A DNA stretch of 57,337 bases, counting the filler, from Bipalium vagum (taxonomy: Eukaryota): NCBI GenBank assembly GCA_037834085.1. It is 3 parts of 3 records of this genome, joined end to end, with 100 filler letters (N's around TTAATTAATTAA, not from the genome) between each part and the next. Parts side by side here need not be neighbours in the genome. Positions count along the whole stretch, not along the records: positions 1 to 19,247 come from JBBMKC010004183.1; 2 more parts are not named here. One strand, written 5' to 3'. Position numbers and translations under genes: made by a program. The notes beneath the pieces were generated by a model. That model ran no database searches. It had not been told where the DNA came from and saw nothing but the letters and a program-made list of their open reading frames with translations. Positions 1 to 57,337 of the stretch are shown here, piece by piece. Position 1 is the first letter of the stretch. The number at the start of each line of letters is the position of its first letter.

Positions 1-73
<73 letters not shown>
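1..73. repeat. (AAT)n microsatellite
   Basis: Nearly perfect AAT array with one AAC interruption at the window start. Confidence 0.97.
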
Positions 74-76
<3 letters not shown>

Positions 77-950
77 TTTAATTTTATTAATTTTAATTTT
101 AAATTTCTTTTCTCTAATTATGAGCGTAATAGTAATAATAATAAAAATAAGAATACTAATAGTGATTTATAATTTATTTAAATAATTTATTTTTTCTCTG
201 ATTAGCACTGAGCATAAAAAATATATGGCAAGGGCATTTCAGACGAACGAACTGATTAACGACTGATCAGTATAAAAGGGGTTGCCTGAGTCAGTCGGAG
301 GCCCACAAGAGATTTCAACATTATTTTTGCAATTTTTGTTGAACCTTGCAGAAGAACGTTGTTCCAGTATCAGAAGAAAATTTTTAAAGGGTTATTAATG
401 TATTTTTCTCATATGCAAGAGGATTTTACAATGAGGCCTGGGACTTCCTGGTGACCTTAACAGGGCTTAACGGATAGCCCAGGGACCCATTGTCGTCACG
501 GTGAGCACACGTTTTCTTTTCTTATTTTTTCTCTCAGTAATTGTAAGAGATATCATTTAATAATTCATTTTAACGAAATCTATTTTTTTATTGTTCGTAA
601 TTAATTATTTTTATTTATAATGCAGTTGAGAATCGATTTGCTATCATTTATTAAGACATTTAATATTTCATTAACTAATTTTGTGAGTTGAGACCTTGTT
701 TATTATTTTGTGTAGATTGTTGAATAAAATTTGATTTCTTTGATTCAGTTATTTTGTTAAAATTAAGTGTGATTATTTTGATTCGGTAAAGAGAGGGTAA
801 GTTTTTTGTGATTTGTTTCAATTCATACATCCAGTGATAAGGTTTTTTGTGGCTGGTTTGGATTCGATTGTCTTAAAACGAACGTTATTGACAATAAGTG
901 AAGGAAGTCAGAAATTTGAATTGACACATTACTATTTCAGGTTTAGTACA
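74..950 (+). mobile_element. Solo LTR-like element, copy 1 (5' boundary uncertain)
   Basis: TATAAAA at 271-277, GC-rich hairpin block at 421-510, AATAAA near 723, TGA(A)GGAAGT motif and ...TAGTACA end at 950. Same order of motifs as the elements at 8236 and 39170. Confidence 0.7.
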
Positions 951-1023
951 TTACTAAGGTAATTTTTACCAAAAACAAGTGAGCTCGATCTAAGACGTCT
1001 TTTTGAAAAATATTTTAAGATAA

Positions 1024-1227
1024 TACAGTTCAGTCTCGATATAACGAATTTCAAGGGACCGATCAAATTACTTCGTTATATCAAAGTTTCGTTAAATCGA
1101 AGTAAACATATTATGTAAATTTAAATGTTTCATAAAATTTCGTTATATCAAAATTTAATTTGTATATATATGATGTACGGCCAACCATTTGTTTCACACA
1201 GGTTCGTTATATCGAGACTCAACTTTA
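1024..1227. mobile_element. Tc1/mariner-superfamily (pogo/Tigger-type) MITE
   Basis: TA-CAGTTCAGTCTCGATATAACGAA ... TTCGTTATATCGAGACTCAACTT-TA terminal inverted repeats, with internal repeated TTCGTTA(T/A)ATC motifs. Confidence 0.85.
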
Positions 1228-1817
1228 TAGTCAAAATTTAACAGATGCACTGCCTCGATAACACTATAATGCGAAAATTTCGGAACTTCCATTAAAATTG
1301 TACCTAATTTTAACTCAAATATTAAGATAAATTTTTTTAGTAATATCTCACTTAAAATAAACCGGTCATATCCACTTACAAAGTTAGAAGTTAAAATTTA
1401 ATTTGATCGAGGTTCCCGTTCAAAGGATGTAGTTTCACTTCATATAATTATGAGGATGTTAGAACAGATCATTAAAAGGTATTGTTACAAGCATTAATTT
1501 TTTAAAACAATTTGATTCATATTTGTTTGTGAAAACTGTCTCATTTTTAAATCAACAGAATAACTGTTAAAATCATAAACTTAAATTTATGTCTTACTTT
1601 AGTTTTAAATACTTATGTCAGAACATGTTAATTATTTAATTTCTACAATGGCAACCAATGTGTTAAGTCGTATTTGGTGAAAATATGGGATAAATTAAAT
1701 AGTATAAAGTAAAATTAAAGTGAATAACTACGTATTTTAGGGCAGATATGCCAAACTTAAAGAAATGACAGTATATTTAAAAATATTTATATATTATGCA
1801 CAAACATAAAAAAAGAT

Positions 1818-2272
1818 TTAATCATCGTATTCTTCTTCATCAAATGACAATAAAGTTTTGTTTGACTTTTTAATATTTGTATCCTTTATTTCCGGGTCTG
1901 ATTTTCGTTTAGATCCACTCGGCTTGTTAAATATAACTTTGACTTTTAAATCTGCTTTTGAAAAATCTTTAAGTTCCTGTTCCTTATCAGATTTTCTTTT
2001 ACATAAAGAGTCTACAAATTCAGTGGCTTCTTTTTCAGTTACTTTACTACTTTCATCTATTACAATTTGAGGTCTTTCGTCTTCTCTATCTGGTTCATTA
2101 TTTGGTTGTTTAACTTCAGAAATAAACTAAAATAATGTAAAGTCATAAATTAACCAAATAATACTTTATCATCGATATTGTAATCCTTTTTTATTCCTGA
2201 TCTAATTTTAAAATCTGAAATAAATTTTGGTTCTTCAGACTCAAAAAATTTAATTCTGTTATTTCTTGACAT
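1818..2272 (-). CDS. KIAA1143: KIAA1143/DUF4604-family small protein, 2 exons (2272-2165, 2126-1818), 138 aa
   Basis: A 38-nt GT..AG intron joins MSRNNRIKFFESEEPKFISDFKIRSG... to ...DREDERPQIV...IFNKP...LLSFDEEEYDD*. The EPxF..FK, EDExPQxV and C-terminal LLSFxxEE motifs match DUF4604. Missed by the ORF track. Confidence 0.85.
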
Positions 2273-5200
2273 TTTAAATAAGTTTTTGAAATTTATTATT
2301 TAAACAAACACAGTTTTTGTAAAACAAATGAGCTTTTACTAAATCTTAAAAATCAAAAAATATTCTAACTAAATACTTAATAATATTAATACCTAACACT
2401 AAAATTTTATATTTTATAATATTAAAATAATTATTATAGACGGCTATATAATAATATAATCCATTTATTTTATCGAGTACAAAAGATATTGGTTCTACAG
2501 ATATCTGTTAATATCATTAATAAATATTGTTAACTGTAACTGATAGCTGAATTAATGATTTTATACATAAATAGCAAATATGAATAGCTTTTATTAATGA
2601 AAAATATGAAATTTTAACTTAATTATACAAGTTTTTTTTTCATATCTTGGATATGATTTCTTTCATTTAAAATTCTTTAAAGATTTTAATTTTAATTTCT
2701 GTACTTGAAAAAATTTTCAAATGTCATTTTAAAGAACTCAATAAAAAACATTAATATATTTATTCGAAAATGTATAAATATATAATGATTATATTTTATC
2801 TTATCCAAACCACTCGGACCACTGGAAAAGCTGTTAGTCAACCTGCATGAATGACGTTATGCTATTAGATTAAGTAATATTTCGTAGATGACATCATCCA
2901 TGGTTTAATGTTTTCATTGCTTCAAGTTGCACTAGATTTAAGGTGATTGAGCACAATTTTCATTATACTTCTACTAGTTAAATTGATTATTAATGAAAAT
3001 CTAATTATTTAGTATATTATTTATCATTAATATTCTCACGTCCTAAATTTTTTATTTAATTTACTATTATCTTTATCCTTCTCATTTCTATCTTATCAGA
3101 TCAGTTTATATTTTTATTTTTATTTACAATTTAATTATTTGTTTCTTTTTATTAATTATTTTATTATATAAATCTGCAAAAAAAATACTTATATAATTAT
3201 TCACATCCATGATACCAATGATTTACATAAAATAAGATAGAATTATTAAATTACAAAATAATTGAAAGTTACTTTGTTATCTGAAATGTTAAAATATATG
3301 CAACATATAAATAAATATTAAAATCAAGTAGTCGAAAACAAAAACAAATTAAAGTTCGATCAAAATATTTTATACGAATGATCTTTTGATGGTCCTCGTC
3401 GAGCTGAGACTTGATATAATTTCCACAATTCCATCATTTAATATTTTATTTAACCAGAGCTACTAAGGGAGAAGGATTTATAAGGTTTACAAATTTTCTT
3501 ATGTGTTCTGCTGTTATATCTGTTCTTTTTTCGAATCCCATTAGAAGATGTAGAAGTTATAGTTGAATGTAGTTGGAAAGTCATCGAAAGTGTTGGGAGA
3601 TTTTAATAATTAATATTTATATATTGAAACCTTTTTTAGAATACATAAAAATTCTCATTGGTGGGTGGTTAGTTTATGTATTAGAATAATATAAATAAAT
3701 ATCGAACTAATCAACCTGAAGATGATAATGGGTAATACTTTAATGTAATTTTTGAGAGCGACATTTGTCTATAAGTAATAATAAAATAAAATTACAATCA
3801 TTTTGATGACAGTTTCATCATTTGAGATATTGATTGAATACTCTTTGCAAGGCATTAATTTGTAGAATACGCGCCGTAGATTGCTTCAAATTACTTCTTA
3901 TGTCTGAAAATTCTTGTTTTGTTGTGGTTTTATTATTATAAAAAGAACGCTTTCGATCATGGAACACATTTCCAGAGATCGATGTAGCGTTGTTGGCATC
4001 ACCTGTGACTGATGAGTTCTTGCTAGATAAATCAATTTTAGGCATTAACCAATCAAATTTTATATTGGTTAATACAAACTATCGCTTATTTAATAAACTC
4101 ATTGCTAATAGAAAGTTTGTAATAACCGGAAGTAGCTGTACTTAAAATTGTATATCTTGAGTTACTTCATGGTAAGGATCATTAACACATATAACTGTAT
4201 TTATTTTTAGATATAAATTTTAATTAAAAAAATTTTGAAATCCTATATTATTATACTATTTATGTGAATGTTTTTGTAGTTAGTCATAGTTACAAAATTA
4301 GGTAGTCATTATGTAGTGTCATTGGAACCAGGTCTTACGTGGGTCTCGTAATCATACTGTGACACCCTTCCGATGTTCTATACTTATCATGTATTTCAAT
4401 TATTAAAGATTGAACAGCAAAATATATTTTAATTAAACAAAATCGTCGTCGTTAGTTTGTAACCAAATATAAGCCTTTAAATTTGTTCCTTTTTTTAAAA
4501 ACAGTCTTTGGGTGGAGGTCGTTTTGCTTCTCTAGAACTTTACAATTTAACTATAATGCCAATAGTCTCTTTCTCTACAAATTAATGAGTTTTTGTTTGC
4601 AAGTTAAATTTAATTTTATTGTAACAACAAAGATATTTATCAAACTGTTATCTTACTTTAGTGATGCTTATTAACTTAAATAGTATAAATTATTAAGAAT
4701 ATAACCTTTCTAATTCTAAAAAAAAATACTTATTTTCCTTTACAAGTATAACATGTTCAGGAAAATTTGTTTTCTCATTATTTTTAAATGAAGAAGACTG
4801 ATTAGAAGAATATATTTTGTTTTATTTTAAAAATAAGTTAAATTTCAATAATATCCTTAACCAGTCTTCGGACTTTGTAAATATTTTGAAAAAAATACAT
4901 TAAATATTGGGTTAAAGTATCTCATTAAGTCATGCATATATATCGCTATGTTCCACAAGCTGTTGTTCAATCCACATCGAATGGATTTTTTGATAATGCC
5001 ATAAATAAAGATTTCTGAAATACTTTTCTCGGTTGTTTTCTACATTTTCTATAAGACTGAAATTCTTTGCCATCTAATCTATTCTGCAAGGAAATAAAAA
5101 ATAATTATCTTAATCAGGAAAACATACAAAGTGACTTAGAACATCCAATATGAATTTGTTAGACAGGCTTTACTAATATGAATTATAACTTCTAAACCAC

Positions 5201-6279
5201 TTAAAAATGAAATAAATACTGTTTTTGGAATGGAAACATACGTTGCGTTTGAATATTAGACATTTTTTCGTTTTTGTATAATATTTTTACAAGCGATTAA
5301 TTTCATTGTTTGGTATTAGATATTTTAAAACTTGATTTTCAATGGTAAAGTGTAAAAGAATTCCAATAATTAACGTTTTTCGTCAATTTATGACATACAA
5401 CAGAATCCTGGCAAATGATACATCCAAGTTTTTTCCAAATGACCAACGACATAAGTTTGATTTTTTTACATCTCGAATATCTGTAGAGTTGATCAGCATT
5501 GTCGTTTTTGAAACAAGGTTACTATATGTTAATCACTGACAGTCGACGTTGTTCTGTGCAATCTCAGGCCTAAACTTTTATACCAAGTGGTTTCGTCACA
5601 GGATCCTATCAATAAAATGTATACATTTCCATTTGTATTTTGTTACTACCACTTTGCCTTTTGGTAAAAAAACTCAATCATATGACGATAAAGCTAAATA
5701 TTAACGAAAATGTTGAATTTCCTGTGTCAAATAATTAAGCAACCCAAATTGTTCAAAATGTAATCCACTTACTTACTATTAAAGTAAAATAACGTTATAA
5801 AAAAGTAAATTTTTTAAATAACCACTTCAAAATAATAATTTGAATTAAAATGCAAAAAACCGAATGACCTTTCAGTTCAATCAAACAACAAATGATCTCG
5901 GATTTCTTAATAAAAAGTTTCCACAAGTAGTTATAAAACAATAAGCAAATTAATGATACAATTTAAATATGTAAAACTCTTACGATACTGTAGATTTAGC
6001 GGTTTAATCCTATTGTCTTTTAAATCGGTTTTCTAATTGGAAAGGAATAAACTGATTTACCTACACCTAATAATATTGCGTAAAATAAATTGTTCACATA
6101 TTTTATTTTATAAATTATCTCAAGAAATAATCTTCTTTACAATTTATAAAATTTTGATCATTTGTTCCCAAACTGTGAAAGTAAAAGAAAAATATTTATT
6201 AATAAACAGATATTTATGTATATCAGTCGCCAGTGTGCCGTGAGAAATAAATAGCAAATAATTTTTAATCTAATCTATT

Positions 6280-7020
6280 TTACATTCTAACAAATACAAA
6301 TTCATTGTAATGTTGCCACTTACTTTCTTCCGAATCCTGACCGGGTCGATTGTCCAGCCCAGCGGAGTTTGTTCCCGATCCACAAGAACCAACCATTTTA
6401 TACCCATACAAATAAAGTGCGTCGAAAGCCTGTTCCAAGACATTGTGTTTGAGAAAAAATCTTGATGAATACCGGTCGCCTTTTGTTCCAGAATACCCAC
6501 ATCCTGGATCTCTACTCATATTTAATGTATCTTGAAATACTTCTTTGCACGATGAGACTTTTCCACAGACAAGTATTCGGGACAATTTTCTAAATTTTAC
6601 ATCCGCTAGTCCGTCTCTACCGAACGCAAACGTACCCCTATATCCTATTGTTATCACAGTTGGACCACTGTCTTGGATTTGTTTCTCTAAATATTCTATC
6701 ATTTCTGGAAAACCGAAAAATCCAGCCTCATTTATCAAACCAGCCATTTCTCTAAAGGTATCTGGAAGATGGAATTCCGATTCACTGTTTTTCTTCCAAC
6801 GTAAAAAATCCAAAATAAATCTAAACAGAGCACCATTTCGATCGATAAATAACCGTTTCTTGGAGTCAATTAACATTTCTGAGGGCTGCTTCAGATAGTC
6901 AACGATAAGATTTGCCAGTTTGGAATTGGGAAATTGATCAACGAGGGTCGATTTGAATGAAGCATACGCAATACCCCCGACATTCAATTCAACTATTTTA
7001 TCTTCGGACATACTTGACAT
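6280..7020 (-). CDS. BTB/POZ (T1) domain protein of the KCTD8/12/16 family (GABA-B receptor auxiliary-subunit type, T1+H1 domains), intronless, 246 aa
   Basis: VELNVGG, FIDRNGALFRFILDFLR (T1 domain); ITIGYRGTFAFGRDGLADVKFRKLSRILVCG...SRFFLKH..LEQAFD...W.HYNEFVF (H1 domain). Confidence 0.95.
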   Translation of the reverse strand: MSSMSEDKIVELNVGGIAYASFKSTLVDQFPNSKLANLIVDYLKQPSEMLIDSKKRLFIDRNGALFRFILDFLRWKKNSESEFHLPDTFREMAGLINEAGFFGFPEMIEYLEKQIQDSGPTVITIGYRGTFAFGRDGLADVKFRKLSRILVCGKVSSCKEVFQDTLNMSRDPGCGYSGTKGDRYSSRFFLKHNVLEQAFDALYLYGYKMVGSCGSGTNSAGLDNRPGQDSEESKWQHYNEFVFVRM

Positions 7021-8235
7021 CTTCGCAAAAAATAAATTGAACTCAAAAATGATGTAGCAAAAGAAATGTCGTCAGGTATTTTTACCTAGTTTTGAGGGAA
7101 AGAAATTGTCGAATAATGTCTCATGATTGCTCTAAAAATGCATCCCAGACCATGGCAGAACACACAACATCAATTAATGAGCATGCTTACAGAAAAGAAT
7201 ATTCCAAAATTAGAGCATACTTAATCAATAAATCGTAAATTTTCCAGAATTCATTTCAAACTGAAATTCTTAATTAATTTATATAATAAAATTAATTTTT
7301 TTTATTAAAATGACGGTTTTAAATTTTTTGTTTAATTTTCAGTTTTAAATCATATTATTTTTGGATTATATTACAAAATAAAAAGATTGTGAAAATAGTT
7401 TAAATTTATCATAAAATTTGAAAAAAATCATATTATTCAAAAATATTTTAAGTTCCAATAAATTAATCAAATTAAACTTATTAATGGAAATTTTTTTTTA
7501 TTAATTAAATAAAAAATACTGATAATTATATTTACATAGGATGTGTATAAAGTAAGCATCCGATTTTGGAACTCAGCAATATATTATTATATTATATATA
7601 TACCCAGTTTACATTTTTCTAAGACATACAATTTCCGAAATTTAATGTAAATGTTTAATTGTTTTAATGAATCGATGTAATCAAATTTAATTTGAGTAAA
7701 TTCAAATTTTAATAATATTCTCAAATGAATAAAAATGGAAAAAATGTTGTATTGATTGGAAAAGGTTAAAATGGAATCAGTCATATCAGTCACATGGAAT
7801 TTAGGACACTTTAAGTGGAATAAGATACATACAGTGAGGAAAATGAGAAAGATATTTGCAAAATTCAGAGATTTGGAGCATAATAATAACCACAATAATA
7901 AAAATTAACTTGATTTCAAGAAACCTTTTCAGTTTTTTCTAATATTTTACTTTACAGAAAATTTTAAATTTCTACAGGTCTTCAAATAATCTAAAAATAG
8001 TTGAAAAAGTATTAAATATTAACAAACTATTTTAACTATTTAAAATTAAAGGTTCACATCGGTTAAAATTCACATCGTAAATCAACAAAAAATTTATTAG
8101 ATTATTATTATTTATTTATTTTTGAATAATATACATGACAGTTAAAAATATATGGAAAGGTCTTGAATGAATCTCTGAAATTAACAATTAAAATATTAAT
8201 TAACATAAAAAGAAATAATATAAAAAGTTTATACT

Positions 8236-9178
8236 TGTTGAGTTGTAACAATAATAATAATGCTGACAATAATACAATAATCTCAGTTTTAATTGGTAAG
8301 ATAAAAACTATAATAATTATAATAATAACGACAATTAATAGATAATGATGACCGTAAGGATCATAATAATAATAACAATAATAGAAATAATTGTGCAATT
8401 AACCTCGGCGTCGAGATTTGGAATAGCAATCGTGCTCCGTCGTTGGAGTTATTAAATTCTTCTGTCTCGGGGTGGAGACAGAAATAGCAATTAGAGGCTA
8501 TTAATGGAAATAGCCGTCTCGAAGCGTAGGGATTGGTAATCGTAGCCGAATCTCTACGACTATATAAAAAGACGGCTATTCCCATTAATTTGCCCAACAG
8601 AAATACGACAGACAATACAGAACTACGAGAGACGATTCAGAACTACGAAAGGCGACATAGAACTATGAGAGACGATTCAGAACTACGAGAGACAATATTA
8701 TTCCAGGCAAGTGGATATGACGACGCAGAAGGATTTAACAAGGGAACTGCGAACTTGGGAACCCCTGGCGACCTGAGAGGGGCCTAGAGAGCGACCCGGG
8801 AACCCCTTGTCGATCTTGGTGAGACCGTTTCATTTTACTCTCGACTTTTGTAATAATTTCTTTAATCTCTTTTATTAGAACAGTAACAGTATTTAATTTT
8901 TTTATTATTATTCTTGGTGACATTTTTATTTATTGGACTCATTGATTATAGGATGATTTATAGAAGTGCATTGTCGTCGTGGTCATTATTTTCCATTGTG
9001 ATTCTGTTTTATTGAAATAAATTATTGTAGAAGTTTTGATTCACTTCTTAGGGAGCGGATACAGTATTATCGTTGGTTTTTTGATTCGGATAAGGTTTAA
9101 AAGGGGAACGAACACTACATTTTTATAGAAGTGAGGAGTCACGAGTACACGTTACTTCGTGAAAGTATTATAGTAACA
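8236..9178 (+). mobile_element. Solo LTR, copy 2 (943 bp), probably Ty3/gypsy
   Basis: TGTT...AACA ends flanked by a 4-bp target-site duplication TACT (8232-8235 / 9179-9182); TATATAAAAA at 8561; AATAAA near 9016; hairpin block at 8731-8827. Confidence 0.85.
8598..8697 (+). repeat. Five tandem 20-nt units (consensus CAGAACTACGAGAGACRATW) inside LTR copy 2
   Basis: Units start at 8598, 8618, 8638, 8658 and 8678. Confidence 0.9.
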
Positions 9179-10212
9179 TACTTTTTATTTTTAAAATATA
9201 TTGTAAATCACCCTATTGTAAAAAAAATCATGTTAAAAAATAAATTAGAATTATTAACATAAAATTTAATAATAAAATAAAAATTTTTGAAATAAATATA
9301 TTATTATATTAATAATAAATTATTAAATATCGTTCGTGAGGATTTTTGAACCTTTAAAAATGACCAGCAATAAATAAATATATAAAATTAAAATAATAAT
9401 TATTATTATTTCAGTATTGCGAACTAAGCGAGAATAATTAAATAATGAAAAATATTGTTTATATCTCAAATTAAGAAGTGTTCATTTCTTGAAGAATTCA
9501 ATGTCTGTCTGTGATTATAATTAACTGATTGGGAAAGTTTTTGCAAACGACAAAGAATGGAAAAATATATCATATTTTTTTATCATGCGTATATTTTATT
9601 TATACTTCGATGTTAAATAAAATATGATTTCAGCTTTAATTAAAAAAATATATCAAGTTAAAAGAAATTTTAATTAATTAACCGTAAGAAATACGAAACC
9701 CTATTTTTCATAAATGGAACATGATTTTCACCGTTATTTATTTTACATAGTGTATATAAATAAAAATAATTAAATAAGCGGATAATATAAATAATTAAAA
9801 TATAATAATAATTAAAGATATTTTTTAATACGTTGTTTCATATAAAATGTTCATAATAATGTTTCTTTTAATAATGATAAAAGAAAAAGCTTTAAAAGCG
9901 TTTCATTATAACGCCCTGTTCAGATGGCTTCATTCACTTTGAAAACTCAGTAAAAAGATAATTTATATCGATAGAAACATGGTTAAAAATAAAAACGAAT
10001 TAAGCAATTATTTAATTAACATTTATTTTAAAAAATAATAATCGTCAAAATGAAGGAAAAATTCTTTTTCTGCCGGTCTTCAAAATTCTCTGTTGAAAAT
10101 TCTTGTTAAGGAAAATTAATACATTTATTAACATTATTAACAATATCGCCTTGTTCCTCTAACGAAAATTTTTAAAGCTTTTACCTTTTTCTTTCATTCT
10201 AGATTTACTATT

Positions 10213-10410
10213 AAAAATAATTATCGAAATTTTTAAAATATATTCCATGCACCAGCACAGTGCATATGACCGAAAAAATTGACCTTTGTTATTATACGAT
10301 GATTGTAGTTGAATGAAGTATTGTCGTATTGGTTACAAAGGTCAATTTTTATTCGATATGCACTGTAAAGGTGCATGGAATACACTTCAAATTTTTCGAT
10401 AAATATTTTT
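10213..10410. other. Long imperfect inverted repeat (about 90-bp stem): hairpin RNA or foldback MITE
   Basis: TATTCCATGCACC/GGTGCATGGAATA, ACAGTGCATAT/ATATGCACTGT and AAAAAATTGACCTTTGT/ACAAAGGTCAATTTTTT pair perfectly, separated by symmetric mismatch blocks. Confidence 0.85.
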
Positions 10411-13400
10411 ATTTTGGAAGTATTTTTTTTGTTATTTTAAAAGCCTCCGAATTTAAAAATTGGAAATAAAACATTTTCTTTAATCAGGGTTTCTATACAA
10501 ATATATGGAATTATTAAGAATAAAGAAAGTCCTACATAGTATTAGGTCAAATAATCGATCTGTTTAACACAAATATTATTTTTTTGATTAATTTTCTGTG
10601 GAATTTTTCAGTAATTATCCGTTAAAGGCGTGTTTATTTATACTTTTTATTTTTGTCTTTATTCTATTTTTAAATAAAATTATTATTTTGTTTTAATTTA
10701 ATATAACTTTTTTCTTTTTTCTAAAATAAATTACATTAAAAAAATTATATTTAAATATATAATTTAGTATACAATTTTTATATAGTATTATAAAAAATAA
10801 AATTTGAATTTTTTTTTATTTTACATATGATATCAAAGTCAATAAAATTAATTGATTGACACTTTTTATTAATATTTTACTTTAAGAAATTCATTGATTT
10901 TTTTATTATATTTTTAAAACATATTTAACTGTTAAAATTATAAAATATAAATAAAAAAATATATAAATATTTTTTTTTAGTTTAATATTTTGACAATTGT
11001 AAATTATTTGAAAAATAAACAAATACAAAAAAATACAAAGTATTCTCTCATTCCGGATGGTTTTCTCAAACTATGAAAAATCCTGAAAATAAAATTTTTA
11101 ATAAACTAACTATTTTTTGTGAAAATAACAGAACGATTTAATATAATATAAAACTATTATAAACAATCTGGCGATATTTTGACGAGAAAATTATATAAAA
11201 AAATAATTTTTAATACTAAATTTTGTAATATTAAAATTCATTGTCACTTGTAATGCAATTAAATCAATGAATTTGCACGTGTTATCTACATTTAAATAAA
11301 AAAAATAAATATTAAATAAACAAAAATTGAAAATATATAAAAAATTTAATTAGTGGTACCATCGTGGTTAATAAAAGTATTGATTATTATTATTTTTGGA
11401 TATTTTGGAATCGAGTTTATTAGCGATACAAAAGAGTACAAAACAATACATACTGCTGACCAATTAAAATGAGAAATTAAAGCTTAATTAGTTTTAAATG
11501 CATTTGCAGAAGCTGAATATTTTTTGCCTAATTTTACTAAAATAAATGAAAAATATTCATTTATATCGGATTTTTTACAACCGAGATGTTTTGAGTGCAA
11601 AAGAAATATTTTCGGTTTACTTATCGATTAGATCGGATGGCAATCATTTGATCTGCAGTTGACAAGGTACAGAATCAGAATTTGTGCAAAACAGAATCCT
11701 GTAAAATGACAGAAAATGAAAATATTGGGGTCGAATCTCAGCCGTCAACGGTTTCGCGTTTGAATGTGGGTTTCCAAACTTGTTAAGTTGTCGAGATGAA
11801 AACAAAAAAGAAATTGAACAGTTACAATGGGTATATTAGATCAACTTTTCATTTGAGCAATTGAATTAAGCAAATGAATATTAATGTTCAGATCTGCAGT
11901 TTAACACCCTTTGTTATTATTGCCACATAATCTTACGCATTATTCTATATACTTCATGATATCTTTCAAATTGAGTTGTATCAACTGGTCTTTGTTTTCG
12001 AAAACTTTGTGATATAATTATTTTTTGTGCAATTGTTTGTCAAGAAATACTTAAAATCCAAAAAAAATTCCCAATACAAAGATCCTATGTTGTCTTACAT
12101 TAACAACCTTTAATGATACATTATCAGATCTTTCATCAAGCGAAAACAGGTTACAACTGATGGTCACTTTTCAAAGGATATAATATCCGGTCACAAAAAA
12201 CCCATTAAACTACTTTTTTTTAAATTAAAATTTTGACAATTTTTTTTATAAATAAAGAATTTTATTAATGAACATTATTTTAATAAAAATTCACCATTTG
12301 CAATTATCCACATTCAGTAAATTAATTACATTAAGTACAATATTTGTATCACTTTGTTATTTGTTGTCATAGAAACCAATATTTATAAAAACTGAAAATT
12401 TGAATCGACTCTTCAAACTATTAAAAACATATTAACTATGTACAAGTGACAAAAAGAAATTTTCCTTAACAGATTTGACAAATTTAGACATTTTCCTTCT
12501 GAAGGACATTAAAATGAGCATTATTTTTAGTATTATATATATATATAAATTTATGAGAATTGTATTAAAAAATAAAAATCTTCCTTGAATTATGATCATT
12601 ATTAACGAATCCAGACATTATCTATAAACATTATATTTTTTATATTATTATAATTTCTAAAATAATAATTAATCGATTAAATTTTTTTAATAAAAGCAAA
12701 AAATAAAAATATTTTTTTGAAATATCATTCGAAACGTTAACCAATTTTCAAAAAAAGTTTCAAAAGAAAAAAATCAATAATTAGAAAAACGAGTATTTTT
12801 TCAACATGATAAAATCGATTATGTCATCATCAGATTAGAAAAAGAATTAATTTGATATTTTTATACTTTATTAATTTTAATTATTATTATAAGAAATAAT
12901 AATATTGATATTATAAGAAAATTTTTTATTACTAATATCATTACAATTTATTAATAGCGACCTTTTTAAAAAAAGTATTATATTTGTAAATACTTTGTTA
13001 TTTTAAAAGAAAAAAAGTCTCAAATTATGAAATTTTAAATATTTTAGTTAAGACAACAATATACAGGACTGATAACCGAATGTTAATAAAAACCCTTTTC
13101 CACCGAGATCATATTCTCAGAACTTTGGGTCTGCCAGCTCGTTTTAACAAAAAAATTTTTATTTTAATATTACAGAAAATTTATTTATTAATATTTAGAG
13201 AATAAAACAATGTTCCTCAAAGACTTTCAAAAACAACGGTCTTGGAAGAAAACTTGAAATCCATATTATGTAAGACCTATATCATGTTATCCAGTCGAAC
13301 ATGATATTAAAATTTTCATAATTTAAAATATAATATTAAAAAAGAGGAAAAAATATATTTCTTGGACGAATAAAGATGATAAACATAAAATTATAAATGT

Positions 13401-13486
13401 CATTTACCTGCCAAGCCGGGAAAATATAAAAAAATACTATATAAAAAAGGAATAGTTGTATTTCTCAAAATATATAAAAATGATTT

Positions 13487-15022
<1,536 letters not shown>

Positions 15023-15108
15023 TTATATTTCAAGTAAAATAAAAATACGAAAATAATATATTTTAAATATATATTAAAAAAACAAATTTATAATATATTT
15101 AATTTAAT

Positions 15109-15155
15109 TAAAATATATTTTAATCCAACTAAAATATATTTTAATCCAACTAAAA
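15109..15155. repeat. 21-bp tandem duplication just upstream of the S6K ATG
   Basis: TAAAATATATTTTAATCCAAC twice, followed by TAAAAT. Confidence 0.8.
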
Positions 15156-16911
15156 TTGGATAATTGCTAAGATTTGTTGCGAATTTTAAAAGTAAATTGA
15201 CGGTTTCTTTCATCATTAATGAATTAAATCAGATTTTATACTGAATAAAAATAAATTAATTTCAATTAATAAAAATTATTTTAAAAAAATTATTTTTACT
15301 TAATTTAATGTTGAATTTTAATTTTAAAAGTAAATGAACATAATAGTTATTATTTTTCTCAGAAAAAATTATTGATTTATCTATTATAAATTTTTATTGA
15401 TTTTATATATTAAAAAAATGAAAAATAAAATTTTAATAAATATATTGATTATTATATTTATCAAAATTACTGGAAATATATTACTCGTAAAATTAGATAT
15501 ATAAAATAAATTTAATGTTAACGTTTTTGTTTTAAAATTCGATTTTTTTAATTTTAAATGTTATTATTATTATCCTATGAAATATTACACTTAAACTTCC
15601 TTACTATATTTAATAAACTTTTTAGGATTAATATTGAACTTCACTGAACTGATTCAAAAATAGAAACTATTTTCTGAAAGCGAAACTTTGCTGCTGGAAT
15701 TCTTTGAGATTTTTTCAATATATATAACATCATTTATTTTATCATAATAACTGTTAATGATATTATATAAGAGATTTTCATACCAGCTTATGTTTAATTA
15801 AGCAGCTCACGTTCTTTTTCTTAACGGTACAGAAAACAACGAAACCCACTTTCGTCGAAATATAACTCTCTGTATCAAGTTTTAAATGTTAATTTTATAA
15901 TGATTAAATTAACTGGGTTTTAAAAACTAAAACTTATTCAAAAATTTTTAAATAATAAAAAGTAATTATTATTGGTGTTGATATATTTCAAGATATTAAA
16001 TACCAACAAAAAAATCTTAAAATATTCGTAACAAAAATTTTATTTTTCAAATTGGGAATCAACAACATTATTGTCACAATTTTAGTATACATTTAACAAA
16101 AAAAGAGATTAAAGAAATAATAATAAAGATATTCATAATAAATATAAATACATTACATTTAAGTTCCTAAAAAATTAAGAAATTTAAATAAAGAATTTTT
16201 TCTTATTTTCCGTACTCATTATTATATTTAGATAATTTATTTTTTAAACAATAATTTATTTAGAACGTACATGAGTTATGAAGCATAGGTTTTGGTTTTG
16301 ATTGAAAAGTACATTCACAAAGAAATTTATAGATTTATTAGACGCGGAAAAGTTTATTATTATTATAAAAATACAAAATTCAACTACTGTCAAATTTAGA
16401 AGAGTAACACGGGAAATTCCATTTGGCCGTTTAATTTTAATGTCTGGATTATGTAACAATTAATTGAGCAATTTTAATTCCAATAAGTGTAAAAATTATT
16501 TAAGATTTTTTCCGAAAAAACTTAGAGAAAGAAAATATACATATCCTTCATTATAAAAGTTGGCAGTTCTGTACTGATGACAGTAAAGAGCAAACCACGA
16601 ATCCACAAAGTTGCAACCTTTACAACTTCAATCAAACAAAGTTCTTTGAGATCATAGATTAATAATTCCGAAACAACTTCAAACAGTCCATTTCAGATGA
16701 AGAATAGGAGACATAGGCAGTAATGTCGCTACATTTATAACATTACCTTATATTGTTTTAATACAGCTGACGTGCTTCTACAAACTGAAAATGCAGTGTA
16801 AATGCTGTTAAATATATTTATTTCTTTTTTCATAAGTAAAAAAGCCAGGAAAACCTTGGTATGATGTTATACTATGGAGGACAAAATCGTTATGTAACAA
16901 ATATCTGCACT

Positions 16912-17298
16912 TACAGTCGGCGCTCAGTTATTTGAACGCTTAGTTATTTGAACTTTCAGTTATTTGAATAATTTTTTGAAAAAAAGCTGGAAGATCATGG
17001 ATTTTTTTAAAAATAAATTTTATTTGTAATTGAGTTATTTCAATAATTGAGTTATTTGAACTTTTTTGAAATCCCCACGAGTTCAAATATTAGGGGTTTT
17101 AATTAATTTCCGCCGTTTTTAGAACAAAAAGAACATTTATTTTTACTACAATCATAAAAAATAGATTAGTCAAAATATTTTCCTTCACTTTCTATTACTT
17201 TTAACCATCTTTCTGGTAAAAGCTGGATTCCTTTGCGATAAAACTCCTTGTCCTTAGAACAAATAATAATAATAATTAATAACTGAGCGCCGACTGTA
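16912..17298. mobile_element. pogo/Tigger-type MITE carrying a nested mariner 3' end
   Basis: TA-CAGTCGGCGCTCAGTTATT ... AATAACTGAGCGCCGACTG-TA inverted termini; repeated GTTATTTGAA motifs. Confidence 0.88.
17088..17262 (-). mobile_element. Mariner transposase C-terminus plus terminal repeat
   Basis: SKDKEFYRKGIQLLPERWLKVIESEGKYFD*, followed by a TIR similar to the one at about 45999. Confidence 0.85.
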
Positions 17299-18579
17299 TA
17301 TGATTTATTGCTTCAAAACCAACGTATGAGTTTTGGTCATTTACATAAAATGTAATATCAGTGATCATGAATTTAAGATCAAAAAGTACATCTATCGATG
17401 TACTATCCAGCTCTGCTTAGCATTGATTTCTCTCAAATCCAATGGTAACTTACTGAAAAACTTTGAAAATTTCCGAAGACCAATCTTTTGCTATTTCCAC
17501 ATCTCCTTTGAATTGTTCTGCCCCTCTTTAATTTCAATTTTAATTATTCTGCTTTTATCACTCTTGTTACCTGACAATTTTTTCTGAGTTCTTTGGAGAA
17601 ATCGTTTTTATTTTTAGACAATTTTTGAAACAGTAACTTAATTTTACTATTTTTAGAGTTACCACAAATTGTATTCTGAAGACTTGTCCAATTTTTAAGA
17701 TGTTTTTATAATTTTAATATTATCAGTATTACATTTTAATTATCACATTTTACAAGACGTAAACACAAAAGTAAATGGATCACTTATTTTCAATAATGGT
17801 TTTAACACAACAATAATTATTTTAACACATTATTACGCATCATAAATATAGATTTTTTCAATTTGAATATGTTCGGATATATTTTCGTCTTTTGGATTGA
17901 AATTTCTGTTTTTCATTTTCTATTTTCATGCTCGTAAACTCAGCAGACCCAGGCTAGTGTGGGAATACCATCAGTGATGACCGTAGAGTACACTATCAAA
18001 TGAGATCTACCATGTGACATCGTCAACGAAGGGATTAAATCTGTGTTTTAACTGGAATTCAACCCAGTTCTCTGGTTAAATATCAACCGGTTTTGGTCTA
18101 CCATTATCTTATATCTTCTCATTGGTAATGGGTAGAAGACAATCACAGCAATATGTCATCACCACTAATCTTTTATGAAGTGGAATTCAAGGATAAAAAA
18201 GTGTAAATGATTTTCGGGAGCTCCTATCAGATCGTCTCTAGCATTGAGGATGCAACAGCGATGATTAAAAGTCCAACTCAATTTTGAAGCCTGGTTCAAG
18301 GTGTGGTAAAAGCCTAATGCCTCCATTCTATTTTACGAAATTTTTTTTACAAGGAAATATTTGTTCAAGATAATAGATTAAAACTATTTGCTTTAACAAA
18401 TCGTCGTCGCTTTGATAGTTTTTTGAATAATTGAGTGCCAATTGACTGTATGGTCATCTTTATTGCTTCCATTCTTTCACGCAATGAGGACCCATCAGGA
18501 TATCCATTTTCAGCTTGTTTATTTTTATTTGTTCTCGGTAATTCCTCAAGCATTTGTTCTGTAAGATTAGGATTCTTTT

Positions 18580-19100
18580 CTTTGTTTTACTTGATCGTGG
18601 CTCACATTTTGATTTCCATTCCTCTCTTTTTAATTTCGACTAAGTATCATGCACGAAGAACCAAGATTCGTCACCGGTAATGATCTTTTCAAAAAAAATT
18701 TTTTTGAACATGATATTTTCACTGTGTCTAACATTCGATCTTCCTCAGTCTTGTCAGAAGTATCAGCAACATTTGGACAATTTTTGCATATATAATTTTT
18801 TCATCTCTAAGTGATTTGTTAGAATATTGTGCGCAAACTTTTGTTACCAAACATTCAAGCAAATAATCGAAAATCAAAAAGCACTACACACCGCACACGT
18901 TCAATGCTTTCATCAAAATTTGAAGAAGATGATCTTCCTGACCTTGTAACATCCACAGTGTCCTCACGATCATCCATGTAAATAGTTTTTGTATTTGGAG
19001 TGTTATCTTCAAAAGCACTATAAAATTTCATCAATTTCAAGAAATTTTTCCAAAATTTGACAAAGAATTTATATTTTGTCCTATGTTTTCATTGACACCC
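18580..19100 (-). mobile_element. Degenerate mariner transposase (HTH to first catalytic D)
   Basis: RSGRSSSSNFDESIERVR..VLFDFRL, TKVCA, IITGDESWFF; stops and frameshifts. Confidence 0.8.
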
Positions 19101-19247
19101 ATCGTTTGTGCCAGAAATTGTTTCTAAAAAATTTTTAAAAATATTATGTTAATAACAATTCTGACCAAAAATAAAACAAACTAAGAAAGACCTTGGTGAA
19201 TCTGCGCATAAATGCAAAAATTGAGGCGAAGCAAAAAATAAAACATC

Positions 19248-19347
19248 NNNNNNNNNNNNNNNNNNNNNNNNNNNNNNNNNNNNNNNNNNNNTTAATTAAT
19301 TAANNNNNNNNNNNNNNNNNNNNNNNNNNNNNNNNNNNNNNNNNNNN
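19248..19347. other. Assembly gap spacer (N44-TTAATTAATTAA-N44)
   Basis: Exactly 100 nt; palindromic six-frame-stop linker; identical to the spacer at 35333. Confidence 0.97.
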
Positions 19348-20353
19348 GTTATGGCTGTGAGGCGGTTGAGGAAGTAGTTTCTACCCCAAATTCCTTAATT
19401 TTTTCATGGACGTGTTTCGGACTTGAGATCACGCATTATCATGAAGAAATCACGGAAGTTGGATCGATCCATTTGTTTTATAGAGCTCGGATAACCCTTT
19501 TCAATTTTTCACAATAAACATTGACATTTACTCTTTCACCTTGTTTGAGCATTTCAAAATGAACCAATCCTCGAGAATTCCACCACAAATAGGACATCAT
19601 CTGTTTCGGTGCATTGGAGCCTTTGGAACTCTTAGGCAGATTGATTTGCTGCCATCCATTATCTTTTAGCATGAAGATTATTAAAAGAGATCCATGTCTT
19701 ATCTGACATCAGAATTGATTCCCAGAAACCGGAGATTTTCGACATTTTGAGCAGAATTGACCTCATAACTATCCTAATAGTTTTATTTTCAGACATGAAA
19801 GCGTGTAGAATTCATGTACCACAAAGATTACTTTTTCCAGGAAAATGCAAATGCCTGATAATTATGACATGGTCATATTTGAATACTTCTGCCAATCTTA
19901 GTCCCGTTAATGTTGGATCTTCTTCAATTAATTTCAAAAGATCATCAACATTCAATTCCTGTGGACGCACTTCACGATTTTCGTCATTCAAATCTTCATT
20001 CTCTTCTTTAAATCCTTGGAATCATTTTGTACAATTTGTATATCCAATGACATCATCATCATCATAAGCTTTGCAAACATCTGCATGAGAAATCTTTGGA
20101 GTTTTGCCAATCTTGAAATCATAAAGAAGAAATGCGCGAATTTTGAATTTTGAACCTGTCATTTCTAAAATCACGTTTATATAAAGATTAATATAAAAAA
20201 TATGTAATTAATTAATTAATTATTCAATATAAAAATTGAGATCAATAAAGATTAGTATTACATAGTTTTATCAAAAAGTACTACATTTCCTAAAGAAATA
20301 CTGCTGACCATATGAAGTAAAGCTGATTGCATTACTGTTGCACCAACCTCATA
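19348..20353 (-). mobile_element. Degenerate mariner (cecropia/Hsmar1-like)
   Basis: TIR TATGAGGTTGGTGCAACAGTAATG; IRAFLLYDFK, WWNSRGLVHFEMLKQGERVN..YC, FLHDNA, LPQPPHS; multiple stops; truncated by the gap. Confidence 0.9.
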
Positions 20354-21548
20354 TTTAAAATTAATCAAGCAATTTGTTTTATAAAAAAACATTTTAACTA
20401 CTGATAAAACACCTTAGAATAATATATTAATTAAAAGTTAATTAACGAGAAAAATATAATATTTCTATTGGTTGGCCTTATCAAATTTTAGTACTGACCA
20501 ACAACAGAATTTTCATTTATTATCATCTATTATGAATTTCTATGGTTTTGCTCTTTCTTTTATATATTGTAGGTTACTTTTATAATATTTTTTACAAATA
20601 ATTCAAAGTTATTTCTGCATCTTAGGCATTTTCGTGTTCAGTTTCATAGTGGAAACTGCCGATGAATATGGTCAAAACTTTCCAAATCTGAACACCTTTC
20701 GGTTTGGAATAAGTGAGTCTTATCATTGAACCTGACTTATCATTTAATAATAACCTTCGTTTTATTATTCCGTTTAGGTTCTAAATTATAAAACTGTCTC
20801 AATTTTTACAGCATTTATTAAAATTATATTTAATATATAATTATTTTTTTTATTTAATGTTTATTTTATTATCAAAATTATTTCCGAGATATTATTCCGA
20901 TTTCGTTATTATTGTAAAAGGTGCATGATATTTCCCATGTTAATATTTTGAAATATAAGCAAGCTCGTGGACATCCCCATATCTTAACCGTTCTCTGTTT
21001 CTGATAAATTGCTTATTTTCAAAATTTAATACATTAATTATTATTTTTACTTATCTTAACTTACCGATATGTGAAGTACAAATACTATTTTGACTTAATT
21101 AGAACAAAGTTTACTTTAAAAATTTACTTATTTAATAAAACAAATAATTTAAAATAAATAATATTAAATGATTAATCTAAGGTTAATTTGAAAAAAGAAT
21201 AATTACAACACTTAACAAGTTAAATATTTCAGCATTTTTTCTTCATTTTGTTTTATTGCACTAAAACTCATCTGCAATTCAATAATTATTTAAATCGAAT
21301 ATGATTATAAAAAATTAGTGAGAAAAAGTGAAAAATGCTTTCACAGTGCACTTATTTTCAGATTTTAAACTTTATTTTGTATTCAAATTATAAATAAAGG
21401 TAGGGATTATTTTTTTATCTTACCTAACGAATATTTACCTTAGTCAATATATTGTATAAAAAAACTTTAATGACAAATCTATTTACTAAAGCTGTGGGAG
21501 TTAACGACTAATTAATCGATAATTTTAATTTGTTTGTATATTACATGT

Positions 21549-22335
21549 TACAAAGGTTGTCTTAAGGTTTGCATAGAGACATAAAAATAAAGCAAAGAGG
21601 ATTGAAAATGTTTTATTGCTTTTCAAAATATTCTCCACAAAGATTTATACACTTTCCCATGCGTTGAAATCAATTGTGAAAGCAATTATTCCATTTATCA
21701 GTTGTAATACCAAAAATTTCCAATTTGAACATTTCGATTTCCTCTTCCGGTGACTTGAGCCGTTGGCCACGAAGTTTATTCTTCATGTTTGGAAATGTGA
21801 AAAATACATTTGGACGTAGGTCAGGACCATGTGGTGGATGACCCAATAATTCTATATTTTGAGATGATAAAAATATGTTATTGCTAGAGCTGTATGTGAA
21901 CTAGAATTGTCGTCATGAAGTATGATTCTCCGTTTCATATTTGTTCTTCGAAAAACTGAAAATATTTATAATTTATTATTGTATGGCAAATGTATTGTTG
22001 TATGTCTTGCGCAGTAACCGTTTTTCGATTTTGTAAAGAAATTGTAGAGATATGGCCTGCTTTTTGAGACAAACGGTACGATCATCTGATTTGAGAAACT
22101 GCTAGAACGGGTAACCTTTATCTGATTTTCCTCAGATTGGAATACCCAAACACAAAATTGATTTTTCTTTTCAGGCTTGTACGAATAAATCTGTGATTCG
22201 TTACCACTGACAATATTGTACATATTTTTTGAGTTTCCATTGTTGTGTCTATTCCAGGGTTTTTGGCACCAGTTCACTCGAGATACTTTTTGTTCATCAG
22301 TTAGGAGATTAGGGATCAAAGGGGAAACTAACTTC
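21549..22335 (-). mobile_element. Degenerate mariner (DD34D), 3' two-thirds
   Basis: IPNLLTDEQKVSRVNWC, IVSGNES.IY, LHDDNSSSHT, HPPHGPDL, KCINLCGEYFEKQ*, then a TA-flanked end. Confidence 0.88.
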
Positions 22336-22419
22336 CTCGTAAATCACTTATTTTCATTTGAAACAAATTTACAAATGAAATTTAGTTGAGCTTAACAAAC
22401 TTAAAAGAATGAAAATGTT

Positions 22420-23385
22420 AAATATTACTTACTGTCAATAATAAGTGCTGCTCGTTTTGTCCTAATAACTGCTGCAGCCACTTTCAAAATCTTCCAATTA
22501 TAAATAGTTAGTACAAAATTCTTTAAAAATTAATAAAAATATCAATTGTTTCCTTCGAATAAATTGATACCGCTTTACTTAAAATTCCCGAACCTTCCAA
22601 ACTGACCTTGGATCTGACCTTGGGTCTGATCCCGTCTTCAATACTTTCCAATCGAATAATCATATATAAATTATGTTTACCTCTCCCAAATTGGTTTAGA
22701 TCGCCGTTGAAAAAATAAATTACGCCAGAATATACGAAATAATCAATAAAATACATATTACTGGAAAAATTTACAGCTTTAGATATCTGTGGAGTTGAAG
22801 AAGTAATATTGGTGAAGCTATGGTCTGCCCATATAGAAAATAAAGAGACCGGAGAAAGAGCTTGTTGAAAGATATGTTCATGAACTTTTGATAAAAGAAT
22901 CATTTTGAAAAATAAAATCAAAAAAATAAACCGTTTTTTGTTGAGAGAGTTCTAACGAAGGGGCGCCCATTGAATTATTACCGTTGGAAATTTGTGACTT
23001 GTTACAATTGTATTCTTTATGTAACAAATAAAATATCAGCTGAACATTGTAGTGTTAATATATTTTCTTTGAGATTTTGTTTAATTGTTTAAAGTGACAA
23101 ACTGGTCAAAAACGGACAATATCAATACCCATGGGGAAAGTTATATCAGGAGTCCATTGTAAAATACTGTTCAACGTTTCAATGGGAATAGATTCCTCTG
23201 GTACCCATTAGCGTATTTTTTCATGTAACATTAAATTCATAGGACATGTCATGTTTTTTCACCGAATATCCAACATTGGTGTCACTTGATCCAAATCTTC
23301 TATGAAAAATTCACAATTTTTAAAAAAAATCACGGTTTTGATAAGTAAAAATGAGAACAAAATTAACTGGGGCATCATATCTCTA
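22420..23385 (-). pseudogene. Disrupted gene with FG-GAP / integrin-alpha-like motifs
   Basis: Signal-peptide-like start (MMPQLILFSFLL); across different frames RFGSS, VGYSV, LMGTRGIY, GAPS...VYFF, SGVIYFFNG, SKAVSIYSKETIDI. I could not build a continuous spliced ORF. Confidence 0.3.
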
Positions 23386-26300
23386 ACTAAATAGTGTCGC
23401 CTGTGAGATTTTATGATAATTTAAAATTTAATCATAAACAAAATCACTTAATAAAAATAATAAATATTGTTTTAATAATACAATTATTTCATTAATTGGA
23501 TTGGCATGGTCACTCTGGAAGAAAATCGAAAATATCCTCGGTTAAGAAATATTGAGGAAAATATGGAGTATCACTTTTCTTAAAATATTAAATTAATATT
23601 TATTTATTACTTTTTTTTTAAAATTGATTTTTATATTTAAAATTTATTTTATTTTAGATTATTCTTTTAAATTCCTTTATTAAAACAAATTTTTTATTCA
23701 ATTTTTGTTTAAAATTCAGTGGTCAGCAAACCAGGTTAAATTATTATTTAAGAAAATTAAAATAGAGATCACTTGTATTTATGAATCGATTTTAAATAAG
23801 GAAAAATCGATAAAATATCAATAAATGTTATTTCTCTTTCTTATCTTTCTTTGTTCGTAAAACATAAAGTTCCTGAATACATTTTGAAATTGACCTATTC
23901 GTGTTTCCCGCCATTTTTACTAATTTTAATAATAATTTATTATTATGAAAATTGGAAATTATAAATATATTTTTAAATATATTATTATTATTAAATTTTT
24001 GTATAATTTAAAATGAAATTTTCATATCAAGCTCTTTTCTGTTTGTTATTATTCCACTAAAAATTGTGGATCGAGCCATATTTTGCACACTTCGTTATGA
24101 AAATATTTATTATATATATATATTATATAATATTATATAATATAATATATTTTTAAAATTATTAAAAAATTATACAACCTTTTCCTGCCCATACATTATG
24201 GGTTATATTTCCATTTTTATATTCCGCAAAAAGATAAACTTTCCAAAATGAAATTTTATTTTTCGGATTATTTTTTAAAAATATATTTCAACGCATTAAA
24301 TATTATTATTTTATCACCAAATTTCTCCTATTAAAATCGATTTAGTGCACTTTATTTATTATTTTATTAATTTAAAGTTAATAATTCTATATAAGCATGA
24401 AAATGCGAACACAACTCCGTTATAAAACCAGTTTGGTCTTTCATTTCGACTTAGGACACGTCTGAGGTCTATACTCAGTTAATGAAGAGAAATGATAACA
24501 GTGTCTTTGGGAAAATTAAATTATTGATGTATATTATTTCAGATAATGAAAGATTTATCCCTAGAGTAAATCGGAATGGGGGAATGTCGCAGAATTCCAA
24601 ACGACTCCTTTATTCAAAGTTAGAAATAAAAATTATTATTATACTTTTACATCACTGTTTGTAATTGGTGATAAATTTACATTATTATTATTTCTATAAA
24701 AATAATTTATATTCGTTAATAAACAAAAACTAATTAATAGGTTTTTTTATTGATCTATTAATAAAAAAAAATATCATTAATTTATAAATCAATAGACTAT
24801 AAATATTAAATATTTTATAAATAAAAATTAATGTGAAATTTATGAATATATTGATTAGTTTTAAAATTAAGAGAATTCCAAATAGTGACTCGGGCAATAA
24901 AAAATATTTTACAAGACATGTTTCCTAAAATAGACACTTTGGATTGTGTGAGTTTTTAGTAAGACTACAGCCTAAAAAAAAACAATTGTCTTAATAAATT
25001 TATTCGTCTTCTATTTCAAATCCATTCAGTACTTCGGAAACACCGATTGCTAGATCTGATAATTTTATATATTTTAAATTAAATAATATTCCGTACAAAT
25101 CATCCTTTGCTCTATGCCATTCACTAATATCAGGGCATTGTCAACTGAATTGTAAATGTTTTCCTTGTTATAATAAGATTTCCTTAAATAAATTGTTATT
25201 TAACTCATTTTAAATAAATTTATTCGAACGCATTATTAAAACAATGTTGGTTAATAAAAATTAGTGCCACTATTAAAAGGTGTTACTAATTTTTTTTTAA
25301 TGGGACACTATTTTGAGGTATCCGTTAATTATAAAAAATAATCAATTAGGTGAATTTTTAAAAATATTTTTTTTGTAGAAATAATGTTTCCAATCAATAA
25401 TTAAACATTATTTTGTATATTATTCCGAGAAGAATGATGACTTCAACTTTACTTGAAATCCGTAAAAGTCAATTAGTAAACTATTGATTTTAATATGATA
25501 ATGTTGGTGCAAAACGAAGATAAAGTAAAGATAAACAATTTTGCGATCAAAATAAGTAAATGTGAACGATTAAAAAGTGGTGTAAAGATTTTCTTTATAA
25601 AGTTACAAAAAATATGAATACTACTCAAAACTCACTGAAGGAATTTTGTTTCTAAATTTCATAATACATAAGAAGAACAACAGTGAATTAATAATATTAA
25701 TAAAATAATAATAGAAAATATTATTATAGCGGTTTTATTTTTTCCTTCTGAGTCATACAGTCTAATATTATATTATTATTAATATTTCAGATATTTTATA
25801 ATTAAATTATTAGGTAATTAACGTCAAACATTGATGGACCTATCAACTGAAGTAATATTGATTCTCACTTAGGTACTTGTGGAGAGTGGAATTTCCATTT
25901 TATTTTGTTACAAAAAATATTTTTTACAAAACTATACAATTTATCGAATATTAAAATCATTCTTAACTTTCTTAACGTCAAAGATATTAAAAGTTCAGGA
26001 AAATCAATGAATAAATGTAAAGTAGTAAAAAATATCAGAAATATATTTTTTTAATCTTTTGACAAATGAGAAAGAAATTGGAAAAAAAATCATGGAAAAA
26101 TAATAAAAATGCATCTACCGGAAAATCAATATGAATGTTACTTTATTTAAACAGCCCCTTGACATATTATGCTTAGGAGTTCTAGCAGAATGTACGTACA
26201 AAGAGCTTCGTTGTGTGCTGTTTTTCCAACATCGATTAATGATATATTTTCAATAGTAATAGTTCCGCTATGTCTCAATAAATTTCACCACCCTTTTGTA

Positions 26301-29300
26301 AAGCAGTTTCTAATTGGTCTTCTTCACTTTCAGTGGTATTATATTCAAAATTCGAACTCGTTGTCTTCGAATAATTTTCGTAATTCAGTATCACTTATTT
26401 TTCAACCTTTGGGTCATTTTCCAGTTAATTATCAATCAAAAGAAAATTATTTCCACAAATTTTGAAATACGTTTCCTTGAGTCACAACCCATGGCTTTAG
26501 GTCGGTTTTTTAAAAATTGGAAATTTACGTAGGTAAATCAAAAAGAAAATTTGACGGTATATTTTTGGAAACGAGTACAAAAAATAAATTTTACTTAAAG
26601 TAAATATTTCAAAACTTTTAAGTTCTATAGGAATTGGAAAAAGATTTGTGACTCAAAGTCCCAACCTCGTGATGATAGAGTTGAAGAATATTATTCATTC
26701 AGAGTTGTTCTGATATGTATCGTAACCTTTTTCATAAAATAAAGATCGCAGTGTTATCTGGAAACTTTTTAGATTTCAGAAGCAAATATTTTGTTAATCG
26801 AAACAATTACCATTATTATCAATGACTATTAACAATATTCTGGTACCAAATCAAATTGCTTGAACAAAAATCCTCACATTTCACGTTCGACATTCTCCTT
26901 TACCTTAGATGATTTTTTATTGTAAAAAATTCCAATGACTCAAATGAATGAAAATCTGATGATGAAAAAATACCCGTTCCACAGTGAATATAGAGAACTG
27001 TTTTTATTAAGTTTCAATAATTTATCTCTGACACCTATTGAGGTATGAGGTTTATTGTTATAACGTTACCAAAATATACATATCCTGTTAACTAAAACTT
27101 GGTGTTTAAATTACGTATATTAACATATTAATATTGAGTTTTGAAACAAGCGATGTAGCTTGACTAAGTAAACTAGTACCATATTATTGTACATAATACA
27201 TTTCTCAGACCCAGAACATGTTCATACTAGTGACTAGTGAATAGAGCAGATCAGTCTTTCAAATGGTCAATTCAGTAAGGTTATGAAGAATCCGTAAACA
27301 GGGCTTTTAATGTATTCTGGGTTCTTGTTGTAATTTTCATTCATTGTGTGAGATACTTGGCATTTTTTGCAATCTTTCATGCTGTCGATAACCAGTTTTG
27401 TGCAGCCGTAATCATCAAAAAAATTTCATTGGCCCATGTCTGATTCCAAAAACATGGATCATCTTTCAAAGTCAAATTTATCTCTCTAAAACGAACAAAC
27501 CTAGTTTAACTTCACAAACATATGCTTTATTGTTCCATATACAGCACAGATATTTTTGTGGCCTCAGTAACATGTTTATAATATGGAACCTAATTTTCAT
27601 TAATTTGTGTGTATTAAAAAAACATAAAGTTTATATAATAATAAATATTAAATATATATAAAATAATAACTAAGATATATAAATTTAATAATAATATATA
27701 AATCAATTAATAATTTATTATTTTAGAGACTTCAAAAGGTTTTTCGGGGACTGGTGAAAATGATAAAAAAAAGAAATACACCAGACTGGTCCACAGCAAA
27801 AATGAATAATCTTTGTTTAATTCCTGTAACTTAATAAAAGTTTTGCAAGTTTTTGAAAAATTATTATTTTATTAATTATATTGATTTATACAATCTGTTA
27901 CACTGAATTTTCCAGTGAAAATAATTGATAAGAAAAACAAAAATAATTTAAAATTTAAGAAAATTATCAAGGTAACGAATATTTTCCTTATGGAAACAGA
28001 TTAACCAGGATATATATAGTATTAATATTTTGAAACTATTAACCAAACAGCGCACTCGATCTGACTTTAAAGATTTAATGGTTTGGTACGTATCGCAGAA
28101 CAATCACAAACTTGTAAGTATAAAATTTTATTCAATTTACAATAGCACAGCACTATAATCCAATATAATATTGTTTCCAAAAGCAACACACAAAGGAAAA
28201 CAATGTCTCTAATTGCATTTATCCTATTCACAATGACAGAAATCCAGAATACGACAATAGTCCCATGAGTACCTTGATTTGTCTAATTTATATTCTTCAT
28301 TTATCAAAATAATGACAAGAAAAATGGAACCCAAAATTAAATCAAATTGAAACATGTGACTGAAGTAAAACAGCCACTTAGATATACTTTTATTTAAGAT
28401 TGGTCTGGTCTAGTATGGTCTCCATCGACCTTTCACAATCGAAAATTAACTATTAAAACCATTTAATCTGTCTCTAGTTAACATCCAAGTAATTCATGAT
28501 TGCGAAAATAATATTCCATTCGAAAGAAAGTTAAAAGTGGACAAAAGAATATTTGTTAAACACAGAAAATGGTTGTATTTCTGGTTCAAATATATTCCAT
28601 TTGTATTTTTGAGGATTTCTAATATTTTTTAGGAATATACAGACACCTCATTTTGATGGAAGATTTTTCTTCTCAAAACAAGTTTCTGTTTAAGTTCAGG
28701 GATATAATGGTTTTGTAAGGGATTGCATTCATTGTTTCTTTCAAGAAGAAAGAGGTAGAACCAAATTTGCAATTGAAACCCATCCACACAGTTAAAGAAT
28801 GGAAATATCAAGGCTGAGTTTTCACAATATGTTGATTGGATATAGACTAGATTCGACAATTATGGTGATTAATATGGTCAACAGTAATATATTGGATTCA
28901 TTTGACCAGACGATGGTCAAACCTTAAAATTTCGTGTCAGAAGGGTGTACACAAATAACCTTTTCAGATTGGTTTTTTCGAAATTTGACAAACGAAAGTT
29001 AAGCCCGAAAAGCTTTCAAGAGCTGCCCCAGTGCTTTAACATTCTTCTTTGATTCAATAAAGGTTGAGGTAAGTCTTTACTTCCAGTTTTGAAGAATTTT
29101 CTCATTTTTTTGTTCACTGCTGATGCAATAAATGGATGTTTTACTAAATTGTGAAGTCTCTTATTTTCTCTTATACACTGTATCATTCTTTTCCAGAAAA
29201 AATGTATCATTAAAAAGCTTCTATTTTCATCTTAATAGCCATAATTTTAAATAAAAATTAGCACTTTCTTAAAATATTTTCCGAGCACTATGTCATCTAT

Positions 29301-30173
29301 ATTAATCCATAAAACAGCACTAATGAAAATTAAGCTACAAGAATAAGATTTATTATTATCAGTCCCACTGTTTTTACCACTCAATAGCGGTGTTCAATAA
29401 AATATTGATAATATAAAAGTTTTGAAAAATGAAATTTTTTCTATGGTTAAAAATCTAGTAACAATAATTTTCGTAAATATTTTTTCCAGTAATTGATTAA
29501 TGATAAAAACAGAAGTTAATCATTTTAACTTATAATATCACTATAAAAATGTCTTTAAGTGAAATAGAGAGATTTCAATGTGTTCAATAAAATAGTAGTA
29601 TTGTACTATTTTGGATAATTATATTAATTACAGGATTATGCATAAATATATTGAAAGATATTCAGAAATATATAATGGAAATGTACACTAAATAAATTAT
29701 TGTCTCGCCAAGGTTTTTCTATAAACCGCCTCATGTTGCGAAAATAATCTTTATAATAATATTAATAATATTTAAAGAAAATAACCGACTTCTGTTCTGA
29801 TTATTTAGATTATAAATAAAATTATTTTTATAAAAAATAGAAATGTATTCAACAGAGAATGAAAGAAAAGAGGTTATATAAAAATGTAATAAAACTTTGA
29901 GGAATATAATATTTAAGAAATTTACAGGTTAATAGAAAATGAATTCATCTTCTTTCAAACTTAATTAATATCTAAAATAACAAAGTTCATAGAATGATTT
30001 GGATATCCCTAATGAAGCTTCAAAAACTAAGAGAAAATATTAATAGGAAAAAATAGAAAATGAAAATAATAAACATAAATCCAAGGTTTATATCACTGAT
30101 AGAGAAATAATATTTCTATAAGAATAAATTTATAATTTTTTGGCCCAATTTAATAATACTCAATTTCTATTTC

Positions 30174-30175
<2 letters not shown>

Positions 30176-30250
<75 letters not shown>
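30176..30250. repeat. (ATT)n microsatellite
   Basis: About 24 perfect units; source of the poly-L and poly-I ORF-track hits. Confidence 0.97.
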
Positions 30251-30254
<4 letters not shown>

Positions 30255-30562
30255 TTTTAGATAAACAAATATTACATTTAATAAATCAAAAAGAAAAAAA
30301 TCATTACTATTTGGTAAAATATTTGACCTAGTTTTCAAGAACTTTAAACAAAAATTAAGTTTTTGTCTCAGCTAAAAAAGTTTCCTTTATATATTCATTT
30401 AGGTTTTTGTACGAATTTTTTATCACTTTTCGAGTTCTCTAGAAATACGATTTGATTTCGTTGGTATTGTGATTTTTTAATTTTTAACTTATTATTTTGA
30501 AGAAGTAAAACTGGTTTTTAAAAAAATTGAAAAGAATCCTGGTATGAAAACTAAAACCCATA

Positions 30563-31303
30563 TTAGGTTTTCAAAATCTCTGGATAAACATTTTCCAAAT
30601 ACCACTGAAATGATTGGCACTTTAGATTCTTTCTAAGCTTCTCCCTTTTACGAATGTCTCCATAATAATGATCCCGAGCCTCGGGGCGAATTTTAAAAAA
30701 TTTTTCTATGTAATTGTCCATCCAAACACGAGACATCCTTAACGTATTCAGCAACCAATGATCTCCACCTTCTGAATTCCCATATGGTTTCTTAGCTCTA
30801 AAGATGTGGCCAACCTGAAAGAAGTTGAAAGACAATAAAACTAAAACAGAATTGCACTCGTGAGCATGGTAAGATTTCGATAGTTCCTCCACATTGCCAA
30901 ACACGAAAAGACATTTCTAAATTTTCTGCTCCCCATGTTTTCATTTCTGGATCAAAGCCACCAAAACGACGATACATCGCTTTGGAAATGGCAAAGTATC
31001 CTCCACTGAAAGTTGGCGTACTACACATATAAAGAATAACGATATTTAATTAACAATTCGATATTACGTAATAGGCTCTATTGAATTTGCGTCAATATTT
31101 AAATTTTGCACCCAAGTGAAGTATAAGCCCCAATTAAAACCACCTTTAACAATTGGAGTTCTGGTGTACTCGAACGATTCCGGATCAATTAAATCAACAG
31201 TTGGAACGACAACTTTCTTCATTGGATCTTTAACTACCTCAGAAATTAAGGGCAGCAGCCAATTGACGTTCACTTCAGTATGGCTATCAAGATACACAAG
31301 AAT
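30563..31303 (-). CDS. GALNT11: Polypeptide GalNAc transferase, GALNT11/pgant35A-like, 5'-partial; exons 31303-31068, 31020-30858, 30814-30563
   Basis: YLDSHTEVNVNWL (DxH), PIVKGGFNWGLYF.W, TPTFSGGYFAI, WGAENLEMSFRVWQCGG, PCSR|VGHIFR..KPYG, CQSFQWYLENVYPE; 47- and 43-nt GT-AG introns. Confidence 0.9.
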
Positions 31304-31499
31304 CTAAAAATGAAGAGGACTAAAGTAAATCGGAAAATAATAAATATTGATTTTTTGATAAATTTTATGAAAAATTCTCATTTTTGTGCAAATTTTATTA
31401 AAATTGTATGATTAAATTAATAAATTGTTTTAATGATTGGAGAATTTTTATTTCGTGAAAATTGTGCTGTCTTAAATTTCAATTTTATTTTTCAATCCT

Positions 31500-32400
31500 T
31501 ACTTGGAAATAAAACACAGTGCCAATAAAAATTATTAATCAACTTTCAATTTAACTCCTCACCACCTAATAGTTGTTTCCTTATTCCTTCAAGAGCAAAG
31601 ATAATAAACTTTATTAATCCCATGACAACGTTCAGACAACAGCATATTTAAATAATATCACAGAATCCTATTTCCGTCTCACTTTCAATATGCTGCAGTA
31701 ACAATAGTCGGCATTACACTAAAAGATAAGACAACAATTATAATATAATAAATAAAGATAAGGATATATATATATATTAACAGTGGAAAGCTTCAACTTT
31801 AATCAAGGCTCTCGCTAATAATCCGATCAAACATATCTCAATCACTACTTGGGATCCGACAACAATCATAGAGGTAATTTTCAATCATGTCTTACTTAAG
31901 TCCATAATATTAATGATGTAATAACATCATTTGCTATTTGTTTAGCTATTTAAAACCACAGCTGTGCTAATTTCAACAATCCCTTCACAATCTCAATAAC
32001 TTCTTTAGTTTCGGTAACTTCACAATTTTTAACCTTAGTTATATTTCAGAAATATCTTCAGCTAAATAAGCAACCGTGTCTTTCAATACTATTTTCGGTG
32101 TCAGTAGATACTGTTATCACTGATATAAATTGTTTAGTTCACAATGACTCTTTAGTCACTGCTAATATAGGTCTTCCAACTTTTCCATCAAGATATCCCA
32201 ACCAGCCAAGTGATCCAATCAGAAATAATGTAAAAAATAATTTTATCGGAGTCCTGTCTTAATTAATTGTGGGAAATATTTCTGAACTTTTTGAAAATAA
32301 TTAACTGACCTTATTATTTTAAATATGTTGTCACTTTTGATGAATAATACATTTTAATTAGTTAATAATATTATTATTTATTAACGGTATTATCATAATT
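31500..32400 (-). mobile_element. Possible diverged LTR in reverse orientation (boundaries approximate)
   Basis: On the minus strand: TATA-like CCTATATTAG near 32170, GTGAGACGG at 31682-31674, AATAAA near 31613, and TGAGGAGTT...GAAAGTTGA near 31560 matching the 3' motif of LTR copy 3. Confidence 0.4.
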
Positions 32401-32602
32401 ATTCATTTCGCTGGCTCGAAAATCGGACTTAAATCTTCGTATTCATCGATAATCCTTTCGAAACTCTTGAAAATCAATAACAATAACTATTGTTGTTGTT
32501 AAAAAGTCAAAAGTAATGATCTTACCGTGTTAAATTTACATAAAAAATATCGTCAAATTGAGTGCTCTTTTGATACAAGATAATTACATAAAGTGAAATT
32601 TA

Positions 32603-32778
32603 TACAGTGAAAGCCCGTTAATTCGAACTCGGTTACTTCTCAGACTTTCTTAATTCGAAAACAGTTGTAAGTCCCAGGAGACATCTTATTATTTATTATT
32701 TATCGGTTAATTCAAAACTCGAATAATTCATTACAAATTTTTATGTCCCGCGCGTTTCGAATTACCGATGTCTCACTC
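32603..32778. mobile_element. Degenerate pogo/Tigger-type MITE
   Basis: TA-CAGTGAAAGCCCGTTAATTCGAA ... TTCGAATTACCGATGTCTCACT; repeated TTAATTCGAA motifs. Confidence 0.65.
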
Positions 32779-32859
32779 AAGAATATTTTAATTAATAAAA
32801 CTCAAACTTATTTTATGATTAAAATTTTTATGTTTTAATGACGAAAAAATATATTTAAA

Positions 32860-33420
32860 ATGCATTTACAAGTACCTTTGTGTGTCGAAGACCAAACTGC
32901 CTGTCGATAATATCAATGATATTCATAAAGAATCCAATCATATTCGCCAATTAAAAAGAATGATTTGTAATATACAGACATTGACTTCAAAGATTATAAC
33001 AAGAAATGGACGAACATCAGTTATTGATGATACATTACTAGAAGATGTGGTACCAGTCGATTTACGATGAACGACTGCAGAGAATGCGAATACACCCGAC
33101 TGCCGAGTCAAAACAATTAGGATCCACTTATATGCGATCTGGAAGTCATCTAAAGAAAGTGTTTGGATACCTCATGAATTGATCAATAAGAATAAAACAG
33201 AATTTCTATTTATCCATTATTGATTCTGAAGAACAGTGAGCCATTTCCTGAACAAGTTGTCACTAACAACGAAAAATGTATTCTGTTTCATTATCACAAC
33301 AGAAGAAACAAAGGATATCTTTGAAATATATCGATATCGAGAAAATGTTTGCGATCTTTTATAAAATAAGGAAACCCCGAAACCAACGGTTAACTTTAGC
33401 AAGAACACAAGGCTTGATTA
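32860..33420 (+). mobile_element. Degenerate mariner transposase fragment
   Basis: GRTSVIDD, TIRIHL, WIPHEL, VVTNNEKCILF. Confidence 0.75.
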
Positions 33421-34484
33421 TTTTCCAATATATCGTGAAACCAAACAGTAAATGTAGGCTTGATTCTTCAGGTAAATTTTGTTAAAATATTAAAAATTAA
33501 GTACCAGTTATGATCTAAGGTGACCAAATGGTAATCAATAATGTTCGTTCTAGCTGAAAAAGAATGCCCAGATTTAACATACCTCTCATAAAACGTATGA
33601 CAGCTTTCGGATTAAGTTCTTAATGAATATATTTCTTTCCATAAAAATATTTAACATATGTTATGCCAACGAGCCGTATATTTTTTAAAAAATCAATGAG
33701 TATTAGGGAAAATGTATTGTTGAATGTATTAAAAATATTTTTTATGAGAAATTATTCCTTCTCGTGCATTAAAGAATAATACCACACATTTATAAAAAAA
33801 ACTGATATGAAGCATCATAATCGATTTTTGTGCCTGGACAATGTAAATATTAATTAATTAAATAATTAATGAACTCCTAAGACTTAGTAACGAAACATAA
33901 AATTCGGAAACATTTAACAGATGAGAAGAGGTTTCTTCACTCTTTGGTTGGTCCTTGATTTTAACCAATGTATATACTTCATAAAGACTCGTCGAATCTT
34001 GTTATTTATTCATAAATAAAAAACCCTTTCCTTTATCTAACAATCTCTAAGATAGTTTTGTTTCTTTTTAAAAAATTGCCCATAAACGGTGTCTTGAAAA
34101 ACAGAAACTAATTTAAGATTATTATTAATTATATATTAAAACATCTTATAAATATTTTTATCCAGGATCATCCTCATCACTATGAGGATATTTCTATCAC
34201 TCTTATCATTCTATCATTCTTAACTTTGGTCGTCATTTTTCCTTTACAAAAAATATTTTCTCACAAAAATATGAAAAATGTAACTGATTTCAATCTCCAA
34301 GTGTATGCTTTATTTTTGTAATGGTAATTGTGTCCTTTTGAATGCCACGAGATTCTTATCTCAATTTCATATGCTCCTTTTCTTATAACTGTAATTCTCT
34401 TTTGATAATCATAAGGTGATTAGAATTTAATAATAGATTTTATTGATATTATTCTAACGCCTTAGGTTCCAGCATAAATTATGT

Positions 34485-35240
34485 TATCAGATGTACATAA
34501 CCGAAAGACTCGTATTATCCCCAGTATTACATTTTAATTAACGAGATTAAATCAAACTTCTGCCCAAATTTCTGGCAACTTATGAATATTTCGGGAAAAA
34601 GGTTTTTTTTCTTTTGACGAAATTTGTTCCTCCGGTTATTTTTGATGTCTTCATAATTATGGAAGCGCTTATCACGGAGTCCATTTGCCATTGATTTAAA
34701 CCAGAAGTAGTGAGATAGATTCATATCTGGGAAATCCAATCATTTTCAACAATTCCTTCACAGATTTATCCAAGGGAGATTGAGTATTGTCCTTTAACAA
34801 ATACCTTATCTATCAATCCATTCTGGAAGATTTTCTTCAGTAATATATTCAGTTTCGCAATTACTGTGGTTAACAATTACTGTCTACTGTTTCACATGAT
34901 TTTAATATTTTGTAGAAGATCAATCTCTTCTGGTCCCACCAGCTTTTTGATCATGGATATGAAACTTTGAAAAGGAATTGTTGATTGTCCCAGATAAACT
35001 CAAGGTCTGTTTTGTTTATAGTTATCAAAGAATGTCCATTTTTACTCTCCTGTAATTATCCGATGTAAAACAACTTTCTTCGCTCTCCCCTTAGTAAGAT
35101 TTTGTACATTACTTTTCGTTTCTCCATAATTTTCTCATTCAATTCAATTGGTATCTATTTTTCTTTGCCTTGAAACTTTCCCATTTTATGTAGATGATGG
35201 CAAATTGTATGTTGATAAAATTTAAACTGCTTGCCTAGTG
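34485..35240 (-). mobile_element. Degenerate Mos1-like mariner
   Basis: End TATCAGATGTACA resembles the Mos1 TIR; HLHKMGK, IPIELNEK, FLHRIITGE*KW, FKSMANGL..KRF.NYEDIKN. Confidence 0.82.
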
Positions 35241-35332
35241 GTTTTCTTTTGATTATATAACATTTATTTAATAAAAATAATTTTGAGTTTTTTCTTCAGG
35301 ATACAGTAGATCTGCATGGATCTTTGTCAGAT

Positions 35333-35432
35333 NNNNNNNNNNNNNNNNNNNNNNNNNNNNNNNNNNNNNNNNNNNNTTAATTAATTAANNNNNNNNNNNN
35401 NNNNNNNNNNNNNNNNNNNNNNNNNNNNNNNN
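35333..35432. other. Assembly gap spacer (N44-TTAATTAATTAA-N44)
   Basis: Identical to the spacer at 19248. Confidence 0.97.
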
Positions 35433-36951
35433 TATCGAGGACCTCTGAGCCTAAGAGCGAGAGGATTTTTATAATTAATAAATATAATTAATAAAATCAT
35501 TTTTAAAAGTAAAAAGGTAAATCGGTCAGAATTGTCTAATTCATTGTAATTTAATATCGATTTTAATAAAAGTATTAAACCATAAATCGTTTTCTCAGTA
35601 TATTTAATTAAAGACGAACACGAACAAAGCAACCTTCAACCGTTGAGACCTAAGGTACATTTACGCTCCAACCTTTAAAATCCTTTTTTATCCGTCAACC
35701 TAGGATCTTAACAATACTTTGAAAACTTTTTTCAAAAAAATTTTTCTGCCATCTTAAAAAAATTAAAAGTAAAAATGACGTTTTTAATTATTAAAAACTT
35801 AGGACCATCATTTTTAATTGACACAGGGGATCAATTAAAATGTGAAAATTTAAAATTATACAATCAAAAGTGTGAGATCAACTATAGAAGTAGTATTATA
35901 TATAATATATATACGAATATTTTATCTATCAACAAAAAATAATAACATCAAATTTCTTTATTAGTAAAAGCACATCTGATTTAATAAAGTGGATGATGGA
36001 AAACTCAATGCTTTTGTAGAAAACAAGCAGAAATAAGGATAATATTGGTTGGAGATGTTATTCAAAGGTCTGCCAAAAGTATGAGCGAAAGATTATGATG
36101 AAAACGTACATGCCAACAACGTGGAAAGTTAAAAGTTAAACTCATAAAATATATGCATGGCTGCAAGGATAATTATCGTTATTTTTTTATGTTGGAATTT
36201 ATGTGGCTCGACAGCGAGAGCGAAAATTGTTTGGAAAAAACGTAAGATTTACTAAAAAATTAAATAAATTTTTTCTATTATCGAATTATTTATTGTTATT
36301 CACATTTTTATTCATTTGTTAACAACAAATAATTAGTTGTTATTTTTTATTGTGATCGTCAATAAATTTTTTTGATAAATTAATAATAATAAATATAAAA
36401 TGATGTCATAAATGATCAATTAAAAATAATGGTCCAAAACTATTATTAGTCTTTTCGATAAAATAATCTAAATTTTTTCATTTTTCAATATCATTTAAAT
36501 TTTCATTTCCGTTTCTAATTTTTCAAAAAAGACTAACTTTTTTTATATCTTATAATATTGCTTTATTGTTTATTTCAAATAAATAGGGTAGATGGAAAAA
36601 ATTATTTGAGTGTAATATTTTTAAAAATTTTTAATGAGCGAAACGAATGATACGTGGTGAAAGAAAAACCCGAAAAGTTGTAAAATAAATCCAAGAGTCC
36701 TTAAAGAATCTCGAAACAGAAGTTCAATTATTCAATATTAGCTTTCACTAGGAGCAAAGGTCATCAACAGTTGACAAATATTCAACCAAATATAGCATGG
36801 GTAGGATATTATAAAACTTAACTAACAGTTAAACTGTTTAAAACTATATCATTATTAATTGATGAAATACTGGAGCAAAATACTGCCTATGACATATTAT
36901 TTCAATTATTTTCTTTGTATTGTAAACTATTTACTTTCTTAAGATTACCGT

Positions 36952-38343
36952 TTAACACTAGAAACCCGGGAAAAATGAACTACCTACAAACACGAAAGGC
37001 GTTAATTGACGTTTTACATTAATTTTTTTTCAAAACATCCTTTGCATTTTTTAATTGAACATTTTCCACAAATCGCTTTAATACACATCTGGCATCGATC
37101 TGTTGTTCTATTTCTGCATTTAGTTGTTGCACAAGTGCGTCTTTTTTTCGTTTCAGATGGATAGGAGTCATCATCATTATTGTCCTTTGGGTTTTTATCT
37201 AATGGAGAATGTCCTGTGAGATCTTCACAAACTTAATGGATAAACTGTCGATAAGAAATTTTACTTCTGCACACGCTTCTATAAGCTATCCAAGCATTTA
37301 TCAGGGAGAAGTCCAAAACATTATAAAAAAACACGCATTGGTCATATTCTACTACTAGCTCTTGTGGAATATGTCCTTGACATTTTGATCAATGACACCA
37401 ACTCCAAATTTGTTCTTATTATATTATAAAATAGTTTCGGGTTTTTCCTTAGGATTAGATGCCCTTTGAATAATGACATCAGGATGTACGGTGCTCAAAA
37501 GGGAAACAGATTTAGTTGTTTTGCACTGATATGAGGTTAAAGTTATATGATTCAATGTTTCCATTATTAATGTATCATGAAGAGGTCTTTTTTTCAGTTT
37601 TAGTTTTTTTCAGCAGTAAGAATCAATTGGTGATCTTGTTTCATCTTTGCCTAGATATGGAAAGCCATTGCATAGATATTTGCTTTCAACATCAACATCA
37701 AGCCAAAATTTTAATCCAAATTTATCAGGCTTGTTTGACATATATTGAATAAATTTACACCTAGCCTTACAAGGTAATAACTTCTTGTCAATTGTAATAT
37801 TCTCATGAAGAATATAAGCTTTTTGAGAGTTTTCTATAAATTAATTCCATAGGTTAGAAACTAAACAAAACTTATCTTTTTCCAAATTCTTTCTCATTTC
37901 ACTTTTGAGATAAAATCGTCGGTTTTTCATTATATATTGAAAATTTATAACGTGTCATAGTTTTGTTAAATAGTGGACATCATCAAGATTTATCCCATAT
38001 ATGTGCCATCGGTAAATTTGTAGTTTTTGTTAATATTGAAACAAAATAATAAACAAATCAATTAAACTTCGATATTATATAATTTTAAATAAATTTATTA
38101 TATATACAGGTTTATTTTAAAAATTATACAAGCGTCAATTGACGCCTTTCTTGTTTATAGATAGTGATGCATTTTTTATGAAAACTACGAAAGATATTTC
38201 ATAAAATTCTTCAAATATAGTTAAATCTTAATAAAATAAATAAACTCAAATTTTAAAAAAAATTTTATACATACGGTTTTAAAGATATTAGCGTTTTAGT
38301 ATGCAAATGCGTCAATTGACGCGCGCCGGGTTTCTAGCGTTAA
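36952..38343 (-). mobile_element. Internally deleted piggyBac element with intact ends
   Basis: TTAA-CACTAGAAACCCGG ... CCGGGTTTCTAGCG-TTAA; remnant PCKARCKFIQYMSNKPDKFGLKFW, KPETILYYNKNKFGV..IDQ, FYNVLDFSLINAWI. Confidence 0.92.
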
Positions 38344-39169
38344 TATCATTAATTAATGACAAAATAACTAGGTAATGATCAATTATCACATTTGTTGTAA
38401 TATTTAATTGTCTCTATTTACTGAATACAAAATTATTTGGATTTTTACTTGATTCTTATTGACAACTGGAAATGTCTGTTCAGATAATCTTAGACATTGT
38501 TCGTAATAATCATTTGGATCGTAGATTTTAAAGCTCACTAGTAATTAAGACTGCATCTATTTCATTTTGACTTTTAAAAGGTAATATTGAACAGATAACA
38601 GAACGAAAAAATGCTCTACACTGAATAAATAAAGATCATTGTGGTAATTCGTGTTTTCATTAAACTTCATATCATATAGATTTGAAATCGGTGATATTTT
38701 TGCAAGTTTCTTGAAATATACGAAATCGGTGGACTCATTTTGGTCGTCAGGCAAATAAAGTAGAAATATGTTAAATCTTGCGCCGATCTGGAATCAGAAA
38801 AACCCAATCGTGGTCCGAAAATTAGAATATTAAAATCAAAATATTATATGCGCTATTAATGTGTCTGTGTGGAACCGAATGGTAAAAAGATGAAGAAGAT
38901 TGGACATCAAATTGAAACGCTTTGCAATCGGTCAAATTTTGATATTTTTTTTATTATATATTAGAACTTGAAAAAGATTAAATAGGCAAAACTGCACAGT
39001 CTGAAAATTGCAGTCACCAAATTTCTTCATGATTATAGCAAAATATCAGGGAAATCATTTTCTGTAATACAAAAATACAAAAATTGATGTTAAATCGAAA
39101 TTTTAACCAATTAAAATAAATAATTTATAGTGGTTTAAATTTCATTTTTGTTAATAATGAAAAAAATAA

Positions 39170-40013
39170 TGTTAGATTCACCAGAGACAAAACCACTAAG
39201 GTTCTATAATAATACTAGAAGAATAATAATAAAATAAAATTTTAAAAAATAATAATTATTAATAATAATTTGAAACTTATTAAAATAACAATTTATCTCG
39301 TCGTCAACAAGATAATTAATTATTAATAATAGGTTTAATAAAAATAATATTTTTTTCGCCGTTGAGATAATATTTAATAATTTATAGTAATACAAATGTA
39401 GCAATTTTCGTCGTCGATATAATTGAAACATAAATTTAGAATTAGACTATTGGAAAAATTCCAAAAGTAGAGATTTGCGGTATTCGGTCAATTACTGCTA
39501 CTATATAAAGCAAAGATTTCGTTTAGAAATGTACCGGAAAAAACTAAAATTTTTCAAAGACCTATCATTATTTATTATTGCGCTGAAAGATTATTTTATT
39601 AAAGAATTTCCTTGTGGTTTTTTTGCGTTCGAAGATGTTTTTAGTTAACTTACTGTTTTTGAGAAAATATTTTACCTTTAGTTTTCAAGCAACATGATGC
39701 AACAGGATTTTTCAATGGGTCCTGTCGAACTAGGGAACCTCTTGGCGACCGAAAACAGCCTAGTGGACGACCCGTGGACTCGTTGATCGCTCCGGTGAGA
39801 CCGGTCATTTTTCTTTATTATTATCTTATTATTAATTTTCTTTTTTATACATTTCAAAACATTTAAAATTGATGTTATTTAATTCAATTTGTGTGATTTT
39901 GGATAGATTTTCTAAGTTATTTAGATTTAATGAGTGAGCACGTTATCAACAAACTGAGGAGTTCAGAAAGTTGAACTTAAAGTTACACATTTCGATTTAG
40001 GAAAATAGTAACA
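39170..40013 (+). mobile_element. Solo LTR, copy 3
   Basis: TGTT...GTAACA ends, near-TSD ATAA/ATAC, TATATAAA at 39502, hairpin block at 39705-39804, TGAGGAGTT near the 3' end. Confidence 0.75.
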
Positions 40014-42648
40014 ATACTAAATAATTTAGATTAAATCCAAATTTTAACCAATTATAATTAGTGTTATTTAATTAGATGATTTTAAAGGTCCAATAATTTA
40101 TAGTGGTTTAAATTTCATTTTAGTTCTTTCAGGAAATCTTTTGAATTAAATTATATTTTTTCATTAAATCTTTACTAATTCGGATTTTAGCATATTTTTT
40201 AAAATGAATTTATTTAGTTTTGCAAATTTTTGGAATTAATAAGTAAAACTTTAAAAGAATGAAAGCTGAAGATAAATTAAATTAGAGTTTGATTAGAGAT
40301 GATAATTTGTGTGGGCCTTAACAAAGGCCAGGATAATTCCTTGATTTCCAAATGTGAATTTAAACAAATGAAATCAATGCTCTCATACCGCTCTTATTGG
40401 TAGGAGTGGTTTGATTATTTTATTAGGTGGTTTTTTTAAAATTTTTTTACCTTATCTGGTGGTATTTGGTTTGATTTTTCAGTTAATATATCATTCCCTT
40501 TTTGGCACTGTTTTATTATTTTCGGTGGCTTATAATTTTATTTTTCTTTTATTCTGGATGTCGCTAAAATCTATCACCGACTTCCAGTTACCCTTTTATC
40601 TAAATAGGTTTATTTTCTGCCATCCGCGAAAGTTGCTCTGGTTCTCCGGTGTGGATGGCATCTGGTTACTTCCGGGTTTGCCAATGCTGTCTCCTTCATT
40701 GGCTTTGATGGTTGCATCGGAAGTTGGCTAGTTATGTATAACTTGGCAGATGAATATCGTTGGGTATATTTGAAATTATAAATATAAAAATACATTTTGT
40801 TTAAAAAATTCAGAGTTTGTGGATTGATAAAATTTTAAACAAAACAAAATGGACAAAATTTTGACTATCATTAACTAATAAACAATACTTAAAATAAATA
40901 AAACAGTAGCAGAACTGACATGACCAAAGGACAAGATATCTAACAATACTTTGTACGCCCTTCGGGTATTACATAAATGAAACAATTTTTAAATCCGTCA
41001 AAGACAAAGACTGAGAAATGCTGGAAGAAAGAAGAGCACAATTTAGCCTACAGATCGTAATTCTTCTCCTCCAGCTACAGAATCTGAATGAAAATTTGAG
41101 AAGAAAAAAATAATTAAATAAAAAAGAATAAAATAATCACGCCAACCAATTCGAAAAACTTCATCGAAAGAAAATGAACGATCTAACTTCATACCTTTAT
41201 AATGATAGCAACACGTAGTATGTTCCGAAAAAATAAAAACCGTTGAAAAAAGAAATTGATTTGATAATGCTCAACTGCAGCAAACAGTTCCTGTGAGATA
41301 AATATGTGGAAAATTCATTTAATTTCAAAAGATTCTGCAAACTCGCCTCTAAAATTTCATTTATTTTACACCATCATTTTTTAATAAATATTTTATAATT
41401 TTTTGTGCATAACGTTTTTTCAATATAATCATAATTTTTTTTTATAATAATAAGACTAAGATAGGATATTTAGAGAATGAGGAGATTAGTATCGTACAAT
41501 ATCGATAACAAGCTATAATGTGGAGTGCATAAAGAAACAATGCGTATATATGGGAGAGAATGACAAATTCATGAAAATACCGAAAATAATTATGCAATTT
41601 TAGAAATAATGATTATCGATAAAAATACGAATGATTTTTATTTTGTATACAAGATCCAATGTTATCTTTTGTTATGATTATTGATAAAATCTTCCAAATT
41701 TTATGTTAAGAAATTTCAAGACGAACAATAAATGAAATTCGAAGAATAAACAAGAAAATTTAGAAAAGTCCGAATTTAATACAAAGTACAGAATACCAAC
41801 GCTTAAATATTTAAAAAATCGACACTCTTCTATCAAATTGGATAACAGAGGAAAAGCAATACAATTTACTAAGGTAGAAAAATATATCGATTTTAAAACA
41901 TTGTTAACTTAATGGCTAGCCAAATTTAAATCTGGACCCAGTTTAAAACTTAAACAGTAATACTGACTTAGAAAATTGTGGACAGGAAAAATAATACTAG
42001 ATTTATTAAAATTTTTAATTTTTTAAAATAATATTTCTGGGCATAATTATTTTCTGAGACTAAACAAATCATCTGATATAAAAATTAATTTATTTTAAAT
42101 TTTTCCGGACAGAAGGGAAAATATGTTAATTCATATATATTATATGGATATTCTAAATCAACCATAAAAATAAAACTTATTTTTATTTTATTTTTAAAAA
42201 TCTAAATTATTTTATTCAATAATTTCTCCTTTTGGCAGTGATTTAGTCGTACAAATATAATATAAGAGTGATGATTAAATTTTAAATAATGATAAATAAG
42301 AAATTATTTATACCTCCACAGAGAAGGGAGGAATGAGATTATTGTATGTTAATTATTTTATTTTAAGAATTTTTTTTACTGAATATATTTTTTATATTGA
42401 ATTTTTCAAATGAGCCGTCTTTTTAAATTTTTCATTATCGATGTTATTGTAATCGGAAAAATATATTACTTTGTATGTTTCTTTTTGACTATTGAATTCT
42501 TAACGATAATTTACCAATAGTTTTTAAAATTACAGGTATTTTAAATTTTATCGACTGTTAACCTTTAATATATTTAATCATACATAATCATAATAATTAT
42601 TATAAGTACACCACTTCTAATTTTCTTTCCAGGACCTGAAGTTTTAGG

Positions 42649-43030
42649 ATGGTTATGAGAAACTATTGTTTAATTGATATTTTCAAGGATGTTGAGCAAC
42701 ACTGCGAGATACTGAGTGTGTTTGGAGAAGATACAAACGCAGGATTACGGATAAATTCAGAAAAATGTCACCTGTTACGCTTTGAAATAAAATTTCTGCT
42801 GTACATCATAGATAAAACAGGAATCAGAACAAACCAAATTAAAATAACAATTCAGAAATTAGAGACCAAAATGTGTGAAGAACCTGAAGAGATATTTAAC
42901 TATTAAAGGAGGTTCATCCGAAATTATGTTGGGTTTGCCAATAATGAAATTGCTTTTGATCAATCACAAATGAATCAAAGAATTGATCAATTAAAGAAGG
43001 GCTTACAAAGATACACACTTGAGTCTGTAT
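42649..43030 (+). mobile_element. Ty3/gypsy reverse transcriptase remnant
   Basis: H...L.VF....NAGLRINSEKC....IKFL.YII...GI and NY*RRFIRNY motifs. Confidence 0.8.
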
Positions 43031-43077
43031 AAACTATTGTTTCTTACAATAATTAATTAATACAACGATTTACTGAA

Positions 43078-43701
43078 ATGGATTTGAAAAAAGAACATTC
43101 TCACGCTTATGTCTTTTTGGAGATGAAGCGTGGACGAGTGGCAACTGATGTGTACCAGCAACTGTTGGATACTCATTTAAGTAACGTTTCCTCGCGTGCA
43201 TCCATATTTCGTTGGTGAAAAGATTTCATTGAACATCCTCGTGTGATCAACACAGAAATGAGAGACCCTCAACTGCAATCACAGAGGAGAACGTGGGATT
43301 TGTCAAGCATTCCTTGGGTGAAAACCCGGAGACAATCTCTCAGAATGCTGGACGATTTAGTTGGTTGTAATAAGAATACAATAAGGCACATCGTTACCAA
43401 TATCTTAGGATTGAAGAAACTGGTTCAGTGTGTATGGATTCCACACATCTTGTCAGACATCAACAAAAAGGATCGAGTTGAGTGTGCCACAGAGATTGCT
43501 CGGATTCAGGATCAAAATGCAATGGATGACTGCCTACGTTACTGGACAACAGATGATGAAACTTGGATCTTATTCGATGCACTTCAGTCCCAAACGCAGC
43601 GCGGCCACGTAATTTTGCAAAAGTTGATGAATAACAAGACATTGCTTCTTTTTGAGTTCACAGGTGATGGAGAGTGCAACAGAAGCCGGGCCAAACAGTG
43701 A
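43078..43701 (+). mobile_element. Mariner transposase 5' remnant
   Basis: SIFRW*K, WIPHILSD..KKDRVE, TTDDETWI. Confidence 0.85.
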
Positions 43702-43949
43702 AAGCAAAAGAGTACGTCTCTTTTGTTCATCGAGCTGGGGTACTCTAATGTTACAATTTTGCATTTTAATAAAGTTTTACTGTGAATATTTTTATTCAGT
43801 TTTTGGTACGAATAAGGTTTATTGGGCGAGTTTTGATTCAAATTTAGTTTACATTTGTGTAGATATAATAGTAACGAACTCAACATTGAATATTGAGGAG
43901 TTATTGATTTTGAACGAAAGTTACATATTTCAAGTTTAAGAAAAAAAGT

Positions 43950-44110
43950 AGCAATTATAAGAAGGCCAGAACCTTTGTGTGTGACACTGTCCTGTAGTAT
44001 GACCACAAAAATAGTATTGTCAGAAGCATGCAAAAGATGTTTCGAAGAAATGAAGGAAACATTGACACAGGCTCCAAGCGGTACAACCTGTAGAAAAACT
44101 GTCTGTTATG
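43950..44110 (+). mobile_element. Gypsy RT/RNase H linker remnant
   Basis: SEACKRCFEEMKETLTQAP resembles the W.EECQ.AF..LK..L..AP linker. Confidence 0.55.
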
Positions 44111-45430
44111 CAGTGGAATATTTAATATCAATAAACATTGGTACTTCATTCATAAGATCAGATCTAATGATCAGCTCACTAACTATAACACTATAAATAA
44201 GAATTTTTTTGAAGTTAAGAAACTTAATATATATTATTTATAATTTGCTTAAATAAATTAATTTTAATTGATAAGTCACACTGCTTAAAATGATATATAT
44301 CAGTATTAATAATTCTCCAGAGTCATGTAAATTTTTTCTAATAAAAATATAAATTTAGGAAAAGGCTGTTGCCAAGTATTTCTTTGATAAAAACATACTA
44401 AAATCTGTGTATCGGTTAATATCGTGGGCAAAAATGGCGATAACGGAGGAAAAGAGAAAGAAAGTGATCGTGGTGGCCTAATCTAAAGTTCTTTTTATTG
44501 AAAATAATTTTCATTTCAAAGAAATAATAAAATTGTCTTTTCAAAAATTCCAAAATTTTAATCTTCTTTCATTTTTGTCTAAGCCCAGTCGAAAGGGTAC
44601 CGTGTCAGAAGAGTTAATTTAAAAACAAAACTTTGATAATAAGGTTTCGCGGCTTCAATATATTATTTTGTATTTTTAGGAATAGAACCATTGGTTCCGA
44701 ATGCTGAAACATAATCTAATAATTTTATTATTTTTAACGGTGGTTTTACAGACGTTCTTAATAATGTTAATGAGAAACTTCAAATATTATTTTGAAAGAA
44801 TAAAATTATTTTTTATTAACTAGTAATAATTGTTTAAACTTTAGATTACTACTGGCTGGTGTAATAATAATTTTAATAAATTTTACTTTAATAATAAAAC
44901 AAGGAATCGCACAACGTTAAATGTTCCAAATTACCGAACCCGTTCTTCTGATCAACTGGCTCACAATCAAGTTATATCACAAAGTTGTTGCAGACCAGGA
45001 ATAGAAGAAAATAAAAAGAGAGGAACACTTTAAGAAATAAAGCAGAAAGAATTCACCAATTACAGATCCCTTGGAAAACTTTATTTGAAATTTAACCGTT
45101 AAAAATCTACACGATTCACTGTTAGTCGTAATTATTTGATCATATCATATTTTATCAATAAAACTCTCTATTTGGTTTCTTTTAATTTTTGATGAATATG
45201 GAGGGCGAAGAAAAAGTTTAAAATTCTTAGAAAATTTTTAATAAACCTGAGAATAATAATTATAGCAACCAAAAAAATACTAAAATTTTTTTTTAAAAAG
45301 TGCAAAATTTCTTAAGAATAATGCAAATTATTCTTAAATTTTAATTACTACTTTGTAAAAATATTGCAACAAGTTTTAAAACATGCTTAGAAAAGGTTTT
45401 TATTAAAAATTAGATAAGGATTACAAAACT

Positions 45431-45990
45431 TTATTCAACTGTAAAGATATTATTCAATCCGATAAAGTAGGAACATAAAATAATTCCAAAGATTTTTTTT
45501 GGTTTAAAATGTCTCTGAAGTCGAAGAATGAGTTTTAGCATTGAAAATCTTCTTTCGATTTGAATTGAAGTTGAAGCACATTTCATGATACTAGAGTAAT
45601 TGTTTGGAGATATATTTTGATTTTCGAGTCTCATAATTTTTTTGCAAACAAATTTTTCTAATCTTGAATTAAGATATTCCTTTAAATTTTTTGGGTCTTT
45701 ATCAAAATTCATAAAATCGAATAAGTCAATCATTTCCTTATTTCAAAGTTTATGCAGAGGCACATCTGCTGAAACAGGGGTTTGTTAGTAAATGAACAAA
45801 ATTATGTTTAGGTTTAATTACAAATGACTGCTCCAATTTGTTTATACTTAAACCATTAATCCTTCGGATATGTTTTTTATTATTGTGGTACTCTCAACAA
45901 TGGATTTTCGCTCTTGATTTACTCTTACCATACAAAAATTGCAAAAAAGATTGCTATAATTTGCTAAGGTAAAATTAACTCTTATATGTG
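45431..45990 (-). mobile_element. hAT-type transposase C-terminal dimerisation-domain remnant
   Basis: CASTSIQIERRFSMLK.IL...R. Confidence 0.7.
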
Positions 45991-45998
45991 ACTAAATA

Positions 45999-46320
45999 TA
46001 TTGGGTAGTCTAAAACGTTTCCGCCGATTTTGTTAAAAGACGGTGAAAATGTTCTTTATGTAGTTTGATTGAAATTGATTTTTTTTAATATATCATTTTA
46101 AATTTTATTATAATCCTAGCATTCAAATAATTTTAAGAAGTAGGCATTTTGATTATTTTATACAATTTTATTCATCTTTAGAAATAAATAGAAATAAAGA
46201 TGAAATGCAATACATAATGAAATTTTATTTCTTGAAAGTTAAAAATGCTACACAGGTAACTAAAAAGATTAATCCTGTTTATGGAGCGGATACGGTTTCG
46301 GATAGAAAAATACTGAGACC
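45999..46320 (+). mobile_element. Mariner 5' end
   Basis: TA-TTGGGTAGTCTAAAACGTTTCCGCCG TIR; YIMKFYFLKVKNATQVTKKINPVYGADTVS. Confidence 0.8.
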
Positions 46321-46488
46321 TTGTAAAAATCCTAAATGTGAATTAAAAAATTTTAAATGAAAATGCAACAGTGGGACGTAATAGCAAAGCTCTTCCAATT
46401 GCAGAGACACTCATTAGAACTTGAATAAAAGATGGCATATTCTATTTATTTATATTCATTTAAGATGATATGATACAATTTCACATTC

Positions 46489-47131
46489 TACAGGGTAGCG
46501 CATTTAAAACGTTCGAAAGTATTGATTGATAACTTCATTCCAAAGCAGGCATATTTGTTTTAATGTTTCACTTTGTGTGGAAATTTAAATCATAATTATT
46601 ATGGATCCAGAAATCAAAATTAAAATAATTAAATTGTTTTATGAATTCCAATCCTCAAATTTTGGTACGGTAACCACTCAGACGGGAATATAAATGGAAG
46701 ACACTGAGAACAACAACCATTAGGTGTGCGATTAATCATTTCGAACGTGAGGATAATGTTTATGTTATGTCAAGAAATATAAATTTTCCATCCAGATCGC
46801 CAGACTTGACAGCTCCGGATTTCTTTTTGTGGGGCAAGGACAATGTCTATCAAACCAACCCGCAAACCATCACAGACTTAAAAGATGCTATCAGAGATGC
46901 AGCCCGCAAGATTCCAAAAGAAATGCTCACAGCGGTAGCTTTTTGGCAAGATGCAGAACTTGCATAAATCTCAATGGAGGCCATCTTACCAATATTATAT
47001 TCAAATAGCAAAATACTGCATAAATCTCCATATTTTAATGACCATGTTTAATAAATAAAAATAAAATATTTATGGTTTTTTCCAGAGTTTTGATGTTTTA
47101 CTTTCGAACGTTTAAAATGCGCCACTCTATA
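46489..47131 (+). mobile_element. Internally deleted Tc1/mariner element (rosa/DD41D-like)
   Basis: TIRs TACAGGGTAGCGCATTTAAAACGTTCGAAAGTA / TACTTTCGAACGTTTAAAATGCGCCACTCTATA; N-terminus fused to FPSRSPDLTAPDFFLWG-KDNVY and NGGHL. Confidence 0.88.
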
Positions 47132-47139
47132 TTATAGAT

Positions 47140-47375
47140 CTTTCAATTAATATGTATTGCAAGTGGACAAGTCAATAGATGTATATTTATCAGAAAATAT
47201 ATTAATAATAAGTAATTTTAAGTCAGTTGATAAATGTTTGTCCTATGTTTCACTAACATCTGTTGATGCTAAAAGAAGCTTCAGTAAATATAAACAAATA
47301 ATAACGGAACAGAGAAACAGCCTATTAACAGAAAATGTAGAAAAATCAATGCATTTCAATAAATATTTCTGTTAA
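47140..47375 (+). mobile_element. hAT dimerisation-domain remnant
   Basis: LTSVDAKRSFSKYKQIITEQRNSL..EN. Confidence 0.75.
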
Positions 47376-47559
47376 TTATCTTTTTGTAGTTATGAATTTA
47401 TATATTACGTATCTCCTTTAATAAATCATTATACTGCTTAAAAATTTTAATCAGAGTCGTCAAAACACCTGGTATTAAGAACTTTTTTTAAAAAAATTCT
47501 AGCCCTAATAATTATGTCAAAACATGAAGTTGAATGAACAAGATGTACTGATATTTGTA

Positions 47560-47970
47560 CAGACTGCTCAATTTTTTATAGAAAAGATGAAGAGTTCTAT
47601 CACGCATTTTGAAAGTATCACAAAAAGCAAGGAAGTCACTTCGTCTTGCATAGACAAGCATTATTAACAAAAAATAAATTTAAAACCATTTTTTGATCAA
47701 GTCGTAAAAAAGATTAATTACGAAAATTCACGACTACTCTAGTCAAGATTATTTAAGATTTTATGTGATGAAATAGGTAGTAAACAGAAAGTACTGCTAT
47801 TATAAAGTGAAATGGCTTCAATAAGGGAAAATGTTGGTATAACTTTTTGAGCTTCGTATTGAAATATTAGTTTTCCATTCATCGTGAAAATATTTTACTA
47901 ACTTATTAACAAATTCTTCGTGGTTGATGAGTATCGTGTATTTAGCAGATATTTTTATCAAATTATTTTA
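47560..47970 (+). mobile_element. hAT (Buster/ZBED5-like) transposase remnant
   Basis: VVKKINY, SRLFKILCDEIGSKQKVLLL, FELRIEI, WLMSIVYLADIF. Confidence 0.8.
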
Positions 47971-48599
47971 ACCACACTTTAATTATTACCATTTTTTGCA
48001 TAGTTCCATTTGTGGCGAAAATGAGATCCGCTAATTACTATCACCTAGTCAATGAAAAAATCATTTAATAACACCTCATTTTATATCCGTTTAATGTCAC
48101 AAAATAATTTTAAAAATATTATTCAATATTCGTGTAATATCATATTTAAATTAAAGATATTTTGTATAAATTATTAATTTAACCCTGATTAAAGAAGCAT
48201 TAAACTTAACAATTAAGTTCAGTGCAGGGTCAAAAAAATCTGTAACATTACAAATTTTTTCCGGTATGCCAACATTGGTGTATATTGTAATAAATTGAAA
48301 AAAATTTACGATAATTAAAAAAAATTATCAATTTTCTTTTCTTATTCTAAAGCCTAATTATTTCATAAAATGTGAGTTAAGTAATTTAAAAATTGAATTA
48401 ACAAAAGAAAATGTTGAATTCACAGTGGCACGACTATACAATATATCATATTTGAAGCTATTAATTATTTTAAGAATCTGGAATATGGTTTGTTTAAAAT
48501 TGTCCGGATAAACTAGATTTTTTTTATATTAGTCAAAATTAAAAATAAAGTTAAGAAATCTCTTTTTGATTATTTATACAGAATAAAACGAAATTTTTA

Positions 48600-49410
48600 G
48601 TGATTCATCCACAAAAATCTCATTTAATAGATTCACAACCAATCAAATCGTCTCCAAATACTTCTATATTACGTCAAATCATTGCTGACAACATATAAAA
48701 AATGAACATACCTAGGAAAAAAATTTTAATTTTGGTACCTCATGCTGCACTTTATGTCTGCTAGAAAGACTTTGGAAGTTCTCTCTTCAAGAGTTATTCA
48801 CATAACTTGCACATCAAATTTACTGTACAATTGTACATTAAGAAGAAAAGCATATTATATTTTTGATTTCTTGATATCTAGCCTAAAACCTGCATTAAGA
48901 AAGATGTTTAGAAATATTTGAATCTCACCCAAACCAATTGTCACAAGATGAGATAGTTTGATCAATATTTCAAATACTATGCGGAAAACTATTTGGACAT
49001 CAAAAACGTTCAGAAAAATGAAAATAATGGCATCTTTGAAAAGAGAGCAAAGGAGAACGAACCCAACAATTACCAAGAACTTACAAGATTTTTCGTTAAA
49101 CTATGTAGTTTTGGCAAATTTTATTATTCAGGCTGAGAATGCAGAGTACACAATTAAGATCTTTCTGAATTGCAGGTTGTTGAAGATCCCTGTCATATCA
49201 AAGAATATATTAACTTGCGAAAAGAGGTTTTGTAATAATACAGGACATGCGGAAGAAATCAATTTTACCTATTAATTCTTCAAATGTCAACCTACCTCAG
49301 TCTGTGTAGAAAGAAATTTCTCTATGCTAAATAAGTTTTTAGATAAAGATAGAAACTTTGCTCTTGATAACATAATATATTTTATTATTGTTATGCTTAA
49401 TAAATTATAA
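48600..49410 (+). mobile_element. hAT-like transposase remnant
   Basis: C-terminal CQPTSVCVERNFSMLNKFL.KDRNF; upstream degenerate HAALY segment. Confidence 0.65.
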
Positions 49411-49871
49411 TTGTTTTTATTATTAAATTACCACCAATTAATTACTATTTAAAGTCAGAAAAGTAAAAAAAATTATAGTCAAGAAATAGAATGCCCTTAG
49501 AAATAAATAATAAATCTTTGTGATTTAACTTTTTTTTTATTTACTGCTATTGTGTAATATGTTTTGCCTATCTTGAACATTTTTACAAATGAACAACTTA
49601 AAAATGTCGGTCAGCTGGTGTTTATGTTAAACAGATTCAACTGTATACTACAAAGAACTCACGATGTAAGAAACCATAACATAAGAAACTTTTGATATAA
49701 TCAATCAAATATAATCATTTTTTATTTTAAAAAACTTGTGTTAAGAAACTTAATTTCAATAGATTTTGTGTAAATATTAATTTTTTTAATTGACAGAATT
49801 TGAGGTCCAATAAAAGTTTGTAATTTTAAAATTATTTTATTAAGTGCATAATTATATATTTTATGCTAAAT

Positions 49872-50760
49872 ATGACAAAACAGGGAGATGATAAATGATA
49901 AAATTCAAATACTGGCTGAATTAAGTAAAGAATAAAAGTCTAAAAGAATAAAAAGATAATTCCATGCTCAAAGCATGGAATCGTAAAATCAGCGATAACC
50001 AAAATTGTTCAGAAAAAAAGAAACCATCCTAAAGTATGCTTCATCTCAATGTCACTTTAAAACATCACAAATCTAGATGATTTTGAAGAAAACCTTTAGA
50101 CATGAAAGAAATTTAAAAACATTTTCACCAATCAAATGTTAAAGAATCAAGAAAAAATATGTACAATACAAATAGTTATGATTTTATTATTTGATTTAGC
50201 AATGGTTGGTTTTCAAAATTTAAGAAAAGATATGGAATATGAATTTTGACTGTCTGTGGTGAAAAGCTATCATGCGATGCGCCTCGAAAATCTAAATATT
50301 TTTAGAAAAATTCAATTGAAAAAAATTTTAAAATTGTTGAGGATAATTTTTTAGCCCGAACATATTTACAAATACAATGAGACAGATTTGAAATATCTTT
50401 ATAACTGTCTACCTAAAAACTAATGTCAGTGGATGAGAAGCAAACTGTCAGTAGAAAGGTTTCAAAGGAAAGGATAACTCTAATGTCGTGCGAAAATTGC
50501 ACTGGTACCAACAAATTGCAATTAATGATGATTGGTAAGTTTGCACAATTTATTCTCCATGTCACAATACATTTAAAATCATTAAATATACCACAAAAAG
50601 CATTTCTTTTAGTTTTAGTTTTTCATGATAATGATTATGTTATTGATGTCGAAAGTTTTGTTATCTTATATTTTCCTACCAATCTCATCATATTTACATT
50701 CACTACCAAAAACTGTCTAATGAAAATGACCTATCTGCAGGTATTGATGAAGAAACTTTA
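49872..50760 (+). mobile_element. Tigger/pogo transposase remnant (HTH + DDE_1 start)
   Basis: GWFSKFKKRYGI, CGEKLS, YNETDL, KVSKERITLMSC.NCTGTNKLQLMMIGK. Confidence 0.85.
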
Positions 50761-51287
50761 AAGTAAATTAAAAGTAAATTTTCTGTAAATTAGCATGTAC
50801 TGATAAGTTTAACAGAAATGATGTGTTGGAATTAGTTGAAGTCAGCAATAAAAGGTTACATATATTAATATTGAGAATAATAAATATTTTAATAATTTTA
50901 ATCCATTTTATATTAATCGTGTTCTAGATTCCTATAATATGATTATGGAATGGGGAGAATATTGAGTTATCGACAGGAGTTGTTATTATTGAGAAGATTA
51001 GGTGAGAAGACGATGAATATTATATATTCATAACCTTGAAGGTGTGTTAATAGCATACATTTTTGTTATCTTTTTTATTAATTTACCATGTAAAAATTTT
51101 TCTTCTTAAAAATATTTGTTATCAAAAGTTTCATATATTTCGAGCACATCGTTCTGGAAGACCAATAGCAGATAAGGACGTCAAAATTCCAAAAATAAAC
51201 TCAATTATCTTTTTATGCGATTTTAGAGTTATACAGTTTTTTTAAAATTTTTCGATAAGCTAGAAACTTAATCAATCACATTTACAT

Positions 51288-51764
51288 ATGTTTGAAAGGA
51301 TTTTAATGTTAAACTGTATAAACCATGTTGCATTATCAATTGCTAAAATTAAACCATACACATTAAAAGCTTGTTTGAAAGAAGTTTGGCCTGAATGCGT
51401 ATTTAATAAAGATGTACCAAATCAAACAACAACCATATCATCAAAAATTATTTTACTGGCCAAAGCAATTAGTGGCGAATGCTTTGATAAATTTGACGAG
51501 AATGATATTGAAGAATTGCTTGAGGACGCAGCCTTATGTGACAAAGAAATTTTAGAAAGTTTGGAATTAGATCCTATCGAAGATCCTTTTGAAGACAATG
51601 AATTAGAAGAAAAATCAGTTGGAAAATCATTCTCTATTAAATGTTTAGGGCGTGCCTTAAAATTTACACGTGATCTTAAATTTTGTATGTCAGGTTACCA
51701 AGAACTCTATAAAAATTTATCCAAGCCATCACAGACATTAATTACTGACTATTTTATGCATTAA
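51288..51764 (+). mobile_element. Tigger/pogo transposase C-terminal region (158-codon open frame)
   Basis: LKACLKEVWPECV, acidic tail, terminal QTLITDYF. Confidence 0.78.
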
Positions 51765-51899
51765 TAATAATAAATGTGGCTTGTTTTCATGTTTTTTTTG
51801 TTTAATTGCTATTTTTCGTATTTATAAACAGTTGAAACCCTAAAAATAACATTTTGGAAATAATTTTATCAAATTCCAATAGGGGACCATTAGTTAAAA

Positions 51900-52350
51900 A
51901 TTTTCAGGACGGTGGTCCGTATCTACTGCATAAAAAATTGAATGTAATCGAAAAGGATATAAGCAGTTATGACACATTGCAAAATGTATTAAAACATTTA
52001 AAAAAGCTATTTTTCCGAATTTCCGTTTGTGAAAATTTATTGTAACATTATGAAATGGAACCATTTCTTAAACGGTTGGTAATCGATAATGAAAAATGGA
52101 TAAGATATGACAATAATGTGAAGAAAAGATAATGATCAAAAGGCGGTAAAACTCCACAAACGACTGCAAAGCCAGTTAACTCCAAGAAAATTTATTACGT
52201 CCATGTGATGAAATTTTAAAGGAATCGTTCATTAAGCGCTCCTAGAACCCAACCAAACAGATATTTTATTGTGCCCAATTAAAAGGTTAAATCAATCGAT
52301 TCAAAAAAGGCAATCAAATTTTTCAACAGAAAAACAATCATCCCACATAA
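51900..52350 (+). mobile_element. Mariner catalytic-domain remnant
   Basis: PFLKRLVIDNEKWIRYDNNVKKR, TPQTTAKP. Confidence 0.82.
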
Positions 52351-52379
52351 TATTGAAAGCGAACTAAGGATTATACGCT

Positions 52380-53250
52380 AGAAGTTATATAAATGTCAAG
52401 CTAAGGATATTTATTATCTTGAAGATATTTTTATCGATATCTACCTACGAGAACAATATCACGTGAGCCTATGATAGGAAATAAGTAATAAATAAAAGAA
52501 CAACCATTTTGCAATGCTGCAATGCAGATAAAAGACGGCCCTTGTTAATTGGAAAGAGTCTAAATTCATGTTTCAAATATGTTAATGTCAAATCTAGCTA
52601 ATGGCAAGGCATGGATACCTAAAATTGAGCTCACAAGTTATGTTCATAAATTTTATGCAGAAATGGATGCTCAACGACAGAAGATTGCGTTAATTTTTGA
52701 AAATGCTTCATGACACTAACAAACTGCTATCCTGAAAAATATTGAACTTATACTTTTGCCACCTCACACGACTGGTATATTACAACCACTAGACGCTGGG
52801 GTTATTCGATCCTTCAGCAGATGCATTTTATTCTAGATCAATAAAAGAAAGAAATACGACACGAAATCAATAATCTCTTTAAAGCGACTTCAATGAAAGA
52901 TGCAATTTGTTTTATTCATGAATCCTGGAAACGGTTTTTCAAGGTAAACTATGATTACTTGTTGGAAATTTTAATTGAATACAATTCTTCAAATTTTAAG
53001 ATTTATAATAACAGATGATAGTGAAATTGTTTTAGATACATTAATAAAGACACTGATTATCACGTGAAAGATTATATTAACATTGCAGGTGAAGATGAAG
53101 TACATGAAATACCTAATGATGAAATTATAATTGATTTAAGTGGCAAAAGAAAATCACAGTTACATTTCAACTGAAACAGTTGACGATGATGTTTATGATA
53201 AAATATTAAATCTGAAACAAAGTTTTCAGACAAAACTTATAACAAAAACT
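52380..53250 (+). mobile_element. Tigger/pogo DDE_1 remnant
   Basis: CCNAD...PLLIGKS, NIELILLPPHTTGILQPLDAGVIRSF. Confidence 0.85.
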
Positions 53251-53361
53251 TTTTATTTAGTATTTTTTGACTTATATACGTATGTAAATTTATTTATAGA
53301 TAAGTTGCTTAAATAAACTATTATATTTCAAATAAACTATTATAAACTAATATATTTCAAA

Positions 53362-53765
53362 ATGTCCAATAAATTAAAATTAAATTCGCATCTGTTACGA
53401 TAACAGATACGTCTTCTATTATTTTATGATTACAAATCAGGTTTAAATACTGGTCAATCCAAAGACATAATAAGTAAAGCTTTTGGTATTGGAATTATTT
53501 CTCGTTCTCAAAATTCTAGAAAAGAGAATTCGTCCTTTAAGATAAATCAAAAATTTTTCGACCGTAATGATTAACTATTGCGTTCTGTCGAAAAAATCCA
53601 CATGTCACATCATGCAAGTTATAACATCCTAAGTTATTTGACGGTAGTCATACCATCATTCAGCGTCATTTGCATGTTATTGGGAAAATCAGCAAATTTG
53701 ATGTATGGGTACTGACCGACCTCAATTGTCAACACCGGATTGACGTATACATGATGCTACAAAAC
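53362..53765 (+). mobile_element. Mariner 5' remnant
   Basis: IRLLLFYDYKSG...ISKAFG, HTIIQRHLHVIGKISKFDVWV. Confidence 0.78.
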
Positions 53766-53875
53766 TGTGCCTATGAAATCCCGGTTGGGGGGCTCCGTCA
53801 GGAAGGTAGTTAATAGGAGCCATCAATTAGTATCATGTGAGAAATTCCACAAAATATCGGTATTTATATTAATAG

Positions 53876-54945
53876 TACAGTGCTCCAGATATTAATTGCC
53901 GCAAAATCAAGAAATCTTGATTATTTTTAAACTTATTTTATTTTAAATTTTCATAAAATTGATGAAAGTATTATTTAAATTAAGTTGTAATTTAACTAAA
54001 TTTAATTGGTTTATATAATTCAAAATTTTTGTTGACCATAATTAATTGTCGCACTAAATTGAATTTGGATTGTCTTTATCAATTTTAAATTTATACTTAA
54101 AATTTTTACAATATATAATAAGTGAGAATTAATGATTATAAAAATTATAAAGTAAACGGTTTAGTAAATTCTTACCAAATTTAACCAAAATGTCCGACAT
54201 TGAAAAAGAGATGATTAAGGCCTACCACGAAGCCGGAAAATCAAACAGATGGATCGGAAATAAGTTAAACAGAAAAGAAAGCTCTATAAGATATTATTTG
54301 AAAAATGGAGATAGCAAAAATCGTAAGCGTGGCCCAAAGACAAATATTTCGCCAAAAACGAAACGAATTGATTATTCGCAAAGCCAGCAATAAATCGATT
54401 TCAAACTCGACAATTAAACATGAACCGTGTTATCAATAATTCCCAAGTCTTAAAATACCAAAAATGATTGTGAAACCACCACTGAAAGTTGAATACAAAT
54501 TGAAGAGTTTGCAATGAGCGAAAACGAAAGTAGCATGGGGCGATGAATGGAAGCATGTCATCTGGAGTAATTTAATTTAGACACACCAGGTGGCCATGCA
54601 TACTATTGGCATGATTTGAGAAAAGAAAATATGCAATTTTCCAAAAGATACTCGGGTGGAGGATCTTTAATGATTTGGACCTGTTTCAATTTCAGTGACA
54701 GGTCGAGTCTGGATTCTGTTTCCCGCAATCTAAATCAATGTGGGTATCAGAGACTCCTGAAAGACAATCTACTACCGTTTATAAAAGATTTTGGCTGATT
54801 CAGTCTTGTCTTTCTGCAAGATAAATACAGGTGCCATGTATTTCGTTCAACTATGGAATGGCTAAAAGGCAAAAATATTGAAGTTATGTACTGGTCGCCG
54901 TACTCACCGGATCTAAATCCGGTAGAAAACTTATGGAAACAGGTG
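53876..54945 (+). mobile_element. Tc3-like Tc1-family element (degenerate, 3'-truncated)
   Basis: TA-CAGTG end; HTH MSDIEKEMIKAYHEAGKSNRWI; YYWHDLRKE...GGGSLMIW; WSPYSPDLNPVENLW. Confidence 0.88.
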
Positions 54946-55073
54946 CGGCTCACAAATACCATCTCTCTTACACGTCATTTAGTTATTTTAAAATTAAATT
55001 TGATATTTTAAGATTTAATTTTTTAATTTTAACGTCTATTCTTATTTTAGTTCTTTTTTAATTTTAGACAAGA

Positions 55074-55200
55074 ATGGTATCAATTTCAAATGAAATACGG
55101 AAATGTGTTATAGAGAGTTATGTAAAGGGTCATTCCATGAAACAAATAGCAGACCTTTTGGATTGTAAATACACAACTGTAGCATCAATTATTTTCAATT
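55074..55200 (+). mobile_element. Tc1/IS630-type HTH 5' fragment
   Basis: ISNEIRKCVIESYVKGHSMKQIADLLDCKYTTVASII. Confidence 0.6.
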
Positions 55201-55579
55201 TATGTAAAAGAAGATAGATATATAAAATATGTAGATATATAAAAATTGCATTCAAAATAGCTTTTATAAAGCTAAAATTATAAAACCTAACGAAGAAATA
55301 AATGAAGACTACTTATCTGAATCAACTGAAGAGAATTATACAAATGATGAAATCTCCGAAGAGCAGCTTCCTCAATCATTTCTTAATCTACTGTATTCAC
55401 TTGTTGTTCAATCAGAAGATGAATGTCAATAAAATCAAAATAAGTTGTATTTATTAAATATATATTTAAAAACTCTTACTCATTTTTTGTAATTTTGTAT
55501 TTTTTTGTTGTATAACACGGTGATATAATTTTTCAAAAATACTTAGTTTTTTTCTTGTATAACACGGGTGCTATACACA

Positions 55580-55825
55580 GGATTTTAGGTTATATTACTC
55601 CTGCAATGTGGCCTCCTAACTCCCCAGATTGCAATCCTCTAGACTATTATGTATGGGGCGCAGTTGAAAGGATAACAAATAAAACTGCCTGTGCCAATAA
55701 AGTCGAACTGAGATCAAGAATCTGTCAGGCATTTCATAATTTGTAATAAATATTTAAAATTATAACTTTTACAGTTGTTTTTCATTAATTCATTTTCCGC
55801 GCCAATTCTACTCGCTCACCCTGTA
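55580..55825 (+). mobile_element. maT/DD37D-like 3' end
   Basis: WPPNSPDCNPLDYYVWG; terminus ...CACCCTG-TA. Confidence 0.8.
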
Positions 55826-56118
55826 GTTCAAAGTTCCTGAGAAAAGCAACCGGTGGAAAAAATTGAGAATATATTTTTGTCGTTTCAAACAGCATTAGAA
55901 TCATCAATACTAGTTGAAGGTGGCAATACTTATAAATTACAACACATTGGTAAAGCTGCAAAGAGAAATGTTGGACGACTGTAATGTTAAACTACAGCCC
56001 AGAAGCGATCAAAACTTCCCAAAATTCTTTAAATACAAATTAATTAATCTACCATTTTAAATATTTGTTTATTTAATAAAATGCTAAAAAAAACAATCAT
56101 TTCTGAACAGAGGTAGTA
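55826..56118 (+). mobile_element. DD39D (Stowaway-related) mariner-like 3' end
   Basis: KIENIFLSFQ..LE....GGNTYKLQHIGK; terminus whose reverse complement is TA-CTACCTCTGTTC. Confidence 0.75.
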
Positions 56119-56160
56119 TTTTTTGTAAAAAGTGAATTATTTAAAATAATTTTAGTCGGC

Positions 56161-56700
56161 ATGGGAATGATATTAAAAAATACAGAAATGCGAACAATTT
56201 CTTATACGAATGGAAATTAATGCATCAGAAGCTGCCCAAAACGTCACTTTTGGGTTTGGATAAGCATCAGCTAATGAAAGAACTATTCGGAGGTGGTTCA
56301 AAAAATTTCAAAATGGTGATCTGATCGGGATGAGGGGTCATTAGCAACGACGATTTACTAAAACAGGTGGAGCTAAATACCAAACAATCAGTTCGAAAAC
56401 TAAGAAAAACATTAGCCATTAGTCGTCAGACCATTTCCCAACATATAAAGACATTGGAAAGAAAAAAAAAGATGGATCAATGGGTTCCTCATTTAATGAG
56501 TAACTCTCAAAAAAAGCAGAGATTGAAAATTTTCTAAATACTGCTGGATCGAATTGAAAGACCCATTTTTAAATCCCATCGTCACTTGTGATGAAAAATG
56601 GGTTATTCATTACAATCATAGACGTTCTGCTCAATGGTTAGATGCCGATCAAGCTCCGTTACATTTCGGATTTACACCCGAAAAAGACAATGTTACATTG
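56161..56700 (+). mobile_element. Hsmar1/cecropia-like mariner remnant
   Basis: ANERTIRRWFKKF, DQWVPHL, IVTCDEKWV..NHRRSAQWLD. Confidence 0.88.
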
Positions 56701-56755
56701 TAAAAGTAAGAATATTAATTAAATATTTATTTTTATTTTTCATTCTTTTCTAGAA

Positions 56756-56920
56756 ATGGTAGATCAACAAATTCGAATATGCATGCTATACGAGTTAAAA
56801 CTCAAACACAAGGCATCACAGGCAGCCGAAAAAATCAATGTTGCATGGGGGGAAGGCAGCACTAACATACGGACTACACAGCGATGGTTCAAAAAAATTC
56901 GGGATGGTAACTTCAACTTG
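56756..56920 (+). mobile_element. Mariner N-terminal fragment
   Basis: IRICMLYELKLKHKASQAAEKINVAWGEGSTNIRTTQRWFKK. Confidence 0.85.
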
Positions 56921-57189
56921 GTATAATAAAATATAATAATTTAAAATAATTACTTTAAGAATATTAACAATAAAAACATAATTATTAAATAAAATTTTAA
57001 AAAATAATGAAAACACTTGGGAAGTCTTATGTTTTCAACGTGAAATATTAATTAAAAAATAATAAGAATTAAAAAACCATTAATAGAAAAATTTTAATTT
57101 TTGAAAATAAATTAAATAAAAATGGCAACTAAATGTATCAGAATTATTTTTAATTGAATAAATACTTAAAATTATGAGGCTTGTATTTA

Positions 57190-57337
57190 ACATGCCAGTA
57201 TTTTTTTCATTTTTAGTCAGTATTTTAACTAATTTGTCAGTATTTATTATATAATGTAAGTATTTTCTATATCAGTATAACTGATGTCAGTAAAATAACT
57301 AAATTGTCAGTATTTTATTGAAAATGTCAGTATTTTA
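57190..57337. repeat. Cluster of short (G)TCAGTA(T/A) motifs
   Basis: About 7 copies of the CAGTA core with irregular AT-rich spacers, running off the window end. Confidence 0.6.

What the first reader, a model, noticed from the sequence alone, without database searches (positions are those of the whole stretch)
8731..8827. Conserved, covarying RNA module inside a solo-LTR family (copies at 421-510, 8731-8827, 39705-39804)
Seen: three otherwise highly diverged LTRs keep one GC-rich block of about 100 nt, 150-200 nt downstream of the TATA box. It reads GCARNAGGATTT, then an outer stem whose sequence changes while pairing is kept (ACAATG/CATTGT; ACAAGGG/CCCTTGT; TCAATGGGTCC/GGACTCGTTGA with G-U pairs), an inner stem (CCTG/CAGG; CCCCT/AGGGG; CTAGG/CCTAG), a conserved near-palindromic apical motif GGYGACC, then an invariant GGTGAG (in a small hairpin in copies 2 and 3) and a T-rich run. 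The loop also has 4-5 nt of complementarity just 3' of the stem (GTGAC/GTCAC; GCGA/TCGC), a possible pseudoknot. Established: retroviral leaders use a palindromic kissing loop followed by a GGUGAG splice donor. Inference: an undescribed dimerisation/packaging plus splice-donor module, or a ribozyme-like fold. It does not match the hammerhead or HDV cores I can recognise.
Basis: partly seen in the sequence, partly recalled or inferred. Interest (0 to 1): 0.7.

Follow-up and report, generated by a model that had tools for sequence, protein, structure and literature searches.

The report
uORF-overlapped RNA hairpin in retroelement LTRs
The end-repeats (LTRs) of an abundant envelope-carrying retroelement in this animal genome keep a predicted RNA hairpin whose pairing survives sequence change, overlapped by a tiny reading frame and followed by a splice-donor-like site, which likely works as a switch deciding whether the element's RNA is translated or packaged.

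Summary
The block is real and lies in solo LTRs (TG..CA ends, 4-bp target duplications) of a very abundant family (559 exact core matches, 0 in control). Full-length relatives carry a tRNA-Trp-like PBS, zinc-knuckle gag and a gB-type env, as in described flatworm errantiviruses. In 153 copies from seven subfamilies the module is the best-kept LTR segment. It folds as a 76-nt bulged hairpin, mostly GNRA-capped, with double-sided changes at four pairs. Its inner stems, apical loop and pseudoknot come from three damaged copies: typical copies have a CCTAGG palindrome paired in the stem. No ribozyme or Rfam match. New here: upstream ATGs are almost all in one frame (158 vs 5 and 14), giving a 15-20-codon ORF that stops inside the hairpin, while the rest of the leader is purged of ATG (about a quarter of expected). 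GGTGAG varies like a splice donor and lies upstream of AATAAA, as in foamy viruses. Best reading, inferred and untested: a translation-versus-packaging switch working like HBV epsilon (0.4). No RNA data exist, and this scan had not noted it on other DNA.

The parts
8236..9178 (+). Solo LTR, copy 2 (subfamily A), TGTT...AACA, 4-bp target duplication TACT
8501..8588 (+). Long inverted repeat around the TATA box (predicted -39 kcal/mol)
   Evidence: not tested across subfamilies
8561..8568 (+). TATA box; R inferred to start about 30 nt downstream
   Evidence: sequence; start site inferred
8717..8776 (+). Short upstream ORF; in this copy frame-shifted by small deletions (reads MTTQKDLTRELRTWEPLAT)
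8731..8737 (+). Conserved GGATTTH, in frame with the ATG; resembles the G_GAU_UUU shift site of PEMV2
   Evidence: 82 of 144 copies; PMC5009743 passage
8738..8810 (+). Bulged hairpin, copy 2 (decayed): outer stem 8738-8744 with 8804-8810, damaged palindrome 8764-8768, GAGA loop 8775-8778
8818..8823 (+). GGTGAG, predicted 5' splice site (cut between 8818 and 8819)
   Evidence: use not shown
8824..8878 (+). T-rich, AG-poor stretch ending in the first YAG (candidate short intron or U1-proximal spacer)
9016..9021 (+). AATAAA, about 190 nt downstream of the donor
413..505 (+). Copy 1 (subfamily E): ATG 413, hairpin 428-493 with an internal deletion, GGTGAG 500-505; LTR runs from the contig start region to about 950
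39170..40013 (+). Solo LTR, copy 3 (subfamily D): ATG 39694/39697, hairpin 39712-39786, GGTGAG 39794-39799; flanks ATAA/ATAC

Best explanation
The module is a conserved, covarying hairpin in the LTR of an env-carrying gag-env retroelement, predicted to lie in the transcribed R region and overlapped by a short reading frame, and it likely acts as a translation-versus-packaging switch. Shown: the hairpin's pairing is kept across seven subfamilies; a short ORF, often from the first ATG after the TATA box, ends in a TAG inside the upper stem; the leader beyond it is purged of ATG; a donor-like GGTGAG follows, upstream of AATAAA. Inferred: ribosomes reading the short ORF would unzip the hairpin and then re-initiate or scan on to gag. 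RNA left untranslated would fold the hairpin, and the zinc-knuckle Gag would bind it. A second conserved strand can take over the 3' partner of the CCUAGG palindrome, which would free it for dimer formation. The donor would give a spliced env RNA and/or bind U1 to silence the poly(A) signal of the 5' LTR, as in foamy viruses.
For: Fold: least-decayed copies of four subfamilies fold into it unaided (z -3.7, -4.2, -3.6, -3.3, -1.9). 87.1% of cells pair against 83.5% shuffled and at most 55% slid; 134 cells with double changes against 77 (0 of 500 shuffles). At subfamily level 7 of 26 pairs vary and 4 change on both sides, against 17 of 839 control pairs. The loop is GNRA in 114 of 153 (GAGA or GAAA by subfamily). 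Translation: 158 ATGs in frame against 5 and 14 out of frame in 144 copies, at subfamily-specific distances 9, 12, 15, 21 and 24 nt. ATG after the module 209 against 767 expected, PBS-to-gag 50 against 207, U3 control 280 against 341. Palindrome and stop columns do not vary between subfamilies although paired neighbours covary. The competing helix pairs in 91% of cells. Donor: G-GTGAG fixed while -2 and +6 vary; AG 48 against 94 expected downstream. Gag has zinc knuckles. Precedent: translation across HBV epsilon melts it and blocks packaging (PMC3346311 passages).
Against: No RNA, binding, dimer or splicing data. RNAalifold on 62 decayed copies predicts no pairs. Two of five measures are not significant (167 and 193 of 500). 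The strongest mutual-information pairs are mostly phylogenetic. The P value is nominal because the fold was chosen on the same data, and there are only seven lineages. Pair 45-75 is C-A in subfamily D, and subfamily E has a UAAC loop. In subfamily B the ORF runs in another frame and stops at the second CCTAG (17 of 23). The module lies upstream of the donor and in every solo LTR, so it cannot alone select full-length RNA. One typical subfamily-A copy (L007) folds otherwise.
Confidence: 0.4

Rival explanations
1. Purely translational control: the short ORF plus hairpin sets gag output by re-initiation, shunting or ribosome pausing, perhaps with -1 slippage at G_GAU_UUH, and has no packaging role.
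For: Frame bias and ATG purge. The gag frame is open for 60-80 codons before its first Met in many copies, with a GTG in good context. PFV uses short ORF plus stem shunting (PMC2761275 abstract). G_GAU_UUU is a known shift site.
Against: The ORF stops inside the stem, not before it as in a shunt. The hairpin starts 0-1 nt after the heptamer. The -1 frame closes at the second TAG in four subfamilies and is open in two (read from copies), so no shifted product is conserved. It does not explain the invariant palindrome.
Confidence: 0.22
2. Foamy-virus-like RNA-processing control: the hairpin governs U1 access to the R-region donor, suppressing poly(A) use in the 5' LTR and allowing it in the 3' LTR, or is a Rex/CTE-like export signal for unspliced RNA.
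For: Donor lies in inferred R about 190 nt upstream of AATAAA, the foamy arrangement (PMC3694450 abstract and sections 3 and 11). An env needing a subgenomic RNA is present.
Against: The hairpin does not include the donor. Predicted donor accessibility is about equal with and without U3 in 29 copies. It does not explain the ORF.
Confidence: 0.2
3. DNA-level element: a cluster of self-complementary GG..CC repeats (factor-binding sites, or a single-stranded DNA hairpin used in strand transfer) whose RNA fold is incidental.
For: The module holds several short GG-N-ACC units, and the inner part of the outer stem is two copies of a palindromic unit with an A-A mismatch. At copy level G-U and A-C cells are similar (342 and 283).
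Against: Four double-sided changes, G-U rather than A-C at subfamily level on the plus strand, GNRA loop, and the ATG frame bias.
Confidence: 0.1
4. Self-cleaving ribozyme in the LTR.
For: Structured, GC-rich and conserved; ribozymes occur in other retroelement repeats (search listing PMC4209133).
Against: No Rfam match on the module at gathering score or E up to 5-10. Hammerhead core and HDV-like descriptor 0 of 153 on both strands. The fold is an unbranched hairpin.
Confidence: 0.04

Closest known systems
Flatworm GAG-ENV-POL errantiviruses with gB-type ENV (Chary and Hayashi, PMC13524379)
   Same: gag followed directly by a class III fusion gene (PF24664). A sister family with the same PBS shows gag-env-protease-RT order. 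The env resembles the Smed_errantivirus_1 row by eye.
   Different: No pol was seen in any module-bearing copy examined; an exonuclease-like ORF follows env. The paper's main text has no mention of splicing, uORF, stem-loop, secondary structure or packaging.
Hepadnavirus epsilon (PMC3346311)
   Same: [quoted passage not shown]
   Different: No Rfam match; no protein priming here (tRNA-type PBS); extra internal loops, GA bulge and GNRA cap; resemblance is of topology only.
Foamy virus R region: major splice donor upstream of the poly(A) signal (PMC3694450), SII palindrome (PMC5874298), sORF shunt (PMC2761275)
   Same: Donor in a long R upstream of AATAAA; palindrome with the same CCUAGG core (review gives UCCUAGGA); short ORF near a stem in the leader.
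   Different: Unrelated retroelement group with zinc-knuckle Gag. The palindrome is inside the LTR and predicted paired. No predicted 5'/3' refolding of the donor. The ORF ends inside the stem.
Retroviral DIS followed by SD (HIV-1 SL1/SL2, ASLV L3; PMC5874298)
   Same: 6-nt palindrome shortly upstream of a GGUGAG donor.
   Different: Known DIS palindromes are in apical loops downstream of the PBS. Here it is upstream of the PBS, in every LTR, and stem-paired in the best fold.
Anakin BEL/Pao elements with chuvirus glycoprotein (PMC7642597)
   Same: LTR retroelement carrying a Monjiviricetes-type fusion gene.
   Different: 4-bp duplications and gag-env order; the sister family's RT motifs look Ty3/gypsy-like (by eye); no LTR RNA element in the passages read.

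Membership tests
Solo LTR of an LTR retroelement | TG...CA ends, target-site duplication, same repeat 5' of PBS and gag elsewhere | tested here: met
   17 of 61 copies with both ends found have a 4-bp duplication, none longer. PBS directly after the family's LTR end in 8 of 30 gag loci.
gB-type GAG-ENV-POL errantivirus | gag followed by a class III fusion gene | tested here: met
   zf-CCHC and PF24664 hits in L204, L230, L236, L239
gB-type GAG-ENV-POL errantivirus | Ty3/gypsy pol downstream of env | tested here: inconclusive
   Not seen in module-bearing copies; protease and RT found only in a module-less sister family; contigs are short; no RT tree made
gB-type GAG-ENV-POL errantivirus | PBS complementary to a host tRNA | tested here: inconclusive
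   One base from the PBS class labelled Trp_CCA in the paper's table; no tRNA gene among 29 of 252 matching loci scanned
Retroviral dimerisation initiation site | Conserved 6-nt palindrome | tested here: met
   CCTAGG is the commonest form in all seven subfamilies, exact in 88 of 153
Retroviral dimerisation initiation site | Palindrome exposed in an apical loop | tested here: not met
   Paired in the best fold; exposed only in the weaker alternative fold
Retroviral dimerisation initiation site | Palindrome-dependent dimer in vitro | not testable with these tools
   Cofolding gives only the extended duplex any hairpin can form
5' splice site | G-GTRAG conserved with free flanks, intron-like sequence downstream | tested here: met
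5' splice site | Spliced junction in RNA | not testable with these tools
   No RNA holder listed
Hammerhead, HDV-like, twister, pistol, hatchet ribozymes | Catalytic core and fold | tested here: not met
   Rfam none; descriptors 0 of 153 for hammerhead and HDV-like; a twister-like word on the minus strand in 27 of 153 lacks its stems
Hepadnavirus epsilon | Lower stem, bulge, upper stem, loop | tested here: met
Hepadnavirus epsilon | Match to the epsilon models; protein priming from the bulge | tested here: not met
   No Rfam hit; element has a tRNA-type PBS
-1 frameshift cassette | Slippery heptamer, spacer, stimulator, conserved open -1 frame | tested here: not met
   Heptamer in frame in 82 of 144, but spacer 0-1 nt and the -1 frame is not conserved open
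Ribosome shunt (PFV, CaMV type) | Short ORF ending just upstream of a stable stem | tested here: not met
   Stop lies inside the upper stem in 123 of 153

The most novel reading that the evidence does not exclude
An invertebrate env-carrying Ty3/gypsy-type lineage has its own epsilon-like switch inside R: a ribosome reading a short ORF opens a GNRA-capped hairpin whose stem hides both the stop codon and a dimerisation palindrome, coupling translation, dimer formation and packaging in one 76-nt RNA, next to a foamy-like splice donor.
Probability: 0.3. Interest if true: 0.75.

Novelty: new variant of a known kind. Interest (0 to 1): 0.55.

Why it matters
Structured leader signals are well mapped in vertebrate retroviruses and hepadnaviruses, but my searches found none described for the env-carrying Ty3/gypsy elements of invertebrates. 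This is a compact element with natural compensatory variants, testable as a short RNA. It would show how such elements sort their RNA between translation and packaging, and that foamy-virus and HBV solutions arose again independently. With well over 559 copies, each carrying a TATA box, short ORF and donor, it could also shape host transcripts.

Tried and rejected
Rfam: nothing on the module. RNAalifold gave no consensus pairs on decayed copies. The gag next to the LTR in L025 belongs to another element with its own LTR and PBS. A first PBS pattern gave 5 unrelated places. GGTGAG as a second PBS: it matches the PBS start in subfamily A, but the base before it is T, C or G by subfamily; rejected. 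Pseudoknots: not conserved. Intron-less LTR copies: one pattern hit, which is a substitution, and none among held copies; uninformative, since only unspliced RNA should be copied. No RNA holder listed; the one run laid was contigs, probably the source DNA, and none of 15 of 42 joints shown began at the donor. Homologues elsewhere: 3 viral-contig matches to the core are unrelated; 0 in metagenomes; no protein homologues for gag or the exonuclease-like ORF at near lengths. The structured model found no module in the sister family's loci scanned. Peptide-level selection on the short ORF: only 4 of 10 variable columns are third positions, so not supported. Donor refolding with U3: none predicted. 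One search timed out and was rerun smaller. Rows dropped: 36 of 189 model hits were truncated or of abnormal length and left out of the 153; alignment A3 used 100 loci.

Full report
Observation. The window is three stretches of a 441-Mb, 27% GC animal genome. The block is present three times, as stated. Copy 2 lies in a 943-bp repeat (8236-9178) with TG..CA ends and a TACT duplication. Of 61 copies with both ends found, 17 have a 4-bp duplication and none a longer one. An 18-base core has 559 exact matches and the reversed control 0, so the family is large.

What the LTR belongs to. In 8 of 30 loci found with a neighbouring gag, the LTR end is followed by a primer-binding site, a 0.4-1.6 kb U-rich leader and a zinc-knuckle gag. 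The site is one base from the class labelled Trp_CCA in the supplement of PMC13524379; the host tRNA was not found. Separate copies show a Monjiviricetes-type fusion gene after gag (PF24664) and an exonuclease-like ORF further on (lead only). No pol was seen in them. A module-less sister family with the same PBS has env, protease, ankyrin repeats and RT. PMC13524379 (abstract, passages, supplement rows) describes this gag-env-pol order with gB-type env in flatworms, and the env resembles its Smed_errantivirus_1 row by eye. The flatworm label for this genome comes from unchecked earlier notes.

Conservation. 153 near-complete modules of 189 hits fall into seven subfamilies by their flanks. Between subfamilies the module keeps 63-81% identity against about 51% shuffled. 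Unanchored flanks are at background, and TATA-, AATAAA- and end-anchored segments are lower in 8 of 10 comparisons. It lies 80-245 nt after the TATA box and about 190 nt before AATAAA, so in R by inference.

Structure. Averaged pair probabilities and pair tallies give one long hairpin (model columns, numbered on copy L007): outer stem 19-30 with 83-94, an 8-nt 5' bulge, 40-42 with 79-81, 45-53 with 66-75, a GA bulge, and a 3-bp cap with a tetraloop. Intact copies L163, L149, L174, L077 and L271 adopt it unaided; L007 does not. Subfamilies differ on both sides at 19-94 (A-U, U-A), 23-90 (G-C, U-A, U-G, C-G), 45-75 (C-G, U-A; C-A in D) and 53-66 (C-G, U-A, U-G). That is 4 of 7 variable pairs against 17 of 839 control pairs; nominal P 6e-6, inflated because the fold was chosen on these data. 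On a sequence-only alignment of 103 matches, 87.1% of cells pair (shuffled 83.5%, slid at most 55%) and 134 cells change on both sides (shuffled 77); two other measures are not significant. The loop is GNRA in 114 of 153 and UAAC or UAAU in subfamily E. Against: RNAalifold finds no pairs in 62 decayed copies, and raw mutual information is dominated by descent.

The window copies are atypical. All three have lost the A of CCTAGG. The A-less form occurs 6 times genome-wide against 559, and two of the six are in this window's first stretch. I cannot explain this.

Short ORF. Within 45 nt upstream of the conserved GAT, 158 ATGs are in frame against 5 and 14 out of frame in 144 copies, at different distances in different subfamilies. 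Counting lineages, about five distinct positions are all in frame. The frame ends at the TAG of CCTAGG, present in 123 of 153; real copies read, for example, MTMQKDLTRGPSELGNP (L007) and MQHEFSIAPIELGNP (L066). An open frame with a Met 12-40 codons up is seen in 77 of 153; in subfamily B an extra T moves the stop to the second CCTAG (17 of 23). The peptide itself shows no codon-level constraint. Downstream, ATG is purged in all seven subfamilies (209 against 767), and between PBS and gag (50 against 207, 12 loci), but hardly in U3 (280 against 341). This implies that the unspliced leader is scanned. The gag frame is open well before its first Met, with a GTG in good context.

Donor. G-GTGAG is fixed while the bases at -2 and +6 vary. 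The next 50 nt are about 60% T and AG-poor (48 against 94 in 125 copies; E is the exception, its first YAG being at 31-39 nt), with no depletion further on. Host introns of 44-47 nt are visible by eye in a kinase gene. Use of the donor is not shown.

Mechanism. I commit to a translation-versus-packaging switch (0.4). The fold, ORF frame, ATG purge and donor pattern are shown computationally. Melting by ribosomes, Gag binding, dimer formation and splicing or U1 binding are inferred. Precedents: HBV epsilon is melted by translation across it (PMC3346311, passages); the foamy donor in R suppresses the 5' poly(A) site (PMC3694450, abstract and sections 3, 11); the foamy SII palindrome (PMC5874298, passages and section 11); the PFV shunt (PMC2761275, abstract only); the PEMV2 shift site (PMC5009743, passages); Anakin (PMC7642597, passages). 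These are resemblances; membership tests for epsilon, classical DIS, shunt, frameshift cassette and ribozymes each fail a defining feature. The ribozyme words were recalled.

Novelty. Subscription papers, repeat databases and bioRxiv supplements were not seen. Verdict: a real, apparently undescribed retroelement leader signal; a new variant of a known kind; interest 0.55.

Noticed in passing
window 440-456 and 8757-8773: Two of only six genome-wide copies lacking the A of CCTAGG lie in one 19-kb stretch and belong to different subfamilies; the third window copy has a substitution there. Unexplained.
   Followed up: partly
window 8501-8588: [quoted passage not shown]
   Followed up: no
L231:3717-5003 (+), L225, L236: ORF after env with features of a DEDD/RNase T-type exonuclease (atlas score 0.91; no Pfam hit or near-length homologue).
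   Followed up: partly
L223, L323, L326, L327: Sister element with gag, env, protease, ankyrin repeats, a second protease and RT; 'ankyrin' does not occur in the main text of PMC13524379.
   Followed up: partly
L202, L208, L223 between gag and env: A stretch that looks ubiquitin-like by eye in both families; no Pfam hit.
   Followed up: no
L192-L221 leader: The leader after the PBS carries 2-8 partial repeats of the PBS, and gag is open 60-80 codons before its first Met, suggesting a non-AUG start.
   Followed up: partly
window 35433-35712: 3' part of an LTR of the sister family (same end as L191), without the module.
   Followed up: partly
L087-L115: Another abundant LTR element with a very short LTR, a different PBS and a two-knuckle gag.
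   Followed up: no
window 1818-2126, 6280-7071, 13465-14932, 30563-30916 (all -): Host gene pieces by eye: a BTB/KCTD-like protein, an AGC kinase, a GalNAc-transferase-like exon; several mariner-like relics at 21966-22343, 43219-43701, 46079-46967.
   Followed up: no
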